Origin: Basidiobolus meristosporus CBS 931.73
Taxonomy: Eukaryota; Fungi; Basidiobolomycota
NCBI GenBank assembly: GCA_002104905.1
Contig: MCFE01000495.1
Coordinates: forward strand, 1 to 64,000
DNA length: 64,000 bases
Direction of reading: 5' to 3'
Shown here: positions 1 through 64,000 of the stretch, one piece after another
Numbering within the stretch: the first letter of the stretch is position 1
Layout: each line of letters begins with the position of its first letter
Made by a program: the position numbers and the translations under genes
Notes under the pieces: generated by a model
What the model was told of the DNA's origin: nothing
Database searches by the model: none
What the model saw: only the letters and a program-made list of their open reading frames with translations

Positions 1-217
1 GATCAAATTAGAACTATTACCAAACATTATGTACTAACCCTGAAACTGTTACAGAATGCTCCTGAATATTGAGAAACCCTCCCTACTTAGTGTTGCAGCT
101 GTATTACTTCTACAGAGGTATAAATACTGAGCTTCTTTATGAATAAAAATCAGTTCAACTATTATCACTATTTCTTGATAAGTTCCTTATATCCAAATCA
201 CTTCTTAAATTGCAACA
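1..217 (+). repeat. 3' part of an LTR (family A), truncated by the window start
   Basis: Near-identical to 11511-11727. Ends ...TTAAATTGCAACA and contains TATAAATA and AATAAA. Abuts Ty3 gag sequence at 218. Confidence 0.85.
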
Positions 218-1122
218 GATTTCTTCACTGAGGCCAGTACTTTGAGATTTGCCTATGCTGGTGGCAATTGAAACAAAGTCCTTTCTTCTTATATTCTTCT
301 AAGCCTGGATTCTTCTGCATGGCATTTATTTCATTGGCACTGCATCTTACTCTCCTCCTTCATGGTCATTGTGGCTCTGCTGATTAGGTACTGAAGGCTT
401 TCCAACTCCAAGCATAGCCAGATCATAGTCAATGGCAATCATGATGGCTTTGTCAGTAGTTTTGGGTTGTTGATAATTCACTTCCTGGCAGTATTTTCTA
501 TGAACCCATTAAAAAGTATTCAACTTGCTCAGCAAGGTCCAATCTTTCAATCTGTCCAAGTAGATGCCTATACTCATAGATATATTCCTGAATCATTCCT
601 TTTTGTCTGAGTGTCTTCAGCTTCCTTCTTAGTACTGTCTGCTGACGTGGAGGCTCAATAGCATCATGAATTCCCAACACAAGCTCATCCTAGGTGAAGA
701 TAGTAGAGCAGCTCATCATAGTGGCTGATGTAATCTTAAAGTGATGTCACTGCAAAGCTGCATTTGGCAAGATAGTTGCTACATAACGCAACTTGCTTTG
801 TGGGACAGTTCCCCTAGAATTAAAAGCTACTTGAACTTGAGAGAGCCAAGTTCCCAGGTTTTCATTTACTCTACAATGGTACCAGTTGACCTTAACATTA
901 AAGTTGCTTTTGACAGGGCTTTGCTGGCTCTAAGTCATGGAGGTCATTCCTGGTTAAAACTAGCTGAGGATCAGGCGTAACAGCTGCTGTTGGGCCAGAG
1001 TATGCTGAATAGCATTCTTCCATTCTTAATCTTCCAACATTGATGGTGAAGCTTTGTCTCACTTCAGGAGAGAGGTTTCAGGTTATTGCTGCTACCAATG
1101 TTAGAAGCCTTGACATAAGAGT
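218..1122 (-). mobile_element. Degenerate Ty3/gypsy gag region and 5' leader (family B)
   Basis: ORF 498-680 (EPPRQQTVLRRKLKTLRQKGMIQEY) matches 9224-9445 (EPLHQQTLLRRKLKILRQKG). Zinc-knuckle remnant near 240-290. Many stops. Confidence 0.75.
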
Positions 1123-1459
1123 TGTAGAGGAATATGGAGTTTGGCTAGTATGGTGTATACTAAAATGAGCTGTTGTCTAATGGAGTTCTAGTGGCTCATT
1201 TTATGCATTTTGCCAGGTTGATTGGTGACTAATCTTTTCTGTAGGTTGTGGCTGATGACTTAGTTGATTGCATCATTGTCTCCTAATTAAATCTTACTTG
1301 ATACATCTTTTTCTGTCCAATAAGCATCTGCTAATTCTTCTGCTGACTTATACTACTAACTCGATAGAAAATACTGATATACTAATAGTTTAAGCATATA
1401 ATTAATTGACTTGACCAAATGCTAATCTAATCTGGAAGTTTGAACATCAGATCAAAACA
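1123..1459 (-). repeat. LTR family B, copy 1
   Basis: About 340 bp, TGTAGAGG...AAACA. Homologous to 5485-5825, 6623-6966 and 9846-10190. Confidence 0.8.
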
Positions 1460-2570
1460 GACCACTAATATATCTTCAAAGTTAATTGGCCTATTGAGCA
1501 GTAAAACAAGCAAAAAACTGTAATAATCCTGTCATCAGCTTGAAAGGCAAGTTGAAGGTATCAGGCTGCTTGCATATGACACCTACATAGTGGATTCTAA
1601 AGGCTGATAAGGTTTGGATTTGCCTGCTAAAACTCAAGTCAAAATAGCAGTTGTTTTGGAGGCATTTTTCCTGGTTCTTATGGGACTCAGACTGTTTTAC
1701 ATTTGCAGTATTAATTAGTGTGAGCTGCAGTATATACTTATGATCATCTGTCACTTGCCTGAAAAGACTTTTCCTTTTGCTTTCCACTTTTCTTCTCCTT
1801 GCTACTGCCAGGTCTTTTACTTCTGCTTAGACAGGGTACTTGATATATTGTTGCACTTAACAGCTTTACAGATCTTCAATGTATTTAACTTTTGGGCTTT
1901 AGTGTACTTCTTGCAGTCTCTTCCTCCCAGGCGGCAATTGGTATGCTGAGGGCCTTGTCCTTGGCACTTTTGCTGTGCTTTAAGAACATTGTTATGCTCT
2001 ACTGCAGTCACACTGGGAAATGGTGGAAATTGAGCCTGTTGCATAGAGCTACTTGAGTGCCTTCCTTGCAGCAAAGATACTAAATCCTCAACCTGGCGTA
2101 TCAATTACTTGATATGCAGTATCTGCTCATCCTGTTTCTGGATTGTTTCCTGCTTTTTCTGGGCAATTGCACTTTGCTAGTAGTCATTCTACGGTAGTTA
2201 TTTACTGTTCTTCTGGCACAGGTACTGCATATGCTTCATTCCTATCTGCTTGAGCATTGAAGCTAGCTTGTAGATCTGCAGAGATATTCAGCTGCCTATC
2301 CAGCCAAGAGCCTCAGGAGTGCCCATTACTACCTTCAGTGGCCACACTGTCACCACAACTTTGCTTGAATGCAGTCCTCTTTGTTACATTTAATGGTAAA
2401 GCAAGTTGTTGCCCATCCATTCTTTTATTGCTGCTGCATTGGGGCTTGGTTGTGATCCAGAAAGCTTGGTTGAATCTGTATGGCATATACATGGTACATA
2501 CAGGTGAATACTGTTATACAAGCTTACTTGTACTGCTTCCCGTGGTGAGTGATTATAGCTGTACAATTAC
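1460..2570 (-). mobile_element. Decayed gag-like fragments of another retroelement
   Basis: Broken frames with Gln-rich stretches and a Cys-spaced remnant (CRLGGRDCKK). CpG-depleted. No intact domain. Confidence 0.35.
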
Positions 2571-4543
2571 CAAGTAAACTGTCTATACAAGAATCTCTTA
2601 AGCTCTGATGAATATAAACAAAGAATTATTATAATAGTACTGCATCACCAAATGTCCTGGTGTTTGCCTGGGCCATCTTGAAGGTATGTGCAACCATGTC
2701 TTTGCCTTAGCACTTGATGAACTCTCAATAGGCAAGTATCCTACCAGCAAATCCTGCTAGCCACTGATTCTGGTAAACCTGGATATGTGCATAATCATTA
2801 TTGGAGCAGAAATCTGATTGTAGTCTCACCAGTATTTGTGCCTAATTCACAGTCAACCTCAATAGCTACCTGCAACATTACTAGATGAGCCCTGCATGCC
2901 ATGCATTACATAATTTGTACATCTCTATTTTGCCAAAGCACCTATCATAGTCTGTTTGAGAGATACCTCTTCCATTGGTAAGATAGCTGGCTTTTCTGAT
3001 CACAATGATTAGTATTGTTGTTTTTACCATCCATACTGGACAGTTTTACTGTAAAATTGTAAGATCAGTAGGTATCAATTTATAACTCTCACACATTATT
3101 GTTATCTAAGCACTACCACTAAGAAATCCATCTTTCCATCTAGAGTGCATACAGAAGCTTGCATGCAATTGCTGCATACCTGGCAAGATAGATGCTAACT
3201 GGCCAGCAATAGAAGCTAATAAACAGCTGCAGATGGCTAAGATAACCAGGGCGTATCAGTGTAAAAGGTTCCCACTGGGAGCAATGCAGTTGCTTTTTAA
3301 CAATGTTGCAATACCAGTAGGTTGATTTTACATTTGGCATTTGAAGCTAAATGAGCCCTTTGAGGTACCAACAAATTTTGAAACAGTTGGCAAGCTACTC
3401 CAGTGTATCTGCATATTAAAGTACTTCTTACAAGCGCAAAATTAAGTTCAAACACATGTATTAACACAAAGGCAAGTACTGGACAATATGGATATGTATA
3501 TACTCATGTGGACTTCCTAAACAACTTAAGTCTAAAGTTCATTGGACCTTTGGGAGTCAAATGCTGGCATTGTAGGAATGGTTATTCAGATGTACATAAC
3601 TAGTGAATCTTTTGTAAGTCTACAGCTTTAATGTAAAGAGTTTTTGATAGAATGTGAGTGACTATACTACAAGCATAGGTTTACAAGCATAGATCTCAGT
3701 TATTACTATATTCATAATCCACTCCTGCTTACTTGATGTGGGTAATATTAAATCTTGCTCCTTCTTTAGGGAGTTTCCTATGCATGGAATGTAAAGGGAG
3801 AAAAGAGGAAATGATAGGTGGCAAGTACCACCATACTGCTACCACTTCATGAACAGCATCTTCAGGACCATCATGCAAGCAATGAGTTACCTTTTGGGAG
3901 GCAGCCAGGAAATGTGGAAGCTAACCCTCAAACAACACTATGCATACTTCATGAATGCCCCATCAAAAGACAGTCAAAGGGTTGATTGGTTTGATACTTT
4001 GTTTGAAAAGAGCACTAAAGCACTGCCCTAATCCCACAGAAGAAGATAAACAAGGTCAAGAATTTTAAGCATTTATGTAATCATAATAACTGGATAAGGT
4101 AAACATCCATTTCAGGAAGTATATTGGCAAAAGTTAAAACCTTTATACAATTGGCTTGAATACTTGTAATTATATATGTATATGCTTATATTTGGCATGT
4201 TATACCCTACAAAATATAATTTAGTCCTGCAGGAAGATTTAGTAGATATCAGCCACTAAGATTCCACAATTGGGCTTTCAGAACGCTAGCAGCTTGGAAT
4301 TATTGACCGTCTTTGCAATCTGACGGCACAATAGTACTTTGCTGATTATACCGCTATAAAGGTAAGTCAGCTTAATGGAGCTCAGACAGTTCTTCAACAG
4401 GGTATTGATGGCATTCTGTTAGTCTTGTTGAGGCCTGCACTTATTTGAGTGAATGCAACTGGCCATTGTATGCTAAAGCAATCAGGACTATACAATTGAT
4501 TGTTTTGTCAAAACTTATTTTGGATCCTTTTACAAAGAACAGC

Positions 4544-5002
4544 ATGAAGGTTTTTGCTAAAATTTTGGTAGGTCTATGTGCAATAGGAAATGTCTATTCT
4601 AATCCAACAGTTTCTTGTACCATGGATTTGGTGTCTCCTAAAGTTAGTCACTTCACAACAGTCACCGCTAACAGGACATTCTTAATGACCAGCACAAGAA
4701 ATGCCAACTATTCTAGCCCAAATTTCAATGTGGCATCCAACCCTTATCAGATTGCCAATGGTCTGACTAAAAACTGTATCTTTTGCGCCGCAAGATTGGC
4801 TACCCTGGGGGGTACAGACTATTTACGCAGATACAAAGAATGGTATCCAGTAAAGTACAGAGATTTGTGTAGATATGCAAAGAGTACATGCCAACATGGA
4901 ATGTGGGCAAAACTTTGTCAGGTTTGCAGAAAGATTGCCCATAACATGGCATTCAATAATTGTTATATGAAACAGGGAAGAAGACAAGGATGTAATGTTT
5001 GA
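4544..5002 (+). CDS. Small secreted cysteine-rich basic protein, 152 aa (effector-like)
   Basis: ATG at 4544 gives MKVFAKILVGLCAIGNVYS (signal-peptide-like) followed by 9 further Cys. Uninterrupted frame, upstream CTATAAAG near 4354, local CpGs retained unlike the flanks. Confidence 0.6.
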   Translation: MKVFAKILVGLCAIGNVYSNPTVSCTMDLVSPKVSHFTTVTANRTFLMTSTRNANYSSPNFNVASNPYQIANGLTKNCIFCAARLATLGGTDYLRRYKEWYPVKYRDLCRYAKSTCQHGMWAKLCQVCRKIAHNMAFNNCYMKQGRRQGCNV

Positions 5003-5484
5003 AATAACAATTGTAGCCATTACTATTAAACTTATTCATTATGATAAAAGCAAACCATAATCAGGACCTTTTTTGAAAGTCAGTTAACATGTCTTTTAAT
5101 AACCAGAATTACTGCCATGATAAATTTAATAATGTACTGGTAAAACCAGAATGCATCCTGTCTCTGATATTTGGGAGCATCTTTCCCATGTACCAAAACA
5201 CAATGGCAACTCCTGCATATGATGATAAGGATGGGTGCAGATTTATGATGGAGTTACAAGTATGTCCTTATTTCTCATAAGACCCAATCAATCAGGATTA
5301 GGTATCAAATTTAGTAATGTGCTAAGGAAGTATCTCAGTAATACAAGAAACCAGCAAAGACAGAAGAGCAAGGGTGTCATGGCTAAGAACCAACAGCTTG
5401 ATCATGAGCCCATTACAAGCAGAGCCAAAAGCTTTAAAGAGGAGTCAAAGAAATTTCTAGTGTTACAAGTTTTGATACAAGAGT

Positions 5485-5825
5485 TGTAGAGGAATAGGGA
5501 GTTTAACTTGTATAGTATTTATAAGCACTTAAGCTGATCTTTGTTGAGGTTCCAGTGGCTCCTTGTATATATTTTGCAATATCAATTGCTGAGTAACTGT
5601 ATTTCTTAGTGTAGATTGTGACTGATGACACATTGGATTGCATCATGACCAAATTAGAACTTACTTAATATATCTAATTCAATCTGATAATGATCTGCTG
5701 ATTCATCTGCTAACCAATATAACAGACTTGATGGAGCATACTGATATACTGATAGGCCAAGCATGATATTAATTGATTTGGCTAAAAGTGACTTAACTTT
5801 GAAACTCAAACATCAGGTCATAACA
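5485..5825 (-). repeat. LTR family B, copy 2
   Basis: TGTAGAGG...ATAACA. Purine tract (minus strand GGTAGGGAAGAA) on its right; leader and gag-start remnant on its left (about 5230-5484). Confidence 0.8.
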
Positions 5826-6622
5826 TTCTTCCCTACCATGGCCAAGAGGGCTCTCCTGAATCTCTTTGCTGGTGATAGCAATATCTTCATGGTTCAGAAT
5901 TGAAGGTAAGTCTTGGAAGATGAAGTCTGTTTCCATGAACTAGATCTGCTTGGAAATTCCCTTGTTTATCTACTAGTTGGTAAGTTGCAAATGGACATTT
6001 TCTGATGATCTTGAATGATCCTGTCTATTGTGGTTCAAACTTCTTCTGAGTGCTGTTTCTTAGCAATAGAATGTTCCAACTGTCAAAGCCTCTGGTAATA
6101 TAGTCTTATGAAATCTTTGCTTCATCTTTTCTTCAGTCTAAGATTTTAGACCTGTACTTCCTGTCACTTTTATTCTAGTTGTTGGTGTCAACTAAGCTGA
6201 TTGAGTTCATCCTCTAAACTGACAGTGAGCTTTAGCTATGTGAGATCTCCTGAGATTCTTGGTTTGCCTCCATACACAAAGTAAAGTGGCAATCATTGGG
6301 TACTGTTGTGCACCTTAACTCTGCAGGCAAACAATACTTGTTCAATATACTTGTCCCATTTACTTATAGCTCCAATTGAATACTTGGCTGACATCTTTTC
6401 CAAATAGTCCACCAGCCTGCCCAGTAACTCCATACATTCCAGGGTGAGATACCAAAGCTTTCAAATTCTTGATCTGTTGCATTTGCTGGTAGGCTTCTGA
6501 TGTTTTGGCTAGAAAGCTTGCACCTATGTAAGATAAAATTTCCACATGGCATCCAAACTTTAGCAGGATTGCATGTTGATGAAACTTGCAACATCTTGTG
6601 TTACAAGTCTTGGTATTAGAAT
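5826..6622 (-). mobile_element. Internally deleted Ty3 unit: leader fused directly to the integrase 3' half
   Basis: Homologous to 6967-7700 (PFAAYQ.V, GISPW motifs). The leader sequence ending at 6622 jumps straight into integrase near 6595. Confidence 0.7.
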
Positions 6623-6966
6623 TGTAGAGGAATAAGGAGTTTAGCTAGTATTGTATTCACTAAAACTAGAACTGATTTTTATTGCGGTTCAAGCAGCTCC
6701 CTATATAAATTTTGCCAGATAAATTGCTGACTATTTATATTTTCTAATGTTGTTGTGGTTGACAACTCATTTGATTGCATCATCATCACCATATAAGATC
6801 CTACTGAGTATATCTACTTCTGTCTGATAAGGATCTGCTGATTCATTTGCTGACTAATGCTACTGACATGATAAATAACACTGATATACAGATAGGCTAA
6901 GCAGACAAATGATTGATTTGACTGAAAACTGATCTAACTTAATCATTCAAGTAATAGATTGTAACA
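6623..6966 (-). repeat. LTR family B, copy 3 (shared between two units)
   Basis: PPT (minus strand AGTAGGGGAGTA) on its right and leader on its left. Confidence 0.8.
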
Positions 6967-9845
6967 TACTCCCCTACTATAGTTGAGAGGGTTCTCCCAA
7001 ATATCTTTTCTTGTGATACCAATATCTTGATGGTTTAGTATTGTTGACAAGTCTTGGAAGCTTGAGTCTGTATCTATGAACTAAATCTCCCCAGATATTC
7101 CCTTGTTTGTCCACTGGTTGGTAAGCTGCAAATGGACATTCTCTGATGATCTTAAAAGGTTGCATTGATTGTGGCTCAAACTTCTTCAGAGTGCTGTTTC
7201 TCAGCAACACAAAGCTCTCAACTGTCAATGCTCCTGGTGATATAGTCTTATCAAGTCTCTGCTTCATCTTTTCTGCATTGTGAGATACTTTGTCCTGTGT
7301 CTCTTGACATCTTTGCTCCCGCTGCTGATTTTTACTTGCCTGACTGAGCTCATCTTCTAAGGTGTCTGTAAGCTTTGGCTGTGTGAGAACTCCTGGAATT
7401 CTTGGTTCACATCCATACACTAAGTAAATGGCAATTTTTGGATGGTGCTGTGTACTCTAACCCTGCATGCAAAAAGTGCTGTTCTATATACTCATCCCAT
7501 CTACTAACAGCTCTATTTGTATACTTGATCAGCATTCATCCAAGTAATCAATTAAACTGCTCAGTGACTCCAATAGTTCTAGGGTGATATGCCAAGGTTT
7601 TCAAGTGTCTGATGTGCTGTATTTCCAGGCAAGCTTCCAATGTCTTTGCCATAAAGTTTGCTCCTGTATTGGATAAAATTGCTACAGGCATTCAAACTTC
7701 TTGAGGGTCTCATGGTAGATGAAATTTCAACTGCTTGTTCACTGGCTAAAGGTACTGCTATGACTACTGGCCATTTAGTGGCATGGCCAATTGCTACTAA
7801 CATTCAATGGTTGCATTTCCTGGTAGTTGGCAGTCTTCTGATAGAATCAACTCCCCATCTTTCAAATAGTCTTACAGTCTCCAAGAGAAAGAGTTCAGCA
7901 ATTTTCTGTGGTTGGCCTTGGTTGATCTGGCAATTTGGGCATATCCATATCCATTGTGTAGCTTATGTATCAAGTCCAGGCAAAAAACAGAAGGGCAATA
8001 GACAATAGGCCTTTCATTCACAATTTTGTAAAGTGTTTTACCCTGTACCACAAGCTTGCTGGTTTTATCCTAAATTTTCTTGCTGCTCTTCATCCACCTC
8101 ATTAGGAATGTCTTGGACCTCCAAGTACTTTTGTAATAGGTTAGGCCAATCTGATTCATGTGCCAAGTTTAGTTGTGCAACTGATTCTAATCTTGATGAG
8201 GCATCAGCAACTATGTTGTTTTCCCAGGGCAGTACACAATCTCCAAATCAAATTGCTGAATGTATTTACTCCATTGTGTCATTCTTCTAGAGAGTACCTT
8301 TGGAGTAAGTATGTACATGAGGGAGGCTTGGCCAGTCTTCACAGTGCCTTTGACTCCTTCAATATAGCATTGCCATGTCTTCAAGCTGTGTATTATAGTA
8401 AGTCTCTCCTTCTCATGCGCTGGATAGTTTTGTTCCAATGAGTTCAGGCTCTTGGGTTCAAAAGTAACTGGGTAGTCCTTTCCCTTGTGCTCTTGGCTCT
8501 ACACTCCACCAAATTACATAATCTGAAGCATCTGTGCACAGAGTAAACTCTGTTCTGAATTCAGGTATTCCTAAGCTTAGCAGCTTAGCAAGTTCATTCT
8601 TGAGCATCTGAAAGGCAGTCTTGCAGGCTATGTAATGATCTGAGTTCTGATATGCTATGAGGCTGCTTCAGATTCTTGGTAACTTCAACCTTCTTAGGGT
8701 CTAAGGTTACTCCTGTGCTAGTCATTATGTGTCCCAGATATTCAATGTGCTCCTTGAAGAATTCACACTAGGGTAGCTTTCCATTGTTTACTCCATTTAA
8801 GTAAAATATTTCCCTGAGTTTGAGGTCATCTGGGATAAATATTCTTCTGTCATGTGAAATATGAGTTCTAAATCTTCTTCAAGCTCATCCTCCATGTTAC
8901 TATGCTCAAGGGCTTCAACATGGTTGAAGATTTTGATGGCTAGTGCCCATTTCTTCTCTGAGGGCAGTACTTTGCAATATGTCCCTGCTGGTGGCAATAA
9001 AGCAAAGTCCTTTCTCCTTACATTCTACTGAGGTAAGATTCTTCTGCATAGCATCTATTTTCATTGGCACTGCTTCTGATTGTCTTCTTTCATAGTGATT
9101 GTAGCCTCTCTGATCAGTCATTGTGGGCTTTTTGGCTCCAAACATAGCCTAGTCATATTAAATGGCAATCTTGATGGCTTATTCAGTGATCTGAGGTCTC
9201 AATAGTTCACTTCATTGCTGGTTCTATAATCCATTAGTAAAGAATTCCACTTGATCCAGGGGGTCCATTCTTTGAACTTGTCCAAACAGACATCTATTTA
9301 AATAATTGTACTCTTGAGCCATTCCTTTCTGTCTTAGTATCTTCAGCTTTCTTCTGAGTAGTGTCTGCTGGTGTAGGGGTTCAAAAGCATCCCAAATTGC
9401 CAACACAGACTCATCCCAAGTAGAGATTGTAGAGCATTCCATCATGGTGTCTGACCTGATCCTGTTGTGGTACCACTGTAAAGCTGCATATGCCAGGTAA
9501 GAGACTGCTTAATGTAACTTGCTTTCTGGAGCAGTTTCCTTAGCCCTGAAAGTCTCCAATCTGAAAAGCCAAGTTCCCATATTTTTATTGACTCTACCTT
9601 GGTACTGGTTAACCTTCACACTGAAGTTGCTCTTGACAGGGTTTTGCTAGCTTTGGGCCATGGTAGTCATTCCTTGTTGCTGCTGGCTAAGAATCTGGAG
9701 TAACTGTTGCTGTTGGGCCGGGATTTATTGCATAGCATTCTTCCTTTCTTGATTTTCTGACATCTTGGAGGAGGCTACTTCTTTCTTCAGGAGGGAGAGT
9801 TTTGGTTATTGCTGCTACAAATGTTGCAAGTCTTGGTAAAAGAGT
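6967..9845 (-). mobile_element. Ty3/gypsy internal region (gag, partial RT, RNase H, integrase) with protease and RT N-terminus deleted
   Basis: RNase H motif QNYPAHEKERLTIIHSLKTW...YIQQFDLEIVYCPGK; integrase LVAIGHATKWPV; gag 9224-9445. A junction near 8780 joins the protease start to the RT C-terminal part. Many stops. Confidence 0.85.
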
Positions 9846-10190
9846 TGTAGAGGAATGGGGAGCTTAGCAAGTGTTGTATTCACTAAAACTTGAACTAATT
9901 CTCATTGAGGTTCCAGCAGCTCCTTATATATGTTTTGCCAGATAAATTGCTGACTGTTTATATATTTTAATGTAGGTTGGAGCTGATGACTCATCCAATT
10001 GCATTATCATCACCTAATAACATCATGCCTAATATATCTATTTCTGTCTGATAAGGATCTGCTGAATCATTTGCTGACTATTGCTACTGATTTGATAGCT
10101 AACACTGATGTAATGACAGGCTTAACAAATGACTAATTAATTTGACCAAAAACTGTTCTAACTTAATCATTCAAGGCAAAGATCATAACA
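9846..10190 (-). repeat. LTR family B, copy 4 (5' LTR)
   Basis: TGTAGAGG...ATAACA, homologous to the other B copies. Confidence 0.8.
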
Positions 10191-13100
10191 CTTGTTCACT
10201 GGCTACAAGTACAGCTTAAGTAACTGGCCATTTAGTGCATGGTCATTTTCTACTAAAATCCACCAAATGGGTATCAGGTAGGGGGCAGTCTTCCAGAAAG
10301 TCTATTCCCCATTTTTCAAATGATCTTACTGGAACTAAGGGAAGGAGTTCTGCAACTCACTGTGGTTGACCTTGGCTGATTTGGCAACTTGGGGATGTTT
10401 TCACTGGCCTTGCAATATCTTATTCCATTCTGGGCCACCATGCTCTAGCTTTTATGAGGCTATGGGTTCCCTCAATTCCCAGATATTCAAATCCATTGTG
10501 TAGCTGGTGTATTAAGTCCAGGCAAGTAACATAGGGGCAATAGGAAATAGGGCTTCCATCAACAATTTGGTAGAGTGTAGCATTTTGTACTTCAGGTTTG
10601 CTTGCATCATCCCATATAATCCTCTTGACATCTTCATTCACCCCATTAGCAATGGCTGGGTTGTTCAAGTACTTTGGTAACAGGCTGGGCCAATCTGATT
10701 CATACACCAGGCTGAGTTGTCTAACTTGTTCTAGTCATGAAAAGGCACCAGCAACCATGTTGCTTTTCCCAGGGCAGTAGACAATCTCCTGGTCAAATTG
10801 CTGAGTTTACTCACTCCATCTTGTCATTCTTCAAGGTAGTCCCTTCTGAATATAAATATACTTAAGGGAGAGATGATATATCTTTGTAGTGCACTTGACC
10901 CCTTCAATGCAGGATCTTCATATCTTTAAGCGGTGTATTATGGCAAGCTTTTGCTTAACATGCACCAGAATGTTTTGTTCTTCAGAGTTCAGGCTCTTGT
11001 ATTCTAAAGCAGCTGAGTATTGCTCACCTTCAGGTTTTTAGTACAGTACTCCACCAATTGCAAAGTCTGAAGCAATTGTGCAGAGGGTAACCTCTTTTCT
11101 GAAGTCCTGTATTTGTTAGCTTTGCAGCTTGGCAAGCACATTGTTGAGTGTCTGAAAGGCAATCTCACAGGATATGTCCTACTTTAAGGCATTGTCCTTC
11201 TTGAGCATATCAGTCAAACAAGCTGCAATACTTGCAAACAACTTTACAAATATCTGATAATTGGGAACTATTTCAATGTATGATCTGAGCATTGAAATGA
11301 TATGGAGCTGCTTCAGATTCTTGATAACTTCCACTTTATTATGGTCTAAGGTCACTACTGCTGAAACATTGAACTATTTGGTATCATTCTGCGGCTAAAA
11401 ATTTACTCAACAATTCTAGACCAGCCTTGGTCATTGTGGGACTAATTTACAGCTCAAACTTTGCCACTTTCTTCAGATCCATGATCTTATGATTATTCCC
11501 TTATAGTCGGGATCAAATTAGCACTGTTACTAAACATTATGTACTAGCCCTGAAACTGTCACAGAATGCTCCTGAATATTGAGAAACCCTCCTTACTTAG
11601 TGTTACAGCTCTATTACTTCTACAAAGGTATAAATACTGAGCTTCTTTATTCATAAACAACAGCTCAACTATTATCACTATTTCTTGATAAGTTCCTTAT
11701 ATCCCAATCACTTCTTAAATTGCAACAACTACTGTACTAGTTGCTATGTGTGCCAGATACAGGAATGTTCTTTGAAGAGCTTACACTTTGCTAGCTTGCC
11801 ATATAGCTTGTTCTCTTTTAGCTACTTCAAGACCTTGTCTATGTGCACCAGGTGGTCCTCTACTGTCTTGCTGTATATCAATATGTAAACTATGTAGATG
11901 ACCACAAACCTGTCTAGGTACTTCCAGAAGATGGTTTGCATCAAGGTCACAAATGTTGCTTGGGCATTGGTGCAGGAAAACTCATGAATAACTACATGTA
12001 ATGTTCATACTTATTCCTGTGTGCTGTCTTAGGTATATCTTCAGGGCTCACCCTAATTGGTTTGTATCCTGTAGTGAAGTCAATCTTGTTGAATATGGTT
12101 GCTTCATTGAGCTAGTCCAAAAGCTCATCAATCAAAGGTATAGGGTACTTATTGTTTGCAGTAAATGAGTTTTGGGCTCTGTAATTAATACACATCCTGA
12201 GTGTTCTATCCTTTGTTTTTAGCAAAAGCATTGGTGGTCCCCAGGATGACTTACTGGGCCTGGAGTTTTCTTGCTCCAAAACTTGATAAATTTGTCTCTT
12301 CAAATCTTTCAATTACAATGGAATCAACCTGTAAGATGTCTTGTTCACTGGGGGGCTATCTTCTGTGTCAGCACTTTGACTCACATCTCTGACTGATGGT
12401 TGGCTAGCAAGTTCATCTGGAAATATATCTGAATAATTTGTCCAAAGAGTCTGGACTTGCTGGGGTGCTGCAGTAGAGGAATTGCCCTGTGGGACTGCTA
12501 TGAGAACCATCTTTATAACTTTTCTAAGTGATCCGCAAAACTCTGCTATGCTCAATTCACTCTTTTCCAACAAACTGGAATTAACCAAGTTGAAATCCAG
12601 TCTAGCAGGTAGAAGCTCATAGGTCTAGTTGCCTTTTTGGATCTGAGTGGCATGGTTCTGCAATTGATTGATATATTGCAGCTGTATAGCCACGTCTTTC
12701 CAACAACAAGGTCAAATTTGCAGTTTCCAAATATATAGGTCTGCAGGTCTTGTTCATATTCATTGATCATCTTTCATACTTGTTGAGAAATACAGTTGAT
12801 TATGTGAGAGTCCCCACCAGCTACTCAAGCTGAAGTGGATTTGTTAAGTTCCAAGTTGATCCTGCTTTCAAGGCTGGTTGTTCTGACATGTACTTGTGTG
12901 ATGTTCCTGAGTCAATCATAATCTTGTCAGGCACTCCATTGTTTACTCCATTTAAGTAAAATATTTTCCTGAGTTTGATGTCATTTGGGATAAGTACTTG
13001 TCTGTCATATGGAAGTTGAGTTCTGACTCCTCTACAAGCTCAGCTTCCACTGCACTATGTCCTTGGTCTTCACTATGGTGGAAAGTTCCAGTAGACTGAT

Positions 13101-13290
13101 ATTTATTTCTTCACTGAGGCCAGTACTTTGAGATTTGCCTATGCTGGCGGCAATTGAAACAAAGCCCTTGTGGTGTGGCTCCCATTCTCCTAACTGAGCT
13201 ATGTGGAGTTTTGTTATTTGATCCTGACTTAAAATATAACATGGAGATAAATAGTAAAATAGCACTGATACTAACTGGCTAATCAACTGC
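10191..13290 (-). mobile_element. Second degenerate Ty3/gypsy pol (protease, RT, RNase H, integrase N-terminus)
   Basis: Protease IMIDSGTSH near 12900-12925; RT RPSKSSWGPPMLLLKTKDRTLRMCINYR...KYPIPLIDELLD (12112-12312); YxDD degraded to YIVY near 11890; HNGFEYLGI...WWPRM. Confidence 0.85.
11359..11727 (+). mobile_element. Solo LTR (family A, 369 bp) with 5-bp TSD ACTAC inserted in Ty3 RT
   Basis: ACTAC at 11354-11358 and 11728-11732; termini TG...CA. Removing the insert restores alignment to the homologous RT near 8700-8740. Confidence 0.9.
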
Positions 13291-13771
13291 ATTACAAAAA
13301 ATAGTTTATAATAAGACAGCAGGTATCTAGAGAGCTCCTATAGTTACACTTGCCTGACTAAGCCACCAATGGCAAGAAATAGCCCTATGGAAAATTTCAA
13401 ACTTGGAATTCTTCTGATTTTCTGCTGGTTTTCTGCTGGTATTCTAATGGTATTTTGCTGGTATTTAGCTGGTGTTTTTAGTTCAAAATTTCAGAGGAAA
13501 TTTTTGATTGAAGTAATGGGCACCTAATCACTAGATTTGGTATGGATAGTAGTTGACCTAGTCTCCTCCTGGCGTGTTTGTTTGCTTACCTGCTCATAAG
13601 CTAACAATAGCAATATTGAGAGTTGTCAATATTGAAAACTTAGAACTCAGCTGATATTATGATGGTATTTTGCTGGCCTTTTCTTAATTTTTTTTCTTAG
13701 GGTAGATTATGATCTAAATGGCAGCTAAGTTAAATTGTCATTTAGAACAATGGTAAACAAGCCACAAGAAT

Positions 13772-13854
13772 GGAGAAATGGCCAAGTTGGTCTAGGACAT
13801 CACTTCAAGGTCATGTTCTCTTTGAAGGTGTGGGTTTGAATCCTACTCTCTTCA
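13772..13854 (+). pseudogene. tRNA-Leu pseudogene (long variable arm; anticodon probably AAG), CpG-eroded
   Basis: GGAGAAATGGCCAAGTTGGTCTAGG...TCTCTTTGAAGGTGTGGGTTTGAATCCTACTCTCTTCA retains A-box, B-box and type II variable-arm layout. Expected CG positions read TG or CA. A T-run follows. Confidence 0.75.
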
Positions 13855-14047
13855 TTGCTTTTGGAGTAATTTTGCTTGCTTTTACTCAAGAGTCACATAA
13901 GAGCCAAAGCTAAATTTGATAAATGGCATAGGCAACAGCCACTTAATGTTTTGAACATTTGGATGCTTAGCACAGCCCTTTGAAGTAAACAATAAAAAAG
14001 TTCACTTGTACAAGTATAAAAGTATAAAAGGATCAACATGTAAGACA

Positions 14048-14120
14048 TGCCTTCTGCTGGAATCAAACCAGCAACCTTCTGCTTACTAGGCAGATGCTCT
14101 GACAACTCAGTCAAGGAGGC
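14048..14120 (-). pseudogene. tRNA-Thr(AGT) pseudogene, CpG-eroded
   Basis: 73 nt. Anticodon arm TCTGC-CTAGTAA-GCAGA is intact; T-loop reads TTTGATT instead of TTCGATT; D-stem is damaged. Confidence 0.8.
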
Positions 14121-14489
14121 ATAATACAACAACCCTTTCATATATATATTATCTAAAATTGCCCTTCAGCAACAATGATTAGGTAATGGAGAGCATCATT
14201 GTAGCTGGAAAGCAAGCTCTTTTAGGCCAAAGACAGCAGTGCAAAGGAAGAACAGGCACATGCACACATAACAGAAGAAAATAAGTATTATGTAATGGAG
14301 CAGTTTGGAAGAAAACATCAACATTTAGTATACTCACATGGTCCCCCACCATTGTACTGACTAGGCCATTACCAATCCACCTTCAGAGATTGGACAGGAT
14401 CCAGTATTTTCTGGTATGCATGGTCAATGCTCAAGAGTAATGTATCTCAATTAGTATTTATCTTCAATTATGTTAGGCTGTTGCCACTG

Positions 14490-15924
14490 CAAACAAGTGA
14501 ATCATGTGGTTTTTACACAATGGTTTATTTGAATGTAAAAACAATACTTGTACTTTTACATGGTCTTGGCATGACAAATACATAAAATATGTTAAGGAAG
14601 GTCCCAACAATATATTTGCAAAGTTTGGGGCTGTTTGGGCATCTTTATTAATATTAATATTCTGCATACATAACATTTTAGTAAAGATATTCTAGATGTA
14701 TCCCAACAAAGAATTTAGTCAGTATTCTATAGAATTTGTAGGTAATGATCTAAGTGATTATGTTTGGTGAATTTATAGGTGAAACTATCAATCTTTACAA
14801 TATACTCACTTAACTAAATGTTCATACTGTTTAGTCCTAATACTGACCTAAGATAATCAAGTTTGTCTTTAGCTACCAGATTGGTGAATATGGCTTCAAT
14901 CATTTCATCTGTAGGCCAGTAAGCTAAACCAACAGCATCACTTTCTATAGCATCATGAATAAGATTATGCCTAATATCTATGTGCTTTGTTTGGGCATGA
15001 AAAGTTGGATTTCAACCCAATTATATACATTACTGATTAGCCTGATACAAAGTAATTGGCATTTTTTGATACAAAACTAAATCTTTAAAATGCTCTCTTA
15101 ACAACATTGCTTCTTTAGTAGATTCACAGGCTACCAAATATTTTATCTTTGTGGTAGAAAGTGCCACAGTTGGCTGCTTTCTTGAATTTTATGAAAGTGT
15201 ACCTTACAGCAAAGTAAGGTGTATCCTGTGATGGATCTACTATCTTATAAGCTTTGTCCCTAAGCAGCATCAGATTATCCCACAAGATCTTGTTCTGGAT
15301 CCTCATAGGTGTACCTTAAGCATTTATCAGCAATTCCTTTCAGGTATTTAAGAATCTGCTTAACTGCTGCAATATGATCAGATCCATAGATATAATTGTG
15401 CTGACTGACAACTCCCACTGAATATGAGATATCTGGACAAGTTCCAAGCTTGATGTATATCAAGCTGCCAATCTTAGATCAATAAGGAAAGTCAGGGCTT
15501 TCAGATGGCACCAAGCTATCTAGATTTGGTTGAGTTTTGACCAAGTTAAGGTTATATCCATTGAGATAGCTGCCGGTTTACAGTCTTCCATTTGGTACTT
15601 CTTTAGTACATCTTAAATATACTTGGATTGTCTTAGTGTAATAGTGTGGGTACCTCTCTCTATGGAGAACTTAATCCCTAAGTAGTAACTGAGTTCCCCT
15701 AGATGGGACATCTGGAACTCTTTAGATATGCTGTATTTAGTCTCTTCCAATGTTGCTGGGTTATTGGTGGCTACAATAAGGTTATCCACATATAGAGCTA
15801 ATAGAACTGGACTTGCTCTATCTGGCTTATAGTATAAACTATAGTCAGCATTACTCCTTTTGAAGCTCAAAGATTCCAAATAAGATTCTATCTTGCAATT
15901 CCTGGCTCTTGGTAATTGTTTGAG
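14490..15924 (-). mobile_element. Truncated Ty1/copia 3' end (RT C-terminus, RNase H, partial 3' LTR)
   Basis: ORFs 15613-16005 and 15275-15463 carry copia RT motifs (LALYVDNLIV, CPDISYSVG). LTR remnant about 14490-14802. Confidence 0.85.
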
Positions 15925-15956
15925 CTGTTTGCCCCTGATCAACACCCTGTTGGATC

Positions 15957-18900
15957 TGTTGTAAAAACTTGAAATTCCACCTAAATATTCACCTAACTTA
16001 GTCACTTAGATCATTACCTACAGATCCTAGAGAATACTGACCAAATTCCTTGTTGGGATTTGCTTAGAATATCTTCACCAAAACATGAGGTACCCAGAAC
16101 ATGAAAACTCTCAAAGTGGTCCAAACAGCCCCAAACCTTGCCCACATATTCTTGGAACCATCCTCAACATATTCTGGGTGTTTGCTTTGCCAAGACCATG
16201 TAAAAGTACCAATACTACTTCAACACTCATTGAATCATCAAGTAAAAACCGCATAAACTACTTGTTCTCCCAATCACTTCCAATATCTCCAAGACTCTTA
16301 CAACAGGTTGTGAGCCCCAAGCTGTCACTCTCTGCAATGTCTACTACCGCTATTACTGGAATTTTGCCTTCTGCTGAAAAGTTGCATGGTTCCAACTACC
16401 AAGTGTGGAAGGTGAGGATAAAGATGCTGCTACAAGAAAGAGGCCTTTGGGATATTGTCATGAGAGAAGAATGTCCTCCTAAAAATGTGGGAGAGGAAGT
16501 CTTAAAGTACCAGAAGAAACAACAAAGTGCCTTTAACTGCATTTGCCTTAATGCTAAGGACAAATTGCTAATTCAATGCTCAAGAGCAAAACAACAAAGA
16601 ATGCCTGGAAGGCATTAGAAGACACCTACCACTCATGCTCATCTGCTGAGAAAATGTATCTGCAACAAAAATTCTTTACTACAAAGATGCGGCCAGGAAA
16701 AGAAATGAAAAATCTAATTAACAGAATTTCCCTGCTGGTAGATGATACGGAATCTGTGGGCATACCAACTACTGATGAGGATGTGATAGTTATCATTGTG
16801 AATAGCCTGACAGACAAGTTTCAAGGCCTTGTATTAGCCTTAGAGTCCAGGACTGAAGATTTGACCTTAAATTACATATTTGGAAGGCTCCAGGATGAAG
16901 AATTAAGTAAACCAAGGGCCAATAAGAAGGTAGAAGAGAATGCATTAATAAGCAATTATAACCAACAATGGAGGTACCCAAGACCCTACAAAGGCAACAG
17001 CAACTTGTTTTGCAACTACTGCAAAAGGAAAGGACACACATCAGACTGGTGTCTCAAAAAGAGAGATTATCAGCAAAAGAACACTGAATAGGGAAATGCT
17101 GCAACAACTGAAGATACACTTTTCATATCTGCACTAAATATCATCACAAACAAGGATTCTCAGACATGGTATATTGACTCTGGAGCATCTCAACACTTTA
17201 CACACCAAAAAGAACTTTTTACCCAATATCAAGAAATCCAATAAAGAAGGTTTTCCTGGGTGACAATAGAACACTTGATGTAGTGGGAGAAGGAACTATC
17301 CAAGTAAGCCTAAGAAGCAGTGAAGGAAGTCATACACTGACTTTCAAAGAAGTACTCTATGTACCAGAAATAGCCAAGAACCTACAATCTGTAAGCAAGG
17401 CTACTGAAGATGGACTCAATTTCAACTTTGACAATTCTGGATGCCAGATCACTGATCAAAATGGTGCCCATATTGCTTTGCATATCAGAGAGCAGAGTCT
17501 ATACAAGTTGGCTTAAATTCCATCATATCTGGAAGCCAATATAAGTAACTTAAATGAAGATACACCAATGCTTTGGTACAGGAGATTTGGGCACATTAAT
17601 TTTGATTATTGGTGCAAAATGATCAAAGATCAGCTGATTTCCAGGGTAAAAATTAATATCCCAGATAGTTTGGAGCACCGTGAAGCCTGCATATATGGGA
17701 AACAGGCCAGACAACCACTCAACAGCTCTGGTTTAATTAAAACTAAGAGAAATCAGATCTGATTCACTCAGATCTGTGTGGACCTATACAAAATTTATCC
17801 TTAGGTGGGATGAAGTATTTAATCACTTTTATTGATGATTATACAAGATAAACATGGTTCTACTTCATGGAGAGAAAGGAAGAAGCTCTGTCTAAGTTCA
17901 GGGAGTTTACAGCCATGGTGGAGAGAGAAACTGGTGAAAAAATCAAGAAAATATGCTCTGACAATGGTGGAGAATATACCTCAAAACTCTTCATCCACTT
18001 CTGCAAAATTCATGGGAATAAGAAAGAGACTACTGTACCATACTCCCTACAGCAAAATGGAGTAGCAGAGCATGCTAACAGACTAATAACTGATACTGCA
18101 AGATCTACAATCCATGATCAAAAATTATCGTATATTTTTGGGAGGAAATAGTTGCTACAGCTGTATACCTTAAAAATAGGAATTATAACAGAATACTTTG
18201 TAATTCTACTCCATTTGAAACATGGTATGGGTACAGACCAAGTGCAGAACATCTAAGAATATTTGGGTGTACAGCATATGCCAAGAAACTGCCCAGAAAG
18301 CAGTCAAGATGTGAGCCAAAAAGTGTAAAATGCATATTTTTGGGCTACTACAATGAGAGTAAAGCATACAGACTCTACAATACCAAAGCAAAGAAGCTAA
18401 TCAAGTCCAGGGATGTGTTGTTTGATGAAAATATCAAGATTTTCACAAAAAATGACATTGGATGATGATGAAAATCCAATCTCAAATCCACCAATTGTCA
18501 TGATTGAATCAGAGCAAAAAAAATGAGAATTTTCTCACTCCAGAGGACTTTACAACTCTGGTTCAGCCAGAATCAGTGCCCAGGAATATCCTAGATGTGA
18601 TCATTCTAGTATCAAATGCCCAGAGATCCAATTGGACAAGAAGTAGCGCAAATACTATATCAATGTGGGTACAAACTTAGCCTATGCCTACTCAGTCCAT
18701 ATTGATGAGCCCCGGACTTTAAAAGAGGCTCTAAATAGCCCTCAGACAAAGTTTTGGAGATCTGCAATGACCAATGAATACTAGGCCCTGATGGAAAATC
18801 AAACTTGGGACTTAGTCAAATTACGAATCAACCAAAAATCAATCGGGTGCAGATGAGTTTTCAAGACAAAATAAAAGGCTGATGGTACAGTTGAAAGATC

Positions 18901-20850
18901 CAAAGCAAGACTTGTAGCCAAAGGATACCCTCAAACAAAAGGACTTGACTATACTGAGACCTTTGCATCAGTAGCCAAGTTGATTCCATCAGATCAATAT
19001 TGGCTATTGCAGCCAAAAATAAGTTTTTTATTAATCAAATGGATGTAAAAGCTGCATTTTTGAATGGAGAACTTGATGAGGATGTGTATATAGACCAGCC
19101 TGATGGGTTTGTTGACCAAGATAACCCCCTTTTGGTCTGCAAGCTTAAAAAGTCACTATATGGTCTCAAACAATCACTGAGAGCCTGGAATTGCAAGATA
19201 GATTCTTATTTGGAATCTTCAAGTTCCAAAAGGAGTAATGCTGACTATAGTATATACTCTAAGCCAGATAGAGCAAATCCAGCTCAATTAGCTCTATATG
19301 TGGATAACCTTTTTATAGCTGCCAATAACCCAGCAACATTGGAAGAGACTAAATACAGCCTATCTAAAGAGTTCCAGATGTCTCATCAAGGGGGGCTCAG
19401 TTACTACTTAGGGATTAAGTTCTCCATAGACAGAGGTACCCAGACTATTGCCCTAAGCCAATCCAAGTATATTTAAGATATACTAAAGAAGTACCAAATG
19501 GAAGACTGTCAACCAGCAGCTACCTTAATGGAGATAACCTTAACTTGGTCAAAACTCAACCAAATCAAGAGAGCTTGGTGCCATCTGAAAGCCCTGACTT
19601 TCCTTATTGATCTATGATGGCCAGTCTGATATACATCATGCTTGGAACATGTACAGATATCTCATATTCAGTGGTAGTTGTCAGCCAACACAATCAGAAC
19701 TATGGATCTGATCATATTGCAGCAGTTAAGCAGATTTTTAGATACCCAAAAGGAACTGCTAGTATCTGCTTAAGATATACTTATAAGGAGTCAAGACAGG
19801 ATCTTGTGGTATACTTTGATGCTGATTGGGAACAAAATTTAGAAGACTGAATATCCACCACAGGATACACCTTTCTTTACTGTCAAGGAGCAATTTCATG
19901 GAGCTCAAGAAAGCAACCAACCATAGCACTTTCAACCACAGAGGCAGAGTACATGGCAGCCTGTGAAGCTGCAAAAGAAGCAATATGGTTAAGAAAGCTT
20001 TTTACAGACTTAGGCCTACCTCAAAAAATGCCTATTACTTTATTCCAAGATAATCAAGGATGTATACATCCATGTAGAAATTCAACTTTTCATGCTAGAA
20101 CCAAGCACATAGATATTAGACATCATTTCATATGTGAAGCTATAGAGAATAGCTTAGTTAGCTTAGTTTACTGTCCTACAGATGAAATGATTGCAGACAT
20201 ATTTACCAAACCATTAGCTACTGACAAGTTTAAATATCTTAGGCCAAAATATAGGACTAGTCAGTATGAACATTGAGCTGAGTGGGAGTGTTGTAAAAAT
20301 TTGGAATTCCACCTATAGATTCACCTAACTTAGTCACTTAGATCATTACCTTCAAATCCTAGAGAATACTGACCAAATTCCTTGTCAGGATTTTCTTAGA
20401 ATATTTTCACCAAAATACCAGTCACCCAGAACATGAAAATTCTCAAAGTTGTCCAAACAGCCCCAAACTTTGCACACATGTTCTTGGGACCTTCCTTAAC
20501 CTACTCTATGTGTTTGTTATGCAAGACCATGTAAAAGTATAGGTACAACTTTTACATTCAATAAATCATTAGACTTGTTCCATCATTCCAGCTGATCATA
20601 GTGCCCAATAGTGCCATAGCATCCCAGATGGTGCCTGATCATGCCACAGAGTGCCAGATGGTGCCATACAGTGCTAATTTTGGATCAAAATTGACATGCA
20701 TATGACCCTAAAATATCAAATTAATAACAAAATATACAGCACTCTCTGGCACTATGATCAATGGCACAATGGAACAAGTCTATTAAGTGAAAACCACATA
20801 ATCTACTTGTTCTCCCAGTCACTTCCAAAATCTCCAAGAGTCCTACAGCA
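15957..20850 (+). mobile_element. Full-length but degenerate Ty1/copia element (LTRs 15957-16305 and 20289-20850)
   Basis: LTR TGTTGTAA...TTACAACA; PBS 16306-16317; gag with CNYCKRKGHTSDWC; protease WYIDSGAS; GAG-pre-integrase, integrase, RT ([11 protein letters not shown]) and RNase H in copia order; PPT GAGTGGGAG. Frameshifts and stops throughout. Confidence 0.95.
20571..20781. mobile_element. MITE, 211 bp, with TIR AGACTTGTTCC and 3-bp TSD ATT, inserted in a copia LTR
   Basis: Starts AGACTTGTTCCCAT and ends ATGGAACAAGTCT. ATT at 20568-20570 and 20782-20784. The empty site TCATTAAGTG is seen in other LTR copies. Internal GTGCCA repeats. Confidence 0.85.
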
Positions 20851-21245
20851 ATCTGATCCGTGTCAATGCAATCCAAGATGCATCATTCAAGATATATGGA
20901 AAACTCAACAATCACATTGGCTTTCATATATATCTCATATAAGACTAGGTTGATGCCAATATACTACTGTATAAGTATCCAGATCTGTCACTATGGTCCC
21001 TATACCATGTCTCAACTCATCTTTAGTACAACCCAGACAAAACCTATCCCCCAGCTCACAAGCATGGTCTGGATCACAAAAGTCAATGTCAAATTCATTT
21101 GAGTTCTTGCCAAGTAATTTTATTATGGCTCAAATGACTATGATGAGCCTTCACACAGATGTGTAAGGACTACTCATTAATCTGGCGGAATTGGGTAACT
21201 GAGAGAGTTGACAGCAATGGAAGAATCTAAGTAGAAAGCTGTGAC

Positions 21246-22139
21246 ATGAGTTATACATTGCAATGCCAGCAGATATATAGCAAGATATATAGCAAGTCAA
21301 GTATTGAAATTGAGTATGAGCTCAGAGTGAGGGGATGGGATGAGGAAGCTGCAGGCAAGCAATTCTGTGCGCTATTTGCACAGTATGGGCTGGACACATC
21401 TGTTTGTGCCTCAACTTTGGGAACCAAAGAGATTTTGAATGAGCTTTTGCCTTAAATGACTAATGTACCATGTGATATTTTAGTAGAGCTAAGTGGCTTC
21501 CTAGAACAACACACACAGCACTTATCAAGGTCACAGTTCCTTGGTATCTGACTGAGAGTAAGTGAGTACCTTAAGGAATCAGAAGGTGTACTTCAAGAGG
21601 AAGAATTCAGAACACACACAACAGCATTTAGATTGCACCAGCATTCCTTGCTGGATTTCTTACTATCCCCTGCAATGTTGGCATGCTGGCACATATCAGT
21701 CCAATCTACACCAACACCCCTTGCAACAGTGCCCCACATTGAGTCAACATGCATGCCTCAGAGCAAAACTACCAGAGCTCACCAAACTGCTCATTTAGAC
21801 ATAAGTCCATTGGAGTGGGCCAAGTTGCATCAGTATGTAACATCACATCAAACTCAGCCTAGGGTTATGCCAATGCATCAAATTGTGCTTGCACAAGCTG
21901 GCACACCTGAACAGCAGCAAGTTACTTCTGGTGAACTGACAGACAATGACCATCATGAAGTGCCTCCACCACCAGAGCCTTTGGCAAGTAAAAGAATACA
22001 TCAGCACATGGCACTTCAGGCTTATTCTTACATATTGTCTGGAGTAGTTCAGCGCAGCCAGGCTCCAGCATTGCGCTCATCAGCTAGGTGGCAAAATACT
22101 GATTACAAGTACATAAGTAGTCAAGATGATAGTCAATAA
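21246..22139 (+). mobile_element. Decayed ORF, possibly gag-like, of an unidentified element
   Basis: Largely open frame with few stops (RGWDEEAAGKQFCALF...). CpG-depleted. No diagnostic domain recognised. Confidence 0.3.
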
Positions 22140-23471
22140 GGAAGTAGTTCAGGTGTGCAAAGTGACTCACTACCAAAGACTACTAGAGTAATCCCTGAGA
22201 GAAAAAAACCTAGAAAAAGATGATGCAATTGCATTGAATTGTTACCATTTGTCATGCTCTAAATAGCACTTTTTTTTCAATCTAATGTGTCATGATCACA
22301 TGACAACCATGAGCACCCATACCAAGTCTCAGCTTCCTAGCTCAATTTCTAAGAGATTCCTTCTGGAACCTTCTACCACCTTCCAGGAAGTTCCTGACCA
22401 TTCCAAACCATTGTTACACAATGGAACATTCCATGGAAGCTTCCCATTGCATTTTTCATAGTCCAGTACCATATATGAAAATACCAGGTCACATGACTTA
22501 GACACATGATCAGGTGACCCAATCCATTTCCCCATCCTGTCTCAGTGCCATGTCATCTATGTCATTATCCCCAGCTCCATTACTGTGCCTCACCCCACAA
22601 CCCAATCAGTATTAGCCAATATCTCTTGGCATCAGTATAGCCAAAAAGTATATATAGTCCTATCCTCCCTAAAATATTCCTCAGTCTGATAAACACAGGT
22701 CTTGAATAAACTGCCTTGCCTTGAATCCTGCCTTGCCTTGATGGTCCACACCTAAGTCCTTTCCTGCCATGCATAGCTTTTCCTCCTGCCTTGTGTCTAT
22801 TCATAACAATATGCACCATTGCAAATCAGTGATCACAAAATTTTTACTTTAAGTAATATCAAGGTTGTCTCCTATTTGAGACAGAGCCCCTATAAAAAAC
22901 ACCCTGCATATGTATACATCATCTGTAACACCAGTGCAGCTATTTATCTGATTTACACCAACACAATTGGGCACATGCTTGCTATGACACCTTGCCCAAT
23001 CACTAAGATCAGGGATTTACTTGCTCCAAGGGCCAAATGGCATATTTGAAGGCAAATCAGGTAGCATGTGTATTGGTCAATGAGCCAATTGGGAGCCAAC
23101 AGCTTCAGGATACTTTTAGATCAATTAGCCACTGACATACCATCCAATAGGAGTGATGGTAGCCAAAATGGTAAGTATCAGTATAGTTTCAAGTGTGATC
23201 ACATTTATTTCCATTTACATTAAAGAAGCATATCCAAGTACCAGATTTCACCTACTACAATAATGATATCCAGTTGCGCACATACTACAAACATTACAAG
23301 CTGGCACAATTGGCAATTTCAGATTGTGCCATAGTGTGCAAGATTGTCCTGCATAGTGCAAAATCATCCAAGAGCAATCCTGCATTCTAGTAGCTACAAT
23401 ACCACTCCCAATCATTCTTAGTGACTGCACATCACACCAGGCACCCTGGCATGGTACAGTAGAACAAGTCC

Positions 23472-23990
23472 TTTATCTTGTGTATATTTGGATTGGCTTA
23501 GGGTGAAAGCTTGTGTGCTTTTGTCTATGAAGAACTCTATCCCTAAATGGTAACTGAGCACTCCTATACGCTATCTTCAGCTCATTAAATAGGCTGGATT
23601 TAGTCTCTTCAATTATTAAAGATTACTAATAGCTCAATTAGGATCATCCAAATATAGCACCAATAGAGCTTAATTTGCTCTATCTGGCCTATAGTGTATT
23701 TTATAGTCAGCAATACTCCTTCTGAACCTCAAAGATTCCAAACAAGAATTTATCTTGCTATTCCAGGTTCTTGGTGATTGTTTGAGTCCATATGTAGATT
23801 TTTTAAGCTTGCAGACCAAGCAGGAGTTATCTTGGCCAATAAACCTACCAGTCTGTTATAATTACATTCTCTCATTGGGTTGTTGATTCAAGTGTGCAAC
23901 TTTAACATCCATTTGATTTATAAATAGCTTATATTTAGCTGCAATAGCCAATATTAATATAATAGAACTAAACTTGGCTACCAGTGTAGT
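23472..23990 (-). mobile_element. Old, diverged copia RT fragment
   Basis: ORF 23862-24047 contains [28 protein letters not shown]. Confidence 0.7.
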
Positions 23991-24160
23991 GGGGCCACAG
24001 TGACACCCAATGACAGATGTTCCTATTCCTATATATTTTACTTCCATATTTTGCTACAACTATATTTGTCTGATCCAATCAGTACAATTCTGTAAGCTGG
24101 CTAACTGTGATACCTGCCTGTATTACATATTTATCCCTCACCTTATATAAGATTACTAGA

Positions 24161-24840
24161 TGTAAGCGCTACTACATTAGGCAAGCACCCACACTAGAAC
24201 CCATGATGTAAGTTCAAACCATGTTGCCATCCCTACCACTTTCATTCCATATATGGTATCCCTATGTTCAACAACCTTCAGAATACTGATCCCTGATTGG
24301 TTGGATGTGCTGTGCCTCTTAGAACCTTCTGGCATCTACTTGGAATATTCTTAGCTCATTCTGATGTCCTTAAGATCTCTGTTTATCTCCAGAACCCTCT
24401 GAAACACCATGATTAGTAATCACTTGGTTAGTGAGAAATGTATATATGGGAGTCAATCCCTCAACATTATAACATCATCCCTTCTTTCAACATACCAACC
24501 TGTTGATTAGTGTGACCATAGCTACCTGCCACTACCTGAACCTCCAATCCTAGACCATTGGACACCCCCAGGAAACCACACTGAGAGCCAACTGACCTTG
24601 GAGGTATTGCTTGTGAGGAATACTCAGAGTAGGTATCTTTTGTTATATTGAGTTCTTTCCCAAGCTTAATCTTGTACAGGCAGAGATACTTTTCTGTCTT
24701 TGTAATTATTGATAATTGCTGCATTCTTATCAAATTCCAGCTGATGAAGTTTACAGTTGTTGGACTTTGGAAGTTTTAGTGCATTGTTATCTCAAAGGAT
24801 GCTGAATCCAGCACATACTTTTGCTAAGATGCCAACCAAG
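24161..24840 (-). mobile_element. Probable third LTR family (24161-24474) with adjacent 3' internal remnant
   Basis: TGTAAG...ATAACA termini; purine tract GAAAGAAGGGATGA on the minus strand next to the LTR. Single copy in this window. Confidence 0.4.
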
Positions 24841-27800
24841 TGTTGTAAGAGTCCAGGAGATAACGGAAGTGATTGGGAGCACAAGTAGATTATATGGTTT
24901 TCACTTAATGATTTATTGAATTTAAAAGTAGTATTTATACTTTTACATGGTCTTGGCATTACAAACACGTAGAATAGGTTAAGGAAGGTCCCAAGAACAC
25001 GCATGCAAAGTTTGGGGCTGTTTGGACAACTTTGAGAACTCTCATGTTCTGAGTACTTGGTATTTTGGTGAAAATATTCTAAGTAAATCCCAACAAGGAA
25101 TTTGGTGAGCATTCTCTAGGATATGAAGGTAATGATCCAAGTAATCAAGTTAGGTGAATATTCAAGTGGAAATACAAACGTTTTACAACACTCCCACTCA
25201 GTTAAATGTTCATACTGACTAGTCCTAATTTTGACCTAAGATATTCAAACTTGTCTCTAGCTAATAGTTTGGTAAACATGTCTGCAATCATTTCATCTGT
25301 AGGACAGTAAACTAAGCTAACTAAGCTATTCTCTATAGCTTCACAAATGAGCTGATGTCTAATATCTATGTGCTTGGTTCTAGCATGAAAGTTGGATTTC
25401 CACGTAATTGTAAACATCCTTGATTATCTTGAAATAAAGTAATAGGTGTTTTTTGACATGGGCCTAAATCTGTAAAAGGTTTTCTTAACCACAGTGCTTC
25501 CTTTGTAGCCTCACAGGTTACCATATACTCTGCCTCTGTGGTGGAAAGTGCTACAATTTGTTGCTTTCTAGAGTTCCATGAAATTGCTCCTTTGCAATAA
25601 AGAAAGGTGTATCCTGTGGTGGATCTTCTGTCTTCCAAGTTTTGTCCCCAATCAGCATCAGAGTATCCCACAAGATCCTGTTCTGAATACTTATAAGTAT
25701 ATCTAAAGCACTTATCAGCAGTTCCTTTTAGGTATCTAAAAATCCTCTTAACTGCTGCAATATGATCATATCCATAGTTCTGATTATGTTGGATGACAGC
25801 TCCTACTGAATATGAGATATCTGGACATGTTCCAAGTATGATATACATCAGACTGCTGACTATGGATTGACAAGGAAAGTCAGGGCTTTCAGATGGAACC
25901 AAGCTCTCTTGATTTGGTATAGTTTGACCAAGTTAAGGTTATCACCATTGGGGTAGCTGCTTGTTTACAGTCTTCCATTTAGTACTTCTTAAGTATATCT
26001 TGAATATACTTGGATTGACTTAGGGTGATATTCCAAGTACTTCTGTCTATGGAGAACTTAATCCCTAAGTAGTAACTGAGTTCTCCTAGATCAGACATCT
26101 TGAACTCCTTAGATAGGCTGGATTTAGTCTCTTCCAATGTTTCTAGGTTATTGGTGGCTATAATAAGGTCATCCACATAAAGAGCTAATAGAACTGGATT
26201 TGCTCTATTTGGCTTATAGTATATACTATAGTCAGCATTACTCCTTTTGAAACTCAGAGATTCCAAATAAGATTCTATCTTGCAATTCCAGGCTCTCAGC
26301 GATTGTTTGAGACCATATAGTGACTTTTTAAGCTTGCAGACCAAATGGGGGCTATTTTGGTCATCAAACCCATCAGGTTGATCCATATACATGTCCTCAT
26401 CAAGTTCTCCATTCAAAAATGCAGTTTTCACATCCACTTGATGAATAAAAAACTTATATTTGGCTGCAATTGCCAATATTGGTCTGATGGAATTAAACTT
26501 GGCTACCAGTGCAATGGTCTCAGTATAGTCAAGTCCTTTTGTTTGAGTGTATCCTTTGGACACAAGTCTTGCTTTGTATCTTTCAATTGTACCATCAGCC
26601 TTGTATTTTGTCTTGAAGACCCATCTGCATCCAATTGATTTTTAGTTGATTGGTAATTTGACCAAGTCCCAACTTTGATTTTCCATCAGGGCCTGATATT
26701 CCTCAGTCATTGCAGATCTCCAAAACTTTGTTTGAGGGCTATTTAGGACCTCTTTTACAGTCTGGGGCTCATCAATATGGACTGAATAGGTATAGGCTAG
26801 GTTTGTACCCTCACTGATATAGTATTTGCGCTATTTCTTGTCCAATTGGATCTCCAGGGATTTAATACTGGAATGCTCACTTCTGGGATATTCCTGGGTA
26901 CTGATTCTGGCTGAACCACAGTTGTAGAGTCCTCTGGAGTGAAAGAACTCTCATTGTTTGCTCTGATATGATCCTGACAATTGGTGGATTTGAGATAAGA
27001 TTTTTGTCATCATCTGATGTCATTTTTTGTGAAAATTTTGAATTTTCATCAAACATCACATCCCTGGACTTGATTAGCTTCCTTGCTTTGGTATTTTAGA
27101 GTCTGTATGCTTTACTCTCATTGCAGTAGCCCAAAAATATGCACTTTACAATTTTTGGCTCAAATCTTGACTGATTTCCAGGCAGTTTCTTGGCATATGC
27201 TGTACACCCAAATATTCTTGGATGTTCTGCACTTGGTCTGTAACATACCATGCTTCAAATGGAGTAGAAGCACAAAGTATTCTGTTTGACTCCTATTTTT
27301 AAGACATACATCAGTGGCAACTGATTCTGCCCAAAAATCATAAGATAATTTTTGATCATGGATCATAGATCTTGCCATATCAATTATCTATCTGTTAGCT
27401 TGTTCTGCTACTCCATTTTGCTGTAGGGAGTATAGTACAGTAGTCTCTTGCTTTATCCCATGAATTTTGCAGAAGTGGTTGAAGAGTTTTGAGGTATATT
27501 CTCCACCATTATCCAAGCGTATTTTCTTAATTTTTTCACCAGTTTCTCTCTCCACCATGGCTTTAAACTCCCTGAACCTAGACAGAGCTTCTTCTTTTCT
27601 CTCCATGAAGTAGACCCATGTGTATCTTGTATAATCCTCAATAAAAGTGATCAAATCCTTCATCCCACCTAAGGATTAATTTTGTATAGGTCCACACAGA
27701 TCTAGTGAATTAGATCTAATTTTTTCTTAGTTTTGATTAACCCAGAGCTCTTGAACAATTATATGGCTTGTTTCCCATATATGCAGGCTTCACAGTGCTC

Positions 27801-29363
27801 CAAACTAGCTGGGGGATCAATATTACTCCTGAAATTTGCTGATCTTTGATCATTTTTTGCAAATAATCAAAATTGATGTTCCCAAATCTACTGTGCCAAA
27901 GCATTGGTGTTTCTTCATTTAAGTTACTTATATTGGCTTCCAGATATGATGGAATATAAGTCAGCTTGTATAGATTTTGATCTCTGATTTGCAAAGCAAT
28001 ATGAGAACCATTTTGATCAGTGATCTTGCATCCAGAATTGTCAAAGTTGAAATTGAGTCCTTCTCCAGTGGCCTTGCTTACAGATATTAGGTTCTTGGCT
28101 ATTTCTGGTACATAGAGTACTTCTTTGAAAGTCAGTGTATGGCTTCCTTCACTGCTTCTTAGGCTTACTTGGATTGTTCCTTCTCCCAGTGCATCAAGTG
28201 TTCTATTGTCACCCATGAAAACCTTCTTAATTGGAATTTCTTGATATTGGGTAAAAAGTTCTTTTTGGTTTGTAAAGTGTTGAGATGCTCCAGAGTCAAT
28301 ATACCATGTCTGAGAATCCTTGTTTTGGTGATATGTAGTGCAGATATGAATAGTCTATCTTCAGTTGTTGCAACATTTCCATATTCAGGCTTCTTTTGCT
28401 GACTATCTTTCTGTTTGAGACACTGGTCTTATGTGTGTCCTTTTCTTTTGCAGTAGTTGCAAAACAGGTTGCTTTTGGCTTTGTAGGGTCTTGAGTACCT
28501 TCTTTGTTGGCTATCATTGCTTATTAATGCATTTTCTTCTTCCTTCTTATTGGCGCTTGATTTTCTTAATTCTTTGTCCAGGAGCCTTCCATATACATAA
28601 TTTAAGGTCAAGTCTTCAGTTCTGGACTCTAGGGCTGATACAAGGCCCTGAAACTCATCTGTCAGGCTATTCAGGATGGTAACTATCACATCCTCATCAG
28701 TAGTTGGTATGCCCACAGATTCCATATCATCTACCAGCAGGGTAATTCTGTTAATTAAATTTTTCATTTCTTCTCCTGGCAGCATCTTTGTAGTGAAGAA
28801 TTTTTGTCTCAGATACATTTTCTTAGTAGATAAACATGACTGGTAGGTGTCTTCCAATGCCTTCCAGGCATTCTTTGCTGTTTTTTCTCTTGAGCATTGA
28901 ATTAGCAATTAGTCCTAACATTAAGGCAAATGCAGTTAAAGGCACTTTGTTCTTTCTTCTGGTACTTTAAAGCTTCCTCTCCCACATTCTTAGGAGGACA
29001 TTCTTCTCTCATGACAATATGCCAAAGCCTTCTTTCTTGTAGCAGCATCTTCATCTTCACCTTCCACACTTGGTAGTCAGATCCATCCAACTTTTCAGCA
29101 GAGGGTGATATTCCAGTAATAGCAGTAGTAGACATTGCAGAGAGTGACAGCTTAGGGCTCAAAGTCTGTTGTAAGAGTCTTGGATGTATTGGAAGTGATT
29201 GGCAGGACAAGTAGATTATGTGGCTTTTGCTTGATGATGTATTGGATGTAAAAGTAGTATTTATACTTTTACATGGTCTTGGCATAAAAAAACAAAGAAT
29301 AGGTTAAGGAAGGTCCCAAGAACATGTGTGCAAAGTTTGGGGCTGTTTGGACAACTTTGAGAA
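24841..29363 (-). mobile_element. Degenerate Ty1/copia element (3' LTR 24841-25190; 5' LTR truncated, 29167-29363)
   Basis: Minus-strand ORFs for RNase H (25366-25902), RT (25979-26563, YVDDLI), integrase (27388-27663), protease (27737-28216) and gag (28429-29285). Confidence 0.95.
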
Positions 29364-32300
29364 ACACGTAATATACTTGTCCTCCCAATCACTTCTAATA
29401 TCTCCAAGACTCTTACAACAGGTTATGAGCCCCAAGCTGTCACTCTCTGCAATGTCTACTACTGCTATTACTGGAATTTTTCCCTCAGCTGAAAAGTTGG
29501 ATGGATCTAACTACCAAGTGTGGAAGGTGAAGATAAAGATGCTGCTACAAGAAAGAGGCCTTGGGGATATTGTTATGGGAGAAGAATGTCCTCCTAAAAA
29601 TGTGGGAGAGGCAGCCTTAAAGTACCAGAAGAAGCAACAAAGTGCCTTTAACTGTATTTGCCTTAATGCTAAGGACAAATTGCTAATTCAATGCTCAAGA
29701 GCAAAAACAACTAAGAATGCCTCAAAGGCATTAGAAGACACCTACCAGTCATGCTCATCTGCTAAGAAAATGTATCTGAGACAAAATTCTTTACTACAAA
29801 GATGCTGTCAGGAGAAGAAATGAAAAATCTAATTAACAGAATTTCCCTGCTGGTAGATGATATGGAATCTGTGGGCGTACCAACTACTGATGAGGATGTG
29901 ATAGTTATTATCCTGAATAGCCTGACAGATGAGTTTCAGGGCCTTGTATCAGCCCTTAAATTACGTATATGGAAGGCTCCTGGATGAAGACTTAAGAAAA
30001 TCAAGTGCCAATAAGAAGGAAGAAGAAAATGCATTAATAAGCAATGATAGCCAACAAAGAAGGTACTCAAGACCCTACAAAGGCAACAGCAACCTGTTTT
30101 GCAACTACTGCAAAAGGAAAGGACACACATCAGACTGGTGTCTCAAAAAGAGAGATTATCAGCAAAAGAAGACTGAATAGGGAAATGCTGCAACAACTGA
30201 AGATAGACTACTCATATCTGCACTAAATTTCACCGCCAACAAGGATTCTCAGACATGGTATATTGACTCTGGAGCTTCTCAACACTTTACACACTAAAAA
30301 GAACTTTTTACCCAATATCAAGAAATTCCAATTAAGAAGGTTTTCATGGGTGACAATAGAACACTTGATGCACTGGGAGAAGGAACAATCCAAGTAAGCC
30401 TAAGAAGCAGTGAAGGAAGCCATACACTGACTTTCAAAGAAGTACTCTATGTACCAGAAATAGCCAAGAACCTAATATCTGTAAGCAAGGCCACTGGAGA
30501 AGGACTCAATTTCAACTTTGACAATTCTGGATGCAAGATCACTGATCAAAATGGTGCCCATATTGCTTTGCAAATCAGAGATCAGAGTCTATACAAGTTG
30601 ACTTATATTCCATCATATCTGGAAGCCAATATAAGTAACTTAAATGAAGAAACACTAATGCTTTGGCACAGTAGATTTGGGAACATCAATTTTGATTATT
30701 TGCAAAAAATGATCAAAGATCAGCAAATTTCAGGAGTAATATTGATCCCTGAGCTAATTTGGAGCACTATGAAGCCTGCATATATGGGAAACAAGCCAGA
30801 CAACTGTTCAAGAGCTCATCCTTAGACCAGATGAAGTATTAAATCACTTTTATTGATGATTATACAAGATACACAGGGGTCAACTTCATGGAGAGAAAGG
30901 AAGAAGCTCTGTTTAAGCTCAGGGAGCTTAAAGCCATGGTGGAGAGAGAAACTGGTGAAAAAATCAAGAAAATATGCTCTGTCAATGGTGGAGAATATAC
31001 CTTGAAACTCTTCATCCACTTTTGCAAAATTCATGGGATAAAGCAAGAGACTACTGTACCATACTCCCCACAGCAAAATGGAGTAGCAGAACATGCTAAC
31101 AGATCAATAATTGATATGGCAAGATCTATGATCCTTGATCAAAAATTATCCTATGATTTTTGGGTGGAAATAGTTGCCACTGCAATATACCTTAAAAATA
31201 GGAGTTATAACAGAATACTTTGTGATTCTACTCCATTTGAAGCATGGTATGTTACAGACCAAGTGCAGAACATCCAAGAATATTTGGGTGTACAGCATAT
31301 GCCAAGAAACTGCCTGGAAATCAGTCAAATTTTGAGCCAAAGAGTGCAAAATGCATGTTTTTGGGCTACTGCAATGAGAGTAAGGCATACAGACTCTACA
31401 ATACCAAAGCAAAGAAGCTGATCAAATCCAGGGATGTGTAGTTTGATGAAAATTCAAAATTTGCACACCAAATGACATCAGATGATGACAAAAATTTGAT
31501 CTCAAGTCCACCAATTGTCAGGATTGAATCAGAGCAAAACAATGAGTATTCTTTCACTCCAGAGAACTCTACAACTGTGGTTCAGCCAGAATCAGTGCCC
31601 AGGAATATCCCAGAAGTGATCATTTCAGTATCAAATGCCAGGAGATCCAATCAAACAAGAAAGAGCCCAAATTAGTATATCAATAAGGGTACAAACTTAG
31701 CCTATGCCTATGCAGTCCATATTGATGAACCCCAGACTGTAAAAGAGGCCCTAAATAGCCCTCAGACAAAGTTTTGGAGATCTACAATGACTGAGGAATA
31801 TCAAGCCCTGATGGAAAATCAAACTTGGGACTTATTCAAATTACCAATCAACCAAAAATCAATTGGATGCAGATGAGTCTTCAAGACAAAATACAAGGCT
31901 GATGGTACAGTTGAAAGATACAAAGCAAGACTTGTAGCCAAATGATACTCTGAAACAAAAGGACTTGACTATACTGAGACCTTTGCACCAGTAGCCAAGT
32001 TTAATTCCGTCAGATTAATATTGGCTATTGCAGCCAAATATAAGTTTTTTATTCACCAAATGGATGTAAAAAACTGCATTTTTGAATGATGAACTTGATG
32101 AGGATGTGTTTATGGATCAGCCTGATGGGTTTGTTGACCAAGATCACCCCCACTTGGTGTGCAAGCTTAAAAAGTCACTATATGGTCTCAAATAATCACT
32201 GAGAGCCTGAAATTGCAAGATAGATCCTTATTTACAATCTTTAAGCTTCAAAAGGAGTAATGCTGACTATAGTATATACTATAGGCCAGATAGAGCAAAT

Positions 32301-34010
32301 CCATTCTATTAGCTCTATATGTGGATAACCTTTTTATAGCTGCCAATAACCCAGCAACATTGGAAGAGACTGAATCCAGCCTATCTAAGGAGTTCAAGAT
32401 GTCTGATCTAGGAGAACTCAGTTACTACTTAGGGATTAAGTTCTCCATACACAGAAGTACCCAGACTATCACCCTAGGCCAATCCAAGTATATTCAAGAT
32501 ATACTAAAGAAGTACCAAATGGAAGACTGTATACCGGCAGCTACCCCAATGGAGACAAACCTTAATTTGGTCAAAACTCAACCAAATCAAGAGAGCTTGG
32601 TGCCATCTGGAAGCCCTGACTTTCCTTATAAATCTATGGTTGGCAGTCTGCTGTATATCATGCTTGGAACACGTCCAGATATCTCATATTCAGTGGGAGT
32701 TGTCAGCCAACATATTCAGAACTATGGATCTGATCATATTGCAGCAGTTAAGCGGATTTTTAGATACCTAAAAGGAACTGCTGATATCTGCTTAAGATAC
32801 ACTTATAAGGTTTCAGAACAGGATCTTGTGGGATACTCTGATGCTGATTGGGGACAAAACTTGGAAGACAGAAGATCCACCACAGGACACACCTTTCTTT
32901 TGTTGTAAGAGTCTTAGAGATATTGGAAGTGATTGGGAGAACAAGTAGATTATGTGGTTTTCACATAATGATTTATTGAATGTAAAAGTAGTATTTATAC
33001 TTTTACCTGGTCTTGGCATTACAAACACGTAGAATAGGTTAAGTAAGGTCCCAAGAACATGTGTGCAAAGTTTGGGGCTGTTTGGACAATTTTGAGAATT
33101 TTCATGTTCTGGGTACCAGGTATTTTGGTGAAAATATTCTAAGTAAATCCCAACAAGGAATTTGGTCAGTATTCTCTAGGATTTGAAGGTGATGATCTAA
33201 GTGACTAAGTTAGGTGAATATTTAGGTGGAAATACAAATTTTTACAACATCTTTACTGTAAAGGAGCAATTTCATGGAATTCAAGTAGCAACCAACCGTA
33301 GCACTTTCCACAACAGAGGCAGAGTATATGGCAGCCTGTGAAGCTACAAAAATAGCAATGTGGTTAAGAAAGCTTTTTACAGATTTAGGCCTATGTCAAA
33401 AAACACCTATTTCTTTATTTCAAGATAATCAGGATGTATACAATTAGGTGGAAATCCAACTTTTCATGCTAGAACCAAGCACATAGATATTAGGCATCAT
33501 TTCATACATGAAGCTATAGAGAATAACTTAGCTAGCTTAGTTTACTGTCCTACAGATGAAATGATTGCAGACATGTTTACTAAACCATTAGCTAGAGACA
33601 AGTTTGAATATCTTAGGTCAAAATTAGGACTAGTCAATATGAACATTTATCTGAGTGGGATTGTTGTAAAAATTTGTATTTACACCTAAATATTCACCTA
33701 ACTTAGTCACTTAGATCATCACCTTCAAATCCTTGAGAATACTGACCAAATCCCTTGTGGGAATTTACTTAGAATATTTTCACCAAAATACCAGGTACCC
33801 AGAACATGAAAATTCTCAAAGTTGTCCAAACAGCCCCAAACTTTGCACACATGCTCTTGGGACCTTCCTTAGCCTATTCTACATGCTTGTAGTGCCAAGA
33901 CCAGGTAAAAGTATAAATACTACTTTTACATTCAATAAATCATTAAGTGAAAACCACATAATCTACTTGTCTTCCCAATCACTTCCATTATCTCCAAGAC
34001 TCTTACAATA
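29364..34010 (+). mobile_element. Degenerate Ty1/copia element (5' LTR remnant 29364-29420; 3' LTR 33662-34010)
   Basis: PBS GGTTATGAGCCC at 29421; gag-pol fragments 29326-32908; small internal deletions near 29955 and 30815; interrupted by a solo LTR at 32901. Confidence 0.95.
32901..33249 (-). mobile_element. Solo copia LTR (349 bp) with 5-bp TSD TCTTT
   Basis: TCTTT at 32896-32900 and 33250-33254. The host coding frame resumes after the insert (FL-YCKGAISW). Confidence 0.92.
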
Positions 34011-34786
34011 TTTTTAACAACACTAAGTTGGCAATTGTAGCTAACTAGCTTTCCTTTGACAAGCTTGTTGCTTTATTTCTGCTCACATCTGAGCAGAGAC
34101 AAAACACAAGTATTCCCAGCAAGCCTTTGCCAGAGGTTGTTGCACCAAGTGAACACCCCACACACAAATATTTTTCAGAAGTTTTGGGTATATCTCTCCC
34201 TTGGACTTATACACCACCACACTAGTGCAAAGGTCTCAATACAGTCAAGTCCTTTTGTGTAAGAGTATACTTTGGCCAGAAGTTCTTCTTAGTATCTTTC
34301 AATTGTACTATCAGCCTTGTATTTTGTCTTGAAAACCCATCTGCATCCATTTGATTCTTAGTCAACAGACCTGTTCAGTTGGAGAGTACCACATTGAGCC
34401 ATGTGTGCCAAATTGTGCCATTGCATGCCAGAGAGGCATAGCAGACCTAAACTTGGCAATAATGTGTGAAACATAGCTCTGCATCTTCAAGCAAAGCAGC
34501 TACTGTGTTTCACCCACCATGCTGGAAAACCCCATTTGTTGACCTTTGTTTTTGTATCAATGTTGTATAGGATGTGTGAGAGCACAGAAGAACTGAAGAC
34601 ATGTATCTGGTACTTAATACCCATAGCACTTTGAATCTAGCTCCTGTGGCTTGTATCATGTCACAAGAATGCATGGACTATCTTGGTTCATTGGCACAAT
34701 CTGGCACTATATATAAATATTAGCCCCAGAGTATAATCTTAGGATCAGATTGGATCTACCCATGGGACCAAGTTATTTTTCATAGG

Positions 34787-35678
34787 GTCAGTTACTACTT
34801 AAGAGTTAAGCTCTCCATAGACAGAATTACCCAGACTATCACCCTAAGTCAAGTCAAGTATATTCAAGATATACTAGAAAAGTACCAAATGGAAGACTGT
34901 ACACTGGCAGCTACCCCAATGGAGTCAAACCTTAACTTTGTCAAAACTTAACCAAATCAAGAGAGCTTGGTGCCATCCAAAAGCCCTGACTTTCCTTATC
35001 AATCCATAATTGGCAGTCGGATGTATGTTATGCTTGGAACCTGTTCAGATATCTCATTTTCAGTGGGAGTTGTCTGCCAACATAATCAGAACTATGGATC
35101 TGATCATATTGAAGCAGTTAAGCAGATCTTTAGATACCCAAAAGGAACTGCTAGTATCTGCTTAAGATACACTTATAAGGATTCCAAACAGGATTTTGTG
35201 GGATGCGCTGATGCTGTTTGGGCACAAAATTTAGAATACAGAAGATCCACCACAGGACACATCTTTCTTTACTGCAAAGGAGCAATTTCATGAATTTCAA
35301 GAAAGCTACTAACTGTAGCACTTTCTACCATTGAGGCAGAGTGTATGGCAGCCTGTGAGGCTACAAAAAAAACAATGTGGCTAAGAAAGCTTTTTACAGA
35401 TTTAGGCCTATGTCAAAAAACACCTATTACTTTATTTCAAGATAATCAAGGATGAGGACAACTAGGTAGAAATCCAACTTTTCATGCTAGAGCTAAGCAC
35501 ATAGATATTGACACCATTTCACATGTGAAGCTATTGAGAATAGCTTAGTTAGCTGAGCTTACTGTCCTACACATGAAATTGTTGCAGACCTATTTACCAA
35601 ACCATCAGCTAGGGACAAGTTTAAATATCTTAGGTCAAAATTAGGACCAGTCAGTATGAGCATTTAGCTGTGTGGGAG
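34787..35678 (+). mobile_element. Copia RT/RNase H 3' fragment ending in a PPT
   Basis: ORF 34967-35293 (PDFPYQS...YCKGAIS). GTGGGAG immediately precedes the LTR at 35679. Confidence 0.85.
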
Positions 35679-38600
35679 TGTGGTAGAAATTAGTAGTTCC
35701 ACCTAAGTATTCACCTAACTTAGTCACTTAGATCATTACCTTCAAATCCTTGAGAATACTGACCAAATCCCTTGTGGGAATTTACTTAGAATATTCTCAC
35801 CAAAATACCAGGTACCCAGAACATGAAAGTTCTCAAAGTTGTCCAAACAGCCCCAAACTTTGCACACATGCTCTTGGGACCTTCCTTAACCTATTCTACA
35901 TGTTTGTAATGCCAAGACCATGTAAAAGTATAAATACTACTTTCACATCCAATACATCATCAAGCAAAAGCCACAAAATATACTTGTCCTCCCAACCACT
36001 TCTAAGACTTCCAAGACTTTTACAACAGACCTTGAGCCTCAAGCTGTCACTCTTTGCAATGTCTACTACAACTATTACTGCAATTTTTTCCCCTGCTGAA
36101 AAGTTGGATGGATCTAATTACCAAGTGTGGAAGGTAAAGATGAAGATACTGCTGCAAGAAAGAGGTCTTTGGGATATTCTCATGGGAGCAGAATGCCCTG
36201 CTAAAAATGTGGGAGAGGAAGCCTTAAAGTACAAGAAGAGAGAACAAAGTGCATTTAACTGCATTTTCTTTAATGTTAAGGACAAATTGATAATTTGATG
36301 CTCAAGAGCAAAAACAGCAAAGAATGTGTGGAATGCATTAGACAACACATACTAGTCATGTTCAGCTGCTAAGAAAATGTATCTGAGGCAACAATTCTTT
36401 ATTACAAAGATGCTGCCAGGAGAAGAAATGAAAAATCTAACTAACAGAATTACCCTGCCGGAGGATGAAATGGAATCTCTGGGTGTACCAACTACTGATG
36501 AGGATGTGCTAGTAACTATCCTGCATAGCCTGACAGACAAGTTTCAGGGTCTTTTACCAGCCCTGGGGTCCAAAACCAAAGATGTGACCTTAAATTACAT
36601 ATATGGAAGGCCCCTGGATGACAAATTAAGAAAATCAGGTGCCAATAAGAAGAAGAAAATGCTTTAATAAGCAATGATAACCAACAAAGGAGGTACCTAA
36701 GACCCTACAAAGGCAACAGCAACCAGTGTTGCAACTACTGCAAAAGCAATGGACACACATCAGATCATTGCTTCAAAAGGGATAAAATCAGCAAAAGAAG
36801 CCTAAATATGGAAATGCTGCAACAACTGAGACAGACTGTTCATATCTACACTAAAAATGGCCACAAACAAGGATTCTCAGATGTGGTATATTGACTCTGG
36901 AGCATCTAAACACTTAACATAGCAAAAAGAACTTTTTACCCATTATCAAGAAATTCCAATTAAGAAGGTCTACATGGGTGACAACAGAACACTTGATGCA
37001 TTTGGAGAAGGAACTATCCAAGTAAACCTAAGAAGCAGTGAAGGAAGCCATACACTGACCTTTAAAGAAGTACTTTATGTACCAGAAATAGCCAAGAATC
37101 AACTATCTGTGAGCAAGGCCACAGCAGAAGGACTCAGCTTCAGCTTTGACAATTCTGGATGCAAGATAACTGATCAAAATGGTGTGCATATTGCATTGGG
37201 TATCAGAGATCAGAATCTATACAAGTTGATCTATATTCCATTATATTTGGAAGCCAATATAAGTAACTTAAATGAAGAAACACTAATGCTTTGGCATAGG
37301 AGATTTGGGCACATCAATTTTGGTTATTTGCGCAAAATGATCAAAGATCAGCTATTTTCCAGAGTAAAAGTTGATCCCCCAGCTAGTTTGGAGCACTATG
37401 AAGCCTGCAGATAGAGGAAACAAGCCAGATGACCATTCAAGAGCTCTGGGTTAATCAAAACTAAGAAAAAATTGGATCTAATGCACTCAGATCTGTGTTG
37501 ACCTATGCAAAATTTATCCTTAGGTGGGATGAAGTATTTAACCACTTTTATTGATGATTATACAAGATATGTGAGGGTCTACTTCTTGGAGAGAAAGGAA
37601 GAAGCTCTGTCAAAGTTCAGGAGGTTCAATGCCATGGTGGAGAGAGAAACTGGTAAGAAAATCAAGAAAATACACTCTGTCAACGTTAGAGAATATACTT
37701 CAAAACTCTTCATCCACTTCTGCAAAATTCATGGGATAAAGCAAGAGTCTACTGTACCCTACTCCCCACAGCAAAATGGAGTAGCAGAACATCCTAACAG
37801 ATCAATAACTGATATGGCAAGATATATGATCTACGATCAAAAATTATCATATGATTTTTGGGCAGAATCAGTTGCCACTGCTGTATACCTTGAAAATAGC
37901 AGTTATAACCAAGTACTTGGTAATTCTACTCCACTTGAAGCATGGTATGGGTACAGACCAAGTGCAGAACATCCAAAAATAATTTGGTGTCAGCATATGC
38001 CAAGAAATTGCCTGGAAATCAGTCAAAATTTGAGCCAAAAAGTGTAAAATGCTTATTTTTGGTCAACTGCAATGAGAATAAAGCATACAGACTCTACAAT
38101 ACTGAAGCAAAGAGGCTAATCAAGTCCAGGGACGTGTTGTTTGGTAATATTCAAAATTTTCACAAAAAATGACATCAGATGATGACAAAAAACTGATCTC
38201 AAGTCCCCCAATTGTCATACTAGATCAGAGCAAAACAATGAAAATTTTTCACTCCAGAGGACTTTAAAACCATGATTCAGCCTGAATCAGTGCCCAGGAA
38301 TATCTCAGAAGTGAATATTCCAGTGTCAAATGCCTGGAGATCCAATTGGACAAGAAATAGTGCAAATTACTATATCAATGAGGGTACAAACTCAGCCTAT
38401 GCCTATTCAGTCTGCGTCAAATTACCAGTCAACCAAAAATCAATTGGATGCAGATAGGTTGTTAAGACAAAGTACAAGGCTGATGATACAATTGAAAGAT
38501 ACAAAGCAAGACTTGTGGCCAAAGAATACTTTCAAACAAAAGGACTTGACTATACTGAGACCTTTGCACTGGTAGCCAAGTTTAATTCAATCAGATTAAT

Positions 38601-40241
38601 ATTGGCTATTGCAGCCAAACATAAGTTTCTTATTCATCAAATGGATGTAAAAACTGCATATTGAGTGGAAAAATTGATGAGGATGTGTATATGGACCAGC
38701 CTGATGGGTTTGTTGACCAACATAACCCCCACTTGGTCTGCAAGCTGAAAAAGGTTCTGTATGGTCTCAAGTAATAACCCAGTGCCTGGAATTGCAAGAT
38801 AGATTCTTATTTGGAATCTCTGAGTTTCAAAAGGAGTAATGCTGACTATAGTATATACAATAAGCCAGATAGAGCAAATCCAGTTCTGTTAGCTCTATAT
38901 GTGAATGATCTTATTATAGCTGCCAATAACCTAGAAACATTGGAAGAGACTAAATCCAGCCTATCTAAGGAGTTCAAGATGTCCAATCTAGGAGAACTCT
39001 GTTACTACTTAGGGATTCAGTTATCCATAGACAGAAGTACCCAGACTATCACCCTAAACCAATCCAAGTATATTCAAAATATACTAAAGAAGTACCAAAT
39101 GGAAGACTGTAAACCAGCAGCTACCGCAATGGAGATAAACCTTAACTTGGTCAAAACTGCAACCAAATCAAGAGAGCTTGGTGCCATCAGAAAGCTCTGA
39201 CTTTCCTTATCAATCTTTAGTTGGCAGTCTGATGTATATCATGCTTGGAACACGTCCAGATATCTCATATTAAGTGGGAGTTGTCAGCCAACATAATCAG
39301 AACTATGGATCTGAGCATATTACAGTAGTTAAGCGCATTTTTAGATACTTAAGAGGACCTGCTGATATCTACCTAGGTACACCCATAAGGATTCTAAGAC
39401 AAGATCTTATGGGATACTCTGGTGCTGATTGGGCACAAAACTTAGAAGATAGAAGATTCACCTCAGGATATGCCTTTCTTTTCTGTAAAGGAGCAATTTC
39501 ATGGAACTCTATAAAAGCAACCAATCATAGCATTTTCTACCACTGAGGCAGAGTATATGGCAGCCTGTGGAGTCACAAAAGAAGCAATATGGCTAAGAAA
39601 GCTTTTTAAGGCTTAGGCTTATGTCAAAAAATCCTTAATACTTTAGTGCAAGATAATTAAGGATATATGCAATTAGGTAGAGATCCAACTTTTGCATACT
39701 AGAACTAAGCACATCAGATATTAGACATCATTTCATATGTGAGGCTATCAGAGAATGACTTGATTAGCTAGCTTAGCGTCCTACAAATGAAATGAATGCA
39801 GATATAGTTACCAAACCATTAGCTAGAGAGAATTTGATTACCTTTGATTAAAATTAGGACTAGTCAGTGTACAGCATTTAGTTGAGTAGGAGTGTTGTAA
39901 ATATTTGTAATTCCACCTAAATATTCACTCAACTTAGTCACTTATATCATTACCTTCAAATATTGGAGAATACTGACCAAATTCCTTGTTGGAATTTACT
40001 TAGAATATTTCTGCCAATATATCAGGTACCCAGAACATGAAAATTCTCAAAGTTGTCCAAACAGCTCCAAACCTTGCACACATCTTTTTGAGACCTTCCT
40101 ATATCTACTCTACATGTTTTTTATGCCAAGACCATGTAAAAGTATAGAAACTACTTTTACATTCAATAAATAATTGATTGAACAATACATTATCAACTTG
40201 TTCTCCCAATCACTTTCAATATCTTCAAGACTCTTACAACA
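35679..40241 (+). mobile_element. Degenerate Ty1/copia element (LTRs 35679-36027 and 39893-40241)
   Basis: All copia domains present as fragments; deletion of roughly 110 bp near 38415; LTR end TTACAACA at 40241. Confidence 0.93.
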
Positions 40242-41136
40242 GATATCTCATATTCAGCAGGAATTGTCAACTGGCATAAGTGAAACTGAATTAGATATGA
40301 TGATGCAACTGGGCAGATTTTTGGCCAGATTCAGTTACAAGGGATTGATCCATACTTCCCTGACATAAGATAGTATAGCTGATTGAGCACCTAATTGAGT
40401 GCAGCTTCACAGAAAATGTCAATGAAGGATCTAGCAGTGGGAGAGATGGGCAACCATAACACAACAAGGATCAAAGGGGTGTAGGGTTGGAGAATCAACA
40501 CCAGTTTTTATTGAATACCAGGGGAGGGCTAGGGCTAGGGCTAGGGCAAAGGCGAGGGCTAGGTGGTTTCAACCTAATAGGATCTTATGGATATTCTGTA
40601 AGCGCGGAGCATACCACGGATGCTCCCAAAGCATCACCCTTCCGGAAGGGCCACCAAAACTTGGGATTCCCATATCTTTACAATTGGACGCCACTTCTTC
40701 ACTTTTCACCCCCAAATTACCTTACCATGTGGCAAGCGCCACCGGTAGTTTCAAACACTGCGAGTTGTATACCTGGCGCAAACGAACCTCCGTCATATTG
40801 GCAGGGATTTCATTTCCAACGATATGACAGCATGAAGAGAATGGTTGGCCAGCGCCGATCCTAATCCTAACCTTAACCCTAGCCCCAACTTACTGTAAGA
40901 GATAGGCGATCACAGTTCATCAGGAACACGTTGATCTTGGCCTGTTCGCTTCTACGGAATTGACCAGCAGAGCTCCAAAAATCTCTCTGGTTACCACATC
41001 CCCCCAGGCCAATCAGGACAGATGCTGGTGGGATCCCAAGCCTTTCGTCTACAATCCAATTACCAATGCCTATCATTGATTGGTGGTCTATTGGGTCCGG
41101 TTGAACCGAAAATCCATGGTGTCCAGTGGCAAAAGT

Positions 41137-41209
41137 CGATCCAGGTGGGGGTCGAACCCACGACTTTCTCCTCCGGAGGGAGACACTCTTTCCACTGAGC
41201 TACAGGACC
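41137..41209 (-). tRNA. tRNA-Arg(CCG), intronless
   Basis: 73-nt cloverleaf GGTCCTG TA GCTC-AGTGGAAA-GAGT G TCTCC-CTCCGGA-GGAGA AAGTC GTGGG-TTCGACC-CCCAC CTGGATC G. One T:T mismatch in the acceptor stem. TTTT terminator follows. Confidence 0.92.
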
Positions 41210-41377
41210 ATCCTGATCTTTACATCGGGAAACCCCCCCCCCAACCAATCCAACCCACCTTCCGTAGTTCGAATCAACGTCAGTCGGTCGGATTGGATAT
41301 TAAGATGATAGTAGTGATTGATATGTACACTTCACTTCTACTTTTCGTTGAGTTGGTCAATACAGGCAGGAAAGCAG

Positions 41378-41770
41378 ATGATGGTACTATCATTAGGACA
41401 ATTACTTTACTTCACTTTGTTTATGGTCAACGGACTGGCCATTCTTAACGAGGAGCGTTTCCTTGCTCGTGGTAAGTGGCCTCTCATCGCGAACTTTGAT
41501 CAACCCCCACCCTCGGTACTAACAATCAACTCTCGCCCTCAGTCGGTTGGGGAAAAGTGGAGCCCACGTTCGGCGGAGATCCAAACCAGAGCATCAAAGC
41601 CAAATTGATCAACCTGATCTCGGCAGTTCGCACCCTCTTGAGAAGTAAGTGACCTTAGCAAACGTTCCTCGGTCGGTCGGAGCTAACCATGCATTGTCTT
41701 TGCCACCTAACCAGTCCCGCTCATCGTACTCAACCTACTGGTCATCGTGTACGAGCTTCTCCTTGGATAG
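41378..41770 (+). CDS. YOS1: Yos1/IER3IP1-family ER-Golgi transport protein, 83 aa; exons 41378-41471, 41543-41644, 41715-41770
   Basis: Spliced product MMVLSLGQLLYFTLFMVNGLAILNEERFLARVGWG...SIKAKLINLISAVRTLLRIPLIVLNLLVIVYELLLG. GTAAGT donors, TACTAAC/CTAAC branch points, CAG acceptors. Confidence 0.95.
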
Positions 41771-42541
41771 AGCTGTCTAGTCATCTAGGCCAAACCTTAG
41801 CCAATCATACGCCCATATGTAAACCTACTTTCTTCCACTCTTCTGTGCCGGGTTTTGATTCGGGGAAATAAAGTTCACCCCTCACTTTGCCACTGACACC
41901 ACACCACGGTTGCGGCTTTCGATGCTTTCTTCAGTTCGTTGGATCCGCCCTGTCTCTCACCCACAGAGGCGCGGGCCAGATCGGGCGACACGTTTGTTAC
42001 GTACGATCTATGGATGTTGTGGGACCTGCTATCTTCATCACCCAGACAATGGATAGCAGTTCTAGAGAAACTCGACTCACCCCGTGAATTCCTGGATCAA
42101 TTTGAAACCACCACCATCACCATCATCATTACTGCCACCGTGATCAAAGTGATGGCTTGTTTCATGCAGCCGCCATGTCAGCGACATGATTCGGCGGTGG
42201 CGAAAACTGGTTGTCGATGCAGTAGAATTTTCCGGATACCACTCACGGACTCCCTTGAGAAATTCCCCTTTTTCCCAATGCATCCACTCCCCCCCCCCTA
42301 TACCACAACCCTAACCCTACGGGTTGGAGCCCCTTGGATCTAGCTAACACTACAACCTCCCAGGTGCTTGACGTGAGTGATTTCGCTTTCCTTCACTTCA
42401 CACAAGCTTTAGGCCCTTGGTACGCGCATACGCACACTCCCCACAACCTGCTTAGCCCACCTCCCCCTTCCCCTTCCTCTTCCTCTTCCTCTTCCTCTTC
42501 CCAAACTCGCTCCCCTTGACCTCAGGAAACCTCGTTGTACG

Positions 42542-43147
42542 ATGAGTATGACCACGTTGAAAGTGAACAAGAAATTGTTCAAGTCCTGGTACGAAGTGAA
42601 GACCACGCACCAGGACGTGCTCTACAAGTACCAGCGCTCCCCCGAACATATCAACGAGGACGTGTTACTTCCGGTGGCCGGTGGCCTCGACGCGTGGAAG
42701 GTCACCACCTCCACCAACCTGGCCCACGCCCTGGTCACCAACCACCACCGCTCGCACCAGGTGGCGGTGACGTTTGAGTTCGAGCTGTTCCGCTCGGTCT
42801 TCGACTTCGAGAAGGACCGGTTCTTCTGGATCCTGGAACCGGACGACACCGCACGTCTGTACAAGAACCGGAAGGAGAGGGTGGCCAGCCTGCACGCCTC
42901 CTACCACACCTCGATCTCCGGCAGCGAGCTGGAGGTGGCCTCCGGTTTGGGGCCCGCGCTGCAGGCGGTCGTCATCTGCAGCGGCCTGAAAACGTTGCAA
43001 CTCATGGAGAACCAAGGAAGGACGTTCAGCGAGCTAAGAAGACGGTTGAAGTCCCAGGAACAGTTGCGGGAGGATGCGTTGACCGAGGGGACCATGATGG
43101 CTAGTGCCAGCAGTAATCTTGCCGGTAGTTTGACGTTTCTCATATAG
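42542..43147 (+). CDS. Uncharacterised protein (201-aa ORF; possibly the last exon of a longer gene)
   Basis: Strong C/G third-position bias. Polypyrimidine tract and CAG acceptor at 42525. C-terminal pattern (RVASLHA...GSELEV...ALQAVVICSGL) loosely recalls LURP-one/Tubby-C-like fungal proteins. Confidence 0.7.
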   Translation: MSMTTLKVNKKLFKSWYEVKTTHQDVLYKYQRSPEHINEDVLLPVAGGLDAWKVTTSTNLAHALVTNHHRSHQVAVTFEFELFRSVFDFEKDRFFWILEPDDTARLYKNRKERVASLHASYHTSISGSELEVASGLGPALQAVVICSGLKTLQLMENQGRTFSELRRRLKSQEQLREDALTEGTMMASASSNLAGSLTFLI

Positions 43148-43545
43148 GCTTATCCTCAGGTCACTCCCCCACCACCACCACCACCACATTGCTGTTCATA
43201 AGTAACCATCATTCATCATCCAATCCTCCAAGTGAGCATATACCGCTATGCCCCCAAGCCACCCTTCCCTTCCCCCACCAGAATCCCCATTAATCCCACC
43301 CCACCATGGTGGCCTACCTTTCCTGGACGAAACCCTAATCCTATCCAACAATAGAAGCGAACAATAAACCCAGGAATCCCGACCGATGAGCATTCGTGTA
43401 GCAAGCAATTTATTAAGATTAGTTGGATTAAGTGAAAGAACATTACAGGTATGCAGTATGTACTGAATGAGGGGGGACTATATATACATGGGTGATAGTG
43501 CTGAAGGGGGATGGGGAGCGGGAGCGGGGAGGTGGGGTTCCTCCA

Positions 43546-44646
43546 CTACTCGCTCACGTCTAAGTCGTCCCGGAGCTTCTCCTCGAAATGAACCATCATG
43601 GGGGCATCGATGGCGATGCACATCTCCTGGCTCTCGTCCAGGTCGAAGTCGGACAGTGTCTCGCTGGTGCTGTCAAGCGGGAGGTATCCATGGCGGCCTA
43701 CGTGGGTGGGCAATAACTCGGGAGTTCCCTTGAGGGGGCCGTCCCATTGGGGCGCGATGCGTCCCTTGTAAACGATGATGAAGCACACGAATGCGTAGAC
43801 GAAACCGCCTATCAGGTCGACCAGGTAATGATGACGTAGGTAGAGACACGCCCACCAGATCCAGGTGATGTAGAGAAGGTTGAATGGGATGAGGTAGGGT
43901 TTCAGATGGGCCAAGAATAGGTTGATCATCACGGCGCATCCGCTGTGCAAACTTGGGAACGCACCGAACACGAGTGGGGAGTTTCCAAACGTGTTTCCGT
44001 AGAGGTTCACATGCAGAATCTTGTCGATCCTGGCCAGACCCCCGGGCTCGCCGTGGATGGAATAGTTGGCGGGGTGGAGTCCATAGAGGTAGAGGTACCA
44101 TGGGGATGCGGTGGGGAACAGGAGCTGGGTGGTGACTCCAGCCAGATTCAGGTAGCCATAGGCCCGCACGAACTTGGGAAGCGTCCCTTTCGGGCCAAGG
44201 AAATACATCAACGGGATGGCGATGAACCCGTTGATGAAATGCAACACGCCGTACACAATCCAGGCCAGGATATCCTTCCAGTCCGAGGGATTGCTGGCCA
44301 GTTTGTCCGACAGGTTTCCGCCAAAGAGAAGCTCCTCAAGCTTAGGCAAAAGAGTGACGTTGATGCTGGGACGAAGGTGGGTGGGAATCCCGCCACAGGA
44401 GGTGAACAACGAGAGCCAGGCAAGCACAGGCAACGCAGGTCGAATGATCTCTCGTGAGCGAGGTACGAAGTAATACACAGCCCCACCAACTAACACTAGG
44501 GCGAGCTTCAACGTCCAGTGCAGTGAGCCCCAAACGAAGAACGGGGTGAAGGCAAGACATAGAAAGGGGATCTCAACGAAGGACAAATAAACCGACAGCT
44601 TGTCGAAAAAAAGGTAGTAGGCCGTGAGCAACGGCTTGAGGTCCAT
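43546..44646 (-). CDS. AUR1: Inositol phosphorylceramide synthase catalytic subunit (Aur1, PAP2 superfamily), about 366 aa
   Basis: Motifs LLFPTASPWY, GEPGGLARID, FGAFPSLHSG, LYLRHHYLVDLIGG; multiple TM segments. First ATG in the frame is at 44646. Confidence 0.93.
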   Translation of the reverse strand: MDLKPLLTAYYLFFDKLSVYLSFVEIPFLCLAFTPFFVWGSLHWTLKLALVLVGGAVYYFVPRSREIIRPALPVLAWLSLFTSCGGIPTHLRPSINVTLLPKLEELLFGGNLSDKLASNPSDWKDILAWIVYGVLHFINGFIAIPLMYFLGPKGTLPKFVRAYGYLNLAGVTTQLLFPTASPWYLYLYGLHPANYSIHGEPGGLARIDKILHVNLYGNTFGNSPLVFGAFPSLHSGCAVMINLFLAHLKPYLIPFNLLYITWIWWACLYLRHHYLVDLIGGFVYAFVCFIIVYKGRIAPQWDGPLKGTPELLPTHVGRHGYLPLDSTSETLSDFDLDESQEMCIAIDAPMMVHFEEKLRDDLDVSE

Positions 44647-45830
44647 GATGAGTAAGTAGTGGATGCGGGGGAGTGGTGTGACTGAGCCGCCTCGAGCGAT
44701 CATTAAATACTCTCCCTGGTGGTCCCATTCAACCGCGCAGCGTGTCGGGAAAACTTGCCGCTCCGGATTTGCCGAATCACATTTTCACGTTCACACCACG
44801 GCTCCCCTCGATCTCGCCAGATTCTCTGCTCGACCCATCAGCACAGTTGCCTTTTTCAAGAGCCATTTGATGGATTCGGCAATGATTGATTTGTCGCGGT
44901 TCCACCAGCACCAAATCATCCACCGATGCGACCGGAATATGGACTTCGAATCGAAAATGTAGGCGAGGTAATTCCGGATTCCATGAGCGATATCTGAGTG
45001 GATCAAATTACCCGGGATGAGGGAAGCAGATCCTATCGACCAATCCATACTTGGGATTGGGAACGCACTGAAAAAAAATTCAGACTACAATATTTCTCCA
45101 CATAGTCTTTTCGGACAGGGATAACTGATTTGATTGTATTGTCATCATTGAAATTTTAGATCAGTTCAGTCTGTGTTTCGAAACCGTGGACGTTTGATCG
45201 ATTTCAGACGCCCAAACCGCTCGACCACCTAACTTGATCTGCAAGGAGAACGATCATGTAGGTTATGTGGCTAACTATGATTTAGTCTTCGGACCTCATT
45301 GCCCAAGTATCTCCGTGGATCCCACTTCACCGCAGTCTATCAGATGACGGTTATTTTTTTGGAATATTGTCACACTTGGTGACGTAATGTCGTCATCGAA
45401 TTGCAAATGGTTTTAGGTGAAACCGTAGTAGATTTTTTTTGTTGCCATTAGTAACTTTGACGTAGAGGAGCATATGAAGAAATCCAGGTTGGTCTCGCAT
45501 TGAAGAAGGCATAGAGGCTACGCGGGGAGACGGGGACTAAACTTCAGCTAACCCACCCCAATCAGCGACGTCGCGGGCGAAAATTAGACCGCGCGTGGCC
45601 TGAGCCAATTCCTAGTGTCGGGAAGATGGGCTCTGGTTTTCATGGATCCAACCACTGGCATCTTCGTATCGGCCGACACTGCAGATAGCACCCTGCCGTG
45701 CCGAGCTCTGATTGCTGGAAGTTGGATGGCCGTTACTTTATTGACAGTAAGCGTAAATTTTATTGGGCTGTTGATATGATACATTGATGGGGAAGTTGCA
45801 TGGTCATATTTATATTGCGGCTCTATACTG

Positions 45831-47222
45831 TCATGGCTCGATGAGCCACGGATATGCATCAACCAAAGTGGGTTTAGGAATCTGACCTAAACTTTGATCA
45901 AGCAGGTGGATCAAGGATTCGATCTCGTTGATCTCCATGTCGTGGTTTTCATTCCAACTTTCCGCCATGTAGACGAGATAATTTTGCTCCAGCAGATGGC
46001 TCTGCTCCCAGAAGCAGCTCTGAAAACGCTTCACCGGCATGAACTCCAGGATAAGAGTGTTGGCGGAGGCGAAGCGACCGTTGTGCAGGGCGGAACCGTG
46101 GGGCGCAATGATGGCCCTCACGTTGCGGGAGAAGTATTCGGCAATCTCTTGGACGCTGGTGTAGTTCCGACGATCAAAGAGCACCAGCTGCTCCCCCAAG
46201 CCTCGCCTACGTAGTAACCCCTCCAACTCGTGCAGGAGTTTTTCCTCGTTCATGATTCTTCGGCCGCTGTTGGCGACGTCTCCATAGCTTCTGGACATGT
46301 ACAACACGACCTTTCGCTCGGATAGTGGTACCTTGTGAATATCCACACCCATCATTTCGGAGACCCGCTGAGTCGTGTACGGGTGGATCAACGGTGCTCT
46401 GCACGAGAAGATGAGGGTCTTCGCTGACTGCGCCTGTGTGATGCCCGGTTGGTAGTGATGATGATTTTTGACTCCCATCAAATTGTACATCTCGTCGACG
46501 AACGGAGAATTGGGTTTCCTGCCCGAGAGTACCGTGGCGTTGTCACGTGTCTCTTGATCCATTGCAAACAAAGATTGAGTCCAGACGACGGTGACTCTGT
46601 CTAGGAAGTGCTGCCAGCTCCAGGAGTCCGGGGAGGTTGCAACCACCAGGGTCTCGTGATCGTACTGTTGCTTTGCTTCACTTGACTTGGGATTCTCCAG
46701 GAAAGACTGGTGCGAAGCTCCAAAGCTCATGCAGGCTAGTGAACTCCAATCATCGGGGGGTGGGGACCCGGTGTACTGGGTGTTGCTAAAGACTAGATTT
46801 TGGGCGTTTGTGGTGGGGTAGTCGGCCCATTCCTTATCGTTACTCACCCTCATCCTATCCAGGTCGGCCACCGCATCTAACCATAGCGTTTTCTGCTGCT
46901 CAGAAATAAAGCGAGGGACCCTGAGACGAAACGACCTGTAAATCAATTCCTGGGCTTTAATCAGATTGGAGTCGGGCGTACGCTTTTGGATACACGGCGC
47001 AGAGTTTCTGTGTAGGCCATCAACACACTCATCAAGTATCAATGGGATCCAAGCGTCCGAATTTAAGCCAGAGTGATGGCTTCGTGAGGATGAGGGGCTG
47101 GCATATCTCCCGCCATTGGGTAGGATTGTGGTGCTGAAGGGCTCTCTACTCAGGGTGAAGTAAAGAACCACTGACGCCACCATCAGTAGTGGTATCGCAA
47201 GCTTTAACCGTCTTGGTGCCAT
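45831..47222 (-). CDS. Glycosyltransferase family 61 (DUF563)-like type II membrane protein, about 463 aa
   Basis: N-terminal anchor MAPRRLKLAIPLLMVASVVLYF. C-terminal VLYMSR and IIAPHGSALHNGRF...LILEFMP match the GT61 pattern. Confidence 0.8.
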   Translation of the reverse strand: MAPRRLKLAIPLLMVASVVLYFTLSREPFSTTILPNGGRYASPSSSRSHHSGLNSDAWIPLILDECVDGLHRNSAPCIQKRTPDSNLIKAQELIYRSFRLRVPRFISEQQKTLWLDAVADLDRMRVSNDKEWADYPTTNAQNLVFSNTQYTGSPPPDDWSSLACMSFGASHQSFLENPKSSEAKQQYDHETLVVATSPDSWSWQHFLDRVTVVWTQSLFAMDQETRDNATVLSGRKPNSPFVDEMYNLMGVKNHHHYQPGITQAQSAKTLIFSCRAPLIHPYTTQRVSEMMGVDIHKVPLSERKVVLYMSRSYGDVANSGRRIMNEEKLLHELEGLLRRRGLGEQLVLFDRRNYTSVQEIAEYFSRNVRAIIAPHGSALHNGRFASANTLILEFMPVKRFQSCFWEQSHLLEQNYLVYMAESWNENHDMEINEIESLIHLLDQSLGQIPKPTLVDAYPWLIEP

Positions 47223-47800
47223 GGAAATTCGGAGGTTATTTTGGCAGCTGGCCATTTTATATAGCCAAAGCTTCTAAACCGGTTGAGTTCCTTTGAAGAA
47301 TACTCTCCGGAAGCCACTTGCCCAATTCGGCGAACTCTGACCAGTTCGTCTACTAAAGAATAATCGTAATTTTCAGCCCCAAAGTGGGCAACACTATACC
47401 AAGGAGAAGTGTATTCCGGACTCACAATTTGTCTGTCAGACTAAGAATTACCAACTGGGTAATGAAAGAATTATATGCATCAATCAGTTACTCTATTAGC
47501 CGCTCGGGGGTAGAGTCTATTTATAGAGAGCTTTTAATATACAAGGCGGGTTTGTTTAGTAGTTTGTGAAATTAACTTATTATTGGCGATTAGTCAACGC
47601 TTAATACCTCTAGGTTGATTTAATTGTTGGAGCTAAATTCGACGGCTGATTCTGGATGTTCATGTATTAAGGTTACTCGTGTATATGTGGTTTTGTCTCG
47701 AGTGTTTTCAATAATGGCCAAATCAACGATCGAGTGAACAACGTTTATTGGGTATAACAGAAATGTTCTAGTATCTATAGTGCAGGAATCAGTTCTACCT

Positions 47801-48475
47801 CTAGTACTTGTATTTGCCATTACCATTACCATTGCCACTATAGTCATCGTAGTCACCTCCACCACCACCACCGCCATACTTCTTACCATGACCATTGCCG
47901 TCATAATCGTCGTAGTCACCGCCACCACCACCACCACCACCGTACTTCTTACCATGACCGTTGCCATCGTAGTCATCATAGTCACCGCCACCACCACCGC
48001 CATACTTCTTGCCGCGGCCATGACCGTCATAGTCGTCGTAGTCACCACCGCCACCACCACCATACTTCTTTCCTTTACCATGGCCATCATAGTCGTCATC
48101 ATAATCGCCGTCGCCACCACCACCGCCATACTTCTTTCCATGGCCATTGCCATCGTAGTCATCGTCGTAGTCACCACCACCACCACCGCCACCATACTTC
48201 TTTCCTTTACCATGGCCATCATAATCATCGTCGTAATCGCCACCACCACCACCGCCATATTTCTTTCCACGGCCGTTGCCGTCGTAGTCGTCGTCGTAGT
48301 CACCACCACCACCGCCGCCGCCATATTTCTTTCCATGGCCATTGCCATTGCCATCATAGTCATCATAGTCACCCACGCCTTTGTAGCCTGGGTCGTAAGA
48401 GCGTTCCATGACTGTAGCGTTGATGGCCAATGCAGCCGAGAGAACAACAAGAAGAGTAGCGCTGGAGTACTTCAT
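47801..48475 (-). CDS. Secreted Gly/Asp/Tyr/Lys repeat protein, copy A (224 aa, 8 KKY repeats)
   Basis: MKYSSATLLVVLSAALAINA signal peptide; repeats DYDD(D)YDG(N/H)G(H/K/R)GKKYGn; ends GKYKY. TATA-like TATATATA upstream; AATAAA downstream. Confidence 0.9.
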   Translation of the reverse strand: MKYSSATLLVVLSAALAINATVMERSYDPGYKGVGDYDDYDGNGNGHGKKYGGGGGGGDYDDDYDGNGRGKKYGGGGGGDYDDDYDGHGKGKKYGGGGGGGDYDDDYDGNGHGKKYGGGGGDGDYDDDYDGHGKGKKYGGGGGGDYDDYDGHGRGKKYGGGGGGDYDDYDGNGHGKKYGGGGGGGGDYDDYDGNGHGKKYGGGGGGGDYDDYSGNGNGNGKYKY

Positions 48476-48487
48476 ATTGAAAGCGTT

Positions 48488-48891
48488 GGAATGTCTTGCC
48501 ACAAGTAGCTATGAGGGATATATATACTATGGCCTGGATGTAGATCCATCCAGTGTAAGCTCCCCTTTGTGTGCAGTATCCTGCATTTCGAAGTGCTGGA
48601 GGCGTGATCGATCAGGATGGTACAGCTGGACAGGTTTCTTCAAATAAACCTTAACAAACACCTGAGTAGATGCTGAGAACCAATGAAGCTGTTAGGGGTG
48701 AGGAGTGTGGACCAAAACCCCATCGTCAGATTTGGTTGAAGTAACCTGTCCAGCTGTACCACCCTGATCGATCACGCCTCCAGCACTTCGAAATGCAGGA
48801 TACTGCACACAAAGGGGAGCTTACACTGGATGGATCTACATCCAGGCCATAGTATATATATCCCTCATAGCTACTTGTGGCAAGACATTCC
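48488..48891. repeat. Head-to-head palindrome: 155-bp promoter arms around the 100-bp segment X (48640-48739)
   Basis: 48488-48642 is the reverse complement of 48737-48891 with about 2 mismatches. Confidence 0.95.
48851..48862 (+). promoter_or_regulatory. TATA-like element of copy B (mirrored for A near 48517-48528; repeated for C near 49887-49898)
   Basis: AGTATATATATC about 45 bp upstream of the ATG, conserved in three copies. Confidence 0.55.
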
Positions 48892-48906
48892 GATTACTTC
48901 TCTAAC

Positions 48907-49497
48907 ATGAAATACTCCAGTGCCACTCTTCTTGTTGTTCTCTCGGCTGCATTGGCCATCAACGCCACAGTCATGGAACGCTCCTACGACCCAGGCTACA
49001 AAGGCGTGGGCGACTACGATGACTATGATGGCAATGGCAATGGCCATGGAAAGAAATATGGCGGTGGTGGTCGTGGTGGTGACTACGACGACGACTACGA
49101 CGGCAACGGCCGTGGAAAGAAATATGGCGGCGGTGGTGGTGGCGATTACGACGATGACTATGACGGCCATGGTAAAGGAAAGAAGTATGGTGGTGGTGAT
49201 GACTATGACGATGACTACGATGGCCATGGTAAAGGAAAGAAGTATGGCGGTGGTGATGACTACGACGATGACTACGATGGCAATGGCCATGGAAAGAAAT
49301 ATGGTGGTGGTGGTGGCGGTGGAGATTACGATGACGATTATGATGGCCACGGCCGTGGAAAGAAGTATGGTGGTGGCGGCGGTGGTGACTACGACGACTA
49401 TGACGGTCATGGCCGCGGCAAGAAGTATGGTGGTGGTGGTGGCGGTGACTATGATGACTACGATGGCAATGGCCACGCCGGAAAATACAAGTATTAG
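48907..49497 (+). CDS. Secreted Gly/Asp/Tyr/Lys repeat protein, copy B (196 aa, 7 KKY repeats)
   Basis: Same architecture as copy A. ATG at 48907, TAG at 49495-49497. Confidence 0.9.
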   Translation: MKYSSATLLVVLSAALAINATVMERSYDPGYKGVGDYDDYDGNGNGHGKKYGGGGRGGDYDDDYDGNGRGKKYGGGGGGDYDDDYDGHGKGKKYGGGDDYDDDYDGHGKGKKYGGGDDYDDDYDGNGHGKKYGGGGGGGDYDDDYDGHGRGKKYGGGGGGDYDDYDGHGRGKKYGGGGGGDYDDYDGNGHAGKYKY

Positions 49498-49675
49498 TGG
49501 TAGACCTGATTCCTGCGCTATAGATACTAGAACAACTCTACTATACCCAATAAACGCTGTTTACCCTATCATATCTATTGAAAGATCACTCTTATTGTGA
49601 ATTCTGAAGAGTGGCTCAAACAAGTGTAAATAACAATCAGAATCGGGTGATCCGATCGACGCTTCCATGTGAACG

Positions 49676-49775
49676 TCAAACAAACCTTAACAAACATCTG
49701 AGTAGATGCTGAGAACCAATGAAGCTGTTAGGGGTGAGGAGTGTGGATCAAAACCCCATCGTTAGATTTGGTTGA
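49676..49775 (+). repeat. Segment X, middle copy, between the terminator of B and the promoter of C
   Basis: Bounded by TCAAACAAACCTTAAC ... GTTAGATTTGGTTGA (imperfect inverted repeat). Confidence 0.9.
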
Positions 49776-49942
49776 AGTAACCTGTCCAGCCGTACCACCC
49801 TGATCGATCACGCCTCCAGCACTTCGAAATGCAGGATACTGCACACAAAGGGGAGCTTACACTGGATGGATCTACATCCAGGCCATAGTATATATATCCC
49901 TCATAGCTACTTGTGGCAAGACATTCCAATCACTTCTCCAAC

Positions 49943-50659
49943 ATGAAATACTCCAGTGCCACTCTTCTTGTTGTTCTCTCGGCTGCTTTGGCCATCAACG
50001 CCACAGTCATGGAACGCTCTTACGACCCAGGCTACAAAGGCGTGGGTGACTACGATGACTATGATGGCAATGGCAATGGCCATGGAAAGAAATATGGCGG
50101 TGGTGGTGGTGGTGGCGATTATGACGATGACTACGATGGCCATGGTAAAGGAAAGAAATATGGCGGTGGTGGTGGTGGCGATTACGACGATGACTATGAC
50201 GGCCATGGTAAAGGAAAGAAGTATGGCGGTGGTGATGACTACGACGATGACTACGATGGCAATGGCCATGGAAAGAAATATGGTGGTGGTGGTGGCGGTG
50301 GAGATTACGATGACGATTATGATGGCCACGGCCGTGGAAAGAAGTATGGTGGTGGTGGCGGTGGTGACTACGACGACTATGACGGTCATGGCCGCGGCAA
50401 GAAGTATGGCGGTGGTGGTGGCGGTGACTATGATGACTACGATGGCAACGGTCATGGTAAGAAGTACGGTGGTGGTGGCGGCGGTGATCATGATGACTAC
50501 GATGGCAATGGTCACGGCAAGAAGTATGGCGGTGGTGGTGGCGGTGACTACGATGACTACGATGGCAATGGCCATGGTAAGAAGTACGGTGGTGGTGGTG
50601 GTAGTGGTGACTATGATGATTACGACGGCAATGGCAACGGCGGAAAATACAAGTATTAG
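49943..50659 (+). CDS. Secreted Gly/Asp/Tyr/Lys repeat protein, copy C (238 aa, 9 KKY repeats)
   Basis: Same architecture. Start codon lies 1036 bp downstream of copy B. Confidence 0.9.
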   Translation: MKYSSATLLVVLSAALAINATVMERSYDPGYKGVGDYDDYDGNGNGHGKKYGGGGGGGDYDDDYDGHGKGKKYGGGGGGDYDDDYDGHGKGKKYGGGDDYDDDYDGNGHGKKYGGGGGGGDYDDDYDGHGRGKKYGGGGGGDYDDYDGHGRGKKYGGGGGGDYDDYDGNGHGKKYGGGGGGDHDDYDGNGHGKKYGGGGGGDYDDYDGNGHGKKYGGGGGSGDYDDYDGNGNGGKYKY

Positions 50660-51115
50660 TGGTAGACCTGATTCCTGCGCTATAGATACTAGAACAACTC
50701 TACTATACCCAATAAACGCTGTTTACCCTATCATATCTATTGAAAGATCACCCTTACTGTGAATTCTGAAGAGTGGCTCAAACAAGTGTAAATAACAATC
50801 AGAATCGGTTGGTCCGATCGACGCTCCGATGTGAACACCAACCAAACCTAACGATGGGGTTTTGGTCCACACTCCCCACCCCTAACAGCTTCATTGGTTC
50901 TCAGCATCTACTCAGATGTTTGTTAAGGTTTGTTTGACGTTCACATGGAAGCGTCGATCGGATCACCCGATTCTGATTGTTATTTACACTTGTTTGAGCC
51001 ACTCTTCAGAATTCACAATAAGAGTGATCTTTCAATAGATATGATAGGGTAAACAGAGTTTATTGGGTATAGTAGAGTTGTTCTAGTATCTATAGTGCAG
51101 GAATCAGGTCTACCA
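50660..51115. repeat. Tail-to-tail palindrome: about 178-bp terminator arms around inverted segment X (50838-50937)
   Basis: 50660-50837 is the reverse complement of 50938-51115 with several mismatches. The spacer is X in reverse orientation. Confidence 0.93.
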
Positions 51116-51841
51116 CTAATACTTGTATTTTCCGCCGTTGCCATTGCCGTCGTAATCATCATAGTCACCACCACCACCACCACCACCGTACTTCTTACCA
51201 TGGCCATTGCCATCGTAGTCATCGTAGTCACCGCCACCACCACCGCCATACTTCTTGCCGTGACCATTGCCATCGTAGTCATCATAATCACCGCCGCCAC
51301 CACCACCGTACTTCTTACCATGACCGTTGCCATCGTAGTCATCATAGTCACCGCCACCACCACCGCCATACTTCTTGCCGCGGCCATGACCGTCATAGTC
51401 GTCGTAGTCACCACCGCCACCACCACCATACTTCTTTCCTTACGCATGGCCATCATAGTCGTCATCATAATCGCCGTCGCCACCACCACCGCCATACTTC
51501 TTTCCATGGCCATTGCCATCGTAGTCATCGTCGTAGTCACCACCACCACCACCGCCACCATACTTCTTTCCTTTACCATGACCGTCATAGTCGTCATCGT
51601 AATCGCCACCACCACCACCGCCATATTTCTTTCCACGGCCGTTGCCATCGTAGTCATCGTCGTAGTCACCACCATCACCGCCGCCGCCATATTTCTTTCC
51701 ATGGCCATTGCCATTGCCATCATAGTCATCGTAGTCACCCACGCCTTTGTAGCCTGGGTCGTAAGAGCGTTCCATGACTGTAGCGTTGACGGCCAAAGCA
51801 GCCGAGAGAACAACAAGAAGAGTAGCGCTGGAGTACTTCAT
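51116..51841 (-). pseudogene. Repeat-protein copy D with an in-frame premature TAA at codon 134 (truncated gene or pseudogene)
   Basis: GGT AAA of paralog A reads GCG TAA at 51440-51445. The frame continues through further repeats to GKYKY-TAG at 51116. Confidence 0.75.
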
Positions 51842-52168
51842 ATTGAAAGAGTTGGAATGATTAGCTAGAAACGGTCACCGCCGGCTTATATATTGTGTAT
51901 GGATGCGGATGGATGCGGATGGATGCGGATGAATGCGGCGAACTCATTCAAACCACATGTAAAGCGAGCAAAATTTAAGGGTGCCAAACATGGCTCAAAT
52001 TACGGTGATCTTGTAGGAGTGCAGCATGATCCGCTGTATGCACCATGTTGATCGAAAAATGCTGTCCCATGCAGTATTGTTAGTCCTATACAGTGACACC
52101 ATAGTAGGTGCAGATCTCCCTGAGTCTGCGATGTGAATCAAATCCAGTGGAGATCTGACTCCAGCATT

Positions 52169-52248
52169 GCCATCCAAACAAACCAGGATGTGCGACGATG
52201 CATATGCCATCCAAACAAACCAGGATGTGCGACGATGCATATGCCATT
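52169..52248. repeat. 37-bp tandem duplication
   Basis: GCCATCCAAACAAACCAGGATGTGCGACGATGCATAT twice, plus a partial third unit. Confidence 0.9.
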
Positions 52249-52328
52249 CAAATGAAGGCAGGCTCTTGACCAGATGAATACACGTGACAAAGATTTATTT
52301 ACGAGATGTGATGAAGAATGGTACAGTG

Positions 52329-52787
52329 CTAGTTAGTACATTGAGTGAAGTTCCCTTTGGGGTCTGGTGTGAGTTTGAAGACGGGGGTTTGGGAGTAACA
52401 GTCCATATCTTGGCCGGGAGTGCTGGAGTAAACCCTGATATAGTACTCGCCATCACGTTGCAGGCAGAGTGGCACGCTGAGTGTGAAGGGGAGCTGGCCG
52501 TTGGAGACGCTTACCCCTGGATAGCTGCGGTACTGTGTATGCAGGAATTGGTGATCCTTCGCGCTAAACAGGTCCACCTCTCGAATGGTGGTCACTTGGG
52601 AGTCGGCAGAGGTCCATTTCACAATGACTTTATCGTTGGAAGAGAACGTCGATGGCTTCGGACCAGCAGCGTGCTCAAGAGAGCTGACCGCCCAACCGTT
52701 GCATTGGCTAGGCGACCCAACAGGAGCAGCAGTCGCGCCAGCGGCAAGAGCAATGGCAATGGGAATGGATGCTGTAGAGAATTTCAT
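52329..52787 (-). CDS. Small secreted protein, 152 aa, Kre9/Knh1 N-terminal (Ig-like) domain-like, 4 Cys
   Basis: Signal peptide MKFSTASIPIAIALAAGATA; beta-rich pattern VIVKWTS...EVDLF...FTLSVP...DGEYYIRVYS...CYSQTPVFKL. No GPI tail. Confidence 0.75.
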   Translation of the reverse strand: MKFSTASIPIAIALAAGATAAPVGSPSQCNGWAVSSLEHAAGPKPSTFSSNDKVIVKWTSADSQVTTIREVDLFSAKDHQFLHTQYRSYPGVSVSNGQLPFTLSVPLCLQRDGEYYIRVYSSTPGQDMDCYSQTPVFKLTPDPKGNFTQCTN

Positions 52788-53501
52788 ATGGATATTTTTA
52801 CTGCTCCATCCAACCCACCGGGCCGATATATATAGTGACAACCATGGTGTCTAGGGTTACCAATTTTGCCTTCGGTGACTAAGCCTTTGCTGCAGAAACC
52901 CAAATCAGGCATAAGTTACGCAAGTATTAGCAGGGTTAGGGCCACTATGTAATGGGTGCCTTATTTGGACTGTTGACTGTTTGTTACCAGCGTAACCTGG
53001 CCACCCAGCACCAGCAACCTCCCAGGTGCTGATTGGCTATTGCTTGGGAACAACCGAGTGCTCTTGGCACTAGTCCTTGGATGGCTATGTATCAGTGCAA
53101 TTAAACGTCGTAAGGTTTGGTGCAAGTGGCTGTTAAGCCAATTTCAGCTAGGCTTCGGGTTATTCTTAGCTGCCAATCACGGATGGCAAGTAGGGGACAG
53201 GAAAGATGAAAGTAGTGTACATGGTTCAGAAGGAAGTATGGGGCATAAGCAATGACTGGTGTTATTTCATCTAGGTGGGTGCTCCGGCTAAGCCATGATT
53301 CACCTGACTATCTAGGCATCTTCACGACGTTTTTCGTTCTTGAAAATAGCTGCATTATTATTATATATTATTGACCGAGGCAGGCTTAGCATTATACTGA
53401 TAAAGCATCACCCACTTCCACAGATAAGGATTTCTCAGTGTACTGTTATCATCACGTAGACTTCGGCGTGTCTATGACTGCATCAAGGATTCCTTTTGCG
53501 A

Positions 53502-54031
53502 TTATTGGACACATCCAAGATGGCTCTCAGGAAACTCCAGGATCTCCTTATCTAGGCTTTTCGAGAGGGCCTCGCTCACTGCATAAATCATCTTCACTGG
53601 GAAGTCGTGGCCGCACGCTAGAACAAACTTCTCGGAGCGTTTGGACAGCATAACAAGGTCGAGATTCACGCTGGAGTACTGGTGCGTCTCACGCTTGATC
53701 CTGTATTTGGAATTGGTCACAGCAGTGGGATCAGTGGTTGTCATCGATGCTGGATAAGCAAATGAGCGTCCTTGGCGTCGGTTATCAAGCGACTAGTATC
53801 ATGTGAGTCTACCGTTTCGTTTTCTTCCGTGGTCTTGAGCAAACTACAGGAGCACCCACGTTGGTCGTAGGTCACTACAGTATAGTGATGCTCGGCTAGA
53901 CCTTGGAATATTCCCGCTTCACCGTTAGCGCCTAGAATAAGGACAAGAAGGGCCTCTCTCCAACTGTATTGTAATGGAGGTCCGCACCAGGGACTTGTAT
54001 TGGGGATGATGTCATAGGGGAGAGAGTACAT
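53502..54031 (-). pseudogene. Alpha/beta-hydrolase pseudogene with the central region missing
   Basis: N-terminal LVLILGANGEAGIF...HYTVVTYDQRG and C-terminal FVLACG...EILEFPESHLG lie in different frames. No GxSxG nucleophile segment between them. Confidence 0.65.
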
Positions 54032-54833
54032 TAGTACACAAAATTGCGACTGAGATTGCCGTTTCTAAGAGCTTTATACTAGGTTACGGCCAGTGATAAC
54101 TCCCTAAATCAATACATCACAATTTGCCTCCGAACAGCTGACATCATGACTGGAAAGTAGTGGATTTTCACCCAGGTCTCGCCTCCGTTGGCATCCACGA
54201 CACATCTAAACAGTCCATCTCCGTTATAACCAACAGCATACACACAAGGATTCCCAGCTATGCAACCACCAACAATCGCGCCATGTGCGAGAGTGCCCAA
54301 CGTTCTTTGAAAGCTCAAGTGTCTAGTAGTTTCGATTTAACGTCCACTCCACCCCCACCAATATTCTCTTACAGTGCTTGTGCTTTCAAATTGATTCAGC
54401 AGTGATGTTACTTGGAGATCTCAAGTCCAAAATATCCAAGGTGCGAGTTCTCCTATACAGTAACATTGTAGCATCCCTAAGAGCTTCGAGCCAGTTGAAA
54501 TCTCGCATCACACTACTTGGTCACGTATCTTATAAATCTACAGTCAAATTTCTGGCTTTATATATTATTCTGACCATGAGATATTAATATGAATACATGC
54601 TCTGCTCTCAACAATGATGAATTTGAAGCCAGCAGTCTAGCATGAAATATATCTAGTTGATAGTGAGCCAATAAGGAAAGTTTATTCTTAACCAACATCA
54701 GCGTGCTGCTTAGTGTATGTATTCTACTAGATGGCATCTGTTTGATTTGGATCATCACTTGCTTTTAAGGTTCGCATCTTTCATTCGTTTGCTAGACTTA
54801 TCGCTCAAGGGCCACATCTGTTACTAACATACC

Positions 54834-56286
54834 TCATTGCAAGGGAAGTTGTCTTGGTGAACCGATGACAAATCCATTTGGCTCGTGGCAAATGGTTGCA
54901 GGATTTGCTAATTTTGCTTCAGGGTCTTCGCAACTTGTGGAGCGGACGCCAATCACTTCTTGGTCACTGTAGACATTCCGCATCCAGTGAAATTGATTAA
55001 AGCCTGGGTGGACCATGTTCACAACATCCTCCAGGGCAGCATCCGGCATGGCCGTAGCATAGGTACCCCATCCGGAGGACCGGTCTTCACGGAAGATTGC
55101 CTTGTTCTTGATAAAATTGAGCTGTGTGTCGGACTCATTCAAACGGTAGAAATTTAGAACGTTCTCAGCAGTTAGACTACGGCCGAAGGTAAGACGACCG
55201 AACCTGCCGAGGTCATGGCTAGTTTCATCGATTAGAATGTCCACATCTTTAAGGACCTCACGAGCATCAGCTATCTTATATGCAAATAAACTAGCTGTCC
55301 GTTCAGGATGGTAGACGTCCGTAGGCTCCATATCAGTAAAACTGAGGCTACCCTCAGCCATTCTCTGCAGATCCACTGCCGCATAACCATACGTAGTCCT
55401 GCTGTTGTTTTTCTGAGTAGCATGAATGGAGTCTATATCGATCATGGTAGCACCAGCATCAGTTGTCAGGTTTACTTTGTATGGGGTCATAGAGATTTCG
55501 ATATAGGTTTCACCGTTTCTTTCGAAAACCCCCGTCCAAGCAATCACTGGTTTAGGATACTTAGCGTTCGTTGCAGCCCTCTCCTTGATACAATGGTAGT
55601 TGTGCATCATATCTCTGGCGATCACAGCAGCCTTCTCCTCCAAGTTGAAGAAGGTTGCGTAAAATCTCAACCATTCGGCCGATTCCTGAACATCCGAGTC
55701 TTCCGAACGCTGAGTCTGGATGGTCTTTTCTTCAAAACTGGATTCGTCGAAGGTTGGATAATCGCCCACTGTGTTCATCGAGTAGAGAAAGTCTTGAGGA
55801 AATGAAGAGATCTTTCTATCGCGATAGAGCCTTTGTATGCAGGAAGATGGAGCGGAATGCGCCCACCCAACATACGCAATCCGATCACGTAGTCCAAACA
55901 TCTAAACGAAGTAACTCAGCTGAAATCCAGCGGTGGTAGAGGACGTATCAGCACTCACCTCAATAAATGGGAGTGCGCTTAAGCTCTTCACGCCTATTCC
56001 GTTGAGCGGGACTTCGAAGAAAAGATCGCGTGGGCTTGCCGGCTGTGGCTTCGGAGTGTCACGTTGGTACAGGACAAAAGTTTGGTTGGTGATTCTGTTA
56101 TGTACATATTTATGGTCCGAATGATATTCGACTGTGAACACTGTATCAAGGGAAATGTCAAAGGACAGGTCAGAAAGTGTTTCGGCGGGACTCTTTACCT
56201 TGTGTGCTGTTACGATCGACTTGCTTGGCAAGAGAGCCCAGGAACCCGCAGGCCAGCAGTAAAGTGACAACGCTGAGCAGGGACAT
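54834..56286 (-). CDS. Secreted substrate-binding protein, BtuF/FhuD-type fold, CBA1-like, 445 aa; exons 56286-56199, 56140-55959, 55901-54834
   Basis: Two GT-AG introns (58 and 57 nt) join signal peptide MSLLSVVTLLLACGFLGSLA to FTVEYHSDHKYVHNRITNQTFVLYQRDTPKP, FEVPLNGIGV...LPFIEMFGL and SAEWLRFYATFFNLEEKA. Confidence 0.8.
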
Positions 56287-57081
56287 GGCTATTGAGAGAG
56301 ATAGCAGCATAATTTCTTTCGGGAAGCTTAAATATATTCTATTGGCCGCATAATCTATCTAGCGTTAGCAAATAGTACCTATTCGAGAATGATATGCCAA
56401 AATATTGGGTTGGGGTAACGTGCTTATGGTAAGGCACGCATGGTAGTTTGATGCTATTTTGAGTGGCTGCACATGTGAATATCCATCAATACAAAGGGGT
56501 AACTCGTATGAATGAAAGCACTGTAGGATGAGAGTGCCCAGGAACTATTAGCATCATCGATATGGGCTTCGTTATTCGTAGATAAGCAGATGCTGTAGCA
56601 AGGTTTTGGGAAGTACTAGCAGATTTGCATGATATTTGCCAGTCAATATATTGAGCTCGTGGTGGCTTAACATTGACAAGTACATCGTTCGTATCTTTGG
56701 GGCAATAAAAAGAAGCAAGGACTTGGTGAATTTCTATATCCGAGTTAGCACTGACACATTCCAAACTCTAATGTGTCGCCGGTACTAATCCCACCAATCG
56801 CTTTGGAGCACAATTGGAGTGGGATTTCCATCGAATGCATCCATGGCACAATAATTTTACAATGGTTTAACGCTCTTTCCTATATTCATTGTACTCACCA
56901 TAATGCCATACTCGAGACGATCACACCAACCAGCGTTAATTGGAACATGGCTTTTAAAGGATAATCTAATGGACTGAACCATAGTTTATAGGACCAAGCG
57001 AACGAATCGATCAGATAAATTGGGGGAAAGCGTCGTTGATCGCTATATAAATGTCTTGGAGTGCTACGGGTGCATGCAAAG

Positions 57082-58284
57082 ATGTGGCTTTTTTTCTCCC
57101 TCATCTTGCTTGCGTTTTCCGTAGGCATCAATGCCGATGCCATAGACATGTGGGTGAACCCCAGTCAGAACAAGAAGATCACCGGCTTTTATTCAAGCCT
57201 AGAGATCCCCACTGGGTTTGACCCACCCACGACCTATTGGTGTGTAGCTGGCTGGCATCTCGGATACTATGGCGTCCAAAAGGGTTCCGATGGATCACAC
57301 ATACTAATCATGTCTGAATGGAACGATGGGAGCAAATCTCCAGCAATTGAGCGTTCTATTCCTCACGGCGAGATCTCCCAATGCGAGGAGAATTGCCCCG
57401 AAGGTGCCATGGCACATGTGCTTATCCCAGGGCATGCTTGGAGGACTGGAGTGAAATACGACTTCAAGCTCGAAGTGGATTTCAACGGAACAAACGAGAT
57501 ATTTCACAGCTATTTGTTCACCAACAATCATTGGAAATTGATAGCTCAAATAGTCGCCCCCAACTATGGACAAGTTGGTTTGGAGAGCGTGTTCCAATTT
57601 CTGGAGAACTGGGAGACCAATGATAATCTGGAGAGAAGAGGAATCTACACCAACCAGCACTTCAGATACGAGGGGGATGAAAGATGGTATCCCGCTGCAA
57701 GCATTTCTCCGTTTAACAACGCCAACGTTGTCCATCCGCACTACTATGCTGATGCTGTACCGTTGGATGAAGGAAATGGGATCATGCTCAAATTGGATGG
57801 GACGGGGCCGCCAGACAAGAACGGTTGGATGTATTATCCGCAGATGCATATCAATGCAAGTAACATGGTACCACCTCAAGAAAACCCACCTCCAATGCAT
57901 GGCAAGCATACTGTCACGGTGGTGGAAACGTATGTTGGCTACAAGCGGTTCACCGACTCCCCCGTCACTACGACCACAACCAAAAAACAATGGCACACCA
58001 ATACATTCGAGCCTACTGTTACCAGATTGGAGACGTTGCTTGACACCACCGTACAGACTCAGATAGTACGCGGAACAAAAACCGAGACCGTGACGTTCGC
58101 GCCATCTGCGGGTATGGAAACCGAGTTTCAGACCATGAATGAGGTAGAAACTGTCACAGATCTGCTGCACCAACGCACCACCACTGTTACGCATTCAACA
58201 GTTGAGGCCCAGGGCTTTACCGTCTTCGAGACGGTGCAGCCTACGATAACCGCGCCTGCTGTCACAGCCACAATTCTAGTCTAA
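57082..58284 (+). CDS. Secreted DUF3472/DUF5077-like beta-domain protein with Thr-rich tail, 400 aa, intronless
   Basis: Signal peptide MWLFFSLILLAFSVGINA; motifs TYWCVAGWHLGYYGVQ, WRTGVKYDF, WKLIAQI, QFLENW...RRGIYTNQ. TATATAAA at 57044. Confidence 0.75.
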   Translation: MWLFFSLILLAFSVGINADAIDMWVNPSQNKKITGFYSSLEIPTGFDPPTTYWCVAGWHLGYYGVQKGSDGSHILIMSEWNDGSKSPAIERSIPHGEISQCEENCPEGAMAHVLIPGHAWRTGVKYDFKLEVDFNGTNEIFHSYLFTNNHWKLIAQIVAPNYGQVGLESVFQFLENWETNDNLERRGIYTNQHFRYEGDERWYPAASISPFNNANVVHPHYYADAVPLDEGNGIMLKLDGTGPPDKNGWMYYPQMHINASNMVPPQENPPPMHGKHTVTVVETYVGYKRFTDSPVTTTTTKKQWHTNTFEPTVTRLETLLDTTVQTQIVRGTKTETVTFAPSAGMETEFQTMNEVETVTDLLHQRTTTVTHSTVEAQGFTVFETVQPTITAPAVTATILV

Positions 58285-59180
58285 TCTGCTGATTCCAATA
58301 AAGATACATATGATGGATCAATCCTCTCTGGGGCTTCAATACGTGGTAAAGCATCTAGCTTCATAGCAAGCGTGTTTACATTCCAGAGCATATCAGTAGC
58401 CCAACGAAAAGTATAATGGAAAATGGTCGGATAAGCCTTACTCGGAATGCGGTAATGGTTGGCTATTTGGGGATGGGATATGGGTGTATAGATATGGGAA
58501 TCATAGATACGGGAATTGCACATGTACGGATATGGGAATCATGCACCTGTATATATGGGGATCTTGCACCTGTATACATGGCTATATAGATCCACCCTGT
58601 CTGTGGGTCAACATTCTATATTTGGCAATAAGAAGATTCACACTACCGATCATTGTTCTGGAATTCCCTTCCCCTCAAGATCATATCATACTGTGTAGGA
58701 GCACCGATTCTAGTTGGAATATGATTCAAATGAGGAGATACGGAAGAAAAGAGGCTTCTCAGCGGCCATACTTATCGATGGCATGACAACCCCTACCCTC
58801 TCCTGGTGAGTATTCAGTGCATTCTAAGTGATGTTGCGCTATTGCAAGTGATTAACCAGATGAGGTGATTTTTGCTTGAAAAGTTGTGGTTGTACTGTCT
58901 AAGGGTCCTGGTAAACAAGCTAAAGTAGTGTTCGTGGTGTTCATTAGTGTCCTTCAAATATGTGCCCGGAAACTTTGAGATATTCTGCCAGGTGGCAATG
59001 GATAAGCATGCCTTCGAACGCTAAGCAATGAATGTTTAATACATACAAGTGAAGATCCATCAGCATTGTTGGATAACAGGACTGTTTGTGTAAAATCTAG
59101 GTAGCACCAGAATCATTCACATAGTATGCAGCGATACGGCAGAGTAAACACAGTCAGGGCTACTGCACAGCATGCTACTA

Positions 59181-60912
59181 TCATAGATCCTCTAAGAATC
59201 CTGGTAGCACCAACCGAGAGTTCGATCCCTTCTGGCGTTCATAAATGGTGACAACATCTCTCGGATTGCCCAGGAAGAAATGGGCTAGGGAATATAAACG
59301 CATGGAGTTCCTCCCAATCCCCAGGAAATCCGCACGACTTTTCCAGTTTTGTCGAATCCGATTAAGATGGCCATAACCATACCTACTGAAGGACTCTGCT
59401 AGAGGCGCCATATCAGATTTATTGTCAGCAGCGAATGGGTAATCCCCATGCTGAGCAAAAAACATCAGGCAAGTCTGGTTGAAGTCATTCGCTAATACGC
59501 TCTCGATACACTCTTCGTTCTCTGCACATTGTGGATCTTCATGAAGCGCCCCGCGGTGCTCAACATCCATAGTATAGGAAATAAGGTCCTGGATGGATCC
59601 ATCTACTGAGCTAGCTACCACGCAGATATGTGGTTCGTCCACGGAGTGCACTGCCATGTCCCTTTGCGACTTACCACCTTGCTCGGTGAACAATGAATGA
59701 TCCAGCAAGTGGGCCCTAAACTGGCTTCCAATTCCAAACAGCCGAGTATACAGAGAGCAGGCGTCGTCCCGAGGTTGCGATAAGGGCTCGGCCTGCGCGG
59801 ATTCAACAGCAAAGAAGTTGACGTGGTAGCCTTCGTCGAGTGGGTTATTGAGGATGAGCAAAACACAGTGCATGCAACTTACTACCATTTCTACAGAAAC
59901 GCTGCACCACCAAGAAGACAGGGGCCTTCATTGCTATCCAACCTTCCCGGATCAATGGAAATGTTAGGAAGGTTGGGGCAGCAGTGATTCCGCGGGGTGA
60001 TTGAATAATGGTCTCCTTGAGTATTCTAGCAAGAATAAAAGTTGACGCGATTACCACACCGGATATAACCGGGACCTACCCTTCTACCGCGTCGGGCATC
60101 CGGAGCTTTGAGCACAGGTGGAAAAGAAAGCTGCAGGTTAGCTTCGACATCCAGACTTGCATACTGGAGGACTCCTTGCTCACATGGCTGGGCCCGTCGT
60201 CTGGGACCCGATATGGGGAGCTGCAAGACACATCGCCATCTCGGCTCTGGTAGTAGTCAAATGCTGACTGGTGAGACACGCGATAGACGAACTTACTGCT
60301 TTTGGGATCGTAGATACGTGTCTTGAATCGGGACAGCAAATAGGCGTAGACGAGAAATTGGGTCACCTGGAGTGGATTCCCAACGTCCCATATGGGCAGT
60401 TGCTGGTCCTTGAGGAGAGCTTCCCCTTCAGCAAACGGGTCGTCAACCAATTGAGCTGGGCCGTGGCTGGTTTGTATGTCGTGAGTGAACCATATGTCAA
60501 GGCCGGTTTTGGCATAGAAGGAATTGTACGTCTCATGACGCGGACTGAGTCCATTGGTCTTTGCGGGGCTAACGTTGCTGTTGGTTAGGCATTGATGAAT
60601 GTGAAGAGCACGGTCTATCACGCTGCCTAAGACCCCTTTCACTACTCCAAACTCGAAGGTAAGCTGGCTCTTGTACGCTTGAAGAATTTCCAGGAACATC
60701 AGTGGCCGTATCTAACAGGCACTGTCCCCACAATGGGCATCAAATTGATGGTGTCCATTGGGTGTGCCTGAGGTGACCAAGCTCTCAAATAAGCACATTG
60801 CCTGGAGAGTATCTCTTGCCCCTCGGACCAAGAAACTCAAATGGCGTGGATAGTACCTACGAAGCAACAAACGCTCCCGCTTTTGGTGGCTGCTAAACAA
60901 TAGGGTAGCCAT
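59181..60912 (-). CDS. Uncharacterised multi-exon gene; 5' structure unresolved
   Basis: Long last exon (59181 to about 59830). Canonical introns at 60131-60183 (GTGAGC...GCTAACCTGCAG), 60026-60079 and near 59830-59880 link in frame (FLFHLCSKLRMPDAVEG-ILKETIIQ...RNGS-YHVNFF). TATA near 60942. Confidence 0.55.
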
Positions 60913-62109
60913 CACTGTTTCAAGCCCTGTGAATTCGCTTTTATATGCTCACCTTACGGAGCTCGTCACTACATATCAGCGTGTAGTAGTGTATGAATCA
61001 TCACTGCATATCAACATGCAACAGTGGATGAATCCAGTTGTTTACATGGAATAGCTGTGGTGATGATCTATATTACCGCATCTTTATCTGTGTGCGTTGT
61101 CAATCTTCTTACATTCTCCACCAATGCGTGTGATATATATATATATATTACCCCCCCAGTGTCTCACATTCACCACATAAATATTATTTCCTTCACACGG
61201 TGGAGATGAATGAAGCATAGTTAAGTAATGGGCCTTGGAGTCTTGAGTGTGTTGTGTGAGTTGCTCTATCTGGCAGTATCAAGGTTATTCTCTAACAAGA
61301 CTGGGGGCTGGTGTGGTGGTTGGATGGCCTCCACCTGATATGGGGTTCTGATGCTGGTAGTGTCTGCAATAGAGCCTATTTGTAAACTCCGGTAATCTGA
61401 TGAAGTAGGGAAGAAACCCACAGGCACCCAGAAGGTATTCCCCATGAAAAATAATGTGACTGTCCTGTCAAATGGCTGACACAATACTGAGATCTCTTGA
61501 CTCAGTGGTATCAGTGTCATCAGGACATTGTATAAAAGCCATTGGAAAGCAATTGTACCCTTGAAACACAATAAGTTTCATCAAGCTTTTTCACTCTAAA
61601 GATCATTCAGTTACTTTTGATTGGCTCTATGCCTTAAGGGGGGGAGGAAAGCTACTAGTATGATAAATCAATTATTCTAGCAGTATATATAATATTACTA
61701 AGACTAAACTAAACAAAAGCCACTTATATATTGCTGTGATGAAGTATATTGATCAATTTTTTTGTGAAATATGGGGTGCAATTATTTTTTTATGGTCTTT
61801 GCACAGTGTCTTGATGGGATCAATACCTCTTAATCAAGGGATTTTAATTTAAAATGGTCTTTTGATGGGATCATCATAATTTCTTCTCATGAAGTATTAT
61901 CAAAAAGTCAGCTTTGAATATTGAATCTTCAAAGTAAACAGCCTAACTGAAACTTTGCTACTTGGGTGATAGTACCCTGTGTGATATTAAGCTCTTCTTG
62001 ATAGAAGAGAAAAATTGCAAGGTTTTGAGGGAATGAAAAATTGTTAGTGATGCTTTTCTGTGAATCAATGTAATGTTACAGGATTTCTGGAGGCTTTGCA
62101 AGTAATTAG

Positions 62110-62500
62110 GAGAACAAGTGGATCTTATGATCTCACTTGTGGACAGATTGAATGTGAAAGTAATAATGAAACTTTTTTATGCATTGGGAATAAATATGTA
62201 AAAAATAGTCAGAAAGATCCTACTAGCATGGGTGCAATGTTTGGGGCTGTTTGGGCATCTTTGAGATTTCCTGAGAATAAAATGCTGTGGTAATAGTTGA
62301 AGCAGCTCTCAACCAGTGACATATTTGATTTCTCCAGGATCTGTAAACTGTGTTCTTAGTGACCACATTAAGCAGGTACTTGGATGCTATTAAAATATTT
62401 ACAACACTCCCATATGACAATACTCACTGAATTGGGTCAGCTTTTATCTAAGGTGCTTAAGTCTTTGTCTAGCTAATGGTTTGGTGAATACATCTGCAAA
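62110..62500 (-). mobile_element. Old copia LTR and RNase H remnant
   Basis: TTTGGGGCTGTTTGGGCA core; TTTACAACA-CTCCCA boundary near 62406. Confidence 0.55.
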
Positions 62501-62597
62501 TACCAAATGAGAATAATAATGCTGATCTGATCAAAAGGCTGTCCCAAAGCTTAAATCCTGAGACCAAGAGGTATAGATGCAGTCAGCACACTGTGAA

Positions 62598-62658
62598 TGT
62601 TGTAAGAGTCTTGGAGATATTGGAAGTGATTGGGAGAACAAGTAGACTATGTGGTTTT
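62598..62658 (-). repeat. Terminal 61 bp of an antisense copia LTR, interrupted by the young element
   Basis: TGTTGTAAGAGTCTTGG...GTGGTTTT directly abuts TGTTGTAAAA at 62659. Confidence 0.85.
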
Positions 62659-64000
62659 TGTTGTAAAAATTCGTATTTTCCACCTAAATATTCACCTAAC
62701 TTAGTCACTTAGATCATCATCTTCAAATCCTAGAGAATACTGACCAAATTCCTTGTCGGGATTTACTTAGAATATTTTCACCAAAATACCAGGTACCCAG
62801 AACATGAAAATTCTCAAAGTTGTCCAAACAGCCCCAAACTTTGCACACATGTTCTTGGGACCTTCCTTAACCTATTCTACGTGTTTGTAATGCCAAGACC
62901 ATGTAAAAGTATAAATACTACTTTTACATTCAATAAATCATTAAGTGAAAACCACATAATCTACTTGTTCTCCCAATCACTTCCAATATCTCCAAGACTC
63001 TTACAACAGGTTATGAGCCCCGAGCTGTCACTCTCTGCAATGTCTACTACTGCTATTACTGGAATTTTTCCCTCTGCTGAAAAGTTGGATGGATCTAACT
63101 ACCAAGTGTGGAAGGTGAAGATGAAGATGCTGCTGCAAGAAAGAGGCCTTTGGGATATTGTCATGGGAGAAGAATGCCCTCCTAAAAACGTGGGAGAGGA
63201 AGCCTTAAAGTACCAGAAGAAAGAACAAAGTGCCTTTAACTGCATTTGCCTTAATGTCAAGGACAAATTGCTAATTCAATGCTCAAGAGCAAAAACGGCA
63301 AAGAATGCCTGGAAAGCATTAGAAGACACCTACCAGTCATGTTCAGCTGCCAAGAAAATGTATCTGAGAAGAAAATTCTTTACTACAAAGATGCTGCCAG
63401 GAGAAGAAATGAAAAATCTAATTAACAGAATTACCCTGCTGGTAGATGAGATGGAATCTGTGGGCGTACCAACTACTGATGAGGATGTGATAGTTACCAT
63501 CCTGAATAGCCTGACAGACGAGTTTCAGAGCCTTGTATCAGCCCTAGAGTCCAGAACTGAAGATTTGACCTTAAATTACGTATATGGAAGGCTCCTGGAT
63601 GAAGAATTAAGAAAATCAAGCACCAATAAGAAGGAAGAAGAAAATGCTTTAATAAGCAATGATAACCAACAAAGGAGGTACCCAAGACCCTACAAAGGCA
63701 ACAGCAACCTATTTTGCAACTACTGCAAAAGGAAAGGACACACATCAGACCGGTGTTTCAAAAAGAGAGATTATCAGCAAAAGAAGCCTGAATATGGAAA
63801 TGCTGTAACAACTGAAGATAGACTATTCATATCTGCACTAAATATGACCACAAACAAGGATTCTCAGACGTGGTATATTGACTCTGGAGCTTCTCAGCAC
63901 TTTACACACCAAAAAGAACTTTTTACCCAATATCAAGAAATTCCAATCAAGAAGGTTTTCATGGGTGACGATAGAACACTTGATGCAGTGGGAGAAGGAA
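62659..64000 (+). mobile_element. Young Ty1/copia element (5' LTR 62659-63008, PBS 63009-63020), continuing beyond the window
   Basis: 350-bp LTR with perfect TGTTGTAA/TTACAACA ends. Retains CpGs that are lost in the other copies. Confidence 0.95.
63040..64000 (+). CDS. Copia gag-pol polyprotein, N-terminal 320 codons, open to the window end
   Basis: Hand translation finds no stop from MSTTAITGIFPSAEKLDGSNYQVW through CNYCKRKGHTSDRC and WYIDSGASQH to MGDDRTLDAVGEG. Absent from the ORF track, presumably because no stop is reached. Confidence 0.93.
   Translation, partial: MSTTAITGIFPSAEKLDGSNYQVWKVKMKMLLQERGLWDIVMGEECPPKNVGEEALKYQKKEQSAFNCICLNVKDKLLIQCSRAKTAKNAWKALEDTYQSCSAAKKMYLRRKFFTTKMLPGEEMKNLINRITLLVDEMESVGVPTTDEDVIVTILNSLTDEFQSLVSALESRTEDLTLNYVYGRLLDEELRKSSTNKKEEENALISNDNQQRRYPRPYKGNSNLFCNYCKRKGHTSDRCFKKRDYQQKKPEYGNAVTTEDRLFISALNMTTNKDSQTWYIDSGASQHFTHQKELFTQYQEIPIKKVFMGDDRTLDAVGEG

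Follow-up and report, generated by a model that had tools for sequence, protein, structure and literature searches.

Basidiobolus meristosporus is a gut fungus of frogs and lizards. In strain CBS 931.73, four paralogous genes without introns lie at positions 47801-51841 of contig MCFE01000495.1, within the 64,000-nucleotide stretch analysed here (the window). A first-pass annotation had described them as four ORFs for secreted proteins made of charged repeats, which could serve either as a glue or coat or as precursors cut at dibasic sites. Do these genes encode a material that acts intact, or a source of short peptides?

The locus and its gene family

All four ORFs were present as described when the reading frames and translations were checked, in the order A (reverse), B (forward), C (forward) and D (reverse). 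Gene A (47801..48475, minus strand) encodes 224 aa with a signal peptide, a leader, nine units and a GKYKY end, gene B (48907..49497, plus strand) encodes 196 aa with eight units, and gene C (49943..50659, plus strand) encodes 238 aa with ten units. The 5' part of gene D (51440..51841, minus strand) encodes 133 aa, consisting of signal peptide, leader and 4.5 units, and ends at an in-frame TAA (51440-51442) inside the fifth unit. Its 3' remainder (51116..51439, minus strand) continues in the same frame past the TAA with five units and GKYKY, and has its stop at 51116-51118. Splitting at KK after the leader, and reading D past its TAA (ten units), gives 8-10 units per protein; the repeats proposed earlier are there, but the proposed count of 7-9 was slightly low. 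Each gene starts at the ATG of MKYSS, and the longer GTG-start ORFs of the mechanical ORF list are unnecessary.

Public annotation mis-models this family, with one copy read antisense and another spliced around a stop codon. It holds a 224-aa model at gene A and a 196-aa model at the position of gene B. At gene C it places a 246-aa antisense-frame model without Met (49943-50680, minus strand), which is probably an error, and the 226-aa model of gene D splices out, as a GT..AG "intron", 45 nt that contain the TAA; the donor used, GTGGCG, is weak.

TATA boxes were located at 48516..48527 (minus strand) for gene A, about 41-52 nt upstream of the ATG, at 48852..48863 (plus strand) for B, at 49888..49899 (plus strand) for C and, of the TATATAAG type, at 51883..51893 (minus strand) for D. 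The short-branch genes described below share with these four a conserved TATA box, 41-55 nt ahead of the ATG. The divergent A and B promoters lie in a head-to-head palindrome (48488..48891; arms 48488-48651 and 48728-48891, 97% complementary and 76 nt apart). The 3' halves of C and D form a tail-to-tail palindrome (50224..51551; arms 50224-50849 and 50926-51551, 96% complementary, likewise 76 nt apart).

The family had been described as one of four genes, which is correct for the locus but not for the genome: at least 40 further ORFs, forming a short four-unit branch of about 100 mature residues, occur on four other contigs of the assembly. We counted 44 family ORFs, with genes A-D as the long branch. 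Database look-ups found the family proteins on the genome assembly only, and they were absent from the assemblies of sequencing runs.

Genes A-D are real and under purifying selection, and their repeat pattern is far beyond chance. It is hardly credible that they are recently amplified, functionless low-complexity ORFs, silent or thrown up as by-products of a recombination-prone palindromic locus. Such an origin would suit the six reading frames that are all open across the repeats of A-D, the interruption of copy D, the truncation or frameshifting of two short-branch copies and the inconsistent annotation. Against it, dN/dS ranges from 0.05 to 0.13 (A/B/C, 0.05; short branch, 0.11; leader of long versus short branch, 0.08), while synonymous divergence between the branches is saturated (dS of 1.36 in the leader). 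Indels are all multiples of three, and the unit spacings (57-66 nt and 123 nt) are each divisible by three. Among 17 DYDDDYDG cores identical in amino acids there are nine synonymous DNA versions, with 83-85% DNA identity. The conservation of the TATA promoters likewise argues against a functionless origin.

Composition and relatives of the proteins

By inspection of the N-terminus, all 44 family ORFs begin with a secretion-type sequence, namely MK, a 14-residue hydrophobic core and an ALA or INA cleavage-type motif. The sole helix in the AF2 model covers residues 5-21, in agreement with the signal peptide that had been proposed, and from these features we infer that the family products are exported. 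The remainder of the model has a pLDDT of about 40, and the long-branch proteins are predicted to be intrinsically disordered. No wall-anchoring signal was recognised in A-D: the GKYKY end lacks a GPI-type tail, and Cys and Pir-type repeats are both absent.

The signal peptide is followed in A-D by a common leader, MKYSSATLLVVLSAALA(I/V)NATVMERSYDPGYKGVG, and then by units of 15-25 aa with KK at their borders. Each unit consists of DYDD(D)YD, G(N/H)G(H/K/R)GKK, Y and a spacer of three to eight Gly, and the C-terminal end is GKYKY. The core DYDDDYDG is nearly invariant, whereas the basic run and the Gly spacer vary. Past the leader, the long proteins contain 268 G, 150 D, 97 Y, 69 K, 28 H, 26 N, 9 R, 2 S and 2 A and no other residues, bearing out the earlier observation that the repeats use essentially only the first seven. 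As shares of the long branch, G makes up 40%, D 20%, Y 15%, K 10% and H 3-5%. Across the family, Asp outnumbers Glu by 516 to 6, and there are 287 Tyr, one Phe and no Trp; these preferences suggest that more than charge or aromaticity is at stake, with a part played by the hydroxyl group of Tyr.

Opposite charges are segregated along the chain, with a charge-patterning index kappa of 0.46 compared with 0.19 +/- 0.03 in shuffled sequences. The long proteins have a pI of about 4.4 and a computed net charge of -17 to -20 at pH 7 and about +27 at pH 3. Tyr occurs in the long branch in the contexts DYD (72) and KYG (33). The basic pair is KK at all 33 sites, each followed by Y; its 66 codons are all AAG or AAA, one transition from Arg, and no Arg occupies P1 or P2. 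Where Arg does occur in the long branch, it sits two positions upstream of KK (GRGKK). In the short branch, the last two residues of the basic run are RR at 17 and KR at 5 of 62 sites, and Tyr directly follows the pair at 44 of the 62.

When 1.84 billion representative proteins were searched with a profile, matches came from Basidiobolus alone, besides one spurious hit. Pfam gave no family for A, B and C at E values up to 1 and none above the gathering threshold; the PDB sequence search gave no match, and the ESM Atlas returned nothing. Judged by these searches, the family is restricted to Basidiobolus, and no match to a characterised family arose from the profile, Pfam or PDB comparisons. [quoted passage not shown]

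Called genes within 10 kb on either side belong only to the BPSS1860/DUF3472, GT61, PAP2 and Yos1 families. No DUF3328 (UstYa) or tyrosinase gene was found among these called genes or the Pfam-scanned ORFs of the window, and the same scan of window ORFs gave no oxidase or cross-linking gene.

Intact material versus peptide precursor

We tentatively favour, at somewhat under an even chance, the reading in which the family products are exported, disordered block polyampholytes that act intact and can be cross-linked, and we rank it above the peptide precursor. Secretion, intactness, condensation, cross-linking and location are here inferred as one route. The signal peptide would be removed and the protein exported largely intact. 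The acidic DYDD(D)YD and basic G(H/K/R)GKKY blocks, linked by three to eight Gly, would attract each other within and between chains, and the protein could self-coacervate near its pI of about 4.4, or in the presence of cations or partner polymers that mask its negative net charge. Oxidation of the many Tyr, with Lys and His beside them, by a tyrosinase or peroxidase might follow and yield DOPA-quinone or dityrosine links; these would harden the condensate into an insoluble material outside the cell. Basidiobolus capilliconidia bear a mucoid droplet at the tip (PMC3734969), and this adhesive droplet is one candidate site; another is a layer of the spore or zygospore wall able to withstand passage through the gut.

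The long branch leans mildly toward a glue or coat because all 33 KK lack Arg even though Arg sits just upstream in GRGKK, because the Gly spacer drifts between three and eight residues, and because there are no Phe-for-Tyr or Glu-for-Asp swaps. Variation in spacer length together with unit number (8-10) would be a structural-protein habit and counts for an intact material, and the high gene dose fits a material produced in quantity. Pulling the other way, the short branch, with its short mature chain and RR or KR pairs, looks more like a processed precursor, and a nearly invariant acidic core beside a varying basic run would also be expected of a conserved core peptide flanked by cleavage sites. 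The missing wall anchor in A-D and the absence of an oxidase or cross-linking gene from the window likewise count against an intact material, as does finding the proteins on the genome assembly only.

In trematode eggshell precursors, which are rich in Tyr placed next to Gly, the Tyr is converted to DOPA-quinone that binds Lys to give a digestion-resistant shell (PMC2758302). The A-D proteins are likewise of secreted type and Tyr-rich, with Gly neighbours and Lys and His as nucleophiles, as seen in eggshell and DOPA proteins. P14, P19, P48 and vitelline protein B resemble them as secreted-type, Gly/Tyr/Lys/Asp/His-rich proteins of low complexity (PMC2758302). The likeness is one of composition (Tyr beside Gly, a Lys nucleophile, bulk supply for a host-resistant shell) and not of homology, the profile search having matched Basidiobolus only; A-D also differ in their strict acidic and basic blocks and strongly acidic character, and any DOPA or tyrosinase link is putative for them.

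A glycine-rich protein of tick cement phase-separates and ages (PMC11794139). It resembles A-D in being disordered and rich in Gly, and in having "stickers" of aromatic and cationic kind (in A-D, KKY and GHG) between flexible spacers; by this analogy a liquid-to-solid transition of the A-D proteins is plausible. Other phase-separating adhesives include mussel foot proteins, sandcastle-worm cement proteins and the GHG-repeat proteins of squid beak. All of these systems are animal and mostly basic, or rely on two oppositely charged proteins, whereas A-D carry both charges on each chain. Most DOPA adhesives are basic and A-D are net acidic, which counts against an intact adhesive. To our knowledge, no fungal counterpart of these phase-separating adhesive proteins has been characterised.

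That the proteins are instead KEP-type precursors is a serious alternative, if a somewhat doubtful one. A kexin-type or other basic-site protease would cut in the Golgi after each basic pair, which is KK in the long branch and RR, KR or KK in the short one. A Kex1-type carboxypeptidase would then remove the basic residues, and many copies of acidic Y-Gly(n)-DYDD(D)YDG(N/H)G(H/K/R)G peptides of 17-23 residues would be secreted. These peptides might serve as signals, as metal- or surface-binding peptides, or as substrates for further Tyr modification. A KEP is defined computationally by a signal peptide and at least three repeats of 8-100 aa between KR, KK, RK or RR (PMC7329392; PMC9769878), and A-D have a signal peptide by inspection and 8-10 KK-bounded units of 15-25 aa. 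The genome survey names CBS 931.73 as its most KEP-rich strain, with 43 KEPs, and describes type S-3 (#158) as seven proteins found only in Basidiobolus, with a profile rich in Tyr and multiple Asp and DUF3328 nearby in none of the seven genes (PMC7329392). S-3 is probably the A-D family, matched by this description of taxon and Tyr/Asp richness, and on that footing the survey already classes such proteins as KEPs (PMC7329392). KEPs share with A-D a signal peptide and many near-identical short units with dibasic borders, and the genes of both are small, intronless and often duplicated. A basic pair stands at every unit border, commonly with Tyr next to it, and the conserved leader (dN/dS 0.08) could act as a recognition or pro-segment.

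The canonical kexin site (KR or RR, with Arg at P1) is absent from the long branch, where no Arg occupies any of the 66 positions. Kex2 of S. cerevisiae reportedly has a strong requirement for Arg at P1, according to work from the Fuller laboratory. As far as the accessible part of one source goes, fungal KEP cleavages have been demonstrated at RR, and KK was taken over by analogy with neuropeptide precursors (PMC9769878). At cleaved Kex2 sites, P1', P2' and P4' are preferentially filled by a small or acidic residue (PMC2515848), whereas P1'-P4' at the long-branch KK are Y-G-G-G. The peptides, once released, would have poly-Gly heads varying from three to eight residues, which is odd for a specific ligand. 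Characterised KEPs include the yeast alpha-factor precursors, Ustilago Rep1 and ustiloxin-type precursors. A-D differ from KEPs in using only KK, in the charge-balancing basic block and variable-length Gly spacer of each unit, and in that their cleavage is putative; they also lack Ste13-type XA/XP dipeptides. The missing DUF3328 neighbour speaks against a KEP and sets A-D apart from dikaritin-type RiPP precursors of the ustiloxin class, which have a UstYa oxidase gene nearby, often together with a tyrosinase gene. We retain the precursor reading because KK counts by definition in the KEP literature and because the short branch has RR and KR.

Two further alternatives were considered. The proteins might be soluble extracellular buffers of ions or metals, or binders of mineral surfaces, which we consider improbable. 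Asp-Tyr blocks would chelate Ca2+ or bind calcium salts, GHG or GNG with Lys blocks would bind Cu, Zn, Ni or anionic surfaces, and behaviour along the gut would switch with pH through His and Asp. The strict use of Asp over Glu, the conserved GHG motifs and the flip in computed net charge from about +27 at pH 3 to about -18 at pH 7 agree with this role, and the same genome has other secreted acidic Gly/His/Asp/Tyr proteins (L001 15149-15823 and P0010). Composition is, however, its whole basis; there is no known metal-binding domain in Pfam and no structural match in the PDB, and the use of Tyr but never Phe and the invariant Lys-Lys-Tyr are left unexplained. Less probable still is a precursor of cationic Gly/His/Lys/Tyr-rich antimicrobial peptides, whose cationic parts the acidic blocks would keep neutralised until fungal or host gut proteases free them. 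Antimicrobial peptide precursors carry anionic pro-pieces, which the alternating blocks resemble, and the gut offers bacterial competitors and plentiful trypsin-like enzymes. Yet no cleavage motif separates acidic from basic blocks, the basic block has just 5-7 residues, the acidic part is the most conserved, and the whole protein is net acidic.

Implications for Basidiobolus

If the proteins are cut, they would give a very large yield of one acidic, Tyr-rich peptide, and the family would test whether fungal proteases truly use KK, as KEP surveys assume. If they act intact, as we favour, a culturable fungus would offer a self-condensing, cross-linkable material of compact and genetically simple design, built from about seven amino acids with both charges on each chain. 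Such a design would be of interest for studies of adhesion, of phase separation and of how spores survive in the gut. The family may even, though this is distinctly less likely than intact action as such, supply the bulk of a fungal bio-adhesive or spore coat comparable to the materials of mussels, sandcastle worms or fluke eggshells, in which single-chain self-coacervation upon secretion is followed by Tyr/Lys/His curing into the sticky capilliconidial droplet or a digestion-proof wall. We know of no fungal protein that acts as a self-coacervating, Tyr/Lys/His-cured adhesive or coat. The family also illustrates how strongly the Basidiobolus meristosporus genome multiplies genes for small secreted proteins.

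Gene content and layout of the locus

The sequence analysed belongs to contig MCFE01000495.1 (66,642 bp) of Basidiobolus meristosporus CBS 931.73 (GCA_002104905.1). Positions 1-40,000 are AT-rich (approximately 38% GC, range 36-41%) and abut a gene-rich part at approximately 40 kb, the genes lying in a stretch of 45-54% GC from there to approximately 62 kb. A first-pass annotation had described four secreted ORFs with acidic, basic and Gly-rich repeats at 47801-51841, and all four were present and built exactly as described. Gene A (47801-48475, minus strand) encodes 224 aa with 9 repeat units, gene B (48907-49497, plus strand) 196 aa with 8 units, gene C (49943-50659, plus strand) 238 aa with 10 units, and gene D (51440-51841, minus strand) 133 aa up to an in-frame TAA, with 10 units when the read-on part is counted. 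The 7-9 repeats originally reported are a slight undercount. Each N-terminus reads MKYSSATLLVVLSAALA(I/V)NATVMERSYDPGYKGVG, the units follow the pattern Y-Gly(3-8)-DYDD(D)YD-G(N/H)G(H/K/R)G-KK, and the C-terminal end is GKYKY.

The genes are ordered and oriented A< >B >C <D. A head-to-head palindrome spans the promoters of A and B and a tail-to-tail palindrome spans the 3' halves of C and D, with 76 nt separating the arms of each. A module of approximately 100 nt recurs at every junction: at the head-to-head centre of A and B (48640-48740), upstream of C (49676-49776) and, reversed, at the tail-to-tail centre of C and D (50838-50938). The shared module, together with exactly 76 nt between the arms in both palindromes, suggests that the locus grew via fold-back or inverted duplication centred on it. 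A glycosyltransferase 61 (GT61) gene lies alongside (45831-47183, minus strand); its product is 100% identical to a protein annotated on the contig record, whose coordinates coincide with those of the window. Downstream, the minus strand carries a gene for a small secreted protein that resembles Kre9/KNH weakly (52329-52787, E 0.02) and a periplasmic-binding-protein-like gene with a weak Peripla_BP_2 match (54834-56286).

Several observations establish that A-D are real genes under selection. All unit spacings and alignment gaps are multiples of three. By the Nei-Gojobori method, dN/dS was 0.05 among A-C, 0.11 among 15 paralogues of a shorter branch of the family located on other contigs, and 0.08 when the signal peptide and conserved leader of one branch were compared with those of the other, a comparison in which synonymous sites have reached saturation (dS 1.36). 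Seventeen DYDDDYDG cores identical in protein are encoded by 9 synonymous DNA versions, so that what is conserved is the peptide and not a DNA repeat. Long and short genes have in common a TATA box, 41-55 nt 5' of the ATG, and an element of the CAAATCA type, apart from which their upstream regions cannot be aligned. Although the repeats are open in all six frames, the chosen frame alone has a start codon, signal peptide, conserved stop and third-position variation. As a separate observation, GGG is absent from the 238 Gly codons of A-C (47801-50659; GGT 125, GGC 92, GGA 21), compared with 4 of 18 in the neighbouring GT61 gene; avoidance of G-runs, slippage during replication or inefficient decoding of poly-Gly tracts may account for this.

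Public gene models agree with our ORFs for A and B. The model of C runs antisense (49943-50680) and predicts a 246-aa product that lacks Met and in which Thr, Val, Ile and Ala are abundant. That of D (51116-51841, 226 aa) splices out the TAA in 45 nt using a weak GTGGCG donor. Both models are probably artefacts of annotating a repeat that is open in every frame. The TAA of D (51440-51442) falls within the fifth unit, and the frame beyond it reads on to the usual GKYKY end at 51116-51118. We rejected a genuine intron as an annotation device, because every in-frame GT..AG interval of 30-117 nt that removes the TAA also loses part or all of at least one unit, the GTGG donor is weak, and no further splice signals were seen in D.

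Distribution and relatives of the family

A word-index search with C as query matched solely four CBS 931.73 proteins with an identical signal peptide and leader, and word-index protein searches with long and short queries returned no matches outside this strain. The contigs of the four proteins carry tandem arrays of the short branch, whose members have 110-129 aa, four units, a GDGYDDY end, and basic runs that include RRKK, RRRR, RGKK and RKK. Short-branch ORFs numbered 12 on MCFE01000056 (locus L001), 5 on MCFE01000314 (L002), 13 on MCFE01001009 (L008) and 10 on MCFE01001205 (L009), giving 44 ORFs with the four long genes, a count that takes in three near-identical versions of one array (L001, L008 and L009). 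Two of these three versions have the same flank, a pyridine-nucleotide-disulfide oxidoreductase/rhodanese gene, and the three may represent haplotypes or uncollapsed duplicates in the assembly. In a check for signs of expression, contigs from sequencing-run assemblies included none with B or a short member; the genome assembly alone has both. Beside the 12-gene array of L001 we also observed an ORF (15149-15823) for a secreted Gly/His/Asp/Tyr/Glu protein of 224 aa that is very acidic and has no Pfam match, adjoined by a secreted CAP-domain (PR-1-like) gene (14278-14757).

A profile built from both branches and searched against 1.84 billion representative proteins matched five CBS 931.73 proteins, one B. 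ranarum protein and one spurious sequence (P0009, with a YDDQFSG repeat). The resemblance of the B. ranarum protein (72 aa, E 3e-5; L005 7265-7483, GCA_040143965.1) to the family is limited to the signal peptide, the leader (AVLERAYNTKDYAGTG) and a tail rich in Gly. On this evidence the leader seems to be older than the DYDDDYD and basic units, which appear to have arisen within the B. meristosporus lineage. Conservation of the GT61-PAP2-Yos1 neighbourhood extends to B. ranarum; no family member was seen there, on a contig that stops 2.7 kb beyond GT61. One of the five CBS 931.73 matches, P0010, was excluded as a member for its weak compositional similarity (profile E 8e-4; pairwise BLASTP E 0.007 over 19 residues). 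This single-copy, secreted protein of 214 aa (L003 6001-6645, MCFE01000224) combines a YDPSYTGYG motif resembling the leader with GDYDDDYD blocks and runs rich in His and Lys; its C-terminal part is non-repetitive and contains two Cys. It may be related to the family, distantly or as an ancestral form, or may resemble it in composition alone.

The first-pass annotation recognised no named family. This stands for curated families: Pfam gave no matches to A-C, the PDB sequence search none for the family, and the ESM Atlas no relatives (best score 0.80, chance level). [quoted passage not shown] That survey of 1,461 fungal genomes defines a KEP by a signal peptide and a minimum of three repeats, each 8 aa or longer, bounded by KR, KK, RK or RR, and reports CBS 931.73 as the most KEP-rich strain, with 43 (PMC7329392). 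Its type S-3 is described as seven proteins from Basidiobolus only, with a profile rich in Tyr and multiple Asp and without a DUF3328 gene nearby (PMC7329392). Judged from this type description, S-3 is probably the present family. Literature on the Basidiobolus secretome, transcriptome and locus tags yielded nothing specific to the A-D family genes, and no paper was found on the family's expression, processing or function.

Protein design and candidate functions

The mature long proteins contain 40% G, 20% D, 15% Y and 10% K, with a computed pI of 4.4 and net charge of -17 to -20 at pH 7 and approximately +27 at pH 3. Their charge-segregation index kappa is 0.46, versus 0.19 ± 0.03 in shuffled sequences. 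In a single-sequence AF2 model the sole helix is the signal peptide (residues 5-21), and the remainder has a pLDDT of approximately 40. Constraint is residue-specific, since both branches together contain 516 Asp versus 6 Glu, and 287 Tyr versus 1 Phe and no Trp. All 33 basic pairs of the long branch are KK followed by Tyr, encoded by AAG or AAA, codons one transition from Arg, and Arg itself is present two residues upstream in GRGKK. Tyr sulfation of DYDDDYD, considered in the light of sulfation consensus sites, is speculation.

Two readings fit the family, and they are the two already put forward in the first-pass annotation. The proteins could be KEPs, precursors cut into peptides at dibasic borders, as would be favoured by the regularity of these borders, by an acidic core that does not vary and by the RR and KR pairs of the short branch. 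For A-D, however, the case is weaker, because KK is the only pair used, Tyr-Gly-Gly-Gly follows the cut site, and the poly-Gly heads of the released peptides would vary. Kex2 of S. cerevisiae requires Arg at P1. KEP cleavage has been described at RR, with KK adopted by analogy with neuropeptide precursors (PMC9769878), and cleaved Kex2 sites prefer acidic or small residues after the cut (PMC2515848). Among lesser alternatives, ion or metal binding is improbable and an antimicrobial precursor highly so; that the ORFs are non-functional is more improbable still, given the selection on A-D.

The reading that we tentatively place a little ahead of the KEP one is that the secreted long protein may stay intact as a block polyampholyte, which would condense and then be cured through Tyr, Lys and His. 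We counted in its favour the pronounced blockiness of the charges, the strict requirement for Tyr over other aromatics and for Lys at the pair, the variable spacer length and the high gene dose. Counting against it, no oxidase gene was found near A-D among neighbouring called genes and window ORFs, and the A-D proteins have no wall anchor; the long proteins show no Cys, hydrophobic C-terminus or Pir-type repeat. Fluke eggshell precursors (PMC2758302) and a tick cement protein (PMC11794139) served as working analogues of an intact, curable material. The family has no characterised homologue, and its combination of acidic, basic and Gly blocks in a single chain is unusual; Basidiobolus capilliconidia bear a mucoid droplet (PMC3734969), a piece of biology that would fit such an intact material.

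Follow-up and report, generated by a model that had tools for sequence, protein, structure and literature searches.

A probable balanced inversion of the two middle units in a tandem gene array of Basidiobolus meristosporus

Introduction

How does a gene array come to contain two palindromes that pivot on the same short segment? This question is raised by a four-gene array of Basidiobolus meristosporus, a fungus that lives in the frog gut. The array encodes a secreted glycine-rich protein, and its genes stand in the order A(-) B(+) C(+) D(-) within the 64-kb window (the whole stretch of DNA analyzed here). A 100-nt segment, X, lies at the center of both palindromes and once more between B and C. 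In the original prediction, X and the short inverted repeat at its ends were taken as a reusable, built-in hinge of amplification or rearrangement, which would tune the dosage and shuffle the promoters and terminators of a secreted-protein family; a site-specific invertible element was named as an alternative. Here, we analyzed the parts of the array, their copy number and orientation, and the sequence of the joins between them.

Results

The product of the array is a Basidiobolus-only secreted protein built of Gly/Asp/Tyr/Lys/His repeats. Gene A (47801..48475, minus strand) encodes 224 aa, with a signal peptide followed by these repeats, and the recorded annotation also gives a product of 224 aa. 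Gene B (48907..49497, plus strand; 196 aa) has three repeat units fewer than C and D, and gene C (49943..50659, plus strand) encodes 238 aa. Gene D (51116..51841, minus strand) has its reading frame interrupted after codon 133 by a TAA stop codon (51440-51442). It is a mosaic, A-like in its 5' part and C-like in its 3' part, and starting at codon position 394, C and D show 2 mismatches in 324 nt. In the 5' UTR and the first codons, A groups with D and B groups with C. All four genes retain a 5' flank with a TATA box and a 3' flank with AATAAA, and, with D carrying a stop codon, the proposed tuning of dosage and shuffling of promoters and terminators finds no support.

No match to the repeat protein was found in Pfam, and a feature search of the ESM Atlas returned a single match at chance level. 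Word-based protein searches identified four B. meristosporus paralogues and nothing else; these searches missed the window's own A and B, so a near-identical donor array could escape them in the same way. Exact-product look-ups with genes A, B and C and with the GT61 neighbor returned this contig alone. The annotated neighbors within 10 kb carry Yos1, PAP2, GT61 or BPSS1860 domains, or none. At the orthologous GT61 locus of B. ranarum, the array is absent within the available 2.7 kb of contig.

In a head-to-tail array of this family, the usual intergenic spacer runs from a 3' flank (F) to a promoter (P), and X is its middle part. The 39-nt core of X has three exact matches and no other in the 64 kb. 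The predicted positions and orientations of X are correct, as is the gene order. Copy 1 (48640..48739, plus strand) is the center of the head-to-head palindrome, copy 2 (49676..49775, plus strand) lies in the native head-to-tail context F-X-P, and copy 3 (50838..50937, minus strand) is reversed and forms the center of the tail-to-tail palindrome. Pairwise, the copies are 94-96% identical and differ by substitutions only. Beyond the array, X is absent from the rest of the window and from two other loci of the family, L001 and L002. Its core was unmatched among JGI metagenome contigs, and an Rfam search of positions 47400-52300 gave no match at E values up to 1.

The promoter P is found in front of A (48476..48639, minus strand; left arm of palindrome 1), B (48740..48906, plus strand; right arm of palindrome 1, with a TATATATA box about 50 nt upstream of the ATG) and C (49776..49942, plus strand). 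P of A agrees with P of B and C from 48493 outward. Similarly, F follows B (49498..49675, plus strand; AATAAA at 49549-49554), C (50660..50837, plus strand; left arm of palindrome 2) and D (50938..51115, minus strand; right arm of palindrome 2), and F of D differs from F of B by 2 mismatches in 178 nt. The spacer parts are 96-99% alike, or 97-99% when a cluster of substitutions beside X in F of C is left aside. The old flanks of the array show similarities of 65-86%: the promoter of D beyond -17 is old and unlike P, and the final ~130 nt of gene A with its 3' flank are old and diverged (80-86% against the other genes).

As predicted, X is bounded at both palindromes by an imperfect inverted repeat of 16 nt (13 matches, 2 mismatches and 1 gap). 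This repeat is real but weak and of chance grade: 92% of dinucleotide shuffles of the 445-nt spacer contain an equally good repeat somewhere. Hairpin formation had been suggested as a check on X; folded as single-stranded DNA with 10 nt on each side, X does no better than its shuffles (z = -0.28; 74 of 200 shuffles equal or better). The association of the repeat with the breakpoints is not due to chance, because an equal repeat exactly at two fixed points 100 nt apart was found at 5 of 18,680 positions in neighboring sequence (~3e-4), and none of these five has identical outer 4 nt.

Palindrome 1 has arms of 164 nt (48488-48651 and 48728-48891; 97%) and palindrome 2 has arms of 626 nt (50224-50849 and 50926-51551; 96%). 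The gap between the arms is 76 nt in both, and both retain a complete X, i.e. its two arms and the 76-nt center. The palindrome arms differ by substitutions only, without indels. Identity steps down sharply at -17 in the A/B palindrome and at C 394 / D 403 in the C/D palindrome; past the step, homology persists at 86-95% across whole genes, as between paralogous units.

One new join (48639|48640) connects the reversed P to the left arm of X, with the right side (X-P-B) native. The other (50837|50838) connects F of C to the reverse complement of the right arm, and here again the right side of X copy 3 (reversed X, F, into D) is native. Both joins sit at the outer TCAA/TTGA (4 nt) of the X arms. 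A strand switch inside the repeat, leaving hybrid arms, had been proposed; the switch does fall at the repeat, but with joins at its outer 4 nt the arms are barely hybrid. The A/B arm is the left arm with one new substitution present in neither parent, and the C/D arm is the reverse-complemented right arm, changed at two sites, of which only one agrees with the other parent.

The locus contains 4 genes and exactly 3 copies each of P, X and F. The shared promoter is missing only from D and the shared 3' flank only from A, and both outer copies are incomplete, D having neither P nor X upstream and A having neither F nor X downstream. These counts, together with the old outer flanks, argue for a balanced inversion and not for amplification. 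Judged by its sequence content, the layout is that of a four-unit tandem array with old edges, in which the middle two units are inverted, balanced and not amplified. The proposed amplification by ODIRA or a DUP-TRP/INV-DUP mechanism is not borne out by this content. In four other loci of the genome (L001, L002, L007 and L008; ~130 kb together with the window), 44 of 44 family copies are head-to-tail.

Rearrangement models were then run on a tandem array as a token simulation, and the resulting order, orientation and counts were compared with those of the locus. The two-switch model returned the observed order and all three X orientations exactly, with 4 genes, 3 P, 3 F and 3 X. Reciprocal exchange within the arms did not yield the observed structure and was off by one X flip, and ODIRA gave 5 genes and 4 spacers. 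The earlier statement that a single inversion between the arms fails to reproduce the X orientations is thus correct for reciprocal exchange but not for a replicative inversion with two switches. Among the candidates tried, ODIRA, DUP-TRP/INV-DUP, breakage-fusion-bridge cycles and a single reciprocal exchange were ruled out by copy number, outer flanks and X orientations.

Clusters of lineage-specific substitutions occur in the spacers solely on the sides that were newly joined. In F of C, 5 C-specific substitutions fall in the final 29 nt adjoining X, compared with 6 in 457 nt farther out (Fisher p = 0.0014), and P of A has 2 A-specific substitutions within 23 nt of X and 0 in the next 124 nt. 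The native-side flanks, including F of B, carry zero lineage-specific changes. Within X itself, copies 1 and 3 have 3 such substitutions each and copy 2 has 1. Position 73 of X is C in copies 1 and 3 and T in copy 2, and this one site suggests that a single X may have templated both, in which case a shared C would be expected. Replicative repair near switches is known to be error-prone (PMC4352052). Alternatively, the clusters could predate the event, as differences among the spacers, or reflect damage that the palindrome centers suffered afterwards.

Discussion

We consider it fairly probable that expansion of a tandem array was followed by a replicative inversion of its two middle units, with two template switches at the X arms. 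From the present structure, we infer a tandem ancestor, a single event and a replicative route. The starting point would have been an old two-gene tandem pair, in which the first gene had a promoter of its own and the second a 3' end and flank of its own. By unequal crossing-over within the region common to both (-17 to +543 from the ATG), the pair would have grown to four units with near-identical spacers, and a single event, guided by the imperfect inverted repeat at the ends of X, would then have inverted the middle two. In this event, a nascent strand moving from D toward A would copy D, F and X, whereupon its 3' end, the right arm of X, would anneal to the similar arm of the X copy lying two units further on. 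The strand would then copy both middle units backwards and pass through the first X a second time; the new 3' end, now a left arm, would anneal to the remaining arm of that distant X copy, and the strand would be extended into P and A. The predicted outcome is A(-) X B(+) X C(+) X(rev) D(-), with genes, promoters and terminators neither gained nor lost.

Joins at the outer edges and the retention of a whole X are as expected if one arm primes synthesis on a look-alike arm. The junction anatomy therefore supports the part of the original prediction in which the short interrupted inverted repeat at the ends of X guides the strand switches that create the palindromic joins. Inversion by two switches between inverted repeats is an established model (PMC8755829). 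Several points weigh against this reading of the locus. A match of 13 in 16 nt with a perfect end of 4 nt is a short landing pad for a switch of ~2.2 kb. In addition, the sorting of A with D and of B with C needs an extra change in the lineage of the middle units, or later exchange within orientation classes. The abrupt ends of the arms (-17; C 394) would also follow from fold-back duplication or a conversion tract.

Such abrupt ends (A/B, -17; C/D, C 394 and D 403) are indeed among the attractions of an explanation by amplification, in which at least two separate hairpin-primed fold-back inverted duplications, or an event of the ODIRA or DUP-TRP/INV-DUP type, start at the X repeat. The substitution clusters also lie on the sides that would be newly synthesized. 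However, later deletions and gene conversion are needed to reach four genes, at least three events in all, and the number of copies is wrong: a 2n+1 triplication is absent, the remainder of the amplicon is missing from the outer copies (P and X at D; F and X at A), and ODIRA on a tandem array predicts the surplus gene and spacer seen in the simulation. For a fold-back tail to rejoin the other broken end, a gene of opposite orientation must already lie there, which would require the inverted order to have existed beforehand. We regard this explanation as unlikely. Balanced content and breakpoints at the outer arm edges would equally result from breakage at the bases of an X hairpin or cruciform, followed by inversion and end-joining at the TCAA microhomology. 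The reciprocal products of such an inversion are one X flip away from the observed structure, and one X would have had to flip during the shattering itself, or afterwards through recombination of one palindrome arm with the other; inverted arms of 164-626 nt could flip the center in this way. Against this stand the three or four breaks, or two events, that are required, the instability of the X hairpin (the same z of -0.28), and the one-sided substitutions over 30-90 nt, which end-joining alone leaves unexplained. It is likewise improbable in our view.

Since X has terminal inverted repeats and every new join coincides exactly with one of its ends, and since these ends were possibly used two or three times, X itself might be functional, either as the site of a site-specific recombinase (an invertible switch) or as a miniature inverted-repeat transposon with ends that served in aberrant transposition, and in either case a reusable hinge. 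This seems very unlikely. X lacks a target-site duplication (its flanks are AACG and AGTA) and, unlike a miniature inverted-repeat transposon, is not dispersed in the window, L001 or L002; the annotated neighbors within 10 kb have no recombinase or transposase domain, leaving the invertible element unsupported, and neither the Rfam search nor the chance-grade repeat favors it. Copies diverged by 4-6% and one dead gene also make recent activity unlikely. An assembly artefact, with PacBio reads or haplotypes misjoined and a plain tandem array as the true locus, has to be considered in view of the PacBio reads underlying the genome assembly (PMC7466969) and of the three versions of another array of the family in it. 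We find this extremely unlikely. The locus is ~15 kb from the end of a 66,642-bp contig, and its arms diverge by substitutions without indels, whereas the arms from a chimeric fold-back read would be identical and joined at a random point, not twice at the two ends of one repeat. Single long PacBio reads should cover the entire 4.2-kb locus.

As to the proposed hinge, a chance-grade repeat, the absence of X from L001 and L002, the uniformly head-to-tail copies elsewhere and the sufficiency of one event all speak against it. The array is most probably a fixed historical rearrangement from long ago, a working hinge is not indicated, and we found no sign of a regulatory device or of an active or adaptive hinge. 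There is only a slight chance that the X arms are a recurrent weak point, used again and again by Basidiobolus arrays, so that nuclei or isolates would still differ in the orientation or copy number of the middle block or of the X loops. If true, expression or dosage of a secreted repeat-protein family could be switched heritably with no dedicated recombinase. The locus would be a natural example of a known replication error, and is nothing new in kind. Its value would lie in showing how, in a single step, two gene-sized palindromes can arise from a head-to-tail array by way of a 16-nt inverted repeat of chance grade in its spacer, with the mutation clusters expected of error-prone template switching still legible. 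It may also serve as a worked example for interpreting palindromic gene arrays, in which balanced content and old outer flanks separate inversion from amplification.

Comparison with known systems places the locus more closely. As in ODIRA, a short interrupted inverted repeat that was present beforehand is kept at the joins, together with the sequence between its halves; ODIRA yields an inverted triplication of 2n+1 complete copies with an origin, whereas here the content is balanced and the remainder of an amplicon is missing at the outer genes. DUP-TRP/INV-DUP rearrangements of human disease loci (PMC4352052) share an inverted middle segment, a join inside inverted repeats and a replicative, error-prone mechanism with point changes near the joins, but they involve kilobase-size inverted repeats and a duplication-triplication-duplication pattern of dosage that is not seen here. 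In hairpin-primed fold-back during large palindrome formation (PMC3907307, PMC4689423), a short interrupted repeat is likewise the palindrome center and synthesis begins at the outer edge of an arm. Fold-back, however, leaves one side duplicated and the other lost or capped, with arms freshly copied from each other; at this locus neither side is missing, and the arms are probably paralogous array units. The two-switch inversions of PMC8755829 are alike in that imperfect inverted repeats bound the inverted segment, the joins lie at the repeat, two switches are required, and the segment is neither gained nor lost. The inverted pieces in that study measure 17-33 nt, and the piece here is ~2.2 kb long and comprises two whole gene units. 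Moreover, unlike in that study, the halves of the repeat come from two different spacer copies of a tandem array, so that one spacer copy would have been written twice and the other lost.

Gene family and spacer layout

The four array genes A (47801-48475, - strand), B (48907-49497, + strand), C (49943-50659, + strand) and D (51116-51841, - strand) are paralogues of one another. Their products consist of a signal peptide, 7-9 units of the form ~G(N/H)G(H/R/K)GKKYGGGGGG-DYDD(D)YD and a short end piece. No Pfam domain matched this repeat protein, and protein searches found only four B. meristosporus proteins as relatives. Gene A is 97.3% alike to D from -17 to +543, B 316-558 is 99.2% alike to C 259-501, and C from 394 through its 3' flank segment (F) is 98.7% alike to D from 403, outside a substitution cluster. 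Gene D carries an in-frame TAA (51440-51442), where three neighbouring bases (D 398-400) have changed together, turning GHGKG into GHA-stop; the 226-aa product in the public record over D (51116-51841) must therefore skip a stop. Over C, the public record places a gene of 246 codons on the opposite strand (49943-50680, - strand). Since the antisense frame of the C repeats is free of stops, giving a Val/Thr/Ile-rich reading, this call is probably a wrong-strand model.

The 100-bp spacer segment X was located by sequence match at 48640-48739 (X1, +), 49676-49775 (X2, +) and 50838-50937 (X3, -), with no further copy in the 64-kb window. The tandem B/C spacer consists of F (the 178 nt behind the stop codon, including AATAAA), X (100 nt) and the promoter segment P (167 nt, including a TATA box), in this order. 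The head-to-head A/B spacer reads reversed P, X, P, and the tail-to-tail C/D spacer F, reversed X, reversed F; in both palindromes the repeat finder places 76 nt between the arms. The inverted repeat that bounds X has a left arm of 16 nt and a right arm of 15 nt, which pair with 13 matches, two mismatches and one gap. Coordinates, orientations, spacer layouts and the bounding inverted repeat all agree with the original prediction.

Balanced content of the array

The array holds four genes, three P, three X and three F. Upstream of -17, the promoter is unlike P in D alone, and in A alone the 3' end diverges past +543 and runs into a flank of its own; the identity of these two regions to the other units is 65-86%, versus 96-99% among the spacer parts. 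This is the content of a head-to-tail array of four units whose edges are old. Unequal crossing-over within the stretch shared by an old pair of genes, from -17 to +543, may have built such an array. All 44 family copies at four other loci fetched from the same genome lie head to tail; X, P and F were absent from the two of these loci that were searched (L001 and L002). Three loci, L002, L007 and L008 (MCFE01000056.1, MCFE01001009.1 and MCFE01001205.1), have the same Pyr_redox/rhodanese gene at the contig start, behind which 13, 15 and at least 11 copies, respectively, are arrayed head to tail; the three are either haplotypes that were not collapsed or recent segmental duplicates that differ in copy number.

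An inverted amplification, as originally proposed, is not supported by this balanced content and the old outer flanks at D and A. Two features define the known mechanism ODIRA: 2n+1 complete copies and the preservation of interrupted repeats (PMC4689423). Acting on a tandem array, it predicts five genes and four spacers, whereas four genes and three of each spacer part are observed. Under ODIRA, D should also have P upstream and A should have F downstream, but both are missing; ODIRA was thus rejected.

A probable repeat-guided inversion by two template switches

Both arms of X are whole at each palindrome. At the new A/B join (48639|48640), reversed P meets the left arm, and X-P-B on the right keeps the native order; at the new C/D join (50837|50838), F of C meets the reverse complement of the right arm, and reversed X and F run into D in native order. 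Exchange took place at the outer TCAA/TTGA that the arms have in common. The predicted hybrid arms hold weakly: the A/B arm is the left arm plus one substitution absent from both parents, and the C/D arm is the complement of the right arm plus two substitutions, of which a single one is shared with the other parent.

The bounding repeat was not reported by a repeat finder with 6-nt seeds, and when 445-nt spacers were shuffled, 92% contained an equally good one somewhere. Taken by itself, the repeat is unremarkable, and any spacer would offer one like it. Of 18,680 positions in nearby sequence, only five had an equally good repeat at two set points exactly 100 nt apart, and in none of these five were the outer 4 nt identical; the repeat therefore did guide the breakpoints. 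Hairpin formation by X found no support, as single-stranded DNA folding of X with 10 nt on each side was no more stable than shuffles (z = -0.28).

Rearrangement models were simulated with signed tokens. The observed X orientations are forward, forward, reverse. Reciprocal exchange between the arms gives reverse, forward, reverse or hybrid loops and was rejected, whereas a replicative two-switch inversion reproduces the observed order and every orientation. The earlier argument that a single inversion cannot yield the three orientations thus stands for reciprocal exchange and fails for the replicative route. In the latter, a strand would copy D, F and X, land on the look-alike arm of the X beside A, copy the middle two units backwards and then the first X again, and finally land on the other arm and go on into P and A. 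The X beside D would be written twice, and that beside A would serve as a landing pad only. At the sole informative site, position 73, X1 and X3 have C and X2 has T. Strand switching at a short interrupted repeat, as predicted, is supported by the joins at arm ends and by this simulation. The array most likely reflects a single, old, repeat-guided inversion of the middle two units, a fresh instance of an already known type of rearrangement; for inversion between inverted repeats, a two-switch model is established (PMC8755829).

Lineage-specific substitutions, assigned with the third copy as outgroup, lie on the newly joined sides. F of C (50660-50837) has five in its last 29 nt and two more at 81 and 86 nt from X, and P of A has two in its first 23 nt and none in the following 124 nt; P of B has none, nor has F of D in the 45 nt next to X. 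X1 and X3 have three each, and X2 has one. Between the C and D arms, five mismatches lie within 45 nt of X versus six in the other 457 nt (Fisher p = 0.0014), and all differences are substitutions. These clusters fit error-prone synthesis around template switches (PMC4352052), but they could also be older spacer differences or later damage at the palindrome centres.

The 5' UTR and first codons group A with D and B with C. To account for this grouping, either one further change in the lineage of the middle units or post-inversion exchange within orientation classes is needed; it is a loose end in the inversion history. In the 17-20 nt before the ATG (48889-48906, 49925-49942, 48476-48492 and 51842-51858), about half of the positions differ between A/D and B/C, with a 3-nt indel, versus about 2% in the adjoining coding sequence, a pattern more like a small complex replacement than a gradual accumulation of changes.

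An assembly artefact is unlikely as the source of this structure, because the array lies about 15 kb from the contig end, its arms differ by substitutions alone and both joins fall at the ends of one repeat. The contig (MCFE01000495.1, assembly GCA_002104905.1) is 66,642 bp long, with 1-64000 covered by the window, and PacBio sequencing was used for the CBS 931.73 genome (PMC7466969).

Functional claims and surroundings

The suggestion of a built-in hinge that tunes dosage and shuffles promoters and terminators is not supported. All four genes retain a 5' flank with a TATA box and a 3' flank with AATAAA, so nothing has been shuffled; no evidence for a dosage role was found, and D is broken by its in-frame stop. 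Nor was there evidence for a site-specific switch: no annotated neighbour of the array has a recombinase domain, and the array has no Rfam match.

The array sits in a gene-bearing stretch of 49% G+C beside a GT61 glycosyltransferase gene. The G+C content rises sharply at about 40 kb, from 36-40% (1-40000) to 44-54% (40001-62000). Upstream of D lie four copies of a 10-nt unit, ATGGATGCGG (51899-51938), and 2.4 near-perfect copies of a 37-nt unit (52164-52252). In B. ranarum (JASJQH010000328.1), the region upstream of the GT61 orthologue (1-2765) is AT-rich, internally duplicated sequence, not a repeat-protein array, and on the downstream side of GT61, SF3b1 and HEAT genes are additionally present between GT61 and PAP2.
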